From: Narcine bancroftii
Taxonomy: Eukaryota
Length of the DNA stretch: 64,000 nucleotides
Assembly (NCBI RefSeq): GCF_036971445.1
Contig: NC_091469.1
Coordinates: forward strand, 317,688,001 to 317,752,000
Direction: 5' to 3'
In this document: positions 1 to 64,000 of the stretch, one piece after another
Layout: each line of letters starts with the position of its first letter
Position numbering within the stretch: position 1 is the stretch's first letter
Program-made: the position numbers and the translations under genes
The notes under the pieces: generated by a model
What the model was told of the DNA's origin: nothing
What the model saw: the letters and a program-made list of their open reading frames with translations, nothing else
Database searches by the model: none

Positions 1-143
1 TAGGGTCTTCAAAAACTTTGGATTGACATTAAATAATTCAACATTTTGCATATACAATAGTGCAAACTATATTGAAAAAAAATTAAGATAAAACTGGTAT
101 TTTTGACAACTAATTAATATTAAATGCAGTTAAATGTACGTAC

Positions 144-407
144 TCAGTGTAGTCATAAGTTGATTGCTTCCTGGTCTGCTGGTACCATTTGTAGCAGCAA
201 TTCTGTTACTATAATTCTGCAGATGCTGTGGTTGATGGGATTGCAAATGGGCTTGCTGATGTGTTTGCACCTGTGGCAGTGCAGATGGGCGAGCTTCATT
301 TTCCACATCACTACTAGAGCTGTCATCACTGCCAGATGAACTTCCAGATTCTGAGGAACTGCTGCTGCTACTCATTTGTTCAATAATATCAACTTCAGCT
401 CTAAGTT
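144..407 (-). CDS. EAF1: EAF1 coding exon 5 (ELRAEVDIIEQMSSSS...GTSRPGSNQLMTTL); the final exon lies outside the window
   Basis: Translation matches the Ser/acidic C-terminal region of EAF1. Acceptor ttgcag at 408-413 and donor GTACGT at 143-138 on the minus strand; phase is compatible with exon 4. Confidence 0.93.
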
Positions 408-2545
408 CTGCAAAGTTCAAAAAAGATAAAAGATAGATCAAGCTCCAAGTATCTGAAAGCAAGTGTGCTCTACAATCTTCCACTGTTTGTGGGGGGTTGC
501 ACATCTGGAGTATTGTTAATAATTCAAAACTGCATTAGTGTTAAGAATGTCTGCCCTTGAGTTGAAGTTGGAACGGCACCAAGAGTGACATCCAGGAGCC
601 CTAGTGAAACTAAAGTCGATGGACATCACAAAGACACCACATAGGTTGAACTCTTATCTTGCAATAAAGGATGGTTATGATTGTTGGAGGCCATTTATCC
701 CAACTTAAGTGCATCAATATACAAATTCCTTGTGGCAACATCCTATGTCCAAACATCTTAAAGCTGTTTCATCATAATGGTCAGAAATTAGAAGAATTTG
801 CAACCAGTCTTGGTTGTAAAGGTTAAAATCTTGTGTTTTTTTTAAAACTCTTAGTTAATTTTGTGTCTCTCTTTAAGAGAGTTATTGTTTCCAGTGTTAC
901 TATAGTGACTATGATGTAATATGTCATAATATCAGTCCAAACTAACGACTTGCTCATTATTCTTCAGAATGTGAAGAAGCATGAGCACAAATGTTTCTTT
1001 GAATTTTGTCCTTTTAATTAATTTTGTCTCTTTAAATACTTTTTATGCATTTCTTAAAGCTAGTGTCTCTAAGATTTTGTATCATTATACAGTAAATGCT
1101 TTGTTATTCATTGTTATAAAAGTCTTAATGCAAAGTTATGCAAAATGTTTATGGGGTTTATCAACGAATTAAAGCAGCAGTCACAGTTGGATTTATTGAA
1201 GAGATTGAAATTCAGAATATCGTAGTTCCTGCTTTTGGAAGATGATACCTTGAAATTAGAATATATTAGAATAAGGAAAGTGTCGTCTATAATGGTTGGT
1301 GCAACACAAGTTAGAAAGCATTCAGGCATGGGCTGATGGGTGGCAAGAAACATTCACACAAAATAATTAAAGGAGTAGCTGAGTTTGAGAGATAGCGTAG
1401 GCATGAGAGGCGCAAGAAACAAGAGCAGGCAAGGCGAAGGGACCATGCAAGGGCAAAGGGTGAGAAGGTGAACAGAGGAAGGGAGTGATGCAGTAAACGT
1501 CTAACATCTCCATGACACAGGGTCCAGAATTGACATCTAGATGCTTCTTTTGATTAAAATCTATGGTTTTACTTCATGCATTGCCCACTTCTGGCAATTA
1601 TCCCGATGTAATTTCCTCTGCATTTTGAATAAAATAATCTATTTTTACTCACTGTGGCATCGTGATCCAGTCTCACATTGATCCACATTTTTCATGTTAT
1701 CCTGGCTCATTCCATTTATCTCTATCCAGCTTGGTCATAAATATCTAGAACAAGTGGAGAGGGGAAAGCAGCCAAACTTGAAATGGGCTCCTTCCCACTA
1801 ACTTAGGTTCCTGTGTCTTCTGCCTTGCAATATTTCATCCATTAAAAAAATAACTTGCCAACTATGCAATGAATGCTATCAAACCATTTGATGATGAGCC
1901 ACATAATTGGCAAAGACAAGGTGAGATTGGAAGAGTTAGAGCAGAAACACTCAGAGATATCCAAACATGATGAGAATTTTAAATTGTATCAATAGAGGTT
2001 ATAAAAGCAGACCATTTTCCATGGGACTGTCCAAGAACAAGGTTGGCAAGCTGAAATAATTTTGAGGAAAAAAATAAATCCTGAAAATCTTCTTCCAAAA
2101 AAGTCGAATCAAGATTTATTGTCATAGTAATAAAAGTATTACATGAAATTCATTTTTGCCTGCTGGAAAGCAGACAGATTCACCACCGGCAGGAATTGCC
2201 TAAGCACCTCTTACAGTCAGAGAGAGAGAGAGAGAGAAGCAAAAGAGAGGACCCCCCCCCCCCCAGCCCGAGTCACTGAGTGTCTGTTCATTCACCTCCA
2301 GCGCTTCCACAGCCACCCAGGTGTTTGTATAAGAAATCAAGGAACCAGATTGTCCTGAAAATCAAGAAAAAAAAACTGCAGATACTGGAATTCTAAAAGA
2401 AAAACAGAAAATGCTATAAAGGTCCAGCATTGTCAGGCTGCATCCAACAGAAGAGAAACAAAGTTAACATTTCAGGTTGGAGGACTCTTTGTTAGAACTG
2501 GGAAGGAAGGAAAGGAAGCTTGTTTAATTCCAGGGAGGGGATAAC

Positions 2546-2846
2546 CCCCTTTCACACTGGCACCTTAACCCATTAATTAACCGCCAATCTACTGGTTAAC
2601 ATGCGAGTGTGAATGTTCCCAAACCTGCATGCAGGGGGTGTCAAATCACCCCAGCAATGAACCGCCCAGTGTGATCGGGACAGGGGGTACACAGGACATC
2701 ACCGCTGGAGGATAGGTGCCCCTTTGCTCTGCAATGCCAGGTGGTGAAAGTGAAAGGGTGCAGAGAATCGGTTAACAATGGTCCAGTGTGAACGGCTCTA
2801 CCGGTATTTTACAACGCCAATTCAGTGGTTCGCCAATGTGAAAGGG
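2546..2846. mobile_element. MITE with terminal inverted repeats (TIRs), possibly PIF/Harbinger-like
   Basis: ccctttcacactgg at the left end and ccaatgtgaaaggg at the right end; non-coding. Confidence 0.5.
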
Positions 2847-3305
2847 ACATATGAGGGGTAAATTATGCCAGTTTGACCTGCCCAGTACATCTTCTAGCTT
2901 TGCATTTCACACTTCCTACATTACTTTATCCACACTCTCACTCCCTTGGTGCTCAAATTCACTCATTGACCAGAAAATCTTGTTTATGGCTCATCCCCAT
3001 CATCATCCCCTCCCACACCTTCACTGCGGCTAAATTTTCTCTCCTTCCTTAGTTATGTTAACGATCTACATGATGTACATGAAAGAAATGAGAGCCCAGA
3101 TTTATCAAAACCTCGAAATGAAACAGAATTGTAGCTTTGTAAAATAACTTTGTAAATGATTTCAGCAAGGCAAATACTATGGGTTAAACACATAAAAAAT
3201 GATACATTGTAAAGAAATGATGGGGCATTAATTACAAGGAAGAATGAAGAGGAAATGTACACAAAATTCCACATGCCTTTCCACACAGACCCTGTGTTTC
3301 TTTAC

Positions 3306-3472
3306 CTCTTTTTATATCATCGAGTTGTGGTTCAGGAGATGGGTTGTCCTTTGAGGGAGACGTTTTTGGCCCTGTACATGGCTTATTTGGGGCCCTAAAC
3401 TGCAAAGAAGGCTGAGATCTTCTCACTGCCTGTGATTCCAATTGAGCCTGGATTTTACTGCTTCCTTCAGCT
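3306..3472 (-). CDS. EAF1: EAF1 coding exon 4 (AEGSSKIQAQLE...KDNPSPEPQLDDIKR)
   Basis: Matches EAF1 motifs AEGSSKIQ and PKTSPxKDNPSPEPQLDDIKR; tttcag acceptor and GTAAA donor. Confidence 0.95.
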
Positions 3473-3569
3473 CTGAAACAATTTATAAAATAGTAAGGTT
3501 TAGACATTGATCACTTCAAACAGTAAAAAAATCCTTTTAAAGTAGCATTTCAAATATATATATATATAT

Positions 3570-4209
3570 CTTTTCTTCTTTCTTTCTTTGGCTTGGCTTC
3601 GCGGACGAAGATTTATGGAGGGGTTAAAAAGTCCACGTCAGCTGCAGGCTCGTTTGTGGCTGACCAGTCCGATGCGGGACAGGCAGACACGATTGCAGCG
3701 GTTGCAAGGGAAAATTGGTTGGTTGGGGTTGGGTGTTGGGTTTTTCCTCCTTTGCCTTTTGTCAGTGAGGTGGGCTCTGCGGTCTACCCACACTCCTGTT
3801 CGGCTCCGAATCATGGGTCCTCTACCGGCACCACCTACGGCTCCTAGAACGCTTCCACCAGCGTTGTCTCCGCTCCATCCTCAACATCCATTGGAGCGCT
3901 CACACCCCTAACGTCGAGGTACTCGAGATGGCAGAGGTCGACAGCATCGAGTCCACGCTGCTGAAGATCCAGCTGCGCTGGATGGGTCACGTCTCCAGAA
4001 TGGAGGACCATCGCCTTCCCAAGATCGTATTATATGGCGAGCTCTCCACTGGCCACCGTGACAGAGGTGCACCAAAGAAAAGGTACAAGGACTGCCTAAA
4101 GAAATCTCTTGGTGCCTGCCACATTGACCACCGCCAGTGGGCTGATAACGCCTCAAACCGTGCATCTTGGCGCCTCACAGTTTGGCGGGCAGCAGCCTCC
4201 TTTGAAGAA
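3570..4209 (-). mobile_element. 5'-truncated, 5'-inverted RTE-clade LINE
   Basis: 3570-3785 is the reverse complement of the 3' end of the RTE at 23118-23320; 3786-4209 is a direct copy of 22694-23117; (TA)n on both flanks. Confidence 0.93.
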
Positions 4210-5897
4210 TATATATATATAAAAATAAACAAATTGAACAGAAATTCTTGCAACACATGTTAGAACCAAAATTCTCCAATTTTCCACCTACTTTTCGCTG
4301 TGATCCGTTTTACCTGTCTTCCTGATGATATTGACTTCTCAGAAAGATTGGAGAAAAAAGAAAAGTGACTGTAAAAGAATTCCATTCCCTGGTTGCTTTG
4401 TGTTTTGTCAGACTTTAACCATCCTGTATCAAAAGGCTACCTAGTTGCAGGGGAGGGGGATAGTGGAGTTGTTCATCAGACTGATAAATGGCTTCAGTGC
4501 AACACAAGTCTGCAGACGTTGTAACTGTGGTGAAAACACAAATGCTGGAGGAGCTCAGCTTCCATAGAAGGTAAAAATGTAACTACCAGCATTTCAGGCC
4601 CAAGACGTCAGCGAAAGATCTTTACTTCCTATGGATGCTGCAAGACCTGCTGAGTTCTTCCAGCATTTCTGTGTTTTTAATAATAGCTTCAGCCAATGCT
4701 CAGGTTTTACAATTCAAGTGACCTGTTAAGATTTTAAAAAAAATAAAGACTGTGAAGAACTTGAATGCAAATGCCAGACCACTGAATTCTCAGACATCAC
4801 CTACAACTCTGAGGTTCCTTTTTCTTGCAGGTGAGGCAGAATTACCATATCAGTAGTGTACAAAAAAGCCTGCAAAAATAGGCCAGCACTACCATTAGGT
4901 AAACTAGGCAGCTGCCTAGGGTGCAAACCTCAGAGGGGCATAGGCAGAACATGCGAAACGTGAAAAAGTATATTTCATTTATTAGTCAGCGTCCCGCGGT
5001 CTGTTGGCTAGCTGGCTGGGTGGGTGTCCATCTTTATTCTTTTGCGCCTGCAATGGATTTCAGTACCATGGCCAGCAGGTGCATACGCGGTGGGCTTGCA
5101 GACAGGGGAATGTTCTGGTGCAAACGGCAGCTGCAATAGCGGCTCAGTTGATATCAAGTGGAGGACTGTGTGGAGGGCTTTGAAGGTAGGCAGGCCAGGT
5201 AGGGACAGTTGGCATGAGCCTACGATTTTGAGGCAGCTTAATCCCTCTGGTAGACTAATGTTTGATTTATTATATGCATCTTCTTGTGGTAGCCACACAC
5301 ATACAAATAAAAACATACAGCATATTTTCCCCATTCTTCTCACAAATGCCACAATGCTTGCCGTGCACACACATCACATGGGACCAAGTGGCAGTGTCTG
5401 CTTCACTACCGAACAGTAGCTCCATAGAGCCTGTCCTCATGCTCATATAATTTGCTGTGTAACTGGTTTATAAATAGATATCTGTGTTGATCCATGACAC
5501 TCATAACATAGCATATCTCTATTAAATTTCAGGAAACTTGGCTTTGACAGCAGATAAATGCTATCGCTTTAAGTAGTCAGGCCTATGAGTAGTTTCAATG
5601 CTTGTTGATAAAAGATACATTATTGGAGGTTTTAAATTAATTGTTTCATTATTAGCTTTGTTGTTTACTGCTGTCTTTTGCATTTTGTACACTTTAAAAA
5701 AAATCTTTTGTTAACTGTTAATGGAAAATACTTTTTATGCTAAATATATTTTATATTATGTTAAATATAATAGAGCTGCAAAATTTATGAAAATCTTTTA
5801 GGTCAGTAATTTTGTCTTATTCTTTCTTGCAATTTAAAATATATTTAGCAGTTTTAAGCTTTTTTTCTACAAAACATGCTTTTGAAAATCAAAGTGG

Positions 5898-6100
5898 TGT
5901 AGCTTGCGCGCTACTGAATGTAGAAAGAAGACACACGAGGAGTTGAAGTTGAAGACTGATTTAATGCACTGGCAGCTCTGCTTACATTCACTCCTTGCTG
6001 CTGACGTTGGGAGTGATGTCATGGCAGCGCCGATCTCCGATTGGGCGGCTTACTCACTGTTCCTTGCTGTTACCCACCTTGTGGGTGGTCACTTGCGACA
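5898..6100 (-). mobile_element. Solo LTR-like sequence related to the LTR at 21127-21504
   Basis: TGT...ACA ends; its reverse complement ends gtgtgtcttctttc...gtagcgcgcaagctaca, similar to 21475-21504. No clean TSD. Confidence 0.5.
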
Positions 6101-6149
6101 AAAGTCAAACAAAGAAATTTAAAAAAACAGACTGTGCAATAAGTGCAAA

Positions 6150-7580
6150 AGTAAATATCCTTAAATGAGTCCCTGATTGATTTTATTGTTGAGTCTGATG
6201 GTGGAGGGGTAGCAGCTGTCCCTAAACTGGTGTTGTGAGTCTTGTGGCACCTATACCTTTTTGCTGATGGCAGCAGCGAGAACAGAGTGTGTGCTGGGTG
6301 GTGTGGGTCTTTGATAATTGCTGCTGTTCTCTGACAGCAGCATTCCCAGAAGATGGTCAGGAGGGTTTTGCCTGTGTTGCCCTGGGTTGTGTCCATTACC
6401 TTTTGCAGGGCCTTGTGCTCAGGCATATTGGTGTCCCCACACCAGTCCATGATACAGCAGGAAAGCACACTTGCCACCACACATCTATAGATATTTACCA
6501 GGGTTTCTGGTGTCATAACAAACCTCCACAAACTCCTGAGAAAGTAATGGTGCTGACGTACTAACAATGTCATTAATGTGTTTGGCTAGGAAAGATCCTC
6601 TGAGATAGTGGCTCCCAATAACTTAAATTTGTTCACCCTCTCTCCCAATGATCAGTAGATCATACACCTCTGGTTTGCCCCTTCCTGAAGTCAACAATCA
6701 CCTCTGTGGTTTTGGTGACATTGAGTGCAAAGTGCACTATTCAGCCATGTTTTCAATCTCCTCCCTGTACGCTGACCCATCCCCATCCTTTATACAACCC
6801 ACTACTGTGGTGTCATCAGCAAATTTGTAGATGGTGTTATTGTTGTACCGAGCCACACAGTCGTAGGTGTAAAGTGAGTAGAGCAGTGGACTAAGAATCC
6901 AGCCCTGTGGTGTGGCAGCACTGATGGAGATTGTGGAGTTCCTAACAATGTTCTCTGATTTTGGTCTGGAGGTGAGGAAATCCAGGATCAATTAAATAGT
7001 GGGTATTGACACTCAGGTTTTGGAGTTTGCTGATCAATTTTGAGAGGATGACGAATGCTGAACTATAGTAGATAAAGATGTATGCATCTTTGCTGTCCAG
7101 GTTTTCCAGGGCTTTGTGTAGAGCCAGGGTGATGGCATCCACCTTAGACCCATGGCTATGATAGGTGAATTGAAATGGATCCACTTCATTGCTGAGACAG
7201 GACATGGTAGGATTCAACACCAGCCTCTCAATACACCATCGTTGTTGATGTGAGTGCCACGGGTCAAAAGTCATTTAGGCAGGAATCACACTCTTCTTGG
7301 GCCTGACTGAAACAGGTGGGTATCACGCCCTGCCGGAGTGAGATGTTGAAGATTTCTGGGAATACATCGGCAAGTTGGTCAGCACAGATTTTTAATACTC
7401 GACCGGGTACTCTATCCAGACCAGATGCTTTCCTCGGATTCACTCTCCCGAAGGTAGCCTGCACATCACCCTCAGATACGGACAGGAGAGGGTCATCAGA
7501 GAACATGGGAGCGCGCAGAGTTGGTATATTTCATGCTCTTGTGCTTGAATTGGGCATAGAGGGCATTGAGTTCACCTGGT
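6150..7580 (-). mobile_element. Decayed Rex1/Babar-type LINE RT region
   Basis: Fragmented ORFs VNPRKASGLDRVPGRVLK, PQGWILSPLLYSLYTYDC and KFADDTTVVG. Confidence 0.85.
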
Positions 7581-9687
7581 AATGAAGATTTGCCATCTCC
7601 CACCTTATTCTTACCTTGAGAGCACAATTTTAATTCAGTTCAACTCTAGCAAATGTCTTTAAAACTTGCATTATCATAAAAAGAGAAAACTCACCGCAGC
7701 ATTATAATTTGTTAACTTCCTGTGCTTTCCACACCAAGCTGCCTAAAATAAGGGGTTTCTTCTGGGAAACTAGGACAGTCACAATTGGAAAACTTGAAAG
7801 TCCACCATTAGGATGAACTGATGGGTAAACATTTACTTTTTCCAATTATGTTTTGACATTAAATAAGTAACCTGCTCAATACCCACATTTTTCTTTATGA
7901 ATACAGACTTCTGGAAAGCAGATATTTCAATAAATGGTACAGTTTAGTGGCACAGCCTCAGAATAAAATGTCCCTCTAGAACAGAGAGAGCCTTCTTCAG
8001 CCAGAGGGTAGTGAATCTGCAGAATTTGTTGCCACAGTCAGCTGTGGAGGCCAAGTCATTGGGTAGATTTAAAGTGGAGGTTGATAGGTACTTGATTGGT
8101 AAGAGTACCCAAGGTTATGGGGGGAGGGCTAAGAATGGGGTTGAAAGGACGAACTGATCTGGCGATTCGAATGGCAGAACAGACTCAATGGGCAGAAGAA
8201 TCTTTTTACTTCAGCACATGTACTTTCTTGATTTTCAAATTAATCATCTATTTACCCATGTCCTGAATAGACCGAGTGACTGAGTCTCCAAAGCCCACTT
8301 GGGTAAAGAATTCTAAAAGTTGATAACCCTTTGAGCAAAGAAACATTTTGATCGTAACCCAGGCCCTGAACATCATCGTTCAATCTTTTCAAGTTCTTTA
8401 AAAATGTCCTGTTTCGGGCTTGTCGTAGCGGTTAGCACAAAGCTTTTACAGCGCAAGCAATTGGGACTGGGGTTCGAATCCATCGCTGTCTGAATGGAGC
8501 CATTTTAACTCCCTTCTCCATTTCCACACCGATCTGTCGGTTGTTTGCCCTTTTCATTGCCAGGGTGAGGCCAAACACAAACTAGAGCAACAGTACCTCA
8601 TATTCTGCCAAGTAGTCCATGGCCCAAAGGCACAAACAATGAATTCTCCAATTTCAAATCAATCCCTTTGTTCCTTTCTTTCTCATTCTGATCAACCAAG
8701 GCTCGCTCACGCATATCCTTTCCAACACCCTGCCCAACCCAGTTACCTATTTCCCTTCCCTCATCTGATACCATCTGCCCATCACCCATATACTCAACCC
8801 ACTACTTCCCAATTCTTTACACATTCAGCCCTATTGAATCAAATCAAAATGTCAGCAAACCCTTTGCTTCACAGAGGCCACCTGACCTGTCCAGTTCCTC
8901 AGCAACTTGTTTTCTGCTCTAGATTTCTATATTTGCATTTTGTTGTCTCTCGAGAGAATTCTGAAGATATATCACACTCTAAGTGAAGATATTTGTCCAC
9001 ATCTCATCTCAAATGATCCATCACCTATTCTGAGATTTTGATGGTTGGTTCTGCCTTCATCACTTAGAGAGGGGAGCCATCCTCCCTGTCAAATCTTGGA
9101 TAAGTCTTGCATGTTTCAATGAGATAATTTATCACCTCTTCATTCTTTGGAAATACAGGCCTAATCTACACTTACTCCTTCTACCAAACCCAGTGTTCAA
9201 AGAAGCACTGCAGTGAACCTACATTGGTAAGCACATTTTTCTTTAGGTAAGTAAGACCAATATAATTCAGAGGGACATCTTTGCCCTTGTACATAAATTT
9301 TATTATAATGAAGGCATGTTGTACCCTATGTGGTAACGTTTAGACTTCCCATTCAAAAACATACTTTAAAAAAAAATCAAAGTGGTTATCTTGTTTTTTG
9401 CATGTTCTTCTCCATTCACTTTTATCTCACAACTCTTGCTTACATCCAACCTGGCATTATTAACAAAAAGAGTAGTGCACTTAGCCCCTCATCCACATCA
9501 CTCATGTGAACAAGAAACTCCCTCCAAGATACAATAAATACAGATTTCAAATTTATTCATTGCAGTCAGATTATCACATATAATTTTTTTTAAATAGTCA
9601 ACACCATTTACAGCTGAGAGAAGCTGTGTTATAATTAGTCACACGCAAATTACACAGTTTCAATTCAAGAAGACTTTGTATTCTCAC

Positions 9688-9824
9688 CTAGTTTTCTTCA
9701 CCTGTATACTGCTGCTGAGCTTTTCAAGCACAAACTCTCCAGTGTCGTGGTTAATGATAAGTACACAATCCTTCTGATATGGCCTTTTATTACCTTTGAA
9801 CACTGTCATCGGTGGAGTGGAGCC
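9688..9824 (-). CDS. EAF1: EAF1 coding exon 3 ([46 protein letters not shown])
   Basis: Read manually on the minus strand (not in the ORF track); 137 nt with AG acceptor and GTGAG donor; EAF domain sequence. Confidence 0.96.
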
Positions 9825-10139
9825 CTGGTAACCAAAAATATATTATTGCAGTCCAGCTTTACCCATGTTTGAGAAAATCATTAAAGTACTGGTAGCATCC
9901 CCAAGCATTCTAAGTGATCCTGATAACATTTCCTTCATTACACAGGGGCTATTAAAAGGCATATTAAAGAAAAAATGTTGTACATCAAAAATAGATGAGC
10001 ATATATACTTATTTCCTATTAATGTGGTTGTTTTTTTGGATGAGTTAAATATGCCTCAAATTAAATAAACTGGCACCCCTTACAAAGCCAAGTTGAAATT
10101 TAATTAAAAGAAACAGAAAAATCCATATTATTTCAAAAG

Positions 10140-10930
10140 CTGTGTGCATTGGAGTTGTGCCTGGCCACACAGTCAGGGGTGTAAACGAGTAGAGCAGTGG
10201 GATAAGCACGCATCATTGGGGTGCGCCTGTGTTGATAATGGGTGAGGAGACGTCTCCAATTTGTACTGACTGTGGTCTTCTGATGAGAAAGTCAAGGATC
10301 CAGTTGCAGAGGTGGGTTCAGAGGCCTAGAATTTGTAGCTTCTTGACCAGGACTGAGAAAATAATAGTATTGAAGGCCGAGCTGTGGTCGACGAAGAGCA
10401 GAGTTGCTGTTTTTGAGGTGATCCAGAGCTGAGTGGAGAGCCAGCGATATTCCATCTGCTGTGGAGCGATTGTGATGATAGGCGAATTGCAGCAGGTCCA
10501 GATCTTTACTTAGGTATGTGTTAATTCTGGCCATGACCAGCCTCTCAAAGCATTTCATCAGTAAGAAGTTAGTGTTACTGGGCGGTTGCCCTTTTGAAGC
10601 AGATGGGAACCTCTGACTGCAACAATGAGAGGTTGAAAATATTCAACCATCTAGTTAGTTGGCGCACATTTTCAGCACCCTGCCAGGTACGTTGTCAGGG
10701 CCTGATGTCTTACAAGGGTTCACCCTCTTGAATGATGTTCTGACATTGTCCTCAGAAACAGATATCACAGGGTCCTCAGCCTTTTAAGGGATTCTAATCG
10801 GCACTCTTTGGTTCTTCTTCTCAACGTAGAAGGTGTTCGGCTGACCAGGTAAAGAAGCATCACAACCATCTATAGTGTTCATTCTCGCTTTATAGGCTGC
10901 ACTCCCTAGCATAGCTGGCATGTATCTGTC
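10140..10930 (-). mobile_element. Decayed Rex1/Babar-type LINE fragment
   Basis: MKCFERLVMARI...LQFAY..NRSTADGISLALHSALDHL, an RT motif region. Confidence 0.8.
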
Positions 10931-11668
10931 TCTGTCTCTAGCTTCCTACTTTTAAAATTCAAACTTAAGGAGAAATAAAGATGAACAGGTAAATATTGAT
11001 ATTTTATTCATTCGCAAATACAGCATGCTTCAAATGCCACTGTACACTTGTGGTGCTTATGCATGCATCCACGCAAAAGCCTGCTAAATTTGAAAAGTTT
11101 TAGTTTTCAAAAAGTCCAGATTCTTGGGAGGTGCAGATTTCTGGCATCTGGATTTTTGGACTTCTACTGTAAATAGAAACTGAATTTATTTGACTCTTAA
11201 ATAATTTCAGCAGTCATTTCATTTCACTGTTTGGCTGCTAAATGCTTCCCCCCACCCCCCCCCCCCCCCACCCCACCCTAGTCAGAACTGAACTTCTAAC
11301 TGTTCATTCAGTAACCACACCATTTAGGAATCGGGGATGCAAAATGAGGAGATCTGGGTTTAAAATGATAAGGAAAGATTTAAGAGAGACTTGGAGGGGA
11401 AACATTTGCCACATAGAGAGTGGTGGGTATGTGGAATGCGCTGCCAGAGGAAACTATAGCAGTGGGTACAATTTAAAGAACATTTAGTCAGAAAACATTC
11501 GGAGGGATATGGATCAAACACAGGCAAATAGGACTAGTTTAGATCGTTAAACTCACCTGTCTTGACAAGTTGGGCCAAAGCATGCGTTTCCAATTTTTAT
11601 GGCTCTTATTTTTTTATTAGACATTATTTATATAAAACATTGGCTTTATTTTTTAAATGCAAACTTAC

Positions 11669-11763
11669 TGGGATGTGTGGTAAAGTTATGGTGACTTGAT
11701 CACCTTTTCCAACTTGCAGCTCACCTTCGCAAGACGTGTCAATGGATGCTGGTTTAAAGTCAT
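11669..11763 (-). CDS. EAF1: EAF1 coding exon 2 ([32 protein letters not shown])
   Basis: 95-nt exon with ctttcag acceptor and GTAAGT donor; frame continues from exon 1. Confidence 0.96.
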
Positions 11764-13725
11764 CTGAAAGAAAATAGAAACACAGATTAATTGCAAAGAG
11801 AAAAAAACCTGAAGCAATCCCTTACTCATCACAGAGCACCAATGGCATAGTGGTATGTGAGTGGAAAGGAAAAGGTTGAGAACCACTGATTTAAACTTTC
11901 AATAACTCGTCCTGGGGGTGATTTTTGGTTTCACAGCAGATCATTTGAATTTATGGGTTTTTTTTTTAATGATCTTTTCTTTTTAGGGGTAGATGGGAGG
12001 GAGGGAGTGATGGCAGGGGGAGAAATTAGGTTTATTTACACACATGCATTCTTTTTTATATACAATTCAGTATTAACTGAAATGCAATTGTGTTTTTTTT
12101 TAATTTCTTAAATAAAATATTTTTTAAAAATTACTCAACATGCAGCAAAGGTATATGATTTCTAAGTACAAAGTATTTTTCAGCGGAGGACAGAGGGAGT
12201 TTTGCCCAAAAATGATTGCTATCAAGGGAGAATTAAGAGTATGTGGTGACGACGATCGAGCCGACGACCACAACAAAAGGCCAGCAGCACTGCCTCAACA
12301 AGCGAACTGGCAGGTGAACTGCAAGGGTAGCTTAAAGGCCATCAACCCCAAAATGATGCCGGCCTTGCTACGCAGACAACAGACAGGGACAGCACATGGG
12401 GAAGAAGGGCATTGTTATGCAGGAAAGTACCTGGGCACAGGAAACCCACTTTTGTTATGCATGTTGTGACGTCAGCTAAGGAGGGGGGGATGGGGACACA
12501 GCGGGAAGGTGCAAGTATAAAAGTCAGGCCTGAGCCCTAATAAATCTCAGAGCTTAACCTGACTACAATACGCGTGTGTGTCTTCACAGCTAACCTGCAT
12601 GGGGCAAGGATCTTCTCCAAGGTGGACCTCATGCAGGGATATCATCAAATCTCGGTACACCCTGATGATATTCCAAGACCGCCATCATCACCCTGTTCGG
12701 CCACTTCAAATTCCTCTGAATGCCGTTCAGGCTAAAGAAGGCTGCACAGACGTTCCAGCGACTCATGGACGCAGTGGGCCGAGATCTGGATGACACCTTC
12801 GTGTACCTGGATGTCATCTTGGTGGCAAGCATATGGCGCACATCCACAACCTCTACACTCGACTGAGCGAGTTCTCCCTGACGATCAACCCAGCCAAATG
12901 CAAGCTCAGAGTGGAGGCCATCAAGTTCCTCGGCCACAGGATAACCAGGGAAGGAGCCACACCACTATCCAATAAAGTGGGGGCCATCCGAAAGTTCCCC
13001 AAACCCAACACAACCAAGAAACTACAGGAGTTCGTGGGGATGATCAATTTCTATCACACATTCATCCCCTCAGCTGCCTGGATCATGTGGCCCTTGTAGA
13101 GTACAGAGCACATCAGAATGACCCCACGTCACTAGCCAAGAAAGATGCCTTTGCCAACGCAAGAAGAAAGGTGCAGAAAAAACTTTGTGAGTTGCAGGAC
13201 ATCTGGTTCAGCAAGGGCAATGAAATCCATGGCTGTGCAGACAGCCACGACATAAAGCGCTTCTACGATGCGCTTAAGGGTGTATACATACCCCAGTCCT
13301 CAGGCTCCTCACCCCTCCTCAACGTAGATGAGACGCAGCTGCTGACAGAGAAGAAACAGATTCTGGAACATTGGGCTGAGTACTTTTAAAAACATCCTTA
13401 ACCACCCTGTGTAGAGCTCGTTGAAAGAACCAAAGACTTGTTGATCCAAACCAAGGCTTTTATTAGCAAAAGACAGGAGCTCTTCACAGGTGGCCGACCA
13501 GTCCGGAATGATCCGACCTGGCTAGGGACACAACCCTTTAAGGCCCAGACAGTAGGCGTGGCTTAACTCTCAGCCAATCGCTGTAAGCACAGTCTAGATA
13601 CTGTAACTATATACACTATATACATTGGTGATAGATCTGTACTATCACATTCACCCCTTCTTGGAGAACTGACCCTGGAAAAAAAAACCAAACAAACGAG
13701 GGACAGAATGAAAGGAAGGGGTAGG

Positions 13726-16614
13726 TTAAGGACTGTAGCGGTCAGGGGGTCTGACCATCTGGCGTGACCGCCGTGGTGCCGGGATTGGGGTCGCTGGAGT
13801 GGTGTCGCCAATGGGCTCGTCGGGTACGACCGCTCCTTCGCTCAATTCCCCAGTCGTGTTGTCAGCAGGGTGGCCTGGGTCGTTGGGGTGCTGTTGGTCC
13901 TTCTGTTGCGGCATGGGGTCTGGGGAATAAAGAGTTGGGGAAGGTTGGGTTTGGGAGGTTTGCTGGGTCTACCACATCCTGAGCTAGGTCCCGCACCGAA
14001 ACAGTGTCCTCCCGCCCGTCTGGGAACTCGACGTAGGCGCAATGTGGGTTCGTGTGGAGTAGAGTCACTCGGTCGACCAAGGTGTCATTCTTTGAGTGTC
14101 GGACGTGGCGTCGCAAAAGGACGAGGCCAGGGACGGTGAGCCATGCCGATACAGTGGTTCCTGATTCGGATTTCCTCGGGAAAAGGAACATCCTATCGTG
14201 GGGGGTGGCATTTGTTGCGGTACATAGGAGGGAGTGGATGGAGTGTAAGGCACTAGTGAGAACCTCCTGCCAGTGAGAGGTGGGGAGACCTTTCGACCGG
14301 AGAGCCAGTGTAACCGCTCTCCATATGGTGGCATTCTCCCTCTCGACCTGGCCGTTACCGCGTGGGTTATAGCTCATGGTCCTGCTTGAAGCAATACCAC
14401 ACTCCAGAAGGTACTGTTGCAGCTCTGCGCTCATGAATGAGGACCCCCTATCACTGTGGATGGAATTGGGGTACCCGAAAATGGCGAAAATACTGTGAAG
14501 GGCCTGTATCACTGAGGTGGCAGTGGTGTCTGGGCAGGGCACAGCGAACGGGAAGCGGGAGTACTCGTCGATGGCCGTAAGGATGTAGGTATCATGGTTG
14601 GTCGACGGTAGGGGCCCCTTAAAGTCTACGCTAAGACACTCGAAGGGGTGGGTGGCTTTGATAACGTGGGAATTATCCGGACGGAAGAAGTGGGCTTGCA
14701 TTCAGTGTACAGCGAACAGGCTCGGGTCATGGAGCGGATCTCCTCGACTGTGTAGGGTAGGTTGCGCGCCTTCACAAAGTGGGCAAACCCAGTGACCCCT
14801 GGATGACAGAGCGCACGTCCCCCTGGAGAGTGTGTCAGGCGGGTCGTTGAGCTTACCAGGCCGGTACAGGATGTCATAGTTAAAGGTGGAGAGTTCGATT
14901 CTCCATCTGGCGATTTTGTCATTTTTTATCTTACCACGCTGGGTTTTGCTGAACATGAAGGAGACCGCGCGTTGATCAGTCAACAGTGTAAAGTGCCTCC
15001 CAGCGAGGTAATGTCTCCAACGACGCACCGCTTCAACCATGGCCTGGGCCTCCTTCTCGATCGAGGAGTGTCTACTCTCTGGACCCTGGAGGGTCCTGGA
15101 GAAGAAGGTTCCAGGCCGACCGGCCTGGTTCAAGGTGGCTGCCAGGGCGAAGTCGGATGCATTGCTCTCAACTTGAAACGGGACAGATTCATCGATCGCG
15201 TGCAGCTTCGCAGCGGGGATGTCGGATTTGATTCGATCGAAAGCCGCTCTGGCTTCAGTCGAGAGGGGAAAGGAGGTGGTCTTGATAAGAGGACGCGCCT
15301 TGTTGGCGTAGTGTGGAACCCATTGGGCGTAATACGAGAAAAGGCCCAGGCAGCGTTTGAGCGCTTTCTGGGTATGGGGGGGGGGGGCAAGTCCATTAGG
15401 GGACGCATGCGGTCAGGATCTGGCATGACTATCCCGTTCTCCACCACACAACCTAGAATAGCAAGTCGTGTGGTCCGGAAGACACGCTTGTCCAAATTAT
15501 AAGTCAGGTTCAGCCGACGGGCAGTTTGAAGAAATACGTCTAGGTTGGCGTCGTGGTCCTGCGTGTCGTGGCCGCAGATGGTGATATTGTCCAGATACGG
15601 GAAGGTAGCGGTTAGCCCGTTCTTGTCCACCATCTGGTCCATTTCCCGCTGGAAGACCGCGACACTATTCGTGACCCCGTATGGTACCCTGAGAAATTGA
15701 TATAGCCGTCCATTCGCTTCAAAGGCCGTGAATGGTCGGTCCTCACAGCGGATCGGGAGCTGGTGGTAGGCCGAACGTAGGTCAGTGGTGGAGAATATGC
15801 GGTATTGGGCGATCTGGTTCACCACATCCGTGATGCGTGGCAGAGGGTACGCATCCAGGAGCATGAAGCGGTTAATGGTCTGGCTATAGTCGACCACCGT
15901 CCATAGTTTTTCTCCGTTCTTGACAACTACCACATGGGCTCTCCAGGGACTTGAACTGGGTTCGATGATGCACTCATCCAGCAATCTACGCACTTCACTC
16001 CTAATGAATTGCCTGTTTTCGTAACTATATTGCCGACTTTTGGTGGCCACAGGCTTCCAGCCAGGGGTGAGGTTTGCGAAGAGTGCTGGAGGGGCAATTC
16101 GGAGTGTGGAAAGGCCGCAGGATTGGCCCCGGGGCATGGATTGCTCGGGTACTTCGGGGGTGGGGCGATGGCAGACAGAGGGGGGGGCGTGGGGTCCCCC
16201 AAAGTGTAGGGACACCGTTCGGAACTGACAGTGAAAGTCTAATCCCAGCAACACTGGGGCGCACAATTGGGGAAGGACGAATAATTTGAAGTGGGTGACT
16301 GTTACGCCCTGTACTTTCAGCGTGGCGATGCAATACCCCTTTATCCCGGTCGAGTGCAACCTCGTCGCTAATGAGATCCTCTGGGTAATGGGGATAATGT
16401 CAAGTCCCCAACGGAGGGCCAGATCTGGCTGGATAAAACTGTCAGTTGACCCAGAGTCAAATAAGCAATTGGTGTAGTGTCCATGCACTTTAATCAGTTC
16501 CATTGCTCTGGTGAGGGGATGAGAGCATTGCTGGTTTAGTGTTATTGAAGCAGTTGACAGGGGAGTTCCGCGTGATGACGTCATGCAACGGGATGATGTA
16601 ATAGATGTAGTCAA
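13726..16614 (-). pseudogene. Gypsy pol (protease, RT, RNase H, integrase) with frameshifts
   Basis: ORFs 15130..16614 (PR/RT), 14702..15133 (RNase H, EKEAQA..LLTDQRAV) and 13862..14701 (integrase). Confidence 0.92.
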
Positions 16615-17713
16615 CGCTGGAGGAGCAAGTTGGAGGACCTCCCGAAAGTGCTGTTGTGGCGGCGTCGGCGGATGCAGCGGTAGCGTCGGCCCCGGGGTTG
16701 CCTGTGGCGGTGGCAGCAGCAGCGGTTGCCACAGTCAGGACTGAGGCCGGGTCGAGTGTTCCGCACGGGGGCGAGAGGTGGGCCAACACCATGGTTGTGA
16801 GGGTGGGCTGCCCCTTCCGGGTTCGGCGTCTCCGTGATGTCAGGCATTGCCGTGCAGGGGAACCCTTGCTCTCATTGGACGAGAGGTCTGGGGAAGAAGA
16901 GTTTGAATGGGATAGTGGCGATTGGGGTTCACACGAGGCGCTCTGTTTGCCGGCGGCCATTTTAGACCTACAGACTGCAGCAAAGTGGCCCTTTTTAAGG
17001 CACTTCTGGCACCTGGCTTTTCTTGCTGGGCACTGGGACCTGCTGTGCTTGTCCCTTCCGCAGAAATAACATTTTGGGTTCGCACGGGGCAGTGTAGCAG
17101 CAGCCGACAGGCCATCAGTATCTCGCGGGGTGGTAGGGTAGAAGGGCACTCTACTCACATCAGAACGTGGGGTCCAGTCCCTAGAGAACTCGGTGGACTT
17201 TCAGGCTGCATCCTCCATTGTGATTGCAATCCGGGCCACGTCCTCTAGTTTTTCTACCCCTTGCTCGAGCAAGCGCAGCCTCACTTCGTTCGATCGGAGC
17301 CCGGCCACGTAGGCATCCCGGACGAGATCGTTTGTGATCTCGGCAGCAGTTTTGTCCACACAGTTACAGTCCTTGCCCAACGCCTTTAATACTTGTAAAT
17401 ATGCCCTCCTGGACTCGCCAGGCTGTTGCTTCCTCGACGCAAGCACGAGCCGGGCATGAACTCTGTTCACCGGTTGATCATACAGTTTTTTCAGTACCTT
17501 TATGGCTGCGGTGTAAGTGGTCTCATCCTGGATGTTCTCGTAGACTCTCAAGGACACCATAGACAGCAATGCTGTTAGACGCTGGTTATCCTCCTCCACC
17601 TCAATGAATCTCAGGAAGTTTTCAAAGTTCAGCAGCCAGAACTTAAAGGCTTTGAAGGCTGTAGCTGACTGTGGGTCAATATCAAGTTTTTCTGGCCGAG
17701 TTAAACGCTCCAT
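16490..17713 (-). pseudogene. Gypsy gag with an in-frame stop at 17201-17203
   Basis: ORFs 17201..17722 and 16490..17158 share one frame; knuckles CYFCGRDKHSRSQC and CQKCLKKGHFAAVC. Confidence 0.88.
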
Positions 17714-20700
17714 CCCTTTCAAAAAAAATTCTTTTTGCTAATAAAATTGTAGAGCTCATCGAAAGAATCAAAGACTTGTTGATCCAAACCAAGGCTTTTA
17801 TTAGCAAAAGACAGGAGCTCTTCACAGGTGGCCGACCAGTCCGGAATGATCCGACCTGGCTTGGGACACAACCCTTTAAGGCCCAGACAGTAGGCGTGGC
17901 TTAGCTCTCAGCCAATCGCTGTAAGCACAGTCTAGATACTGTAACTATATACACTATATACATTGGTGATAGATCTGTACTATCACACCCTGCTGACATC
18001 AACGACGAGGTCATTGCCCGCCTGCCCCAAGTAGAGATCAACAAGAACCTCGACATCCTCCTCACAGTAAATGAAGTCAGGAAGGCAGTGAAGCAACTCT
18101 CCTGTGGCAAAGTGCCAGGACCCGACGCAATCGCTGCTGAAGTGTATAAAACAGGAGGCCCTGTCATGATGCAAAAGCTGACTGTACTTTTCCAGTCCAT
18201 GTGGAGAAAGGGACAAGTCCCGCAACAGCTGAAAGATGCCGGTATAATCCACATCTACAAGAGGAAAGGCAACTGCCAGTCTTGCGACAACCACCGAGGC
18301 AACTCCCGCTTGTCCAATGCAGGGAAGATTCTGGCCCGCGTCCTGCTCAAATGCCTTCTCCAACATCTTGAGCAAGGTCTGCTTTCAGAAAGCCAGTGCG
18401 GCTACCATGTTGAACGTGGGACCGTGGACATGATTTTTGCTGTGAGCCAACTCCAGGAAAAATGGCAGGAGCAATACAGTGACCTCTTCATGACTTTGTT
18501 GATCTAACCAAGGCTTTCGATACGGTCAGCAGAGAAGGCTTGTGAAAGATCATGGAGAAGTTTGGCTGCCCCAGAAAGTTCATCACAATCATCTGGCAGT
18601 TCCACAGCAGTATGATGGTGAAAGTTCTGGATGAGTCGGAGGCAAATGGCATCAAACAAGGCTGCGTTCTCACCCCGACTCTGTTGAGTATGGTATTCTC
18701 TGCCATGCTGACAGATGCCTTCTGTAACTAAGAGGAAGGAATCCACGTCAGGTACAGGACTGACGGCAGGTTGTTCAACCTCAGGCGCCTGCAGTTACAA
18801 AGGTGCAAGAGACTGTCATCAGAGAATTTTTGTTTGCTGATGACTGCGAACTCAACGCCAGCCCAGAGCAGAAGATGCAGCGAGAAATGGACTGCTTCTT
18901 ACAAGCCTGCGACAACTTTGGTCTCACTATCAGCACCAAAAAGACTGAAGGTATGTACCAGCCTGCCCCAGGAAAGCCGTACCAGGAGCTGCGCATCACG
19001 GTGAAGGGCCAGAACCTCCAGGCAGTCGACAACTTCACCTACCTGGGCAGCACACTCTCTCGTGCAGTGAACACGGATGCTGAGGTCAACAACAGGATAG
19101 CCAAAGCCAGCGCTGCCTTTGGGAGACTCCGTGAGAACATCTGGGAGTGGAGAGGACTCAGCCTTACCACCAAACTGAAGGTCACTGTGCAGTGGTCCTT
19201 ACCACCCTTCTTTATGCCAGCGAGACCTGAACTGCCTACAGCAGACACACCAAACAGCTCAACCACTTTCATCTGAGCTGTCTCCGCAGACTCCTCCACA
19301 TCAGGTGGCAAGTCAAAGTCCCCAACACGGAAATCCTGGAACGAGCTGGGCTCTGCAGTGTTTACACCCTCCTGGTGAAAACCCAAGCCAGGTGGGCTGG
19401 ACATATGGTCAGAATGCAGCTTCTGTATGGAGAACTGTGTCATGGCAAGCGCTCAGTCAGGGGGGCAGAAGAAACATTACAAACACTGCCTCAAAGCATC
19501 CCTCAAAGGCCTGGATGTCGACATCAACACATGGGAGACCCTTTCCCTCGACCTTCCAGCTTAGCGCAGCAAGATCACCGCAGGAGCCTGTGCAGATGAA
19601 GTCAGGCGCATCACCGAGGCGCAACAAAAGCGTGCTGTGAGCCAGGCCCAAGCAGCATTCACCGCCACAACAGCACCCATCCACTTGTGTCCCACACGTG
19701 GGAGAGTGTTCAGGGTCTCACCAGTCATTTTCGGACCCACAGCCACCAATCTCCCATTTGATTTTGAAGTCATGGCCATCTTCGACTACGAAGGATGAAC
19801 AACAACAATCACAGGTCATCCCCTCAGCTGCCCAGATCACGTGGACCTTGTTCACCTGAATGGCAGGCAGGGCAAAGGAGATCACCTGGGACGATAAGTC
19901 AGCAGAAGCCTTCGTGAAGGCCAAGGAAGCCCTGACGGACGCCACTCTCCTAGCACATCCCAGGTCAGATGCTCCAATGGCCCTGAGAGAGGATGCTTCA
20001 GGAGCAGTAGATTGAAGGAAGTTGGCAGCCACTGACTTCCTTCACCAAACGTTTGTGACCTCCAGAAGTGAAGTACTGCGCTTTCGACAGAGAGCAACTG
20101 GCACTGTACTTACCCATCCACCACTATCATGACCACGGACAGGCTGGTGGGCAGCAAATATGTGTGGCATGGATTGTGGAAACAGATGAGGGGGTGGGTG
20201 AAGGCGTGCACGCAGTGCCAAGCAACCAAGGTACAATGACATACCAAGACCCCACCTCAGCACTTTCAGCCCACAGAACAAAGGTTTGACCACATCCACG
20301 TGGACATAGTAGGACCCATTGTCGGTATCCCAGGGTTTCATCTGTTCATGATGGTCGAGTGCTTCACCAGGTGCCCAAAAGCAGTCCCGCTGGGAGACAT
20401 GTCCACAACCTCGTGTGCCAGTGCCCTCATCTTGTCCTGGGTGGCATGGTTCGTGTTACCATCCCACATCACATCTGACAGAGAGGTCCAGATCACCTCC
20501 AATCTGTAGTCTGACCTCGCCAGCCTGTGGGGTGCCCAGCTGCATCAAACAACAGCCTACCACCCACAATCCAATGGGTTGGTGGAGCACTTCCACAGGC
20601 ACCTCTAAACCATGCTCATGACCAGACTTCAAGGACCCAATTTGGTAGATGAGCCACCATGGGCAAAGTTGGCCATCTACACGGCACCCAAGGAGGACCT

Positions 20701-21538
20701 CAACACTTCTTCAGACGAACTCATACCACTCCCAGATGGGCAGCAGGATGACTTTGCAGCATTCCTCAGCAGGCTATGGGAAAGAGCCGGTAAACTGGTC
20801 CCAATTCCACCTTCTAGGTATGGACATGCAAGGACCAACATACCCAAAGAACTGCAGGTCTGTGTGTATGTTTTCATTCGCAGGGGTTTACATTGTCCAC
20901 TGCTTCAGAGGCCATCCGCAACAACGGGGCTATGTTCAAGCTGGAGATCAGAGTCAAGACGGAGGTCTTCAACACAGACAGGCTGAAGTCAGCACACCTG
21001 GACCTGGAGTGCCTGGTCAAGACACCAACACCATGCTGAAGAGGTCGGCACCGAAGGTAGCAGAGACTTTGACCTCCGAGCACCCAGGACAATACCGTTG
21101 GTTCTGGAGGGGGGGGGGGGGGGTCATGTGGTGGCCCACTGCTGCAGCGGTTGAGCCAGCGCTCCGGGTGGCGATTGCAACCAAAGGTCAGCAGCGGCAC
21201 TGGCCTCAACAAGCGAACCGGCGGGTGAACAGCAAGGACAGCTTAAAGTCCAGTGACCCCAAAGTGGCACTGACCTTGCTGCGCAGCCAACAGACAGGGA
21301 CAGCGTACGGGGAAGGGCATTGTTATGCAGGAAAGTACCCACACAGGAAACCTGCATTTGTCATGCATGTTGTGACGTCAGCCAAGGGGGGGCCACGGTG
21401 GGAAGAGTGCAAGTATAAAAGTTGGGCCTGAGCCCTAATAAACTTGGAGCTTAACCTGACTACATGATATGTGTGTGTCTTCTTTCAAGTAGCATGCGGC
21501 TACAAGTATGGAATTAATGGTGCCATTAATGTTTGACC

Positions 21539-23321
21539 GTACCTGCTGCTTTGCCACTTTTCAGTTGTTCGATTGCAAAGCAGCAGGTATGGATGGAATC
21601 CCCCCAGAAGTCTGGAAGGCTGGCGACAAAACTCTGCATGCCAAACTGCATGAGTTTTTCAGGCTTTGTTGGGACCAAGGTAAACTGCCTCAGGATCTTC
21701 GTGATGCCACCATCATCACCCTGTACAAAAACAAAGGCGAGAAATCAGACTGCTCAAACTACAGGGGAATCACGTTGCTCTCCATTGCAGGCAAAATCTT
21801 CGCTAGGATTCTACTAAATAGAATAATACCTAGTGTCGCCGAGAATATTCTCCCAGAATCACAGTGCGGCTTTCGCGCAAACAGAGGAACCACTGACATG
21901 GTCTTTGCCCTCAGACAGCTCCAAGAAAAGTGCAGAGAACAAAACAAAGGACTCTACATCACCTTTGTTGACCTCACCAAAGCCTTCGACACCGTGAAGG
22001 GCTTTGGCAAATACTAGAGCGCATCGGATGTCCCCCAAAGTTCCTCAACATGATTATCCAACTGCACGAAAACCAACAAGGTCGGGTCAGATACAGCAAT
22101 GAGCTCTCTGAACCCTTCTCCATTAACAAAGGCGTGAAGCAAGGCTGTGTTCTCGCACCAACCCTCTTTTCAATCTTCTTCAGCATGATGCTGAACCAAG
22201 CCATGAAAGACCCCAACAATGAAGACGCTGTTTACATCCGGTACCGCACGGATGGCAGTCTCTTCAATCTGAGGCGCCTGCAAGCTCACACCAAGACACA
22301 AGAGAAACTTGTCCGTGAACTACTCTTTGCAGATGATGCCGCTTTAGTTGCCCATTCAGAGCCAGCTCTTCAGCGCTTGTCGTCCTGCTTTGCGGAAACT
22401 GCCAAAATGTTTGGCCTGGAAGTCAGCCTGAAGAAAACTGAGGTCCTCCATCAGCCAGCTCCCCACCATGACTACCAGCCCCCCCACATCTCCATCGGGC
22501 ACACAAAACTCAAAACGGTCAACCAGTTTACCTATCTCGGCTGCACCATTTCATCAGATGCAAGGATCGACAATGAGATAGACAACAGACTCGCCAAGGC
22601 AAATAGCGCCTTTGGAAGACTACACAAAAGAGTCTGGAAAAACAACCAACTGAAAAACCTCACAAAGATAAGCGTATACAGAGCCGTTGTCATACCCACA
22701 CTCCTGTTCGGCTCCGAATCATGGGTCCTCTACCGGCACCACCTACGGCTCCTAGAACGCTTCCACCAGCGTTGTCTCCGCTCCATCCTCAACATCCATT
22801 GGAGCGCTTTCATCCCTAACGTCGAAGTACTCGAGATGGCAGAGGTCGACAGCATCGAGTCCACGCTGCTGAAGATCCAGCTGCGCTGGGTGGGTCACGT
22901 CTCCAGAATGGAGGACCATCGCCTTCCCAAGATCGTGTTATATGGCGAGCTCTCCACTGGCCACCGTGACAGAGGTGCACCAAAGAAAAGGTACAAGGAC
23001 TGCCTAAAGAAATCTCTTGGTGCCTGCCACATTGACCACCGCCAGTGGGCTGATAACGCCTCAAACCGTGCATCTTGGCGCCTCACAGTTTGGCGGGCAG
23101 CAACCTCCTTTGAAGAAGACTGCAGAGCCCACCTCACTGACAAAAGGCAAAGGAGGAAAAACCCAACACCCAACCCCAACCAACCAATTTTCCCTTGCAA
23201 CCGCTGCAATCGTGTCTGCCTGTCCCGCATCGGACTTGTCAGCCACAAACGAGCCTGCAGCTGACGTGGACTTTTTACCCCCTCCATAAATCTTCGTCCG
23301 CGAAGCCAAGCCAAAAAAGAG
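21539..23321 (+). mobile_element. Young 5'-truncated RTE LINE with a short 5' inversion
   Basis: RT ORFs 21508..22017 and 22050..23264 (QGCVLAPTLF, LLFADD, C-terminal CxxC..HxxxC), one small deletion/frameshift near 21996, TSD AATGTTTGACC at 21528-21538 / 23322-23332. Confidence 0.96.
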
Positions 23322-23896
23322 AATGTTTGACCATGTATTCTTTTAATGCAATTAAAATTAAACCAAGGCACCACCTGGCTTCCAAAGAAGATGGAAGATA
23401 TCTCCAGAAACACAAAGCTATATTCATTAATCAGCACCATCACATCATCAAATTGTCCAATGTGCTTCAAAACAGTACTTTATATTGGGGGGGGGGGGCG
23501 GAGGACGGTGACAGTAGCAATGAGATTGGGGTGTGGGGACAGGGAGAAACAGTGGAAATGGGGCGACGGGGTGGGGGACAGCGGCGACGGAGGGGGCCAG
23601 CGATGGAGGCGGAATGGAGTGGGGGGAATTGGCGGGATGGGGAACTGGAGGGGGGTGGAATCGGCCGGGGCGGGAGTGGGGAAGCGGGGCAGGGCGGAGT
23701 GGGGAAGCGGGGCAGGGCGGAGTGGTGGGGAGCCGTGGCCTCTAACTTGGATCCAACCCGTGGATAAGGCGGCGCCAGTCTCTCCTCCCCCAACCCCTGC
23801 ACAGCCCACTGGCACGGCTCTGTCCGCTGTCCGACCCGCCACGGTTCTGTCGCTCTGCTCGAGGCCCCGGGCCTGCCAGCCTCCTCCCCTACTCAC

Positions 23897-23999
23897 AGCG
23901 GATGGTGTGGAACGAGCTCCTGGGCCGCTTCTCGAAGCTCTCGCCCAGCTTCAGTACGTGTTCCTCCTTGCCCAGCGCTGGCTGGGCGCTCCCGTTCAT
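23897..23999 (-). CDS. EAF1: EAF1 coding exon 1 ([34 protein letters not shown])
   Basis: ATG at 23999, 103 coding nt, GTGAGT donor; matches the EAF1 N-terminus ([17 protein letters not shown]). Confidence 0.96.
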
Positions 24000-24249
24000 C
24001 GCAGGGCTCCTCCACCATCCACGGGTGGGGGAGAAAGAGTTTGGGGAGGGGGTGGTGGGTTCGCGAAAACGCCAGAGCCGGCTGTTCCCTCCCCGAGTGT
24101 AAACACGTCCCACTCGGGAGATGACCTCGCCGCGCAGGCGCAGGACACCGGCCGAGCCGGCGCGGGGTGTGGGGGGGGTTAGAGGGCCGACCGCGCTGGC
24201 GCAGGGGACCGGGGCGGAGGTGGAGGCGGGTCACCAGCCGCGCAGGCGC

Positions 24250-24286
24250 TTCCGGTCAGCCGATGGAGCGAGAAAGGTGAAGATGG
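24250..24286 (+). other. METTL6: Probable non-coding first exon of METTL6 (start approximate)
   Basis: Donor G|GTAATT at 24286/24287 at the edge of the CpG island; the next strong acceptor (tttcaag, 27263) precedes the first coding exon. Inferred, no transcript data. Confidence 0.55.
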
Positions 24287-25529
24287 GTAATTTTAATCAT
24301 GGTTATTTATTTTGCCGCGATTCACTCCCAGAGGCTTTTGCAGCTGCAGAGTTTTCACCTGGGCTCTCTGGAGGTTCGTTCCAACAGTAACTTTTATATT
24401 CCTATAACGCCTTGAAGTGGATCGGATGACTCTCGGCCCAATAGGTCAACGTGATGGGTTCAAGGGTCCTTTTATCATTACGTAATACAACGGTCCAGAC
24501 TTACGATGTCTAGAATTACGATATTTCGCAGTTTCAATGATCAGGACCTGCCTGCTCAAACTTACTCTTCTGGTTGTGTCCACGTTGAACTTTAACCTTG
24601 TCCGGTGGTACGTGCAACCTTTCTCCCTTCTGCCCACTCCTTGTGAGTTTGGAGCTACACCGCTCCCCATTCACTCCAGATCACCCCAGCGCCAGGTGTG
24701 CATTCTCCACCAGGATCACGGTGAGCCAAGGGGGCGGCTCAGCTCAGCCTTGTCGGGGGACCACCGTTGCCGGACTTTCCCTCCTCCTGGAGATGAAGGA
24801 AGGCTTTCCTCACCTTCCCGGCAGCGCCAGGGCTTCTGTGGAGGGACGTCACCAGGCGCTACGCCTGCAAGAGCTTTCACACAAGCACAATCCTACACCT
24901 GCAACCCCTGAGGCTGTCTCAATGGGAAACCCCTACTCTCGGGGCTGATTACTGTATGCTTATTTTTCATCTGTACAGGTAGACCTCGACTTGCAATTTT
25001 TTTGACTTACGATGGAAGTTCCGGATTGGAAGCTCATAAGGTGGGGTCTGCCTTATACATAAAAATGCAACAGGCATGATAACTTTCATCTTTTGTCTGC
25101 CATAAAACAAAGAGTTGGCATGAGCATTGGCCAGCCCCCCTCACAATGGGAGAAAGAGAAGCAAAAGAGTCCTTCAGAGTCATTGAGTGCCCGTGAATTT
25201 GCCTCCAGCGCTCCTGCAGCCTCTGCAACTGCAATACTCCTGCTCGATCTGGAATGAAACACGAAAGGCCCCACCCTCTCAAATTCCGGTTCCCATGCCT
25301 GTTTCCCGTGAGCCAGTCACCAACTGCCGCAGCCTTTGTGAGTCCTGTGTGGAATGCCGTGTGAGAAGCATAGAATCTTGGTATACTGGCAAGATGTGTG
25401 GAGAGATGGCACGTTACATTCGATGCATGGTCATTTAAGGCAGGGCCATATGTAGTTAGCATCTGATGCTTAAACCCATAATGTTGAGTACAAATGTTCC
25501 TGCAGATATTTTGATCAATGAAGCTGACA

Positions 25530-26670
25530 ACATGGTGGGATGAATGCATGGTCTGCAATCTGGTGATCTCGATACATAGACAATGTGGATCTGATAAGTA
25601 GATCCTTCCATTATACGTCGCTATTTACAAATTACATCAGTGATTTGAATGAGGGAACCCAGTTGATATACCCAAAGCAAAATGGGCAGGAATTTTGGCT
25701 ATATTCACGTTTGCAGATGATACAAAGCTGGGTAATAATGTGAGTTGAGTGGCTTTGTGTTAAGAATGGATAAATTAATGTAGGGTGGAAGAATCTGAGG
25801 ACATCCACCTTGATCATGAAATTGCAAACTGTTGGTGTGCTGAAGGATCTTGATCTCGAGTTACTCGAAGATAACCTCAGCAGCATCAGATCCCAATGTT
25901 TCAGGTAGGAATGCTTCATCCAGCCTTGACAATGGGTTCTGCCCGAAACATTGACCTTGGGCTCTACAATTCTTTCAACCCCAAAAGTTCAATCAACCCT
26001 CTCCCCGGCATTTTGTGGCCCCCCCTTTGACACCCTATCGACCCCCAGAGGTAAATATTGACCACAATGGAGACCCCTACTTTATTCCTGTTCTCTGTTT
26101 CCTTAAATTACATTTGTAACAAGAAGATTGAGAACAAGTGTATAGTATTGCAATTATATAGACTCCTAATGAGACTGCATTGTAGAATAATGTGTACAAG
26201 TCTAGCGTTTCTACCTAAAGTATTTGAGATTAAGGAACAACAAAGAAGGTTTACCAAATTTGTTACTCAGGTCAGGGGTGGGGGGGGGGGGCGGAGTCCT
26301 ATGAGGAGAAATTAAGAAGACTGAGCCTTTGTAGCCTCCTGAGTTTTGAAGAATGAGGAATGAAGAATGAAGAATTGGAATGCATAAAATCCTTCCATGA
26401 CTTCATCTGGCTGAGGTGATCAGAGTTAGTGATCATAGGGTTTGACCATTCTTTATTGAGACAAGAAGAAAGAGCTTCATCCAGAGGGGAGTGAACGTTT
26501 GGGACTCTGTTGCATAACTGAGGAGGTTCAGTTACTGGGTATATTGAAGTCGCAGTTTGATATATTGTTTGATATTGAGGGATATGAAGGTTGTGCAGGA
26601 AAGTCATGATCTTACTGAGTGGCAGAGTTGCCACAAAGGGCAAATGGCCTTCTGTTAGTATTTCTTTGTG
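25530..26670 (+). mobile_element. Decayed CR1 LINE 3' fragments
   Basis: tttgcagatgatacaaagctggg (FADDTKL) and LQLYRLLMRLH...QRRFTK motifs. Confidence 0.65.
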
Positions 26671-26877
26671 TAACCTCAGCGGCTAGTTACTGGCTTGAGA
26701 TTGGCACACTGATACTACTCTCAAGATACTTGAACTGATAACTTGTTAGTCTTGGAGATAACTCTGCCAATACAAGGAAATAAAAATGCAACGCTGGAGC
26801 AACTCGAAGGTTTATTTTATATAGCAAATATTTTGGGCTTGAGCCCTTCATGAGGGTACCTTTGCTATATAAAAGAC

Positions 26878-27013
26878 CGTGGCGACGCTATGGTGGGAAT
26901 ACAACTCCCAGAAGGCATCGAACCAGCCATGTGACATCAGTGCGGGATGACGTCACTCTAAAAACACCTTGTGTGGTTATTTCGTCGTGTCCACTGCGAT
27001 TCCAGTGACCACA
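26878..27013 (+). mobile_element. Short solo LTR-like insertion
   Basis: (c/t)GTGG...CCACA ends with 4-bp TSD AGAC (26874-26877 / 27014-27017), inserted into a hairpin-type short repeat. Confidence 0.6.
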
Positions 27014-27287
27014 AGACACTGTTTGACCTGCTGAATTGCTCAAGTGTTGTATCAACTACAACCATAGTGTCTGCAGACTTTTATGCTTTACTTTTCTATA
27101 TAAGCAGATGGCCAATAGGGTGCTTTGGGATTTTCACCATTCAATTTTAATTTTATATGTATTTTTAAAATGTACTTTTGTGTGGCCAGTTGAATTCTTT
27201 CAATTGCATTAAACAATTTTGAAATGTAAACTTGGATCTAAGGTTTGTTTTTCTTGTTTCAAGCTCAACTGGAATATTGAAATCACA

Positions 27288-27626
27288 ATGAATTATGATG
27301 TGGCAGCAAATGATTCATGCACTAGCCAAATGCATGCAGCAGAAGGAGTAAACAGCTGCCATCTGAGGAACAACAAAGTAACTGTAATATCTTCCAAATC
27401 TGATATCTCCTCACATGCAGCAGGGAACAGAGGAAGGATCCTTACCCCTGCAGAGGCAGAAAAGCTCGAGAAAGATCAGATTTTGGTATCTGATTATAAA
27501 CAGCAGAAGCTTGAAAGAGAGGCACAGAAAAATTGGGATTTGTTTTACAAGAGGAACAGTACCAACTTCTTCAAAGACAGACACTGGACAACCAGGGAGT
27601 TTGAAGAGCTGAAAGCTTGTAGAGAA
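27288..27626 (+). CDS. METTL6: METTL6 (tRNA N3-methylcytidine methyltransferase) first coding exon
   Basis: RILT..E.EKL..DQ.LVSDYKQQKLE.EAQKNWDLFYKRNSTNFFKDRHWTTREFEEL matches METTL6; GTAAGT donor. Start codon inferred as the first in-frame ATG after the acceptor at 27263. Confidence 0.93.
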
Positions 27627-30600
27627 GTAAGTAATGCTGAATAAATAAAATCCAGAGCACTGTTAAAATTTATCTAGCTCAGTTTCAGCAATTTGGTTGA
27701 TTTTAAATTACTCTGAAATGGCTTCGCTCGCCACTCTAATCAAAGGCAAAATTAGGAATGGTCAATAAATGGTGTCTTCGATAGTTGTGCTCCAATCCTG
27801 AGAACCAAATACATAAAAATATAATTTCCTGGGACTTGCTCCCTCACTTTAAAAAATATTCATTCAGTGGTCATTTAATTGCTCTTGAGAAGAGAGTGGT
27901 GAGCTGCCTTCTTTAACCTCTGCAGTCCTTCATATAAGGATATCTACACAGTGCTGTTAAGATTCAAGATTCAATTTATCATCATATAATATAAACACAA
28001 AAATGCTTTTGCCTTCTGTAAGGCAGACAGGTACACCATTTGCAGAAATTACCTGAAGTGCCTCTTGGTCAGAGAAAGAGAAGCAAAAGAGAGTTCTCCA
28101 CAGTCACCGAGTGTCTGTGGATTCACCTCTGGCGGTCCCACGGCCTCTGCAGCCACACAGAGTTCAGTCCAAACCATCGGCAACCGAGCTCCAGACCCCA
28201 ACCTCCAACATGATTAGGAATCCTTCAGTGCCCTCAGTTCCGATACCTGGTACCTCTTCAGCCAGTTTTGAGCCGTTCTCCAGCAGTACATAGCCTGGTT
28301 GTGAGTCCCTTGACTGCAGTCTCCAGCAGCCCGCAGCCTCCATGGGTTCCTCGCCTTGAGTCACCAATAGCTTGCTGCCACTTGTGTGTCCTTTCCTCTC
28401 AGGCCCCCCTCACTGGTCCACCGCCGTGGTCACTGTTCTGTGGGTCATCTCTGCTTCTCCTTCTCAGATAGGGGATGCTCTCCCCATTTTCTGGTGGTCT
28501 GCACCAGTCCTCCGCTTCCCTGGAGTCTGCTCGTGGCTGCTGCCAATCAGACGAGCCACCATTTTGGGCTTAGAAATAAAACAATTTTAAATAAAACCAT
28601 CGTCAGCTCATTTAACAGGCTGTTCAAAGCCTGTACGGAGCTGACATCAGTTGAACTGGATGGTTGGCCCTGTGGGAGCGCTGTGTCTCCGTTCCCTGTT
28701 CTCCATGGGTCTGCACCTGTGGCAGCTCAACCAATTTATTTGTTAGTGAGGGTTCCAAGATTTAACCCAACAAAGATGAAGCAATGGCAATATATTTCTA
28801 GGTCAGGATGATGTGTGGCTTGGAGGACAACTTCCAGGCACGACTTTTGCTGCCTTTTTCATTGGTAAAGTTTGTGGAATAGATGGTGCTGTCAAAGGAG
28901 TCTTGGTGAGTTGCTGCTGTATCTCCCGTTAATGGTATAAACTTCTGAGACTTACATGGTTGTGGATGAGCGGCCTATCATGCGGGCTTCTATGCCCATT
29001 GTGGTGTCAAGCTGTTTGAACATTGTTGAATCTGCACTCAGCCAACAAATGCAGGATATTGCTTCGTGCACATGAGTAGAGCCTTGTAGATGGTGGACAG
29101 TCTATGCAATTGAGAGGTAACTTACTTGCTAGTGTCTGACCTGCTCTTGTAGCCAAACTGCATGTGGATTCTACAGCTCAATTTCTGGCCAATGGCAAAC
29201 CCCCAGGATATTGATAGTGGGGGATTCAGTGATGGTACTATCATTTGAATGGAAGGGGGTGATAACTTTTTTTTTCTGTCGATGGATATCACCATTACCC
29301 TGGACTTGTGGTGTTCATTTAACTTGACACCTATCAGCTCAGGCCTGGACAATGAAGCAAAAGTATTGCAGGAACTCAGTGGGTTGAGTAGCATCAGTGG
29401 GAGAAAAAGAATTGCTGACATTTCTGGTCTGAGCCCTTCATCAGAAAGTAGCCTTTGCAATAGCTATTTGCATGAGGTCCTTTTCTATAGGTCAATCAAT
29501 CTTTCTCAATGAGGGGATCCAATCAGGAACATTGACAGTTCTTTTTTTCCCACTGATGCTGCTTGACCCATGGAGTTCCCCTAGCAGATTGTTTTTTGCT
29601 CCACATTCCAGAATCTGCCATCTCTTTTATCTCCAGACCTGGATATTTTCCTGGTCTTGGTGCATTTGGTTGTGGACTGCTTCGTAGTCACAAATGGTGC
29701 TGAACATTTTGAATAATCAGCAAATATCCCTATTTCTGATATGATCGAAGGAAGGTTGTCAATGAAGCAGCTGAAAATGGTTCAATCTCAGACATAACCG
29801 TAAGGAAGTCTTGCGGAGATATGCTGTGGCTGGGATGATTGCCCGCCAACCACCACAACCATCTTTGTGCTGGGTATGATTCCAAACATTGGTAGTTTTC
29901 ACCTATTGACTCCAGTTTAGTCAGGGCTCATGATACCAGGTCTGATCAAATGCTGCCTTGATGTAAAGAACAGTTGCTCTCACTTCACCTGTGGGATTTT
30001 TTTTATCCATGTTTAGGCCAAGGCTCTAATGAGGTCAGGAGCTGAATGACTTTGGCAGAACCCAAAATGACCTTCTGCGAGGAGACTGTTGTTAAGCAAG
30101 TGCTTCTCGGTAGCACCATTGATTATCCCTTTGTTGATCAAGAGGAGACTGCAGATGCAGGAATCTGGAGGAAAGAGTAAGTCGATAGTGGAATTCAGCA
30201 GATTAGATTGCATCTGCCGAGGGAAATGCAAAGTCAGTTGAGAACCTTCATCAAGACATCAGCTCTCCATTTCTTTCCACAGATGCTCCTGAGCCCACTG
30301 AGTTTCTCTCGTCATTGGCTGGGTTACAACATGTAGACACGACATTGTCGAGTAAATGCTGAACTATTGCTGCAATATTGTTAGGACGCATAGATTTTGC
30401 ACTATCCATTTGTAAGAGGTTGAAAATTGTCTATTGACAATGTAGAATTTTGCCTATTAATTTGGTTATCACCTTCTAAAGTAATTACTAATAAATGAGT
30501 CAAGATTTTCTTTAATACTATTTTCAGAAAACTGGATACCTTCGTGATGAAGTTCACAACTTCCCAGTGCTTTGTCAGGCCAAACTAGATGGTGCACAAA

Positions 30601-30639
30601 GTGTTTTTTTATTAAGCTAAATGTTCCATACTCTAACCA

Positions 30640-31500
30640 CCAAGATTGCTGTCTGGGTCAGTAGCAGAACATCGACCACTGTCACGCTGGGCACAGAGTT
30701 ATGTGCTCAGCCTCACGCTAGTGACCCACGACTGCGTCACCAGATCCAGCTCCAATAAAGTTATCAAGTTGACAGATGACACGACAGTCGCTGGCCTCAT
30801 CAGCAACAATGATTAATCACTCTACAGATATGGTGGTATGGTGCAAGAATAACAACCTGAGTCAACGTGGACAAGACGAAGGAGATGATTGTGGACTTCA
30901 GGAGGACCAGAAATGACCACCCTACACTACACATCAATAACTCAGTAGTGGAGAAAGTAGAGAGCACCAAGTTCCTTGGAATTCACTTAAATCTGGTGAC
31001 CTATCATGGACGCACAGCATCTCCTCACTTGTCAGGAAGGTGCAACAGTGACTACACTTCCTGAGAGGACTGGAGCGGACAAGGTACCCCTCTTCCCCTC
31101 CTCCGTCCCCTTCATCCACATGATCTACTAGGATCATTGTTGGAAGAGGATGCGTAAAACCATTCAGGACAGTTACCACTCGCACACAGCATCTTTCCAC
31201 TATTCCTGTCAGGGAAGAGATACAGGAGTATCGGAGCCAGCACCACCAGGCTGAGGAACAGCTTCTTCCCACAGGCAGTGAGAATGCTGAATGACCAAAT
31301 CTAATGCTAACCATCTGAGACTCTTATATTAACTAAGCAATATTTATTTTTTTAATCTTTATATATGTATACTTGTTCTGCGTTTGTATTATTTATCCGT
31401 ATATTGTGCTTCGCGTGCGCCTGCATGTTTTGCATCGAGGACTGGAGAGCGCTGTTTTGTTGGGTTGTACTTGATAATAAGCTTGAACTTTCCTCATCAC
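30640..31500 (+). mobile_element. Rex1/Babar-type LINE 3' fragment
   Basis: KTKEMIVDFRR..VESTKFLGIHL and TTRLRNSFFPQAVRMLN motifs. Confidence 0.8.
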
Positions 31501-31704
31501 TTGCTGCTCCTCAATTGATGAGCAGCTTCACATCTTTCAACTTTTCAGTCTGAAATGTTCTCGCCAAAATCCATCATATTTTCTTTATGTATCTGTTTAA
31601 TCATGTGCCTGGTTATCACTGAAATTGCTGGTGAAATCACTCCTTGTGTGAAGCTCATTGTATCATCGTGCTATGTTGATACTATTGCACATTCTGCTTT
31701 CCAG

Positions 31705-31839
31705 TGTGAACATCAGAAGCTGATCATTTTGGAAGCCGGTTGTGGAGTTGGAAACTCATTATTCCCTCTACTAGAATGCGATCTGAATATTTTTGTTTAT
31801 GCCTGCGACTTCTCTCCCCGAGCTATAGAATTTGTGAAG
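31705..31839 (+). CDS. METTL6: METTL6 coding exon 2 (SAM-binding LEAGCGVGN, YACDFSPRA)
   Basis: 135 nt, phase 0/0, ccag acceptor and GTACAG donor; class I methyltransferase motif I. Confidence 0.96.
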
Positions 31840-32652
31840 GTACAGTCAAAAACATTTAAAATTTTAAGACAAATATTTTTCACTTGCTCTGACATTTTTT
31901 AATCATTTCTGTTGAAGATTGTCAAGTGAAACATGTTAAATGTACGCTGGAGGTACCATTAGGAATAAACATTGTACAGATTATAAAAGATACTCATTTT
32001 GGGAAAGGGGTATTTTGCACTTTATCGTTAGTTCTTGATATTAACCTCTAGCCCTTTCTTAGGAGTGAGTGAGCCAGTGGGTTTAATACTGACTTCCCCA
32101 CAATCCCATGCTGTGGCTTTTGCTCCCCTCATCGCTAGAAGGGCCATTTGCTGAGATGGAAAGTTGCTGTCCCTCCCAGTCCAACTCAACGGTCATTGGA
32201 CGTGATGGCGTGTCCGTCTCTAGAAAAAAAATAGGTGTTCTACTACTGAAATGGATCTCAACTTCCTCTCACTTTGGGGTCCGTTTCTCAATGATTTTCA
32301 AAATTATACATTTTTTTTCTCTCAACCCCATTGTTATTAATATTATTAGTAGTGGACTCCTTGGCCAGAGGCCCTCATAGGGTGGGGCTAGAGTCTTAGT
32401 TTAGCAATATATAATTTTATTTATCTTTTTCCTTGTTTCCATTTTAATAATATACTTTGTTCACTGTGTTTTGATATATATAATTTGATATTAATTTACG
32501 TTATCATTATTACCATCTGTACCTATGTAATTTGTGTATGTTAAAACCAATAAAAAGATTGAAAAAGATTATACAATTCATGTTGGTGTAGATAAAAATG
32601 CAAGAACCTTAAAGCAAGAAGAGGAAATAAATTATTTGCATTGTTATATTAG

Positions 32653-33346
32653 AGGTGCCTAACCTTTTAATTCGAGATCGTTGGGAACAGACACCTGCCG
32701 TTGTTCGGAATCTTCCGGATTTCAGAATCATTTTGATTTCTGTTCCTTTAAGCCCACCTGAGTCACGCTGCCATCTCTTCCCCCCCCCCCACCACCACCG
32801 TCTGCCCTCGTCACGCTGCCGTCTCTCTTCCCACTCGGCTGCTCTCGTTGCGCTTCCATCTCTCCCCTCTCTCCCATCCCAAGTCGCGCTGCCGTCTCTC
32901 CCCCCTCCTCCCCGACCGCCTAAGACGCGCTGCCGTCTGTCCCTCTCGCCAAACTGGGTCAGGTTGCTGTCTCTCTCTCTCTCTTCCCTTCTGCCCCCCC
33001 ACTGTATCAGCGCCAGGAAAGCGGTTCCCTTCTCAGTTCCCCTGTGCTGGCGCTGGTCTGGTGGTTTCAGCTACATGGGGGATTATGGGTAGCGACGACG
33101 GCCATTGAGCTGCCGCCGGGCCGACTGAAAGCGCTGTGACGCTGGACGGGCATCAGTATAGGTCAGTCAGAGGTGCTTATAAAGTAGCGGAATGCAAAGG
33201 GATACACGAGAGTTGAGCTAGGGTCGTGTCAGGTCATGTTTGGTGCCAAATTCCATCTTTGATGAGCAGATGCTATCTACTGAAAAAAGTGCCGGTTTTT
33301 GGAGATTGCCGATTTTCAGAATTCCAGATAAAAGATTAGGCACCTG
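32653..33346. mobile_element. TIR-bounded non-autonomous DNA transposon (Tc1/Tigger-like)
   Basis: aggtgcctaa at the left end and ttaggcacct at the right end, with a GC-rich low-complexity interior. Confidence 0.55.
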
Positions 33347-33679
33347 CACTAGCTAAGAAAGGAAAACTCACCAAAGTACAATGAAATTACTTGAAAATAT
33401 TTTGGCTATTTTAATGGAAAAAAACATGACCTCTGTATTAATCACACCAAGATTCCACACATAGCAATGTTGGGACTGACTTTCAACTGAGTGCACATTT
33501 GCTATGTTAAGGCAAGCAATTTTTTCAAATCTCCAGATAATAATTATTTTAGACAGTAAGTACTGTAATTAAAGCTCAGCACCACGTTAACATCGGTCAC
33601 GATCACATATTATGTTATGGAGCACTATTGATGCGATCACATTGTTGTTCATCTATTGTAACGATTTCTGTTTTTAAAG

Positions 33680-33850
33680 CAAAATTACTTGCATGACACT
33701 GAACGATGTAAGGCCTTTCAGTGTGATCTGACAAAAGATGATTTACTGGAGAATGTACCTGCTGAATCTGTTGATGTTGCAATGTTGATTTTCGTGCTCT
33801 CTGCCATTCATCCTGAGAAGATGCAACTGGCCTTAGAAAATATTTATAAA
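33680..33850 (+). CDS. METTL6: METTL6 coding exon 3 (QNYLHDTERCKAFQCDLTKDDLL...IFVLSAIHPEKMQLALENIYK)
   Basis: Read manually; 171 nt with AG acceptor and GTAAGT donor. Confidence 0.96.
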
Positions 33851-34293
33851 GTAAGTATTTAGCAGCACAAAACTATAGTCTATACTGCAGTAGCATGGAA
33901 GGGTTAACTTGCAACATTTTTGGTCATTTTCTTTCAAATTGATAAAATGAAAGCCAATTATGTACATCCTGTTATCAGCTAGTTAGTCATTTTATAACTT
34001 GAACACTGCAATATAGATTTTGTTAATTCGACTAATTTATCCAAGAATTATGCACAAATTAATTTTTTGAAGTCATCAGTGGATATCATTGCTGTTCCAT
34101 GTTATAAGTTTATGATCATTGCACACCAAGCAGTATTATTTTAAAATGTTTCAGAATTTCCTAATTGTGTACTGTTGATTTAATTAGAATGTGCTCAATT
34201 TTGGTATAGATGATCAACCTCTTTTAAGTTTGGAAGGGCATCATGGTAAACAAATGACCAACTGTGACTTTGATTTTTGTTTATGTCTGACAG

Positions 34294-34435
34294 ATATTAA
34301 AACCAGGTGGATGTATCCTATTCAGAGATTATGGACTGTACGATCACGCCATGCTCAGATTCAAATCTGGCCATAAGCTTGGCCCAAACTTTTATGTTCG
34401 ACAAGATGGAACCCGGTCCTTCTATTTTTCTGATG
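34294..34435 (+). CDS. METTL6: METTL6 coding exon 4 ([24 protein letters not shown]...[15 protein letters not shown])
   Basis: 142 nt, cag acceptor, GTGAG donor; conserved FRDYGLYD and YVRQDGTRS motifs. Confidence 0.96.
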
Positions 34436-34999
34436 GTGAGCATTATTATTTGTTTATCTTCTTCACGGAATCTGTTAACCAGCACACTTCCATACGAAGT
34501 GCATACTCATCGGAGGCTTTACTTAAAATTACTATCAGCTGTACACCTAAAAAAACCTTCATCTGGTAGTCAGTTGTGCACAATGTTATTTTTCAATGTT
34601 CTATCAGCAGGTGTTGCAAGATGATAAACAGCTGCCGAGTTCCTCAGTAGTGTGGTGTCTGGAATGTTGGGGCTAATTGTGATGCCATCAATGTTGTCCT
34701 TGCCAACAGGGACACTATTGTATCTTGAGGCCCAGTCTAATTTGCAGGTACACATGTGACTGTGAAGTAAGGGAAGAGACTTTTCATCTTGGCCAATATT
34801 TAGCACTCAGTCAAAGCTATTAAGGCATATTATCAGAGTTGTTCTTTAGGAGTGTCAGAAAAAATGGTATGGTCATGTTACTGGACTATAATCCTGAGAT
34901 CTGTGTGTACAAAAGATCCAGAGGTAAATTTAAATCCTGCTCTAGCAGGTGCACAGATTAAATTTGGTTAATTAAATAAATATAATTTTAAAAATGGAT

Positions 35000-35257
35000 T
35001 GTGGCCGCTCACCCAAGCGCAGTTTGAACTGGCTTAGAAAGTCACGGGTGAACTGCTGACGTCAGCAACCGGGAGGGCTCTGACTGCGGGGCGAACCGCG
35101 GGCCAGAAGGTGACGTCATTTCCGACTCGTGGCATGCAAGGGTTCCTGGGAGGAATGTTTAAAATGCACGATTGTGTGGACAAGTAAACAGTTTTCCAAC
35201 TTGACTCCCCTCGAGTCAGACTACTCCTTTTTCTCGCTGCAACACAGCGCGACCACA
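35000..35257 (+). mobile_element. Solo LTR-like CpG-rich insertion in the last METTL6 intron
   Basis: TGTGG...CCACA ends, CpG-rich block in an AT-rich intron; no clear TSD. Confidence 0.5.
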
Positions 35258-37159
35258 CGTAGCTGTGATTCTGCTGGACTGTTTTTTTTTAATATTTATA
35301 AACTTTAGTGAAGGAAATTTGCAAATGTAAAACCTTACAAATTAGATGCAAGAGAAGCCTACTTGGCCCCTTAAGCCTGCTGCATCATTTAATAAGATGA
35401 TGACAGATTTTAATTCAAGTCCACATTTCTGTCTGACTATGGCAATCTTTCAGGCCCTTGCTACTTACAACGGCCTTAAAAATATTCAAGATTCTGCTTC
35501 CATTGCCCTTTGGAGAAAAGAGTTCGAAAGATTCACAATCTTTTGAGAGAGAAAAAAAAATCATCTAATTCCTGTCCTAAGTTTTGTATTTTTCAATGGA
35601 TCCCCAGCTCTAGATTCTCCTATAATGGGAAACAGCCTCTCCACGTTCAGCATATCACAGTCTCTCAGGATCTGATATGGTTGAATCCAATCACTTCTAA
35701 ACTCCAACAGGTTCTTGGAGAAATGTTAAAAAGGCAGATGCTATAAATTTGAAATAAAAGGGAGAAATGCTGGAAACACTCAGCGGGCCAGGCCGAACAG
35801 TGGAAAGAGAAACACGATTGACATATTGGGTTGAAGATCTTTTATCAGATTATTTTTAAATCTCAGATGCAAGCCAAGCTTTTCCATCTGTTCCACACAA
35901 GACAACCCATAAATTTCATGGATATTCTCTGAACTGGTTCCAGTGCATTAACATCCTTAAATAAGGAAACCAATTCTGTTCCAGGTGTGGTTTTGCCAGT
36001 AGCTTAGATAACTGAAATATTATCTAATTGCTTCTAAGTTTGGTTCCCGAGCATTAAACAACAGCAGTTTGTTCAGTTTCCTAATTACTTGCAGAATCTA
36101 CCCACTGGCCTTTTGCAAGTCTTGCGCAAGGACATTCAGATCCCTCAGGATATTCAAACTCTTTTACATTTTCTGCCAGAATTTCCACACTATACGATCT
36201 ATCTTTATCCACTCACTTAACCTTCATGGCGGAGGGGAGGGGTGGGGGGGAAATAAAGAAAATTAAAAATAAAGAAATAAAAAAAATTTAAAAAAACCTT
36301 CATGGCTTTCTTATGTTCTCTTTACAGCTTGTCTTCCTATTTATCTTTGCTTCATCCACATGTTAGAAACCATTGGCGTTGCCTTCATTTATTTAAAGCT
36401 CAGCACTGATCTCTGTGTAACAACGTCCACCAGTTGGTGCCAACCAGAAAAAACCCATTCGGATTTTTCTTTGGTTCTTATTAGGCAGCCACTACTATCC
36501 ATTCCAATATCTAGTGTATAGGATGAGCTTTTATCTTCTGCAATAACACAAACGGCAGACACAGTGGTGCATCTGGCAGTGCTGCTTCTTCACCCCTCTA
36601 GTGATTGGGATTCAATCAGACCTATGTCTATGTGAAGTGTGTATTTGCTCCCTGTGCTTGCCAAGGTTTTAATTTTCCTTCCAACACGGAAGGAGGCCCC
36701 TCAGCCTATCAAGTCTGTCGGCTCTCAGAGCTCACACATTAATCCCGTTTCCCTTTAAGTATTTTTTTTCTCTCACGTGCCAGCAAACTCCCTTTAATTT
36801 ACTTGCTACTCTTCGCTGCAGGCAATTTGCAACAGCCATTTAGTCCACCTGCCATTGGCATCCCTGTGCACATCTTGTTCTGTCGGTTGCAGTAGCACCG
36901 TGACATACAGTCTGCACTAAGTGGTGCTTAGAAACCTAGATATGGAATTTTTACTTCTTAAAATAGTAAAAGCATTATGCTTTATGTGGTCATTGAAGCC
37001 TACTGCTGTTTACCAACTGCTACCTTGAGCCAAGGAAGCATTAGTTGGAAGAAGCATTAAACACAGTAAAGGAATTGAAATACGTAAAGCTTTATTACAT
37101 GGGACTCTTATTTTTGTTTATATTACTTTTTAAAATAATTGTGTCCATTTTTACTGCAG

Positions 37160-37338
37160 AATATGTGGCTCAGCTCCTGACTTCCGCCGGTTATGAGATA
37201 TTGGTTAATGAATACATTTTCCGAGAGACCATTAATAAGAAAGAAGGTCTGTGTGTTCCAAGAGTGTTTCTTCAGTGCAAGTTTAAGAAGTCAAACCGAA
37301 AGCTGAACACATGTAACCCAAGTGATTCCAATTCTTGA
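37160..37338 (+). CDS. METTL6: METTL6 last coding exon (EYVAQLL...RETINKKEGLCVPRVFLQCKF...stop)
   Basis: ctgcag acceptor, phase 1 matches the previous exon, conserved NKKEGLCVPRVFLQ, TGA at 37336-37338. Confidence 0.95.
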
Positions 37339-37851
37339 TTTTTAAAATGATGTGATATTTCATTTAGGCCAATTTTTGTTGAGTGACGCGCAGTGACAGC
37401 CCAGCACCTGACATGGTGTTTTAGAAATCCACTGTTGGAGGCAGGAATGAACTTTGGAATTTTGTATGTGTTTGCTGAGTGAGAGGATCGGTGTTGCCCA
37501 ACACAACTGAAGCAAAGCTGGAGGACTGAGTAGCTCTAAGATTCTATATGATGGCTGACTCAAGGCAACACTTACTGAATTTATGGGAGAGAATTATGTT
37601 GTAGATATTTCAAAAAATTTAAAACAAATTATACATATTCCAAGATGATTGCGATTTCAGGAAATATTCTAAGTTTCTATTTATATCACTTTGATAAAGC
37701 ATAAAACAATTTCCAAACTTTCCTGGTACAATACTTGGTGACATTTCTTTCCATGAATTATCTTTTAAAAATGTACATTTCATTCACTTTTAAATTAAAC
37801 ATTTGTTAGTTCTTGTTAATTGCCAAAACATTAAAAAACTTATAAACAAGT

Positions 37852-37857
37852 AATAAA
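37852..37857 (+). terminator. Candidate METTL6 polyadenylation signal AATAAA
   Basis: AATAAA ~510 nt after the stop, in AT-rich 3' sequence followed by GT/T-rich bases; not verified. Confidence 0.4.
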
Positions 37858-38216
37858 GTTTGTTTTCAATCATATCAATATATTCACTTAAAATCTTAAC
37901 CCTAGTTACTTTATCTTTAACAAGCTTTATTGAAAATGTAGTTCAAGTAGCCTTTATTTGTCATTTTAAAACCAAACTGCACACACAGATTAAAAAAACA
38001 AGACAATGTTCATTCAAACCATGGTGCTACATAAAATGACACGAGGCTACACAAAAACAATGTAAGACAACACAAGACTACATTATTTCTATGCAAGACA
38101 AAACAAAAAACTACACTAGACTACAACCTACACTAAGCTATATAAAGTGAATAAAATAGTGCAAACAATACAGTAATTAATAAAAACTGGACAATAGGCC
38201 CAGTAGAGACAAGTTA

Positions 38217-38842
38217 CTCTGGATATTAAAAGTCTGATAGCTTGAGTGAAGAAACCGCCATCAAGTCCGGGGAGGCCACTGTGGGCCTGCTGCCGCGCCA
38301 CCATCTTGGACCAGTTTGCTGGAGTCTGATAGATTCTGGATATTAAAAGTCTGATAACTTGAGTGAAGAAACCACCATCAGGTCCAGGGAGGCCACTGTG
38401 GGCCTGATGCCACGCCACCATCTTGGACCAGTTTGCTGGAGTCTGATAGACTCTGGATATTAAAAGTCTGATAGCTTGAGTGAAGAAACCACCATCAGGC
38501 CCGGAGAGGCCACTGTGGGCCTGCTGCCGTGCCTCCATCTTAGACCAGGTTTACTGGAGTCTAATAGACTGGATATTAAAAGTCTGATAGCCTGAGTGAA
38601 GAAACCACCATCAGGTCCAGGGAGGCCACTGTGGGCCTGATGCCACGCCACCATCTTGGACCAGTTTGCTGGAGTCTAATAGACTCTGGATATTAAAAGT
38701 CTGATAGCTTGAGTGAAGAAACCACCATCAGGCCCGGAGAGACCACTGTGGGCCTGCTGCCATGCCTCCATTTTAGACCAGGTTTACTGGAGTCTAATAG
38801 ATTGGATATTAAAAGTCTGATAGCCTGAGTGAAGAAACCACC
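38217..38842. repeat. Tandem array of ~5.3 units of 116-117 bp
   Basis: ggatattaaaagtctgata recurs at 38221, 38338, 38455, 38571, 38688 and 38804. Confidence 0.97.
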
Positions 38843-40074
38843 ACAGTTCACAATCTATAGGAGCCCGGAAGCCTCGACATCAGAGGGCCTCATGATCCAA
38901 GATGGCGCAACGTCCATTGCTCATTGCAATGATTGACTAGATGATGAATAAATAAGTTGAAGGCAAATCAGCTGCTTTTACAGTCATGGCATTGGGTTAC
39001 ATAAGCATTAAATTAAAATCCAGTAAACCTCTGAAGCTCTGATTATTTGGAAATCCTGATGGTTTGGCATTTTTCCCCCTTCATTAATCTGGAAAGGGAA
39101 GCAGGGGCCCAGAATTCAAGTCGTTTGTGCGACCTGAACTGGGGAAGTCTGCATTGCATTCAAGGTGTGGGCCTTGAGCTGGGAGTGCAGTTGGAGCTAG
39201 GGTTGGGATCTGGAACACCAGATTTTGGTGAGTTTGCCTCTGGAGCAGTATTTCTCACTTCCTTCAAGATCATGGGGTTCACTGAAAATGTGACTATACT
39301 ACTGGGTAACTCATAAGCAAAAGAGAAATAAAAGAGTGTTAAATATTGAAAGGAATTACATCCAATAACCTGCTAATTTCAAGGGTGGTGGATTAACAGT
39401 TTTATTGAATGCACCTATTGAGATACTGAATACACATAATTTCAGTGTGTATTGAGCTGACAATCTTACACATGTGTCTCAAAGATCACCTGATGTGTAT
39501 TCATTCCACCATGTCAATATTACAAACAGTTTTGAGATCTTTGCTTTTTCAAAAGTTTTTATTTGACTCCCTATTTGAAGAAAATGGAACATTTACTATT
39601 TCGGGTGGAGAACTGGGAAGGGAGAAAGTTGATTTTGCAGAGGGAGTAGGGCAAGGGCAATATCTGATGACTTCAGGGTTCTATTGAGATAAATTGTAGA
39701 AATCAGTCAATTGATTGGCTAATGGGAGCAGTTAAAGAGAAAATAAATATAAATTGTGAGATGACTGCAGTTAGAGAGTGAGAATATAGATAAAGGAGAA
39801 TGAAAAGGTGATAGAGGTCAGCGATACTAATGTAAAATTGAGAAATAGCATCTGTCCATTTGAGTTGCAAGCATCTGGACTCACTATTGAATTCTGTAAC
39901 TTTTCCTGTTTCAAAATTGGCCATTTTGACTGGAGGTCATCTATTGGAGTATTTTGGAAGGGGAGGGATAGCAGCCAGATGCCGTGGTTCACGTGGGGAC
40001 AATGACATTGATAGGAGTGGAGATGAGGTCTTCGAGAGAATTTAGGGAGTTAGGAAGGTAGAACTTCAAGGGTG

Positions 40075-40500
40075 GTATTCCTGGAATACAAGGGCTAACA
40101 TACGAGGAATGTTTGGCAGCTCTTGGATTGTATTCATTGGAAGAATGAGAGGAGATCTCATAGAAACATTTCGGGTTTTGGCAGAGTGGGTGTAGATAAG
40201 ATGTTTCCCTTGGTGGGTGAATCAAGGACAAGAGGGTACAGTCTTAGAATTAGAAGTCATCCATTTAAAACAGAGATGAGAAAAAAACTTCTTAAGTCAG
40301 AGGGTCATGGATTTGTGGAACTCATACAGTGGTGGAGTCCCGATCACTGGGAGAGTTTAAGCAGGAGATTGATAAGTAGTGAATTGGTCGGGGAATCAGG
40401 GGATATGGGGAAAAGGCTGTCAATTGGAACTTGGCGTGAGTATAGTTCAGCTTAGGGTAGAGTCGCAGAATAGGTTTACTTCTGTTTCTTTATCTTGTGA
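40075..40500 (+). mobile_element. CR1 LINE 3' end
   Basis: DKMFPLVGESRTRGYSLRIR..FKTEMRK, typical of the CR1 ORF2 C-terminus. Confidence 0.8.
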
Positions 40501-41754
40501 GTAGAAATTCTACCTGGCCCACAGAAAAAAGAATCTCGTTGTATGTGATATACATATATACTCTGACAATAAATTTGAACTGTAATACTGGTGCAGTTTT
40601 CTGATAATCTTTATCATCTATTTTCAGGGCAGTCCTGGCTTCACTTTTTCCTATCCATCAATCCCCGTCCCATCTTTCTCTGCAAAGCAAGTTTTCTCTC
40701 CTAGTTCTGCTGAAGGATCTTCAATCTGAGACATTAACTATTTCCCTTTCCACAGGTTCTGCCTGACCTAGCCCTTACCACATTTTCTATTATTTATTTC
40801 AGATTTCTCACACATATAACCTTTTATTAATTTTTCCTTTAACAAGACCAAATGAATCAGAATGCGACTGAAACATTGAAATTCCTGGTGGCATCTCCAC
40901 GACTCCAGTCTTCACACCCACATTTTGACACTTGCATCAGTAGCCAGCTATTAAGGGACTAGCAAACTGGTGGGTTATTTAAAGTTCCTCCAAGGATCTC
41001 ATCCTTCAGAGGAATCACAGACTATGCCCACCAGACCCACAGAGACCAAAGAAGATAATGTAATGATTGTATCAAGTTCTTTTTCACACATTCCACTTAC
41101 CCCCTGATTTCACAAACTTCGGTCGACAAACTAATCGAGATGCTTTCCCTCCTCTTACAATAGCCTCATCCATATGCCTTTCTCCTTTCAACTAACCAAA
41201 AAGGGTTTTTCTGAATGAGCTGCAGTGGGTGAGTAGCAAGAGTGATTCAATCTGGCACTATCCAAGGGGTGTAAAGTCAATCAGTTATTCATGGACAGAA
41301 CTTCAGATGGGAGAAATGTGACCGTAATGCTGATGCTACACCTAATGGTGAAGAAATTGTTACATCTACCATAACAACACCACAGTTCACTAGTTGGAGT
41401 TGATCCTTTGCACTACTGGCACAAATTTGGATGAGGAGGGATTGCAGGGCCAATTTTCTCTCTTTGCATCCCCAGTGAAGAATATTTTTAGTGTCACCCT
41501 TCAAATGCTTGAACTGTCCATTACTGAATATATGTGTAGTCCACCAGATGGCTCTAGAGATTATACTATTTTAGATGCAATTAAATCTCAGCATTGATTT
41601 AACTCTCACAATCACATGTACTTTATCTCAGAAAGAAAGACTATGACAGTTTATTTTAATCTGTCAAAATTTAAACACCATATTGATACACTTTTAAAAC
41701 TGTTATTAAACCAGCTGAGATAGATTTGGGGTAGAACTTTTTCTTGACTGAAAC

Positions 41755-42430
41755 ACAAAAGTCTGCAGATGCTGTGATTGTAGTTAAAACACAGAAATGC
41801 TGGAGGAACTCAGCAGGTCTCACAGCGTCCACAAGAGGTAAAGATATTTAAGTTTTTTGGCCTGAGCCCTTCTTCAAAGTATAAGTGAAAAAATAATACT
41901 GGTGTCTGCACTAAAAAGGCTGGGGAGAAGGGAAGAATGGGAAGGGGGGTAGAGTGCAGACCAACAGACAAAAGGTGTTAAATTAGAAAAGAAAGGTGAG
42001 AACTGATTGGGGAGATGGGATTTGTTTTTGGATCTGAAAATAGACAGGGGAAAGGGAAGAGAGAGCGGGAGAGCTAAAGGAACATAAGACGGGGGGGGGG
42101 GTGGTGGGGTGGCTAACAAGCTGGGGAAGTCAACGTTAATGTCGTCCGGTTGGAGGGGGCCCAGTTGGAAGATGAGGCGTTGTTCCTCCAACTGGCGGGT
42201 GGTCTCAGTCTGGCAGTGCACGAGACCATGAACAAGACCTGTCAGCAAGGGAATGGGGCACTATTGCTGAGGACTGAGCCAAGGTGCTCAATGAAGCATC
42301 CGGTCTCTCTGATGTAGGGAAGACCACAGCGGGAGCACTGGCTGCAGTAGACGAACCCTGCAGATTCACAAATGAAGTGTTGCTTCACTTGGAAGGACTG
42401 TTTGGGGCCCTGAATGGTCCACTTGCATTC
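41755..42430 (-). mobile_element. Penelope-like element 3' fragment (GIY-YIG endonuclease remnant)
   Basis: VHGLVHCQTETTRQLEEQRLIFQLGPLQPDDINVDF, a YIRETG-like motif upstream, and the gctggaggaactcagc terminal motif. Confidence 0.75.
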
Positions 42431-43149
42431 CCACCACCTCCCTCACCACAATTTGGAGCCATTGCTGGTCCAATTCCTTGAATTCTGATAACTGTATATT
42501 GTCTCCTGGGCTAGGATAGTATTTTGAGTGATTTTATATCTATATAATCTTACTGAAATCTTTCAGAATTTAGGCAGACAAAAGGAAATTTTATGTAATG
42601 TTACATTTTCTAGTTCATTATATTGGCAATAAAACATTCTTGAATCTTATAAGAGTCGTTTGGCACCAAATGTTTTCTCTGGAGGCGTATTAGCTTGTGA
42701 CATTTTCCATTTGAGGTTCATGTGATAGAACTTGCACTCCGAATGTCCCCGAGATCTTTTGAGTCCGTGAAATGGTATAAAAATTGTAATCATTTTTTAA
42801 AAATTACTTATTTAAAACCACACAATAAAACATACAATTAAAGCTAAATCAAAACAATACAAATAAATGTGTATATAAAAAAGAAAAAAAAATATGAACC
42901 CCCCCACCCCCATATACCACACCCCACCCCCATATACCACCCCTCCCCCCTCTGTCCCCCTACAAAGAAGAGAAAGAACGGGACAAGAGACCCTCAACAG
43001 GGGTACCTATTATTTTAGAGCAGTGGTTCTCAACCTTTTTCTTTCCACTTTAAGTCATCCCTATGCCATCGGGACCCTTTATTTTGCTTGAGAAAAATTG
43101 CCATTGACTCATTTTCTTTGGAGTTCTGAAGCCATGGACATAAGGAGTT

Positions 43150-44385
43150 AATGAGGGACGTCTCTGCTGTCATGTCGGTGATTGGGACGGCTTCCAGCCA
43201 TCTCGGGAACCTGTCCCATTGTAACAAGGCACCTTGCTCCTCAGACGCGTAGTGGGCCAACGATATCCACATGCACATGCTCGAACCTCTTGTGTGTTGA
43301 CTGGAAAGGTTGCAGTGGTGTCTTTATGAGGCTCTAGACCTTAGAGGTCTAGCAGTGTGCATGTCCTGGACCAGTGTCTGACCTGCTTATGTAGGCCATG
43401 CCACATGAAGTGACCTGTGGTTATCTGGGTGGTTGCCCAGATGGAAGGATGGGCTAACCCATGTAAAGTGTCAAAGATCTGGTGCCTACAGGCGGTCAGT
43501 ACAATGGGCCGTGGTTGCCCGGTAGAAGTGTCGCACTGGAGTTTGGTACCTCTGGACCCAATTTATATGCCTCGAGGTGGAGTCCGGTGACTGTTGTTCA
43601 GTATGCCAAGAGTTCATTGTCCCCCTGTTGTGCCTCTGCTAACACCACATAATCCACTCCTTGAGCCGAAGTGTGCACCGACTGGGTGGACATCCGGGAC
43701 AGGGTGTCGGCCATCACTTTGCTCTTCCCCGAGATATGCTTGATTGTGGTGATGAATTCAGTTATGAACGACTGGTGTCGCTGCTAGCGGGCTGGGCTGA
43801 CCATGAGTTGGACACTTTTGCAAAGGCAAAGGTGAGGGGCTTGTGATCGGTGAAGGTCATGAACTTCCTCCCTTCCAGGAAATACTTGAAGTGGTGAATG
43901 GCCAGATATAGGGGCAGCAGCTCTCTGTTGAAACCACTGTACTTGATTTCAGGGGGACGCAGGTGTCAGCTGAAGAAGGTTAGCGTCTTTCATTGGCCTG
44001 CAATTAACTGTTCAAATACGCCACCATCTGCCACTTCTGAGGCATTTACGGTGAGGGCATGGGGATGTCTACCCGGGTGTAGACCAGGAGCGTGGCATTT
44101 GCTAGAGCGTTCCTGGCCAAGTCGAAAGCCGCCGTCGCTTCTTCTGTCCAAGCTACCTCTTTGGTTTTGCCAGACATCAAGCCGAATAGAGGGCGCTTGA
44201 TCTGGGCCGCTGAGGAGATGAAACGGTGATAAAAATAAACCATCCTGACAAATTCCTGCAGGCCCTTGACTGTGTTGGGCCTGGCAAATTTACGAATGAC
44301 CTCCACTTTTCCTGACGGTTGATCTGGTGCCCCAAGAAGTCAATGGTGAGTAGGTCAAACTGGCACTTGGTGAAGTTGATCATGG
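43150..44385 (-). mobile_element. Decayed Gypsy pol fragment (CsRn1-like)
   Basis: IRKFARPNTVKGLQEFVRMVYFYHRFI...WTEEATAAFDLARNALANATLL; similar to 12833-13097 and 19850-19980. Confidence 0.85.
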
Positions 44386-45744
44386 GCAGTACTTATAAAA
44401 TTCAAATTTAAAGCAGAATAAAGAAGAGATGAACTGGCAAATTTTGATTGTTTATTCATTAGCAAATACAGCATGCTTCTTTTATTGAAACAAGCAGTTT
44501 TAAAGAAAAAAATACCACTAAACCTGTAGGACTTACATACGTAAGCACACACACAAAAGCCCGCTAAATTTTAAAAGTTCGAGAATTTTAGAAAAGTCCA
44601 AATTCTCAGGTAGTCCGGATTTCTGGTATCTGGATTTTTGGATTTCTACTATCAAATGTTCTGAGGAGTTGGTAATGTTAGTGAATGTAGTTATACATTC
44701 AATGCCAAGTAATATCCACTGTAAATTTTATATTATAACCGACTACTACAAAGAAACACACACGCACAGTGTGGCAGGTTAAGCTCATTCCTTTATTAGG
44801 GCTGGAAAGGTTGCTTTTATACTGTTCAAGTTCCCGCCGTTTTTGCTGATTGACTGAGTCAGCCATATGAATAGCAATAGCGGGCGGGAACATCCATGCA
44901 TATGAATGCCCTTCTACCCCAGCCTGTTTCTGCTGAGTTAGCTGGGCAGCTTGACCAATGCCATTTTAGGGCTTTTGGTCTGATGCTGCCCCAGCTTCTA
45001 CCCTCACTGGTTCGTTTTCCTGGGAGTCGCTTTAGCGATCTCTGTCTGCGTCTGCTGCCACGCAATGTGCCGGCCCAGTCTCCGCGATTGCGGGTTGCCA
45101 CAATATCAAGTGCATTTTCTTAAAAGCAAGTCAGCCACAACAAACAATAGTGGTTTGGGGAGATCGACTTGGCACTGTGGCCTTCCCAAATCTTGCATAT
45201 CTTCTAGTGCAGGGAGACTTCTGCAAGGAAATGCTATATAGTATATAGTACACACTTGGTTCAAGACTATTCACTGAAGGATATGCTGAAACTTTGTACA
45301 GTCACCGCCAAGGCTCGATGGAAGAAAGCGACTGTTCAGGACACTTCTGCTACTTGATATTGAGCAGATGGATCTTGGGCAAAACCCATCAGTTATTTAT
45401 CATGAAATGTATGTAAAAGGAAAATTGCTGTCTGTCACGCCAATATAAATCAAATAGTAATCAAATGGAATGCTACATCTTGTACTGTGATCTCGTGGAA
45501 TATATTATAAACTCTCACGATTTATGAAAAATTAGATTTTTGGAAACAAATATGCTTGTTGATGACAGTAAGGGGAGTTTCCGCACTGCATGCCTCTAAC
45601 GTTACACGGTAAAAGACCAAAATTCCGGATGCCAGAAATACGGACCACCCGCAAATTCTGATTTCTTGAAAACTCTCAAACCTTTTCAATTTAGCGGGCT
45701 TCTGTGTGCATGCATAAGCACCACAGATGTACAGATGCCTAGTG

Positions 45745-45985
45745 GGTATGGTTAGCGCAATGCCTTTACAGTGCCAGCGATTGGGACCGGGGTTTGAATC
45801 CGAAGGAGTTTGTACGTTCTCTCTGTGACTGTGTGGGTTTTCTATGGGGGCTCCGGTTTCCTCCCACTGTTCAAAATTTACCGGGGGGTAGGGGGGGTTG
45901 TAGGTTAATGGGGTGTAAATTGGGCAGCATGGGCTCATGGTCCAAAATGACCTGTTACCGGGCTGTATGTCTACAATTAAATTTT
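45745..45985 (+). mobile_element. tRNA-derived SINE-like repeat (related pieces at ~8420-8500 and ~48990-49140)
   Basis: A-box/B-box-like ggttagcgcaatg...ggtttgaatcc followed by a body ggtttcctcccac shared among copies. Confidence 0.6.
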
Positions 45986-46689
45986 AAAAATTTAAAAATC
46001 GCAGAAATGAACAAATAAATATTTGTTTTTTTTATATAGTTTGTATTTGAGGTGAAAAAATGTTTAGTTATTAAACTATAAAAATTGACCTGTTCAAGTA
46101 TTGTTTATTCTTATTAAATTTGAATTTTAAAATTAATGCCCGAGAATCCGGTAATCCAGACTACCCAATCCCTGAGCAGTCCAGAATTTAGGACTTTCAC
46201 TGAATGTAAATCGAATCCTTTTCCGTACTGTGACTGTGACATTTATTTTCTACTGCTAATGTTATGAACAAAGTAGATTTTTGAAGGAAAATAAGTGGTG
46301 TTACCTTGATGCTCAAGCCACTTTATGAGATTGGAGGGAGAATATTGGGGAGGGGAAGAGTGGGGCTAACTTTTTGCATTCCGTTGAATTTTGTTCGGTT
46401 CCTATCACACCGCTGGAACCTCTCCTGGAAGGAAGTGAATTTCATAGCAATTCTTTGCTTGAGACAATATTTGAGTGTCTTCTCTTTCATTATATAATTG
46501 ATTTGAATATTGTTGGCAACGTTATCTATGAGGGCAATTTTTAATATGTAATAGTTGTTGTTGGTATCTAAATTAAGAGCAAGGCTGGGCTCACCATAAA
46601 GTTTATGCGGAAATTGACTTTCCACAGGTGACATGGCATTAAATTGGTGAGGAGTTACTGGATCATGAGAATGAGTGGAGCTAAGGCTG

Positions 46690-47075
46690 GCACTGGTTGC
46701 TGGCAGTGATATCCTTGCTGCACAACCTACAATGAACCACGTCCTGGAGGTGACTGCGGTGGAGAGGAGACAGTCTTTGCAGAATGTAGATTTGCTAAGA
46801 GCATGTGGAGGAGGCCTTTGTCACAGTTCAATCCCAGCAGCAGTGTTGATGACCTATGGGCTGTTCCCGTGGATGCACACATCCAGAACTGGAAGGCCAT
46901 CAACTCGATGAAAGACGTATTTTTGTCTGCCAAGTCCTGTTGGTCTTTCAGTACCCAGAGATGGCGGGGAGGGAATGCCGCCAACTGGCACATTTCAGGC
47001 TGCAGGAGCACGTGCTGAGGGACACACTGAGGCATGGTGCAGCCAACACGAGGGCACTGGGCAGGAAGAACCACA
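46690..47075 (+). mobile_element. L1/Tx1-like LINE 3' fragment
   Basis: Decayed ORF pieces WKAINSMKD...LQEHVLRD resemble Tx1-type ORF2 C-termini. Confidence 0.5.
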
Positions 47076-47076
47076 C

Positions 47077-47437
47077 CAGTGGCTCTCAACCTTCTTCTTT
47101 CCACTCACATTCCACTTTAAGTAATCACTAGGCCATCGGTGCTCTGTGATTAGTAAGGGATTGCCTAAGGTGGGATGTGGGTGGAAATAGAAGGTTGAGA
47201 ATCACTGCTCTAGACCCAAATGTTACTGAAATATTTTGCTTGAAAAAAATTGTCATTGGCCCATTTCTTTTGGAGTTCTGAAACCGTGCACATAACGAGT
47301 CAATGAGGGACGAATAAAATAGTGGTTTTCAACCCACATCCCACCTTAAGCAATCCCTTACTAATCACAGAGCACCGATGGCCTAGTGATTACTTAAAGT
47401 GGAATGTGAGTGGAAAGAAGAAGGTTGAGAACCACTG
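47077..47437. mobile_element. hAT-type MITE family A (other copies ~43021-43155, 49833-50125, 58165-58473, 60125-60501, partial 11815-11888)
   Basis: CAGTGG(T/C)TCTCAACC...GGTTGAGAACCACTG TIRs and shared interior among copies. Confidence 0.85.
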
Positions 47438-48029
47438 GTCTAAATGGTGTTCCTCTTGTAAATAGTTTATTGTGAATAAAGTATAATTTTGGTTTAAAAA
47501 AGGCTTCAGGACTGCCGTAACCTGGTGCTTGCCTACACAAATACTCATTCTCATGTTTCTTATGATAGAGAAGGAGGCTATTCAACCCACTGAGTCTCTG
47601 CCAGCTTGCAGAGTATACCAACCAAATTCATTCCCCCACGTATTTCTCATTGACTTCTTGCCACATATCCAGAATCCCACCCTGTTTCTCTCACTACTAC
47701 CCAATGTTATAATCTATAATGCCACTTTACCCGACTACCACTATGTTGTTCTGGAAGGGATCTCCGATGCCATGGAAACGATTTGCTTGTTAAAATATTA
47801 ATAAGGAAACAATCCCCCACTGAAGCTATCATTTTAAAGGGATATTTTTCTGCCACACAGACATAGTTGAAGTACATTAATGCTAGGGCAGGCTGGGAAC
47901 CAGGTAGATTTTAGTTGTGCCGCACAACAACAACAACAACTAGGTTTTGTAATCTCAGTCACCACCTCCCCTCCTCTTCTGAAATGACTATGAAAATAGT
48001 TTCCTGAAAATCATGGGTGAAAGCAGACA

Positions 48030-48900
48030 TAGAAACATAGAAAATAGGTGCTGGAGTCGGCTATTTGGCCCTTCAAGCCTACGCCGCCATTCATATTGAT
48101 CATGGCTGATTATCTACTCACCACCCAATACCCGCCTTCTCCCCAGACCCCCTGATCCCCTTGGCCACAAGGGCCAAATCTAACTCCCTTTTAAATATAG
48201 ATAAGGAACCAGCTTCAACCACTTCCTTTGGCAAAGAATCCACAGATTCACCACTCTCTCGGAGAACTTTTTTTTCTCTCATCTCAGTCCAAAAAAACTT
48301 AAACTGTTTTCCCCATCAACGGGAACAAGTTTCCTGCATCTAGCCCGTCGAATTTCTGAAGAATTTTATACGTTTCAATAAGCTACCCCCCCCCCCCCCC
48401 CTCAATCTTCTAAATTCCAGGAGTATAAGCCTAGTCAATCCAGCCTTTCTTCATATGTAAGTCCTGCCATTCCTGGTATCAATTTAGTGAACCTTCTTAA
48501 CACTCCCTCGATAGCCAAGATGGTTTTGCTCAGTTAAGGAGATCAAAACTGTTCACAATACTCCAGGTGTGGTCTCACCAGTGCCCTGTCCAGCTGCAGT
48601 AGAACCTCTCTGCTCCTGTACTCAAATCCTCTTGCTATGAATGCCAACATAACATTCGCTTTCCTCACTGCCTGCTGTACCTGCATGCCCACTTTCAATA
48701 ACTGGTGCACAGTGACACCCAAGTCTCGTTGCACCTCTCCTTTTCCTAATTGGACACCATTGAGGTAATAATCTTCTCTCCTATTCTTGCCTCCAAAGTG
48801 GATAACCTCGCATTTATCCACCTTATTATTGCACCTGCCAAGCCTTGGCCCACTCACCTAACTTGTCCAAGTCACTCTGCATCCTCTACACAGCTAATCC
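48030..48900 (-). mobile_element. CR1 LINE 3' portion
   Basis: NVDKCEVIHFG-like motif, QRDLGV, LAFIARGFEYRSREVLLQLDRALVRPHLEYC; (acatagaa) tail repeats near 48030. Confidence 0.85.
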
Positions 48901-49719
48901 TGCCACCCAGCTTCGTTTTATCTGTGACTAGCACGTCATTGCAACACTCGTCAATCTCCTTTGAAGAAGTTAATGAAAATCTGATAGCAAAACCGTGTCT
49001 GTGCAGGTTTTCCCTGGGCGGGGGCTCTGGTTTCCTCCAACCATTCAAAACGTACCGGGGTGGGGGGGGGCAGGCTAATTGGCCGGCACGGGCTCGTGGG
49101 CTGAAATGGCCCGTTACCGTGCTGTATGTCTAAATTTAATTTTTTTTTTAAATAGAAAATGAGATAGAGGAGCTGGATTTTAATTCTGCCACAGTTTTTC
49201 AAATATCCCAGGAGATACTATTGCAGATCCCAATTATACCAATTTTTTTTTGCAACACTTCTAGGTGTGTTAGCAAGCTGTTGGCTGAAGCCTAAGATCG
49301 TTACACTCATTAGGGTGTGAGTGACATAATTAGAGCAGGTTACAAATTTAACAGTGGAGGGGACAGAGCAATGAGAAAATCTCAACAATGCTGCAGATGG
49401 TGAAATCTGAACTTCAAGCAGAACTTTTTGGAAGCTCATACCAGGTCAGACAATATCTGTGGGAGGAGAAGCTGAGACCATTTCTCAGAGAAAGGAGGAT
49501 CAGGTAGTTGAAGAACATTCTTTTCATTCCTTGGATAGGTCAGGAGGAACAGTTGATTCCCAAAAGGACAGCTCAGACGTGCAACTCCTCCAGCTTCCTT
49601 GCCCCTCTTCCTCTCGATGTCTTCTACAGCAGCTCTTCGACTACAAAGAAGGATTGCTTCCGCTCCCGTTTTCTAGGATCTCGGGCAGCCATTGAGGCCA
49701 AAGCAGGACCAACAGACTC

Positions 49720-50780
49720 ATGTGGGGTATTGTGAGCAGTTTGGAGCTCCTCATTTTAGAGAAGATGTGCTGAAGTTGGAAAAGGTTCAAAGGAGGTTCA
49801 CTAGAATGATTCTGGGAATGGAAGGGTCATCACAGGGGTTCTCAACCTTTTTTCTTTCCACTCACATCCCACTTTAAGTAATCCCTATCCAATCGGTTCT
49901 CTGTGATTAGTAAGGGATTGCTTAAGGTGGGATGTGGGTGGGAAGGGAAGGTTGAGAATCACTGCTCTAGACCCAATTGTTACTGAAATATTTTGCTTGA
50001 GAAAAATTGTCATTGGCCCATTTCCTTTGGAGTTCTGAAACTATGCACATAATGTATCAATGAGGGATAATTCAAACAGTGGTTTTCAAACTTTTTCTTT
50101 TCTCCCACATCCCACCTTAAGCAGTGCTTGTGCGTGAATCACAAGAGGTTGGTTTGCAGGTACAGCCAGCTATCAAGAAGGCAAATGGAATGCTGGCCTT
50201 CATTGCTGGAGGGATGCAATGTAAGAGCAAGGAAGTGATGCTGCAACTGTACAAGGTACTGGAGAGGCTGTGTCTGGAGTAGTATGAGCAGTTCTTCTCT
50301 GCTTACTTGAGGAAGGCTTTGGAAGTGGTGCAGAGGAGGTTCACCATCTTGAAGGGGTTGTCCCATGAGGAGAGATTGAGTTGTCTGGGACTGTACTCAC
50401 TGGAATTTAGGAGAATGAGAGGGGATCTTATAGAAACATATAAAATTATGAAAGGCATGGATAAAATAGAAGTAAGAAAGTTGTTTCCATTGGCAGGGGA
50501 CACCAGAACTAGGGGACATAGCCTCAGGATTCAGGGTAGTAGATTTAGGATGGAGATGAGGAAGAACCAGAGGCTGGTGAATCCGTGGAACTTACTGCCC
50601 ATTGAAGCAGTGGAGACGACCTCAGTAAATATGTTTTAAGACAAGGTTGCATAGAAGGGGAGTTAAAGGACATGGGGAAAAGTCAGGTCGATGGAGATGA
50701 GCAGATCAGCCATGATCTCATTGAATGGTGGAGGAGGGTTGACGGGCCGGCTGGCCGATTCCTGCTCCTATTTCTTATGA
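49720..50780 (+). mobile_element. CR1 LINE fragments with an intervening MITE A copy
   Basis: LEVVQRRFT...LGLYSLEFRRMRGDLIETYKIMKG motifs. Confidence 0.8.
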
Positions 50781-52079
50781 CCTTGTGTTTTTCGAGTTAT
50801 CGTTGGGCGATCATGTCCGCTGTGCCTCTTGATGGACAGGGAAGAGGAGAGCATCTCTTTGAGCATTGAGAGGTGATGGTTGTGGAGAGGATCCTCACGA
50901 TGGCTTTCCCTGTGGCAGACAGTCGGATGCCCCTTTTGCACCAAGGTTAGCTTTCTACCCACTTTCTCCTCTTCCAAGGTGCGCTTGATGTAATTGTGGA
51001 TTTGTCCTTGAAGTTCCTCACGGCTTAGTTTTAGGAGGTCCCTGGATAGTGCATTCTGTTTGTTTCAGCCTTCGAGTACCAACAGTTTTTGATGTTAAAT
51101 CCTTGACCATTTCTCTTTTTCTCCCAATTTTATTTATTAATCATACAATCAAAATACAAGTAAATACATAATATTTATCCCATCTCATCCGCTCCCCCAA
51201 CCCTAACCCACCCAACCCCCCTCTAATCTACCCAGAAAGAAAGAAAGAAAATAGAAGAGGAGATCAACTTACATAACAACCATCAAATATCGCTGTGGCT
51301 TGGTGCAACCCCCACAACCGTGGGAAAAAAAACTACTACAAATTCAAACCCATATATCTTGTATATGGGCTCCAAACTTTAACAGAGAAAGGTTAATTAT
51401 TACATAACCTTGACCATTTCTCAGCTTTCTCTCCCCAAATACTGCTTGGCCTGGGATCCCAGCATTATATCCCACCCCCACCCCCCCCCCCATTCAGATT
51501 TCCAGCATCTGCTGGGTTTTGTATTTTACAGTCTTAGCATTACTTTGTTTAGCTTTTTCTCTCTCAGCTGTTCTCCTGATACCTTTCAGCGTCTACAGAC
51601 AGGTTAGCTGCTTCTTTTTAAAAAATCAGCTCACATGAAATCTTGGTCTCCATAATCTCACCATCATTCTCAGTTACTTAAAAATTGCCCCGTTGCCAAA
51701 TTTTCTAATGAAAGTTCATCGAACTGATTTATTTCTGGAATGTTCGGTTTTTTATTTTCTATAATCCTTCAACATTATGAAGATATTAACCCAAAACTCC
51801 GCATCTAAGTGCACCAAGGGAAGGCTGCCACAGCTCCAGAAGGCCCACCATTACCATCTAGAAGGAGGACATTATCAGCCATGCAGAGGCATCAGCATCT
51901 GGTAACACTGGAGAACACATTTCTTCCAAAAGGTTTGCTTCCTGAAAGTAGATTGGGGATTACGATCGACACAAAGATCATTTCAGATTTGCTGCATCAC
52001 ATGGGAATTTGGAGAAACATTAAATTAACTTTTGTTGAATTGAGCGTGTTTAATCGCATAATGATGTTGACACGCTGTG

Positions 52080-52500
52080 TTAATTCAACTGACCTAAAAA
52101 TGTTTTGACGCTGATTTTCGTTTGTACTCTGCATCTGATGCCTCTCATGCCAGTGTCAGCCAGCACTGATGTATTCCAGTTGCCCTGATACCACTTTTCC
52201 ATGGTTGCAATGTCCCGGTGAAACCTTTCACCATGTCCATCACTGACGGCACCAAGACCAGCAGGGAAGAAGTCCGAGTGCGAACGCAGAAAATTAATTT
52301 TCAGTGACATGCTGCACTTCATGGTTTTGCCTGCTAGAAAAGTAGACTTAAAATATGCCAGGAAATCACAAAAATAGGTTATATCAAAAAAATGGTACGT
52401 GATTGGAAAAATTCAAGGGTGATTTTTATGATCAGCAGCTCAAAATCCATAATTTTCACTCAAAAGTGTTCAGGAAGCAAAATCATTGTTGTTAATTGTT
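52080..52500 (-). mobile_element. DNA transposase C-terminal remnant (CACTA/Chapaev3-like)
   Basis: MSLKINFLRSHSDFFPAGLGAVSDGHGERFHRDIATMEKWYQG resembles the widespread SLKIHFLHSHLDFFP...SDEHGERFHQDI transposase motif; family assignment is from memory. Confidence 0.6.
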
Positions 52501-53589
52501 ACATCATATTTCTTATCCTCCACACTTCCAAGACAAATACATTTCTCATCCAGACATTTACCATGATAAATTATGATAAACATGCATGAGATTTTTATTA
52601 CAAAAGTAACAACCTCTGGACATGGATGGAATCTATCCATAATGGACATGCACCGAGCTATAAAGTACTCCAGCCCCTTTACATCACTGCCCTGACTTCT
52701 ACTCCTGGCGTATAAGCAGAGACTGAGGACCACAGCACCAGAGGTGAAGATGTGGTCGAGGGAGATGGAGGAGCGTCTGCAGACTGCTTTGAATCGATGA
52801 GGGTGAGCTGCTGGACACAGTCTCGGCAGCGTCTGATTCGTTTAACAGCTCAGCACAAGATGGTGGTCCAGTTCAGTTCTATGGCTTACCTGGTATGTTC
52901 CCTGATGGTGGCCGGAGAACAGGTAATCCTTCTGACCTTACACATGTGAAACACAGTCCATTCAATATGCATTTCCGGGTTAGTAAGTGATTGAATCTTG
53001 CCCAAGATTTAATATTAATGTCACTTCACCTGTTGAATAGCACATCCTAAATGGCATTAATTTAACATTAAACAATGAATTTCTTTCCTAACTCTCTCAC
53101 CACCTCACTGGAGAAAAATTAGTCCAGTTGTACTGATTTTCTTAAAATATTTTTATTAAATTTTACAATGAAGCCATATTTTTATAAATATAAAGAGGTA
53201 AGAAAATATACAAAAGAAAGAGAGAAGAAAATCTTTTCCATATTATCTAGACGTGGATGTCTTCCTACGATCGCTGGCAGATGTTGGAATCGACAGAATT
53301 AGCACTCTCTGTCGGGTCACAGGACCTTTAAACGGCCAATGTTCAGGCATGCCAATCACCGCGGGAGTTTTAAACATCCATCAATCAGGCCTTTTAAGCT
53401 TTGTGGGTGTCACAAGCAGCAGACGCTCAGTACATTTAAGCATCACGGGTGATTTAAAGGGACAGTGTATGGACTACTTAAACTCTGTGGGAACTACCAG
53501 AAGTTGACTCATGGGCCAGGTAAAGAAGAACTGGCCATGTGGACGTGGTTGGTTGGAGGGGGGGGGGGGGGAGAAACTACAGGCCAAAC

Positions 53590-54550
53590 AGATGCTGGGC
53601 CCTGAGGCTTCCACTGCCTGCCATCTTCCTGGCCAACAAACAGACCTTGATGAACAACCTGATGAATTCTAGGCCAGAGTTCAACATCAGAGAGACAGCA
53701 GGGAGTGCTGCGTGACGTGCTTTACAGGAACATAGCTAAATATGGACATTCCGGACACAGCACTACACTCTGTGGGCTACACCCTCCATCGCGCTGACCA
53801 AACACAGACATCTGGAAAAACCAGGGGAGGTGGTGTTTGTAATCATCAGTTCATCGTGGTGCACGGACGTGATGGTCATGTTCCAGTCCTACTCTCCCAG
53901 CCTAGAACATTCTGCCTGCCGAGGGAGTTCACTGCCATCATCAGTGTGTACATTCCGCCGCAGGCTAATGTCAGGCTGGCACTGGATGAACTGAGCACTG
54001 TGATAAACAGCCATGAGACAGGACATCCTGTTGCCTTCCTGATCATTGTGGGAGACTTCAATCAGGCCAACCTGAAGAAGACTCTGATAAACTATCACCA
54101 ACATGTCACAAGCGAGGCAAGGGGAACCAAGACACTCCTCCACTGCTACAACACCATGAAAAACACAAACCGAGCCATACCACAACTACACTTCAGCAAG
54201 TCTGATCACCTGGCTGTACTTCTACTCCTGGCGTATAAGCAGAGACTGAGGACCACAGCACCAGAGGTGAAGATGTGGTCGAGGGAGATGGAGGAGCGTC
54301 TGCAGACTGCTTTGAATCGATGAACTGGAGCATATTCACGAACTCACCCGTAGACTTGAATGAACATGCAACAGGTGTCACCGACCTCATCAAGACCTGC
54401 GCGGATGAGTGTACGCCTACATGCAGATACCAGGTGTTCCCCAACCAGAAGCCCTGGATTAATCAGAGAATGCGCAACCTGCTGAGGGTGGGAACAAGGG
54501 TATTTAAGGCCAGGGATTCCGATCTCTACGAGAGATCCAGGTACGAGGGG
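53590..54550 (+). mobile_element. Rex1/Babar-type LINE AP-endonuclease region, decayed
   Basis: GKTRGGGVC, VYIPPQA, IVGDFNQANLK, SKSDHLAVLL and FPNQKPWIN motifs. Confidence 0.85.
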
Positions 54551-55187
54551 GAGATGTGGCCATGCGAAGGAGCAAGCCAGATGTGTGTTGAAAGAGCTCT
54601 CCATGAAGATTGATTAAAAAGACAATTCAAGATCATCAAACCAAAACTTTTACATGCTTAAAAACAAAGGAATATCGGGAAAGAAAAGTAAGACCCAGAA
54701 AATTAAAAATGAAGAAGCTCAAACGTTGCCGAGATCGTTGACTAAAGAGAGTGGTGAAGAAGGAGCTGCCATGCTGATGCAACAAACCCAAAGCGATGGT
54801 GGTGTGGTGGGGGGGGGGGGGTGGTCGACACAGAATCTTCAAAAGTGCTGGAAATGCGATGGAGATTCTGGGTGAACAGTTCACCAAAGTGGAAAATGTA
54901 CTGAGAGAAGGGGCAGAGAAATTAGTGGTAGTGTCGATGGTGCTTTGAAAACCTGATGATTCATGTGGGCCAGGTCAAAAACAACCTGACAACAACTCAT
55001 GAAAAACTGAAGACCCTGGAGGAAAGCACAGAGAAATGGAAACTGCTGCTGGATAACATCGGCCAGATGGACAACTTCTAATATTCGAGTTGTTGGGTTG
55101 AAAGAAGGGACTGAGGGGAATGAACCAGTGATTCTCTGTTTGATTGTGGATGATTGGTGGTGCAATTTAATCACCTTAATTTTATAC

Positions 55188-57005
55188 CATGGACACGGTT
55201 ATACAGATGGAGAAATTAGACACCGACCCCAAGGATCCAGAGGCCTCGACTAAATTTGACTAGTGGGTGTAATGCCTCAATGCATTCGTGAGGTGCAGTG
55301 ATGCATGGAGTGAAAAAGACAAGAGGGAAGTACTCTTCTCTCCGGGCGGCCACTGGGTTTTCCAAGTGATAGAGCAGAAGCAGTAGGGGGCCCTGACGAA
55401 CATCATATACCTACCATTCCTCCTGGGCAGCTGAAAACAAGTGTCGGGTAAGTCAATCGATGAATACATGAGGGCATTGTGGCAGCTGAGGTGAACCTGC
55501 GACTGCTGAGAAGTCTCTGCAGCTGCCCACCTCGAAGGCGTAATACGGGATTGTTGCATGGCTGGGTTCAGCTCTGACTACATCAGACAGAGACTCCTGG
55601 CAAAGGGTGATCGGAGCATGCAGAAAGTAGTGGACTTGACTAAATCGCTGGGGACAGCACAACAAAGCACCAAAGCATTCTTCTCAGGTAACACGGCCGC
55701 CGTGTGGAGGACGCGAGTGCTGCCATCTTGGGACGCAGGGTCGCACGATACTGCCGCTGCCATTGAGTGTCAGACGTGCTACTTCTGCGGGTATGGGAAG
55801 CACCCCCAGAAGAGCTGACCAGCCCAAAGTGGAAGAAAGGGCACTACATGAAAATGTGTAGGCCCCAACTTTACCCCAGCAGTGCCGCGTGCGGCCGACA
55901 GCCCCCTTCACCTTGGACAGCCCCAGCTCAGATGCTACTTCCAGTGGCCGGGTATGGATTGACAGTGCCCTGGGGATGACAAGCATCACTTCCAGCTCCA
56001 CTTCTGGTGGCACGGAACAAGACCTCGTTCGCGACATGGGGGCGGCCATCTTGGCGAGCACCACCGAACCAACACAGTTGCAACTAGGACAGCGACCACA
56101 TGCTCACCTCCATCATCCTTGACCAAGTCAGCCCACACCAACTGGCCAAAGCCATGATGAGTGTTGAGGTAAATGGTCACCCTACGAACTGTTTATTTGA
56201 CACTGTAAGCACCGAGAGCTTCATCCACCCAGGGACTGTACAGCAAAACTTCCCCTTGGTGATCCCAACACAATGTAAGGTTTCCTTGGCCTCCAAATCC
56301 CATGGCCAAGATCAGCAGGACACGAAGTAGAGGAACTTTAAACTCCTGACCATGCCACACCTCTGCATGCCAGTCATACCGAGACTGGACTTCTAGTTCT
56401 AGCTACAGCGTGTCTGCATGCAGTTCAATGGCCCCCACCCACCCCTCACAAACCAGTCGACCCCCTGAACATGCCTTGTGGCCTCTCTACCCTCTAAGTC
56501 CCACCACCACCCCTGTTTGAGAGCCACATCCCCTGACTGCAAGCCGGTAGCCACTAAGAGCAGACGGTACAGCCCCGGGGAGACAGAGCATTCATTAAAG
56601 CAGAAGTCAAATGGCTCCGAGCGGAAGCGGTCATAGAATCCAGCACCAGCCCATGGAGAGCCTAAGTAGAGGTGGTAAAGAGCAGAGAGAAACAATGCCT
56701 GATCATTGCTGGACACCTACCCACTTCCCCCATCGATAGCATGGTCAAAGAGATCACCCAGTTCCAGGTTTTCTCAACCATCAACCTCAAGTCGACTTCC
56801 ACCAGCTACCAATCTGGCCAGAGGACAGCCCTTACACTGCCTTTGAGGCAGGTGGCTTCCTCCGTGTCCCTTTCAGAGTCACCAATGGGGTCTCTGTCTT
56901 CCAGAGGGAGATGGACCGCATACTTGATGACCATGGACTCAAGGCCACATTTCCCTTCCTGGACAACATGACCATCTGTGGCCATGACCAGCAGGACCAT
57001 GACAA
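55188..57005 (+). mobile_element. Decayed Gypsy element related to the 13410-17987 element
   Basis: Gag start MDTVIQMEKLDTDP resembles MERLTRPEKLDIDP; CYFCGYGKH knuckle; CLFDTVSTESFI protease; RT FPFLDNMTICGHDQQDHD. Confidence 0.85.
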
Positions 57006-57420
57006 ATGAATGAAATGAATCAAAGACACTGCCTTACTTTTCGTGCACTAATTTGTTTTAGATAGTAATGTTATAAAATGATTAGAATATGAACATTTGG
57101 ACTACAACGCTGCCGCAAAACACCAAATTTCATGTCAATAAATCCTGATTCTGATATCATAACAATCAAACAAAAAAAAGAATATAATCGAGTCATCATT
57201 TAATCAGTTTAAACATGTGGCTAATTTAAAAAATGTAAAAAAGAATTGATACTAAACTACAAATTCAATCCCCTTCCCTTCCAAAGTTATTTGGTAAATA
57301 CATATAATTTTACTACCATTAAAAAAAAACACAAACTCACAAAATCTAAATGATCTTACAGATTATGAAAAAAATTAATAAAAGGACCCCATAGACTTGA
57401 AAAATTTAAATCTATTAGAG

Positions 57421-59497
57421 CACGCATGTCAAACTCTGGCCTTGGCCCGCGATATAATTATATTTGGTCCGCAAGATCATATTAAATATATATTAGAGTT
57501 GGCCCGCTGGCCGCCGCGCCAGTATAGTGCATGCACACTGAAGGTGAAAATGAAGACGCGGGAGGTGTGGAGGGATCTCAGAGTCCCGAATCCCGGGGAT
57601 CGGTGCGCTGCACTCAGCCTGCCCGGCTCCCAGACGCACAGATGCAGCTGGAGTTGGGGACCATCCTCGCTGGGTCTGTGCTTCAGTGGCGACGCCGGAC
57701 CGAACGTCTCGTTGGCGATGCCTTCCCCCTTGCTCCGTGCGTGGCGGACCCTGCCTCCCGCTCCTTTTGTTGGAGAAGAGCCCGGCGCCGTGAGATCGCA
57801 GTTTAATCCCTCTCCAACCATGGGAGGGGGGGTGGGAGCAACGCGCTCTTCTCAGTCAATTCCTCCACTGCCCCGGATGCCGGCGTTTCAACGGGGGGTT
57901 CGGGTGCCTTCGTCAGGCGACCAACTTGTTGGTCCAAGACAAGGGGAGAGTGTACAAACTCCATACAGACAGCACCTGAACTCGGGTGAACGTGGAGCTG
58001 CGACCCCACATTCCACATCAGGACTGTGTGTAAGATTGGGAGCAGTGAGATGGAAGCTTATTTTGTTCCTGTGATTTAAGCCTTTCTTGGGGTGGGAGGG
58101 GGGGTCCTTCATTGACCACTTGCCTAACAATTAACCTAATCAGATGTGGAGTTACCACAATACAACAGTTCTCAACCTTTTTCTTTCCACTCGCGTCCCT
58201 GTGCCATTGGTGCTCTGTGATTAGTAAGGGATTGCTTAAGGTGGTCTGTGGGTGGGAAGAAAAAGTTTGAAGACCACTGCTTTAATCATCCCTCATTGAC
58301 TCGTCATGTGCACGGTTTCAGAACACTAAAGGAAATGGGCCAATGACAATTTTTCTCAAGCAAAATATTTCAGTAACAATTGGGTCTAGAGCAGTGATTC
58401 TCACCATTTCCTTCCCACTCACATCCCACCTTAAGCAATCCCTTACTAATTACAGAGTTCCGATGGCATAGGGCACACATGTCAAACTCTAGCCCGCGGG
58501 CCAAATTTGGCCCACGATATAATTATATTTGGCCCGCAACATCATTTCAAAAATTTATTAGAGGTGGCCCGCTGGCCGCCGCGCCAGTATAGCGCATGCA
58601 CAGTAATACAACAAATCCCAGAATGCATTGGCATCAGCCTGCTAATCACCCCCACCTCCTCTGTTTACGTTGCAGGGTCTCACCGTGGACTCTGGTTTTG
58701 GGGCCTGGCCGGTGTCAGGGGAAGCCAAGGCCGCTTCCCAGCACCCGGAACCGGAGGCCTCGGGCCTGACCTCGCCAGGACCGTTGCCCACTCCCCCTCC
58801 CTGCCGCAGGCTGATCCGCGACTCACGGTGATAGGGCTGCTGATCCGCCGAGATGCCGCCCTGCAGCGAGAGCCGATGCCCCCGCACTGTCGTTATCCAA
58901 CCTGATCGCCCGCAAACCCCGCCTTCCCGCACACAGGCCTGAGTAAATATTATGAACTTTAATCTCAGGATAAAACGATCTTCCAATAGTTTCATGTCAC
59001 AGTGATAAATATATTCCTGGTTAAAAATGGTCCTGCACCTGGATACAAGCTCATTAGGCATAAAACTTGAAAAGTGTGTAAATCAAAGGATATCTGTACC
59101 AATGGAAAAAGGGCATGGCAAATAACCCTGCTAGAGTTCATGCCCACAATCAATCACCCATTTGATTGTTTCAGGAATCATGTTATTCTCCCACATTCTC
59201 AATAGCCCTCAGATTTTACTATTCGACAGCACACTAGCAACATTTGACAAATCCTCTATAGAGAAATATTATTTATTGAATATTTTATTTCTCATTTGTT
59301 CATGCTTCTGGAAAGAGTTTATCCAAAACTATTATTAAACATTTATTTTAAAATGAAAAAGTTTAACATTACATATGTTAAAAGAAGAGAAAACATGCAG
59401 ATGTTGTTGAAAATTTTCAATAAATATTTAGTTCGGCCCTCGACTTAGTCCAAGTTTTTAATTTTGGCCCTCTGTGAATTTGAGTTTGACACACCTG
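57421..59497 (+). mobile_element. Composite non-autonomous hAT element inserted into a probable L1 3' fragment
   Basis: Left end CACGCATGTCAAACTC, right end GAGTTTGACACACCTG, 8-bp TSD TATTAGAG (57413-57420 / 59498-59505); a second left end lies inside at 58474. Confidence 0.85.
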
Positions 59498-60124
59498 TAT
59501 TAGAGGAACATCTGATTTTTTTTCCCCCAATGTTAGACATGCCATCATGCCATATAACCATTGGGTATGAGAAGGAGAGACAGCATCTTTCCATCTCATC
59601 AATAATGATCGTCTAGCAATAAAGGAAGCGAAAGAGACTACATGGGATTGAAAGAAAGTTAATTTCAAATCAATTACCTGAGTTGATAGTTGTACTGATT
59701 TGATGCGGGTTACATTGCAGAGCATTTTTTGCCTCAACTTCAAGTTAACAGTAAGTGACTCCTGAACACAGACCCTCAGTACAGATAGCGGTTGATGCAG
59801 CTGTGTAACTCTGTGATCTTTGGATGGTTCCCAGGGACTGAGATCATCAACCCGGTTAAGATGGCCTTTGGACTGCCTGAAACTTGTTGATCTTCCTGCG
59901 TAAGGAAATGTCAGCAAGTGAGAGCTGCTGACTGATCCATTCCATGGTGCGGGAGCTTGTGCTGAGGGATGCACTAATTCTCAGGGCAGTCACCACAAAG
60001 ACTTGGTGGGGAAAGTCCACTGGCCTAATCATTCAACATTACTGATGTCCTGCCACCTCTGGACACCAAGAGACAGGGTTCTATGTAACAGCCGCTCAAA
60101 TGCTCGTGGGTTTATTATTTAGAC

Positions 60125-60501
60125 CAGTGGTTCTCAACCTTTCTCTTTCCACTCATATACCACTTTAAGTAATCCCTACGCCCTAAGTGCTCAGTGATTG
60201 CTAAGGGATTGCTTAAGGTGGGATGTGGGTGGGAAGGGAAGGTTAAGAATCACTGCTCTGGACCCAATTATGACTGAAATATTTTGCTTGAGAAAAATTG
60301 CCATTTTCCCATTTCCTTTGGAGTTCTGAAACCGTCCACACATTACGAGTTAATGAGGGACGATTAAAACAGGGGGTTTAAAACTTTTTCTTCCCACCTG
60401 CATCCCACCTTAAGCAATCCCTTACCAATCACAGAGCACCGATGGCCTAGGGATGACTTAAAGTGGGATGTGAGTGGAAAGAGAAAGGTTGAGAACCACT
60501 G
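60125..60501. mobile_element. hAT-type MITE family A, complete copy
   Basis: Intact CAGTGGTTCTCAACC TIRs at both ends. Confidence 0.88.
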
Positions 60502-61179
60502 GCCTAATCATTCGACATTGATTACACATTACTGATGTCCTGCCATCACTGGACACCAAGAGACTGGGTTCTGCATAACAGCCTCTCAAATGCTCGTGGG
60601 TTTATTACTTTGAGGAAACACGAGAAGGAGCGTTGATGCTCTTTTAAGGGAAATGTATTGATTCGATGGCACAAATAAGAAACAGCAGGTCATCTGGCCT
60701 GTGGAGGCTGGTCCACCGTTCAATAAGATCAGGGACGAAAACCCACTTGCCCGCCTGCTCCCCATAATCCTGAATTCTGATCTTCAATGATTCATTGGGA
60801 ATGTGGACCCCTTGTATTTCCTGCCAAGATAATAAAATATAATCTGATAGCAAGGCACATGGATAAATCCATTGGGCCAGTGGATTTTCAGACAAGTTTT
60901 CATTAAAAAGTGCACCTCAGGTACACTTCATCGCAGCCCAGGGAAACGTACCAACAAGATGGCAGGGGAAGGCCACACATGAAGGTGGCATTTCACACAC
61001 ACACATAATTGACGTGTTCCTTTTCCTACATTACCCGGACCTGGGTTGGCAGAGCATTGTAGCTGCCAAGAGCGGTGATGCGACTAAATTCTCCCCTCCT
61101 CCCCCAAAGAGGGACAATCAGGTGCAGATGTACTAAATTGGGGTGGGAGGCAATGAGCTAGAGGTCCATTGGGAGGCAG

Positions 61180-61930
61180 CCTATCTCCTCCAGCGAGCCC
61201 AGTGGCTTCCTTCGCTGGAACAAAGTGCTGGGAGCGAGAGGAAGAGGTGGAGTCAGGCGGCTGCGGCTGTCGCGGCGGTGACAGCCGGAGCCCGAGTTGC
61301 CTGCGGAGCGTCGCCCATTGTGTCGCTGCCGGGCGAAGGATGCGCTGAGAACTGGGGCTGCATTTCGTCCCCACCCTCATTCCCCCCCACCACCACCGGG
61401 ATTTTTTCAGGGGGTCCAAGTGACGGGAGTTTCTCTGAGCAATTAAAAAAAATTACTGTTAATCTTGGGGGGCGGGGCCTCGGTTTTTAGGGACCAGTGG
61501 AGTCTGTGTCCCCCCCCCCCCCCCCCCCTCCTATTGAGAATGCGAGCCAGATGTGGGCGGCGGCGACCTGGCTGGTGAGTCCGCACCGCTGGGCCGGCCC
61601 GTCGGTTCCCCAGTCCCTCCCTTTCCCGTTTTCCTTTCATCTCGGTTCTTGGAATTGTCAAGCCGTGAGGGTATAACGTGGGCAGCCGCAAAATGGACGG
61701 AGTGTCGAGTAGGAAGGAGAAGTTGGAAGTGGCAGAGGACGAAGAAGTGGATCCGAGAATTCAGGTCATTCTTGATGTATTCGTGGATTCCCCCCCCCCC
61801 CCCCCCCCCTTCCCTTGGTCTTGTCCCGCAGCCAGAATGAATTGTGTCCTGTAAAAACCGAGTGATACGATTCAGGGTTACGAACAACCCCTTTTGGATT
61901 CGACAGTAACGTCTCCTCCCCGTGTCCTGG
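61180..61930. promoter_or_regulatory. CpG island / promoter of SH3BP5
   Basis: CpG-rich, GC box GGGGCGGGG at ~61468-61477, surrounds the SH3BP5 start exon. Confidence 0.7.
61693..61764 (+). CDS. SH3BP5: SH3BP5 first coding exon (MDGVSSRKEKLEVAEDEEVDPRIQ)
   Basis: ATG in aaaATGG context. EEVDPRIQ followed by a GT donor matches the end of SH3BP5 exon 1. It lies in a CpG island and fits the EAF1-METTL6-SH3BP5 synteny. Too short for the ORF track. Confidence 0.85.
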
Positions 61931-63706
61931 CCAGAATTGTTATTTCTCCTAAAACTAATGGAAGACCAGACTCGTTAAATGATCCAGTCTCGCAGCAGGA
62001 CACGTCTGGTAGCGGCTTTTGCCAATGCCTTCTCTGTCCTGGCTCACGGTGCACCCCGCTCTCGCCTCGAGTATCATCTAACCTTGTTACAATCTCAAGT
62101 CAGGTCCACCGTGTCAGAATTGATTTTTAACTCCCATTATTACAATTTGCAGGGAGTAGATCATCTATTGAGTACAGCAAGGCTTCCGCGAACCCCCATA
62201 TCACACGGTGATAAAGCTGAGAGCCACAAAGCCATAACCTGTCAATTCACGGCGAACCCGAACGTTAAATTCTATGCTGACCATTTCTATCACGTACAGG
62301 AAGCGCCCCTGCCTGCACTATTCAGTATATTCCTATCTCCCTACTCTTCTGCTGAGAGATCCTCGTTATAATTATTTATTATAGGTATGCTCCCTCAGTA
62401 TTTCAATCCTTGCTGCACCATCTACTCCCTTGTTATAATCTCCAATGATGTATTGTTTTCAGTCAGCCTCAATAGGTCACCAAGTCAAGCAAGAGGGGAA
62501 AATGCTGATCCTTCACTGTGTAGAAGCTCTCAACAATAATTCCATCTCTATTAGGTTTTGCATGAAAGTAGTGATTTACACTGAAGAGGAGTTAATATAT
62601 AAGTTAGAATAAAATCCTCTATCATGATTCATAACCAATATTTCAATCTAACAACATTTCTGACAATCCACTTGTTTTATTCTGTAAGACTACATTTTAT
62701 GATTTGTATTCAAGCCCATTATGTTTATAGTTTACAGTAACACTTCTATTAACTGCAGTACAGTCCTCATTACTGTAATCCAAAAGCTTTCTTACTTAAA
62801 TCATGGAAGAATCTGATTTTTATACTGAATAATGTTATAATCTGCAATATGCATCACTGTATTCCAGTCAACTTGCCCTTCAATATTTGCCAGTGTCATT
62901 ATCAAAAGGATGACTTGCATAATTTTAACTGTATTTGCAGAGTCAGTTTATTTATATTTCTTTCTTTGTTTACATTTCTCTCTTTTCTATATGTATCTTT
63001 TCCTGAGTCCAGTTCACTTACACTGCAGGTTGTTAGAAATTCTGTCCGGCCTGCAGGAAAAAGCCTCAGGGTTGTATGGGATGGCACTCTGATAGTAAAT
63101 CTGAACTTTGAACTTTATTCAAAAATCTCTCCCGTTGCATTAACAAGTTAAAGTTTATTGTCACATGTGGTAATGCAGTGATCGGGATTGTTTTGTGAGC
63201 AGACATCTTGTATGTAGTACAAGTAAATCCCAGCACAAAGGTTCAGAGTGAAAGAGAGATTAGTTAGTAGAGAAAAAAGCCGAGTGCGGGATTCATTTAG
63301 GAGTTTGGTGACAGCAAGAAAAAAGCTGCCCTCGAATCTGGTGGTTTGTGACCTCATACTGTGAATCTTCTTTAAGGAGAGTGTTGGCTCAGTCATTTGA
63401 GGTTGGAGTCAGAGGGGCAGCAAGTGAGTAACGAGTGGTTGGAGGGCAGTTTAAAAGGGTGCGGAGGTCAAAGGGTTAAGCTGAGTTTTGATTTGTGTTG
63501 ATTAATTTGGTAATTGAGTTAATTAGCAGGGCTCAATAAAAGGAGTGTGTGGCCGAGAGAAGGAGTGGATCTTGCGGCCTCGGCGAGCAGAGGCTGAGAA
63601 AGAGCTTGCTTGCTACCAGAGAAGTAAGGCCAGGTGAGATAGTTTAAACCTTTAATTAAATTTAGGTAATGGAGTCAGCTGGGGCAATGGTTTTCTCTGG
63701 TTAGAG

Positions 63707-64000
63707 CACACATGTCAAACTCAGGCCCGCGGGCCAAATTTGGCTCGTGATATAATTATATTTGGCCCGCAAGATCACATCAAATATGTATTAGAGCTGG
63801 CCCGCTGGCCGCCGCGCCAGTATAGCGCATGGACAGCTAATACTACAAATCCCAGAATGCTTTGCAAATGTGTTGGCGCCGGCCCGTCAGCCCACTAATC
63901 GCCACCACCTCCTCTCTTTACTTTCATTAGCATCTGTGACCTGTCGCCCAACTCACATGTAATAAACCCCTTACGAAAAATGGCCAAACGAAAGACAGAA
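63707..64000 (+). mobile_element. Left end of a hAT element of the same family as 57421/58474, with possible transposase start MAKRKTE at 63980
   Basis: Same left-end sequence as 57421 and 58474; an ATG with a basic KRK motif runs off the window. Confidence 0.7.

Follow-up and report, generated by a model that had tools for sequence, protein, structure and literature searches.

A Gypsy element of Narcine bancroftii with a primer-binding site complementary to its own LTR, and a likely capped leader primer

LTR retrotransposons that are primed by a tRNA carry a primer-binding site (PBS) beginning with TGG, the complement of the tRNA CCA end, a few bases from the LTR. A young Ty3/Gypsy element of 4.6 kb in the genome of Narcine bancroftii shows other letters at this position, and the question is which RNA starts its minus-strand DNA. 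The element lies on the minus strand of the stretch of DNA that was analyzed (64,000 nucleotides of contig NC_091469.1, positions 317,688,001 to 317,752,000, hereafter the window), where it occupies positions 13410-17987 within an RTE LINE as host site. Its LTRs run from TG to CA and differ from each other at 5 positions, and a target duplication, a polypurine tract (PPT) and the order gag, protease, RT, RNase H, integrase are those of a Ty3/Gypsy element (Table 1). In the window copy, the Pfam domains appear as protease, RT, RNase H and integrase, many genomic copies hold a single open frame of ~1450-1520 aa, and the best solved-structure match to the element protein is Ty3 Gag-Pol (E 6e-63). 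No match to a chromodomain or to SH3_Tf2-1 was obtained at E 0.05 in any of the six polyproteins scanned. The pattern of the U5-PBS junction occurs at 2785 places in the genome if one mismatch is allowed.

Relatives with 56-81% identity in the RT region are present in sharks, rays, a sea anemone, a damselfly and many marine contigs. Scans of viral and metagenome contigs with a single protein returned no relatives, nor did an alignment search of the viral contigs. Elements of the animal clade also occur in bacterial MAG records (L221-L228), most likely as host contamination. Some copies are TRIM-like, being internally deleted with the PBS retained (L002 1500-2900, L007, L013 and L018; proteins P0001 and P0004), and one of them is a tandem array with a 562-nt period. 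The gag of the element is found inside host gene models (DNAJB13, BRCA1, collectin-10 and endophilin-B1-like; proteins P0010-P0013 and P0006), which suggests LTR-driven chimeric transcripts or annotation artefacts. Elsewhere the window contains a second, better preserved RTE LINE fragment (21493-23264, plus strand), a 117-nt tandem repeat (38219-38843) and several copies of a MITE-like family with long terminal inverted repeats (11786-11900, 43080-43160, 47075-47449, 49849-50123, 58196-58473 and 60117-60513).

Table 1. Features of the Gypsy element and of its proposed priming site, in window coordinates
Feature	Position	Strand	Basis or remark
Target site duplication, left of 5' LTR	17988..17992	-	5 bp, identical letters at 13405-13409
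5' LTR, TG...CA	17748..17987	-	240 nt; direct repeat D6, 98%
TATA-like box CTTAAAGG	17873..17880	-	sequence; 33 nt before start site
Initiator TCATTCC, start A 17847	17843..17849	-	two retrocopies and run-off ends of primer copies
Leader, putative RNA primer, cap to ...AATAAAA	17796..17847	-	52 nt; start-site and cut-site ends
PBS-pairing LTR segment	17796..17809	-	contains AATAAA at 17802-17797
Predicted cut site	17795..17799	-	in the AAAA run or directly behind it, ahead of GCC; cannot be assigned to a single base
Poly(A) site, R/U5 border	17778..17781	-	A-tailed copies
Unpaired single spacer A after LTR CA	17747..17747	-	A in 34/40 elements
Primer-binding site	17733..17746	-	exact complement of 17796-17809; no TGG
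gag, two CCHC knuckles	16490..17713	-	stop at 17203-17201 interrupts the present copy
pol: protease, RT, RNase H, integrase	13862..16734	-	Pfam; present copy frameshifted
Polypurine tract	13650..13663	-	sequence; relatives have similar tracts
3' LTR	13410..13649	-	240 nt; direct repeat
Target site duplication, right copy	13405..13409	-	5 bp

On the minus strand, the 5' LTR ends with ...CTCTACA (at 17748) and is followed by the spacer A at 17747 and then by TTTTATTAGCAAAA (17746-17733). An earlier, sequence-only reading of this DNA had claimed that a tRNA-type PBS is missing here, and the 14-nt PBS, read directly, indeed does not begin with TGG. The same reading had described a perfect 14-nt inverted repeat between this site and an LTR segment including AATAAA. 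We recovered this repeat as an exact complement and found it kept in other copies, namely in 28/30 and 30/30 same-family copies; in a younger subfamily the PBS-LTR duplex extends to 16 bp. The repeat alone proves little, because it is one of three short-loop 14-bp inverted repeats in the window. The fold energy of 191 nt at the 5' region is not unusual (z -1.28), whole-region energy being uninformative, and Rfam gave no match at the PBS site. It is the position of the pairing and its covariation among relatives that raise it above chance.

For the covariation analysis, 150 loci were gathered: 2 of the element's own family, 60 diverged loci of its own genome and 88/89 found in metagenome or MAG contigs. 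Of the 150, 108 offered a gag start preceded by sufficient DNA, the PBS could be anchored by motif alone in 95, and grouping these at 80% gave 46 clusters. In 39/46 cluster medoids, the first 12 bases of the PBS agree with the LTR of the same element at 11 or 12 positions, compared with 2.85% of 2070 cross-cluster pairs in which the PBS fits the LTR of another cluster at that level, and the covariation expected of a PBS that pairs with its own LTR was thereby borne out. The 7/46 medoids below 11/12 are mostly decayed copies. After dropping 5 medoids under 9/12, the remaining 41 contain 475 Watson-Crick pairs, 4 G-U pairs and 13 mismatches in the 492 cells of duplex positions 1-12, and all four Watson-Crick pair types replace each other at positions 6-9 and 12. 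G-U pairs thus fill 4/492 cells vs 18% in loop helices, a scarcity to be expected of a PBS copied from the primer, in a count biased by the choice of the register through Watson-Crick matching. A sister family in the same genome illustrates these changes, with C-G replaced by T-A at one pair and one base inserted on both sides, and in other families the poly(A) hexamer itself changes together with the PBS.

The duplex is 12-18 bp long among the relatives; in 30/40 elements it has AAA at its end, with GCC or ACC next. A stem adjoining the end of the duplex pairs at 0.69 compared with 0.39 in shuffles and exceeds the shuffle mean in 30/40 elements. The third duplex of the Tf1 "pretzel", which involves the sequence downstream of the PBS, is at chance level (19/39 above the shuffle mean, mean z 0.04). 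Of the "pretzel" features, the central duplex is thus present and the adjacent stem partly so, and the third duplex is not supported.

AATAAA or ATTAAA lies within the paired segment in 28/39 families and is absent from it in 11/39, 2 of which carry the hexamer further down. In HIV-1, the 5' poly(A) signal is masked by a hairpin. The PBS-LTR duplex may also mask the 5' poly(A) signal and favor read-through in most families, which is plausible because unmasked LTRs do produce R-only RNA (see below); since 11/39 families lack the hexamer in the duplex, masking is not a clade-wide rule. A repeat that merely hides the poly(A) signal, with a host RNA such as a tRNA fragment as the actual primer and the fold-back junctions described below as slips of the RT, would fit the 28/39 families and the HIV-1 precedent. 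We nevertheless regard such a host primer as very unlikely: none of the 46 medoids has TGG at the start of the PBS, families within one genome differ in PBS and LTR together, 11/39 families pair without a hexamer, Rfam is blank at the site, and the start-site and GCC ends reported below would be left unexplained. Gmr1-like elements of the same genome carry TGG or TTGG shortly after the LTR (L255-L257).

We deduced RNA ends from genomic retrocopies. Two retrocopies, one in each of two sister families, comprise nothing but R, flanked by long target duplications (L262/L266 and L283), and both begin with a G that is not part of the LTR, followed by the initiator A (G+ATTC). Retrocopies of capped RNA can be recognized by an extra 5' G that derives from the cap. 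Its joining to the initiator A in both retrocopies places the transcription start at 17847, a position supported by these two copies plus the run-off ends described below and situated 38 nt upstream of the paired segment. The sequence-only reading had proposed a TATA-like/initiator start ~40 nt upstream of this segment, and the box at 17880-17873, the A at 17847 and the two retrocopies agree with it. In the 21/39 own-genome copies that carry the strict motif, the TATA-like box lies 76-96 nt from the duplex end, mostly 85. Downstream, the AATAAA is a working poly(A) signal since A-tailed copies end 16-19 nt after it: with a free-gap pattern (an A-run 0-22 nt after the LTR motif), this holds for 3/3 places, and with a fixed pattern 12/21 matches are A-tailed, two of which share a flank and are perhaps not independent.

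These ends bear on the possibility that transcription begins at the paired segment itself and the primer is only 14-16 nt long, as in strict Tf1 geometry. That mechanism is a known one (available text of PMC7175516), and a second, downstream start is conceivable. Against it, the two retrocopies begin with an extra G at a point 38-40 nt upstream, the TATA-initiator spacing is kept across families and primer copies run to the upstream start, so that we give it very little weight. The remark of the earlier reading that the geometry differs from Tf1 therefore stands, as the self-primer is not the very 5' end of the RNA.

In several non-ray relatives (L174, L177, L178, L208, L212, L218 and L228), a pyrimidine tract followed by CAG is located 15-30 nt before the paired segment. 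It resembles a splice or trans-splice acceptor, and the 5' part of the primer might be spliced there.

Which part of the RNA served as primer and template can be traced in faulty products of reverse transcription. At 403 genomic places (exact matches), U5, the spacer A and the PBS are followed by the complement of the leader/R and not by gag; the ratio of these 403 exact to the 2785 one-mismatch junctions is rough. We examined 100 of the 403, listed in chromosome order (93 plus 7), and left out of the counts all sets that had been selected for ends at tested positions. Exact 5-bp duplications border the LTR termini in 15/20 and 9/14 inserts with both ends visible among the matches listed, indicating that the fold-back inserts are cDNA products and not later DNA inversions.

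Among the matches listed, a whole LTR is found upstream of U5 in 27/93 junctions, and the other 66/93 are made up of 9 LTR deletions, 21 cases of host or unaligned sequence (5 near the cut), 32 internal joins and 4 snap-backs. Again within these matches, 25/32 internal joins start ≤9 nt from the AAAA/GCC border, from scattered donors that range between 378 and 4433, and 4/4 snap-backs end at it; the last 7 places contribute a further 2 and 3. This amounts to 34/41 listed cases (29/36 plus 5/5) at AAAA/GCC, compared with about 10% if ends were uniform (P about 1e-23 for 29/36), and one junction of the 41 (L408) starts at the transcription start site. The cluster is broad among the listed matches (-9 to +9), 8/32 internal joins begin 4-11 nt upstream, and microhomology blurs the positions. 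From this clustering we infer that the template usually ended at GCC, either because the RNA was cut there or because strong-stop DNA ended there. Any of the four A's would give the same DNA, so the cut is placed within this run and not at one base.

A primer acting in trans, that is, a separate short leader RNA derived from an R-only transcript trimmed to the duplex and annealed to uncut genomic RNA, would have the same sequence as the leader. R-only polyadenylated transcripts did exist (L262/L266 and L283), and the L408 junction begins at the start site as this model expects. However, an uncut template should be copied as strong-stop DNA up to the cap, yet 34/41 junctions among the matches listed lie at AAAA/GCC and only 1 at the start, and the conserved (G/A)CC with which the stem begins after the segment would have no role. 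Priming in trans hence appears unlikely, although it is the least improbable of the alternatives considered here.

The opposite ends of the junctions concern the primer itself. Where a primer copy jumps to an aligned internal donor, the end falls between -4 and +11 relative to the start site in 8/9 of the matches listed, and at -135 in the remaining one; three of the 8 share one donor and may represent one event, which leaves 6/7 distinct cases. Overshoots at the start-site ends are covered by microhomology, and roughly 13 ends that seem to lie at -83 to -135 among the listed matches are mostly alignment drop-offs in the variable U3. In a set selected for this end, L451-L453 stop exactly at the equivalent of 17847, and the single insert L453 unites strong-stop DNA that terminates at GCC with a primer copy that terminates at the start. 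In 60/93 junctions among the matches listed, the inverted arm continues beyond the start site as far as the first base of the LTR. Such arms are uninformative on the primer, because a plus strand folding back on its own leader is expected to produce them with any primer.

The sequence-only reading had proposed tRNA-free priming by the element's own R region, using either an internal or a 3'-terminal segment. The internal 5' segment is upheld by the covariation and by the LTR leader found as primer copy; the 3'-terminal segment does not fit. A genomic RNA 3' end trimmed to AATAAAA would offer an identical segment in the 3' copy of R, and U3 is present in most inverted arms (60/93 among the matches listed). 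But the U3 arms halt at the first base of the LTR with target duplications and do not go on into the PPT, the start site is where aborted copies break off, and strong-stop DNA ends at GCC and not at the cap, which makes this origin of the primer most improbable.

Some of the junction copies show further peculiarities. In L453 (G000:C8:354743600-354748600), a T run follows the start-site end of the primer copy, as if the RT had jumped from the cap end to the poly(A) tail. Palindromic mini-inserts of ~450 bp consist of one LTR plus inverted U3-R and are flanked by 5-bp duplications (e.g., L359, L360, L364, L386, L397, L398, L430, L432 and L438), indicating that the integrase accepts cDNA with two U3 ends; they could be a source of hairpin RNA or fragile sites. 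The copies L362, L391 and L435, and L451 and L452, keep the entire LTR, carry an extended PBS of 53 nt and are deleted up to one common internal point; they are either products of mis-transfer hot spots or members of small non-autonomous subfamilies.

Taken together, we propose that the PBS of this Gypsy element pairs with its own LTR and that the minus strand is likely primed by a capped 5' RNA fragment of ~52 nt, a reading to which we assign a probability of about 0.8. Transcription begins at the initiator A at 17847, as the two retrocopies show. Nucleotides +39 to +52 of the leader then bind the PBS, a pairing shown by covariation, beside a short, modestly supported stem that starts directly after the segment. 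As the template ends suggest, the RNA would be cut within or just after AAAA, before GCC, probably by the RNase H of the element by analogy to Tf1. From the new 3' end, RT would proceed through the spacer A, then U5 and the remaining ~16-19 nt of R, and these 16-19 nt would serve for strand transfer. Judging from the structure of the by-products, the primer would stay attached and be copied by the plus strand, thereby renewing the PBS; copying on to the cap, or folding back, would yield the aberrant cDNAs that were inserted by the integrase.

Self-priming is usually treated as a hallmark of the Tf1/sushi chromoviruses, and to our knowledge experimental proof exists only for fission-yeast Tf1. 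The available text of the sources describes self-priming for the Tf1/sushi group and predicts it for plant Tcn1 and TAR elements (PMC10085805, PMC6317226, PMC4600332). As in Tf1/Tf2 of Schizosaccharomyces pombe, Tj1 and Tf1/sushi elements generally, so far as these texts go, the PBS of the Narcine element is complementary to its own 5' LTR transcript (PMC7175516, PMC4600332, PMC10085805, PMC11042837). Also shared with Tf1/sushi would be the cut that frees the primer and the copying of the PBS into the cDNA 3' end, which the accessible part of PMC11042837 reports for Tf1. In Tf1, according to the portions available of PMC7175516, the RNA's first 11 bases anneal to the PBS and cleavage by RNase H falls between bases 11 and 12, whereas the Narcine element has 38 unpaired bases before a paired segment of 14-16 nt, giving a primer of ~52 nt. 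Unlike in Tf1/sushi, the paired segment usually contains the poly(A) signal, the LTR is followed by a single spacer base, and neither a chromodomain (6/6 polyproteins) nor the third "pretzel" duplex was detected. The plant Tcn1 chromoviruses and the TAR (Houba, Osr-1) copia elements resemble it in that self-priming was predicted from PBS-LTR complementarity; they belong to other lineages and hosts, self-priming is a prediction only, and the accessible part of PMC6317226 does not mention an internal primer or an overlap with the poly(A) signal.

As to the placement of the element, the 23 rows of its clade form one side of a 91/92 branch vs 7 other rows in an RT tree that holds no usable chromovirus reference. 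The RT piece of a sushi-like fossil (L250) grouped with the Gmr1-like rows. SH3_Tf2-1 matches in the genome, considered as sushi elements, were rejected as Gmr1-like, and a search for DUF4939 gave two decayed places. We presume a likeness to SURL of the Mag C-clade, as a lead for placement only. In the available text on this clade, short LTRs, a compact single frame, a CCHC gag and a wide spread in marine animals are features in common with the Narcine element (PMC6238403, PMC3601003). Priming of the Mag C-clade is not described in the accessible portions of PMC6238403 ("primer", 0 matches) or PMC3601003, and the motif is not present in the supplements of PMC6238403 that were searched. More generally, a search of openly available literature, with PMC3601003, PMC6238403, PMC10886601, PMC6934838 and PMC7472051 among the texts consulted, brought up no description of self-priming for such a lineage; prior cataloguing of the self-primed lineage is quite possible.

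The Narcine element thus represents a variant of known self-priming, which works like Tf1/sushi but departs from three features of that group: the cap-proximal primer, the chromodomain and the third duplex. A broader reading, which we put forward tentatively and at somewhat below even odds, is that a widespread chromodomain-less animal Gypsy lineage self-primes independently of Tf1/sushi. Its tRNA-sized capped leader (~45-65 nt) would be cut at the poly(A) signal, one duplex would both silence the 5' poly(A) signal and set the primer, and of the LTR-PBS junctions in this genome, at least one in seven would be a fold-back caused by the long unremoved primer. Primer identity, cut, start and poly(A) site become readable from the genome alone through integrated faulty cDNAs and retrocopies marked by the cap, and the RNA ends derived in this way are exact, testable predictions. 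Annotation tools that require a tRNA PBS would miss such elements. For the family, the proposed mechanism would extend self-priming to a large animal lineage with another geometry, a long capped primer overlapping the poly(A) signal, and elements primed in this manner would escape silencing by tRNA fragments.
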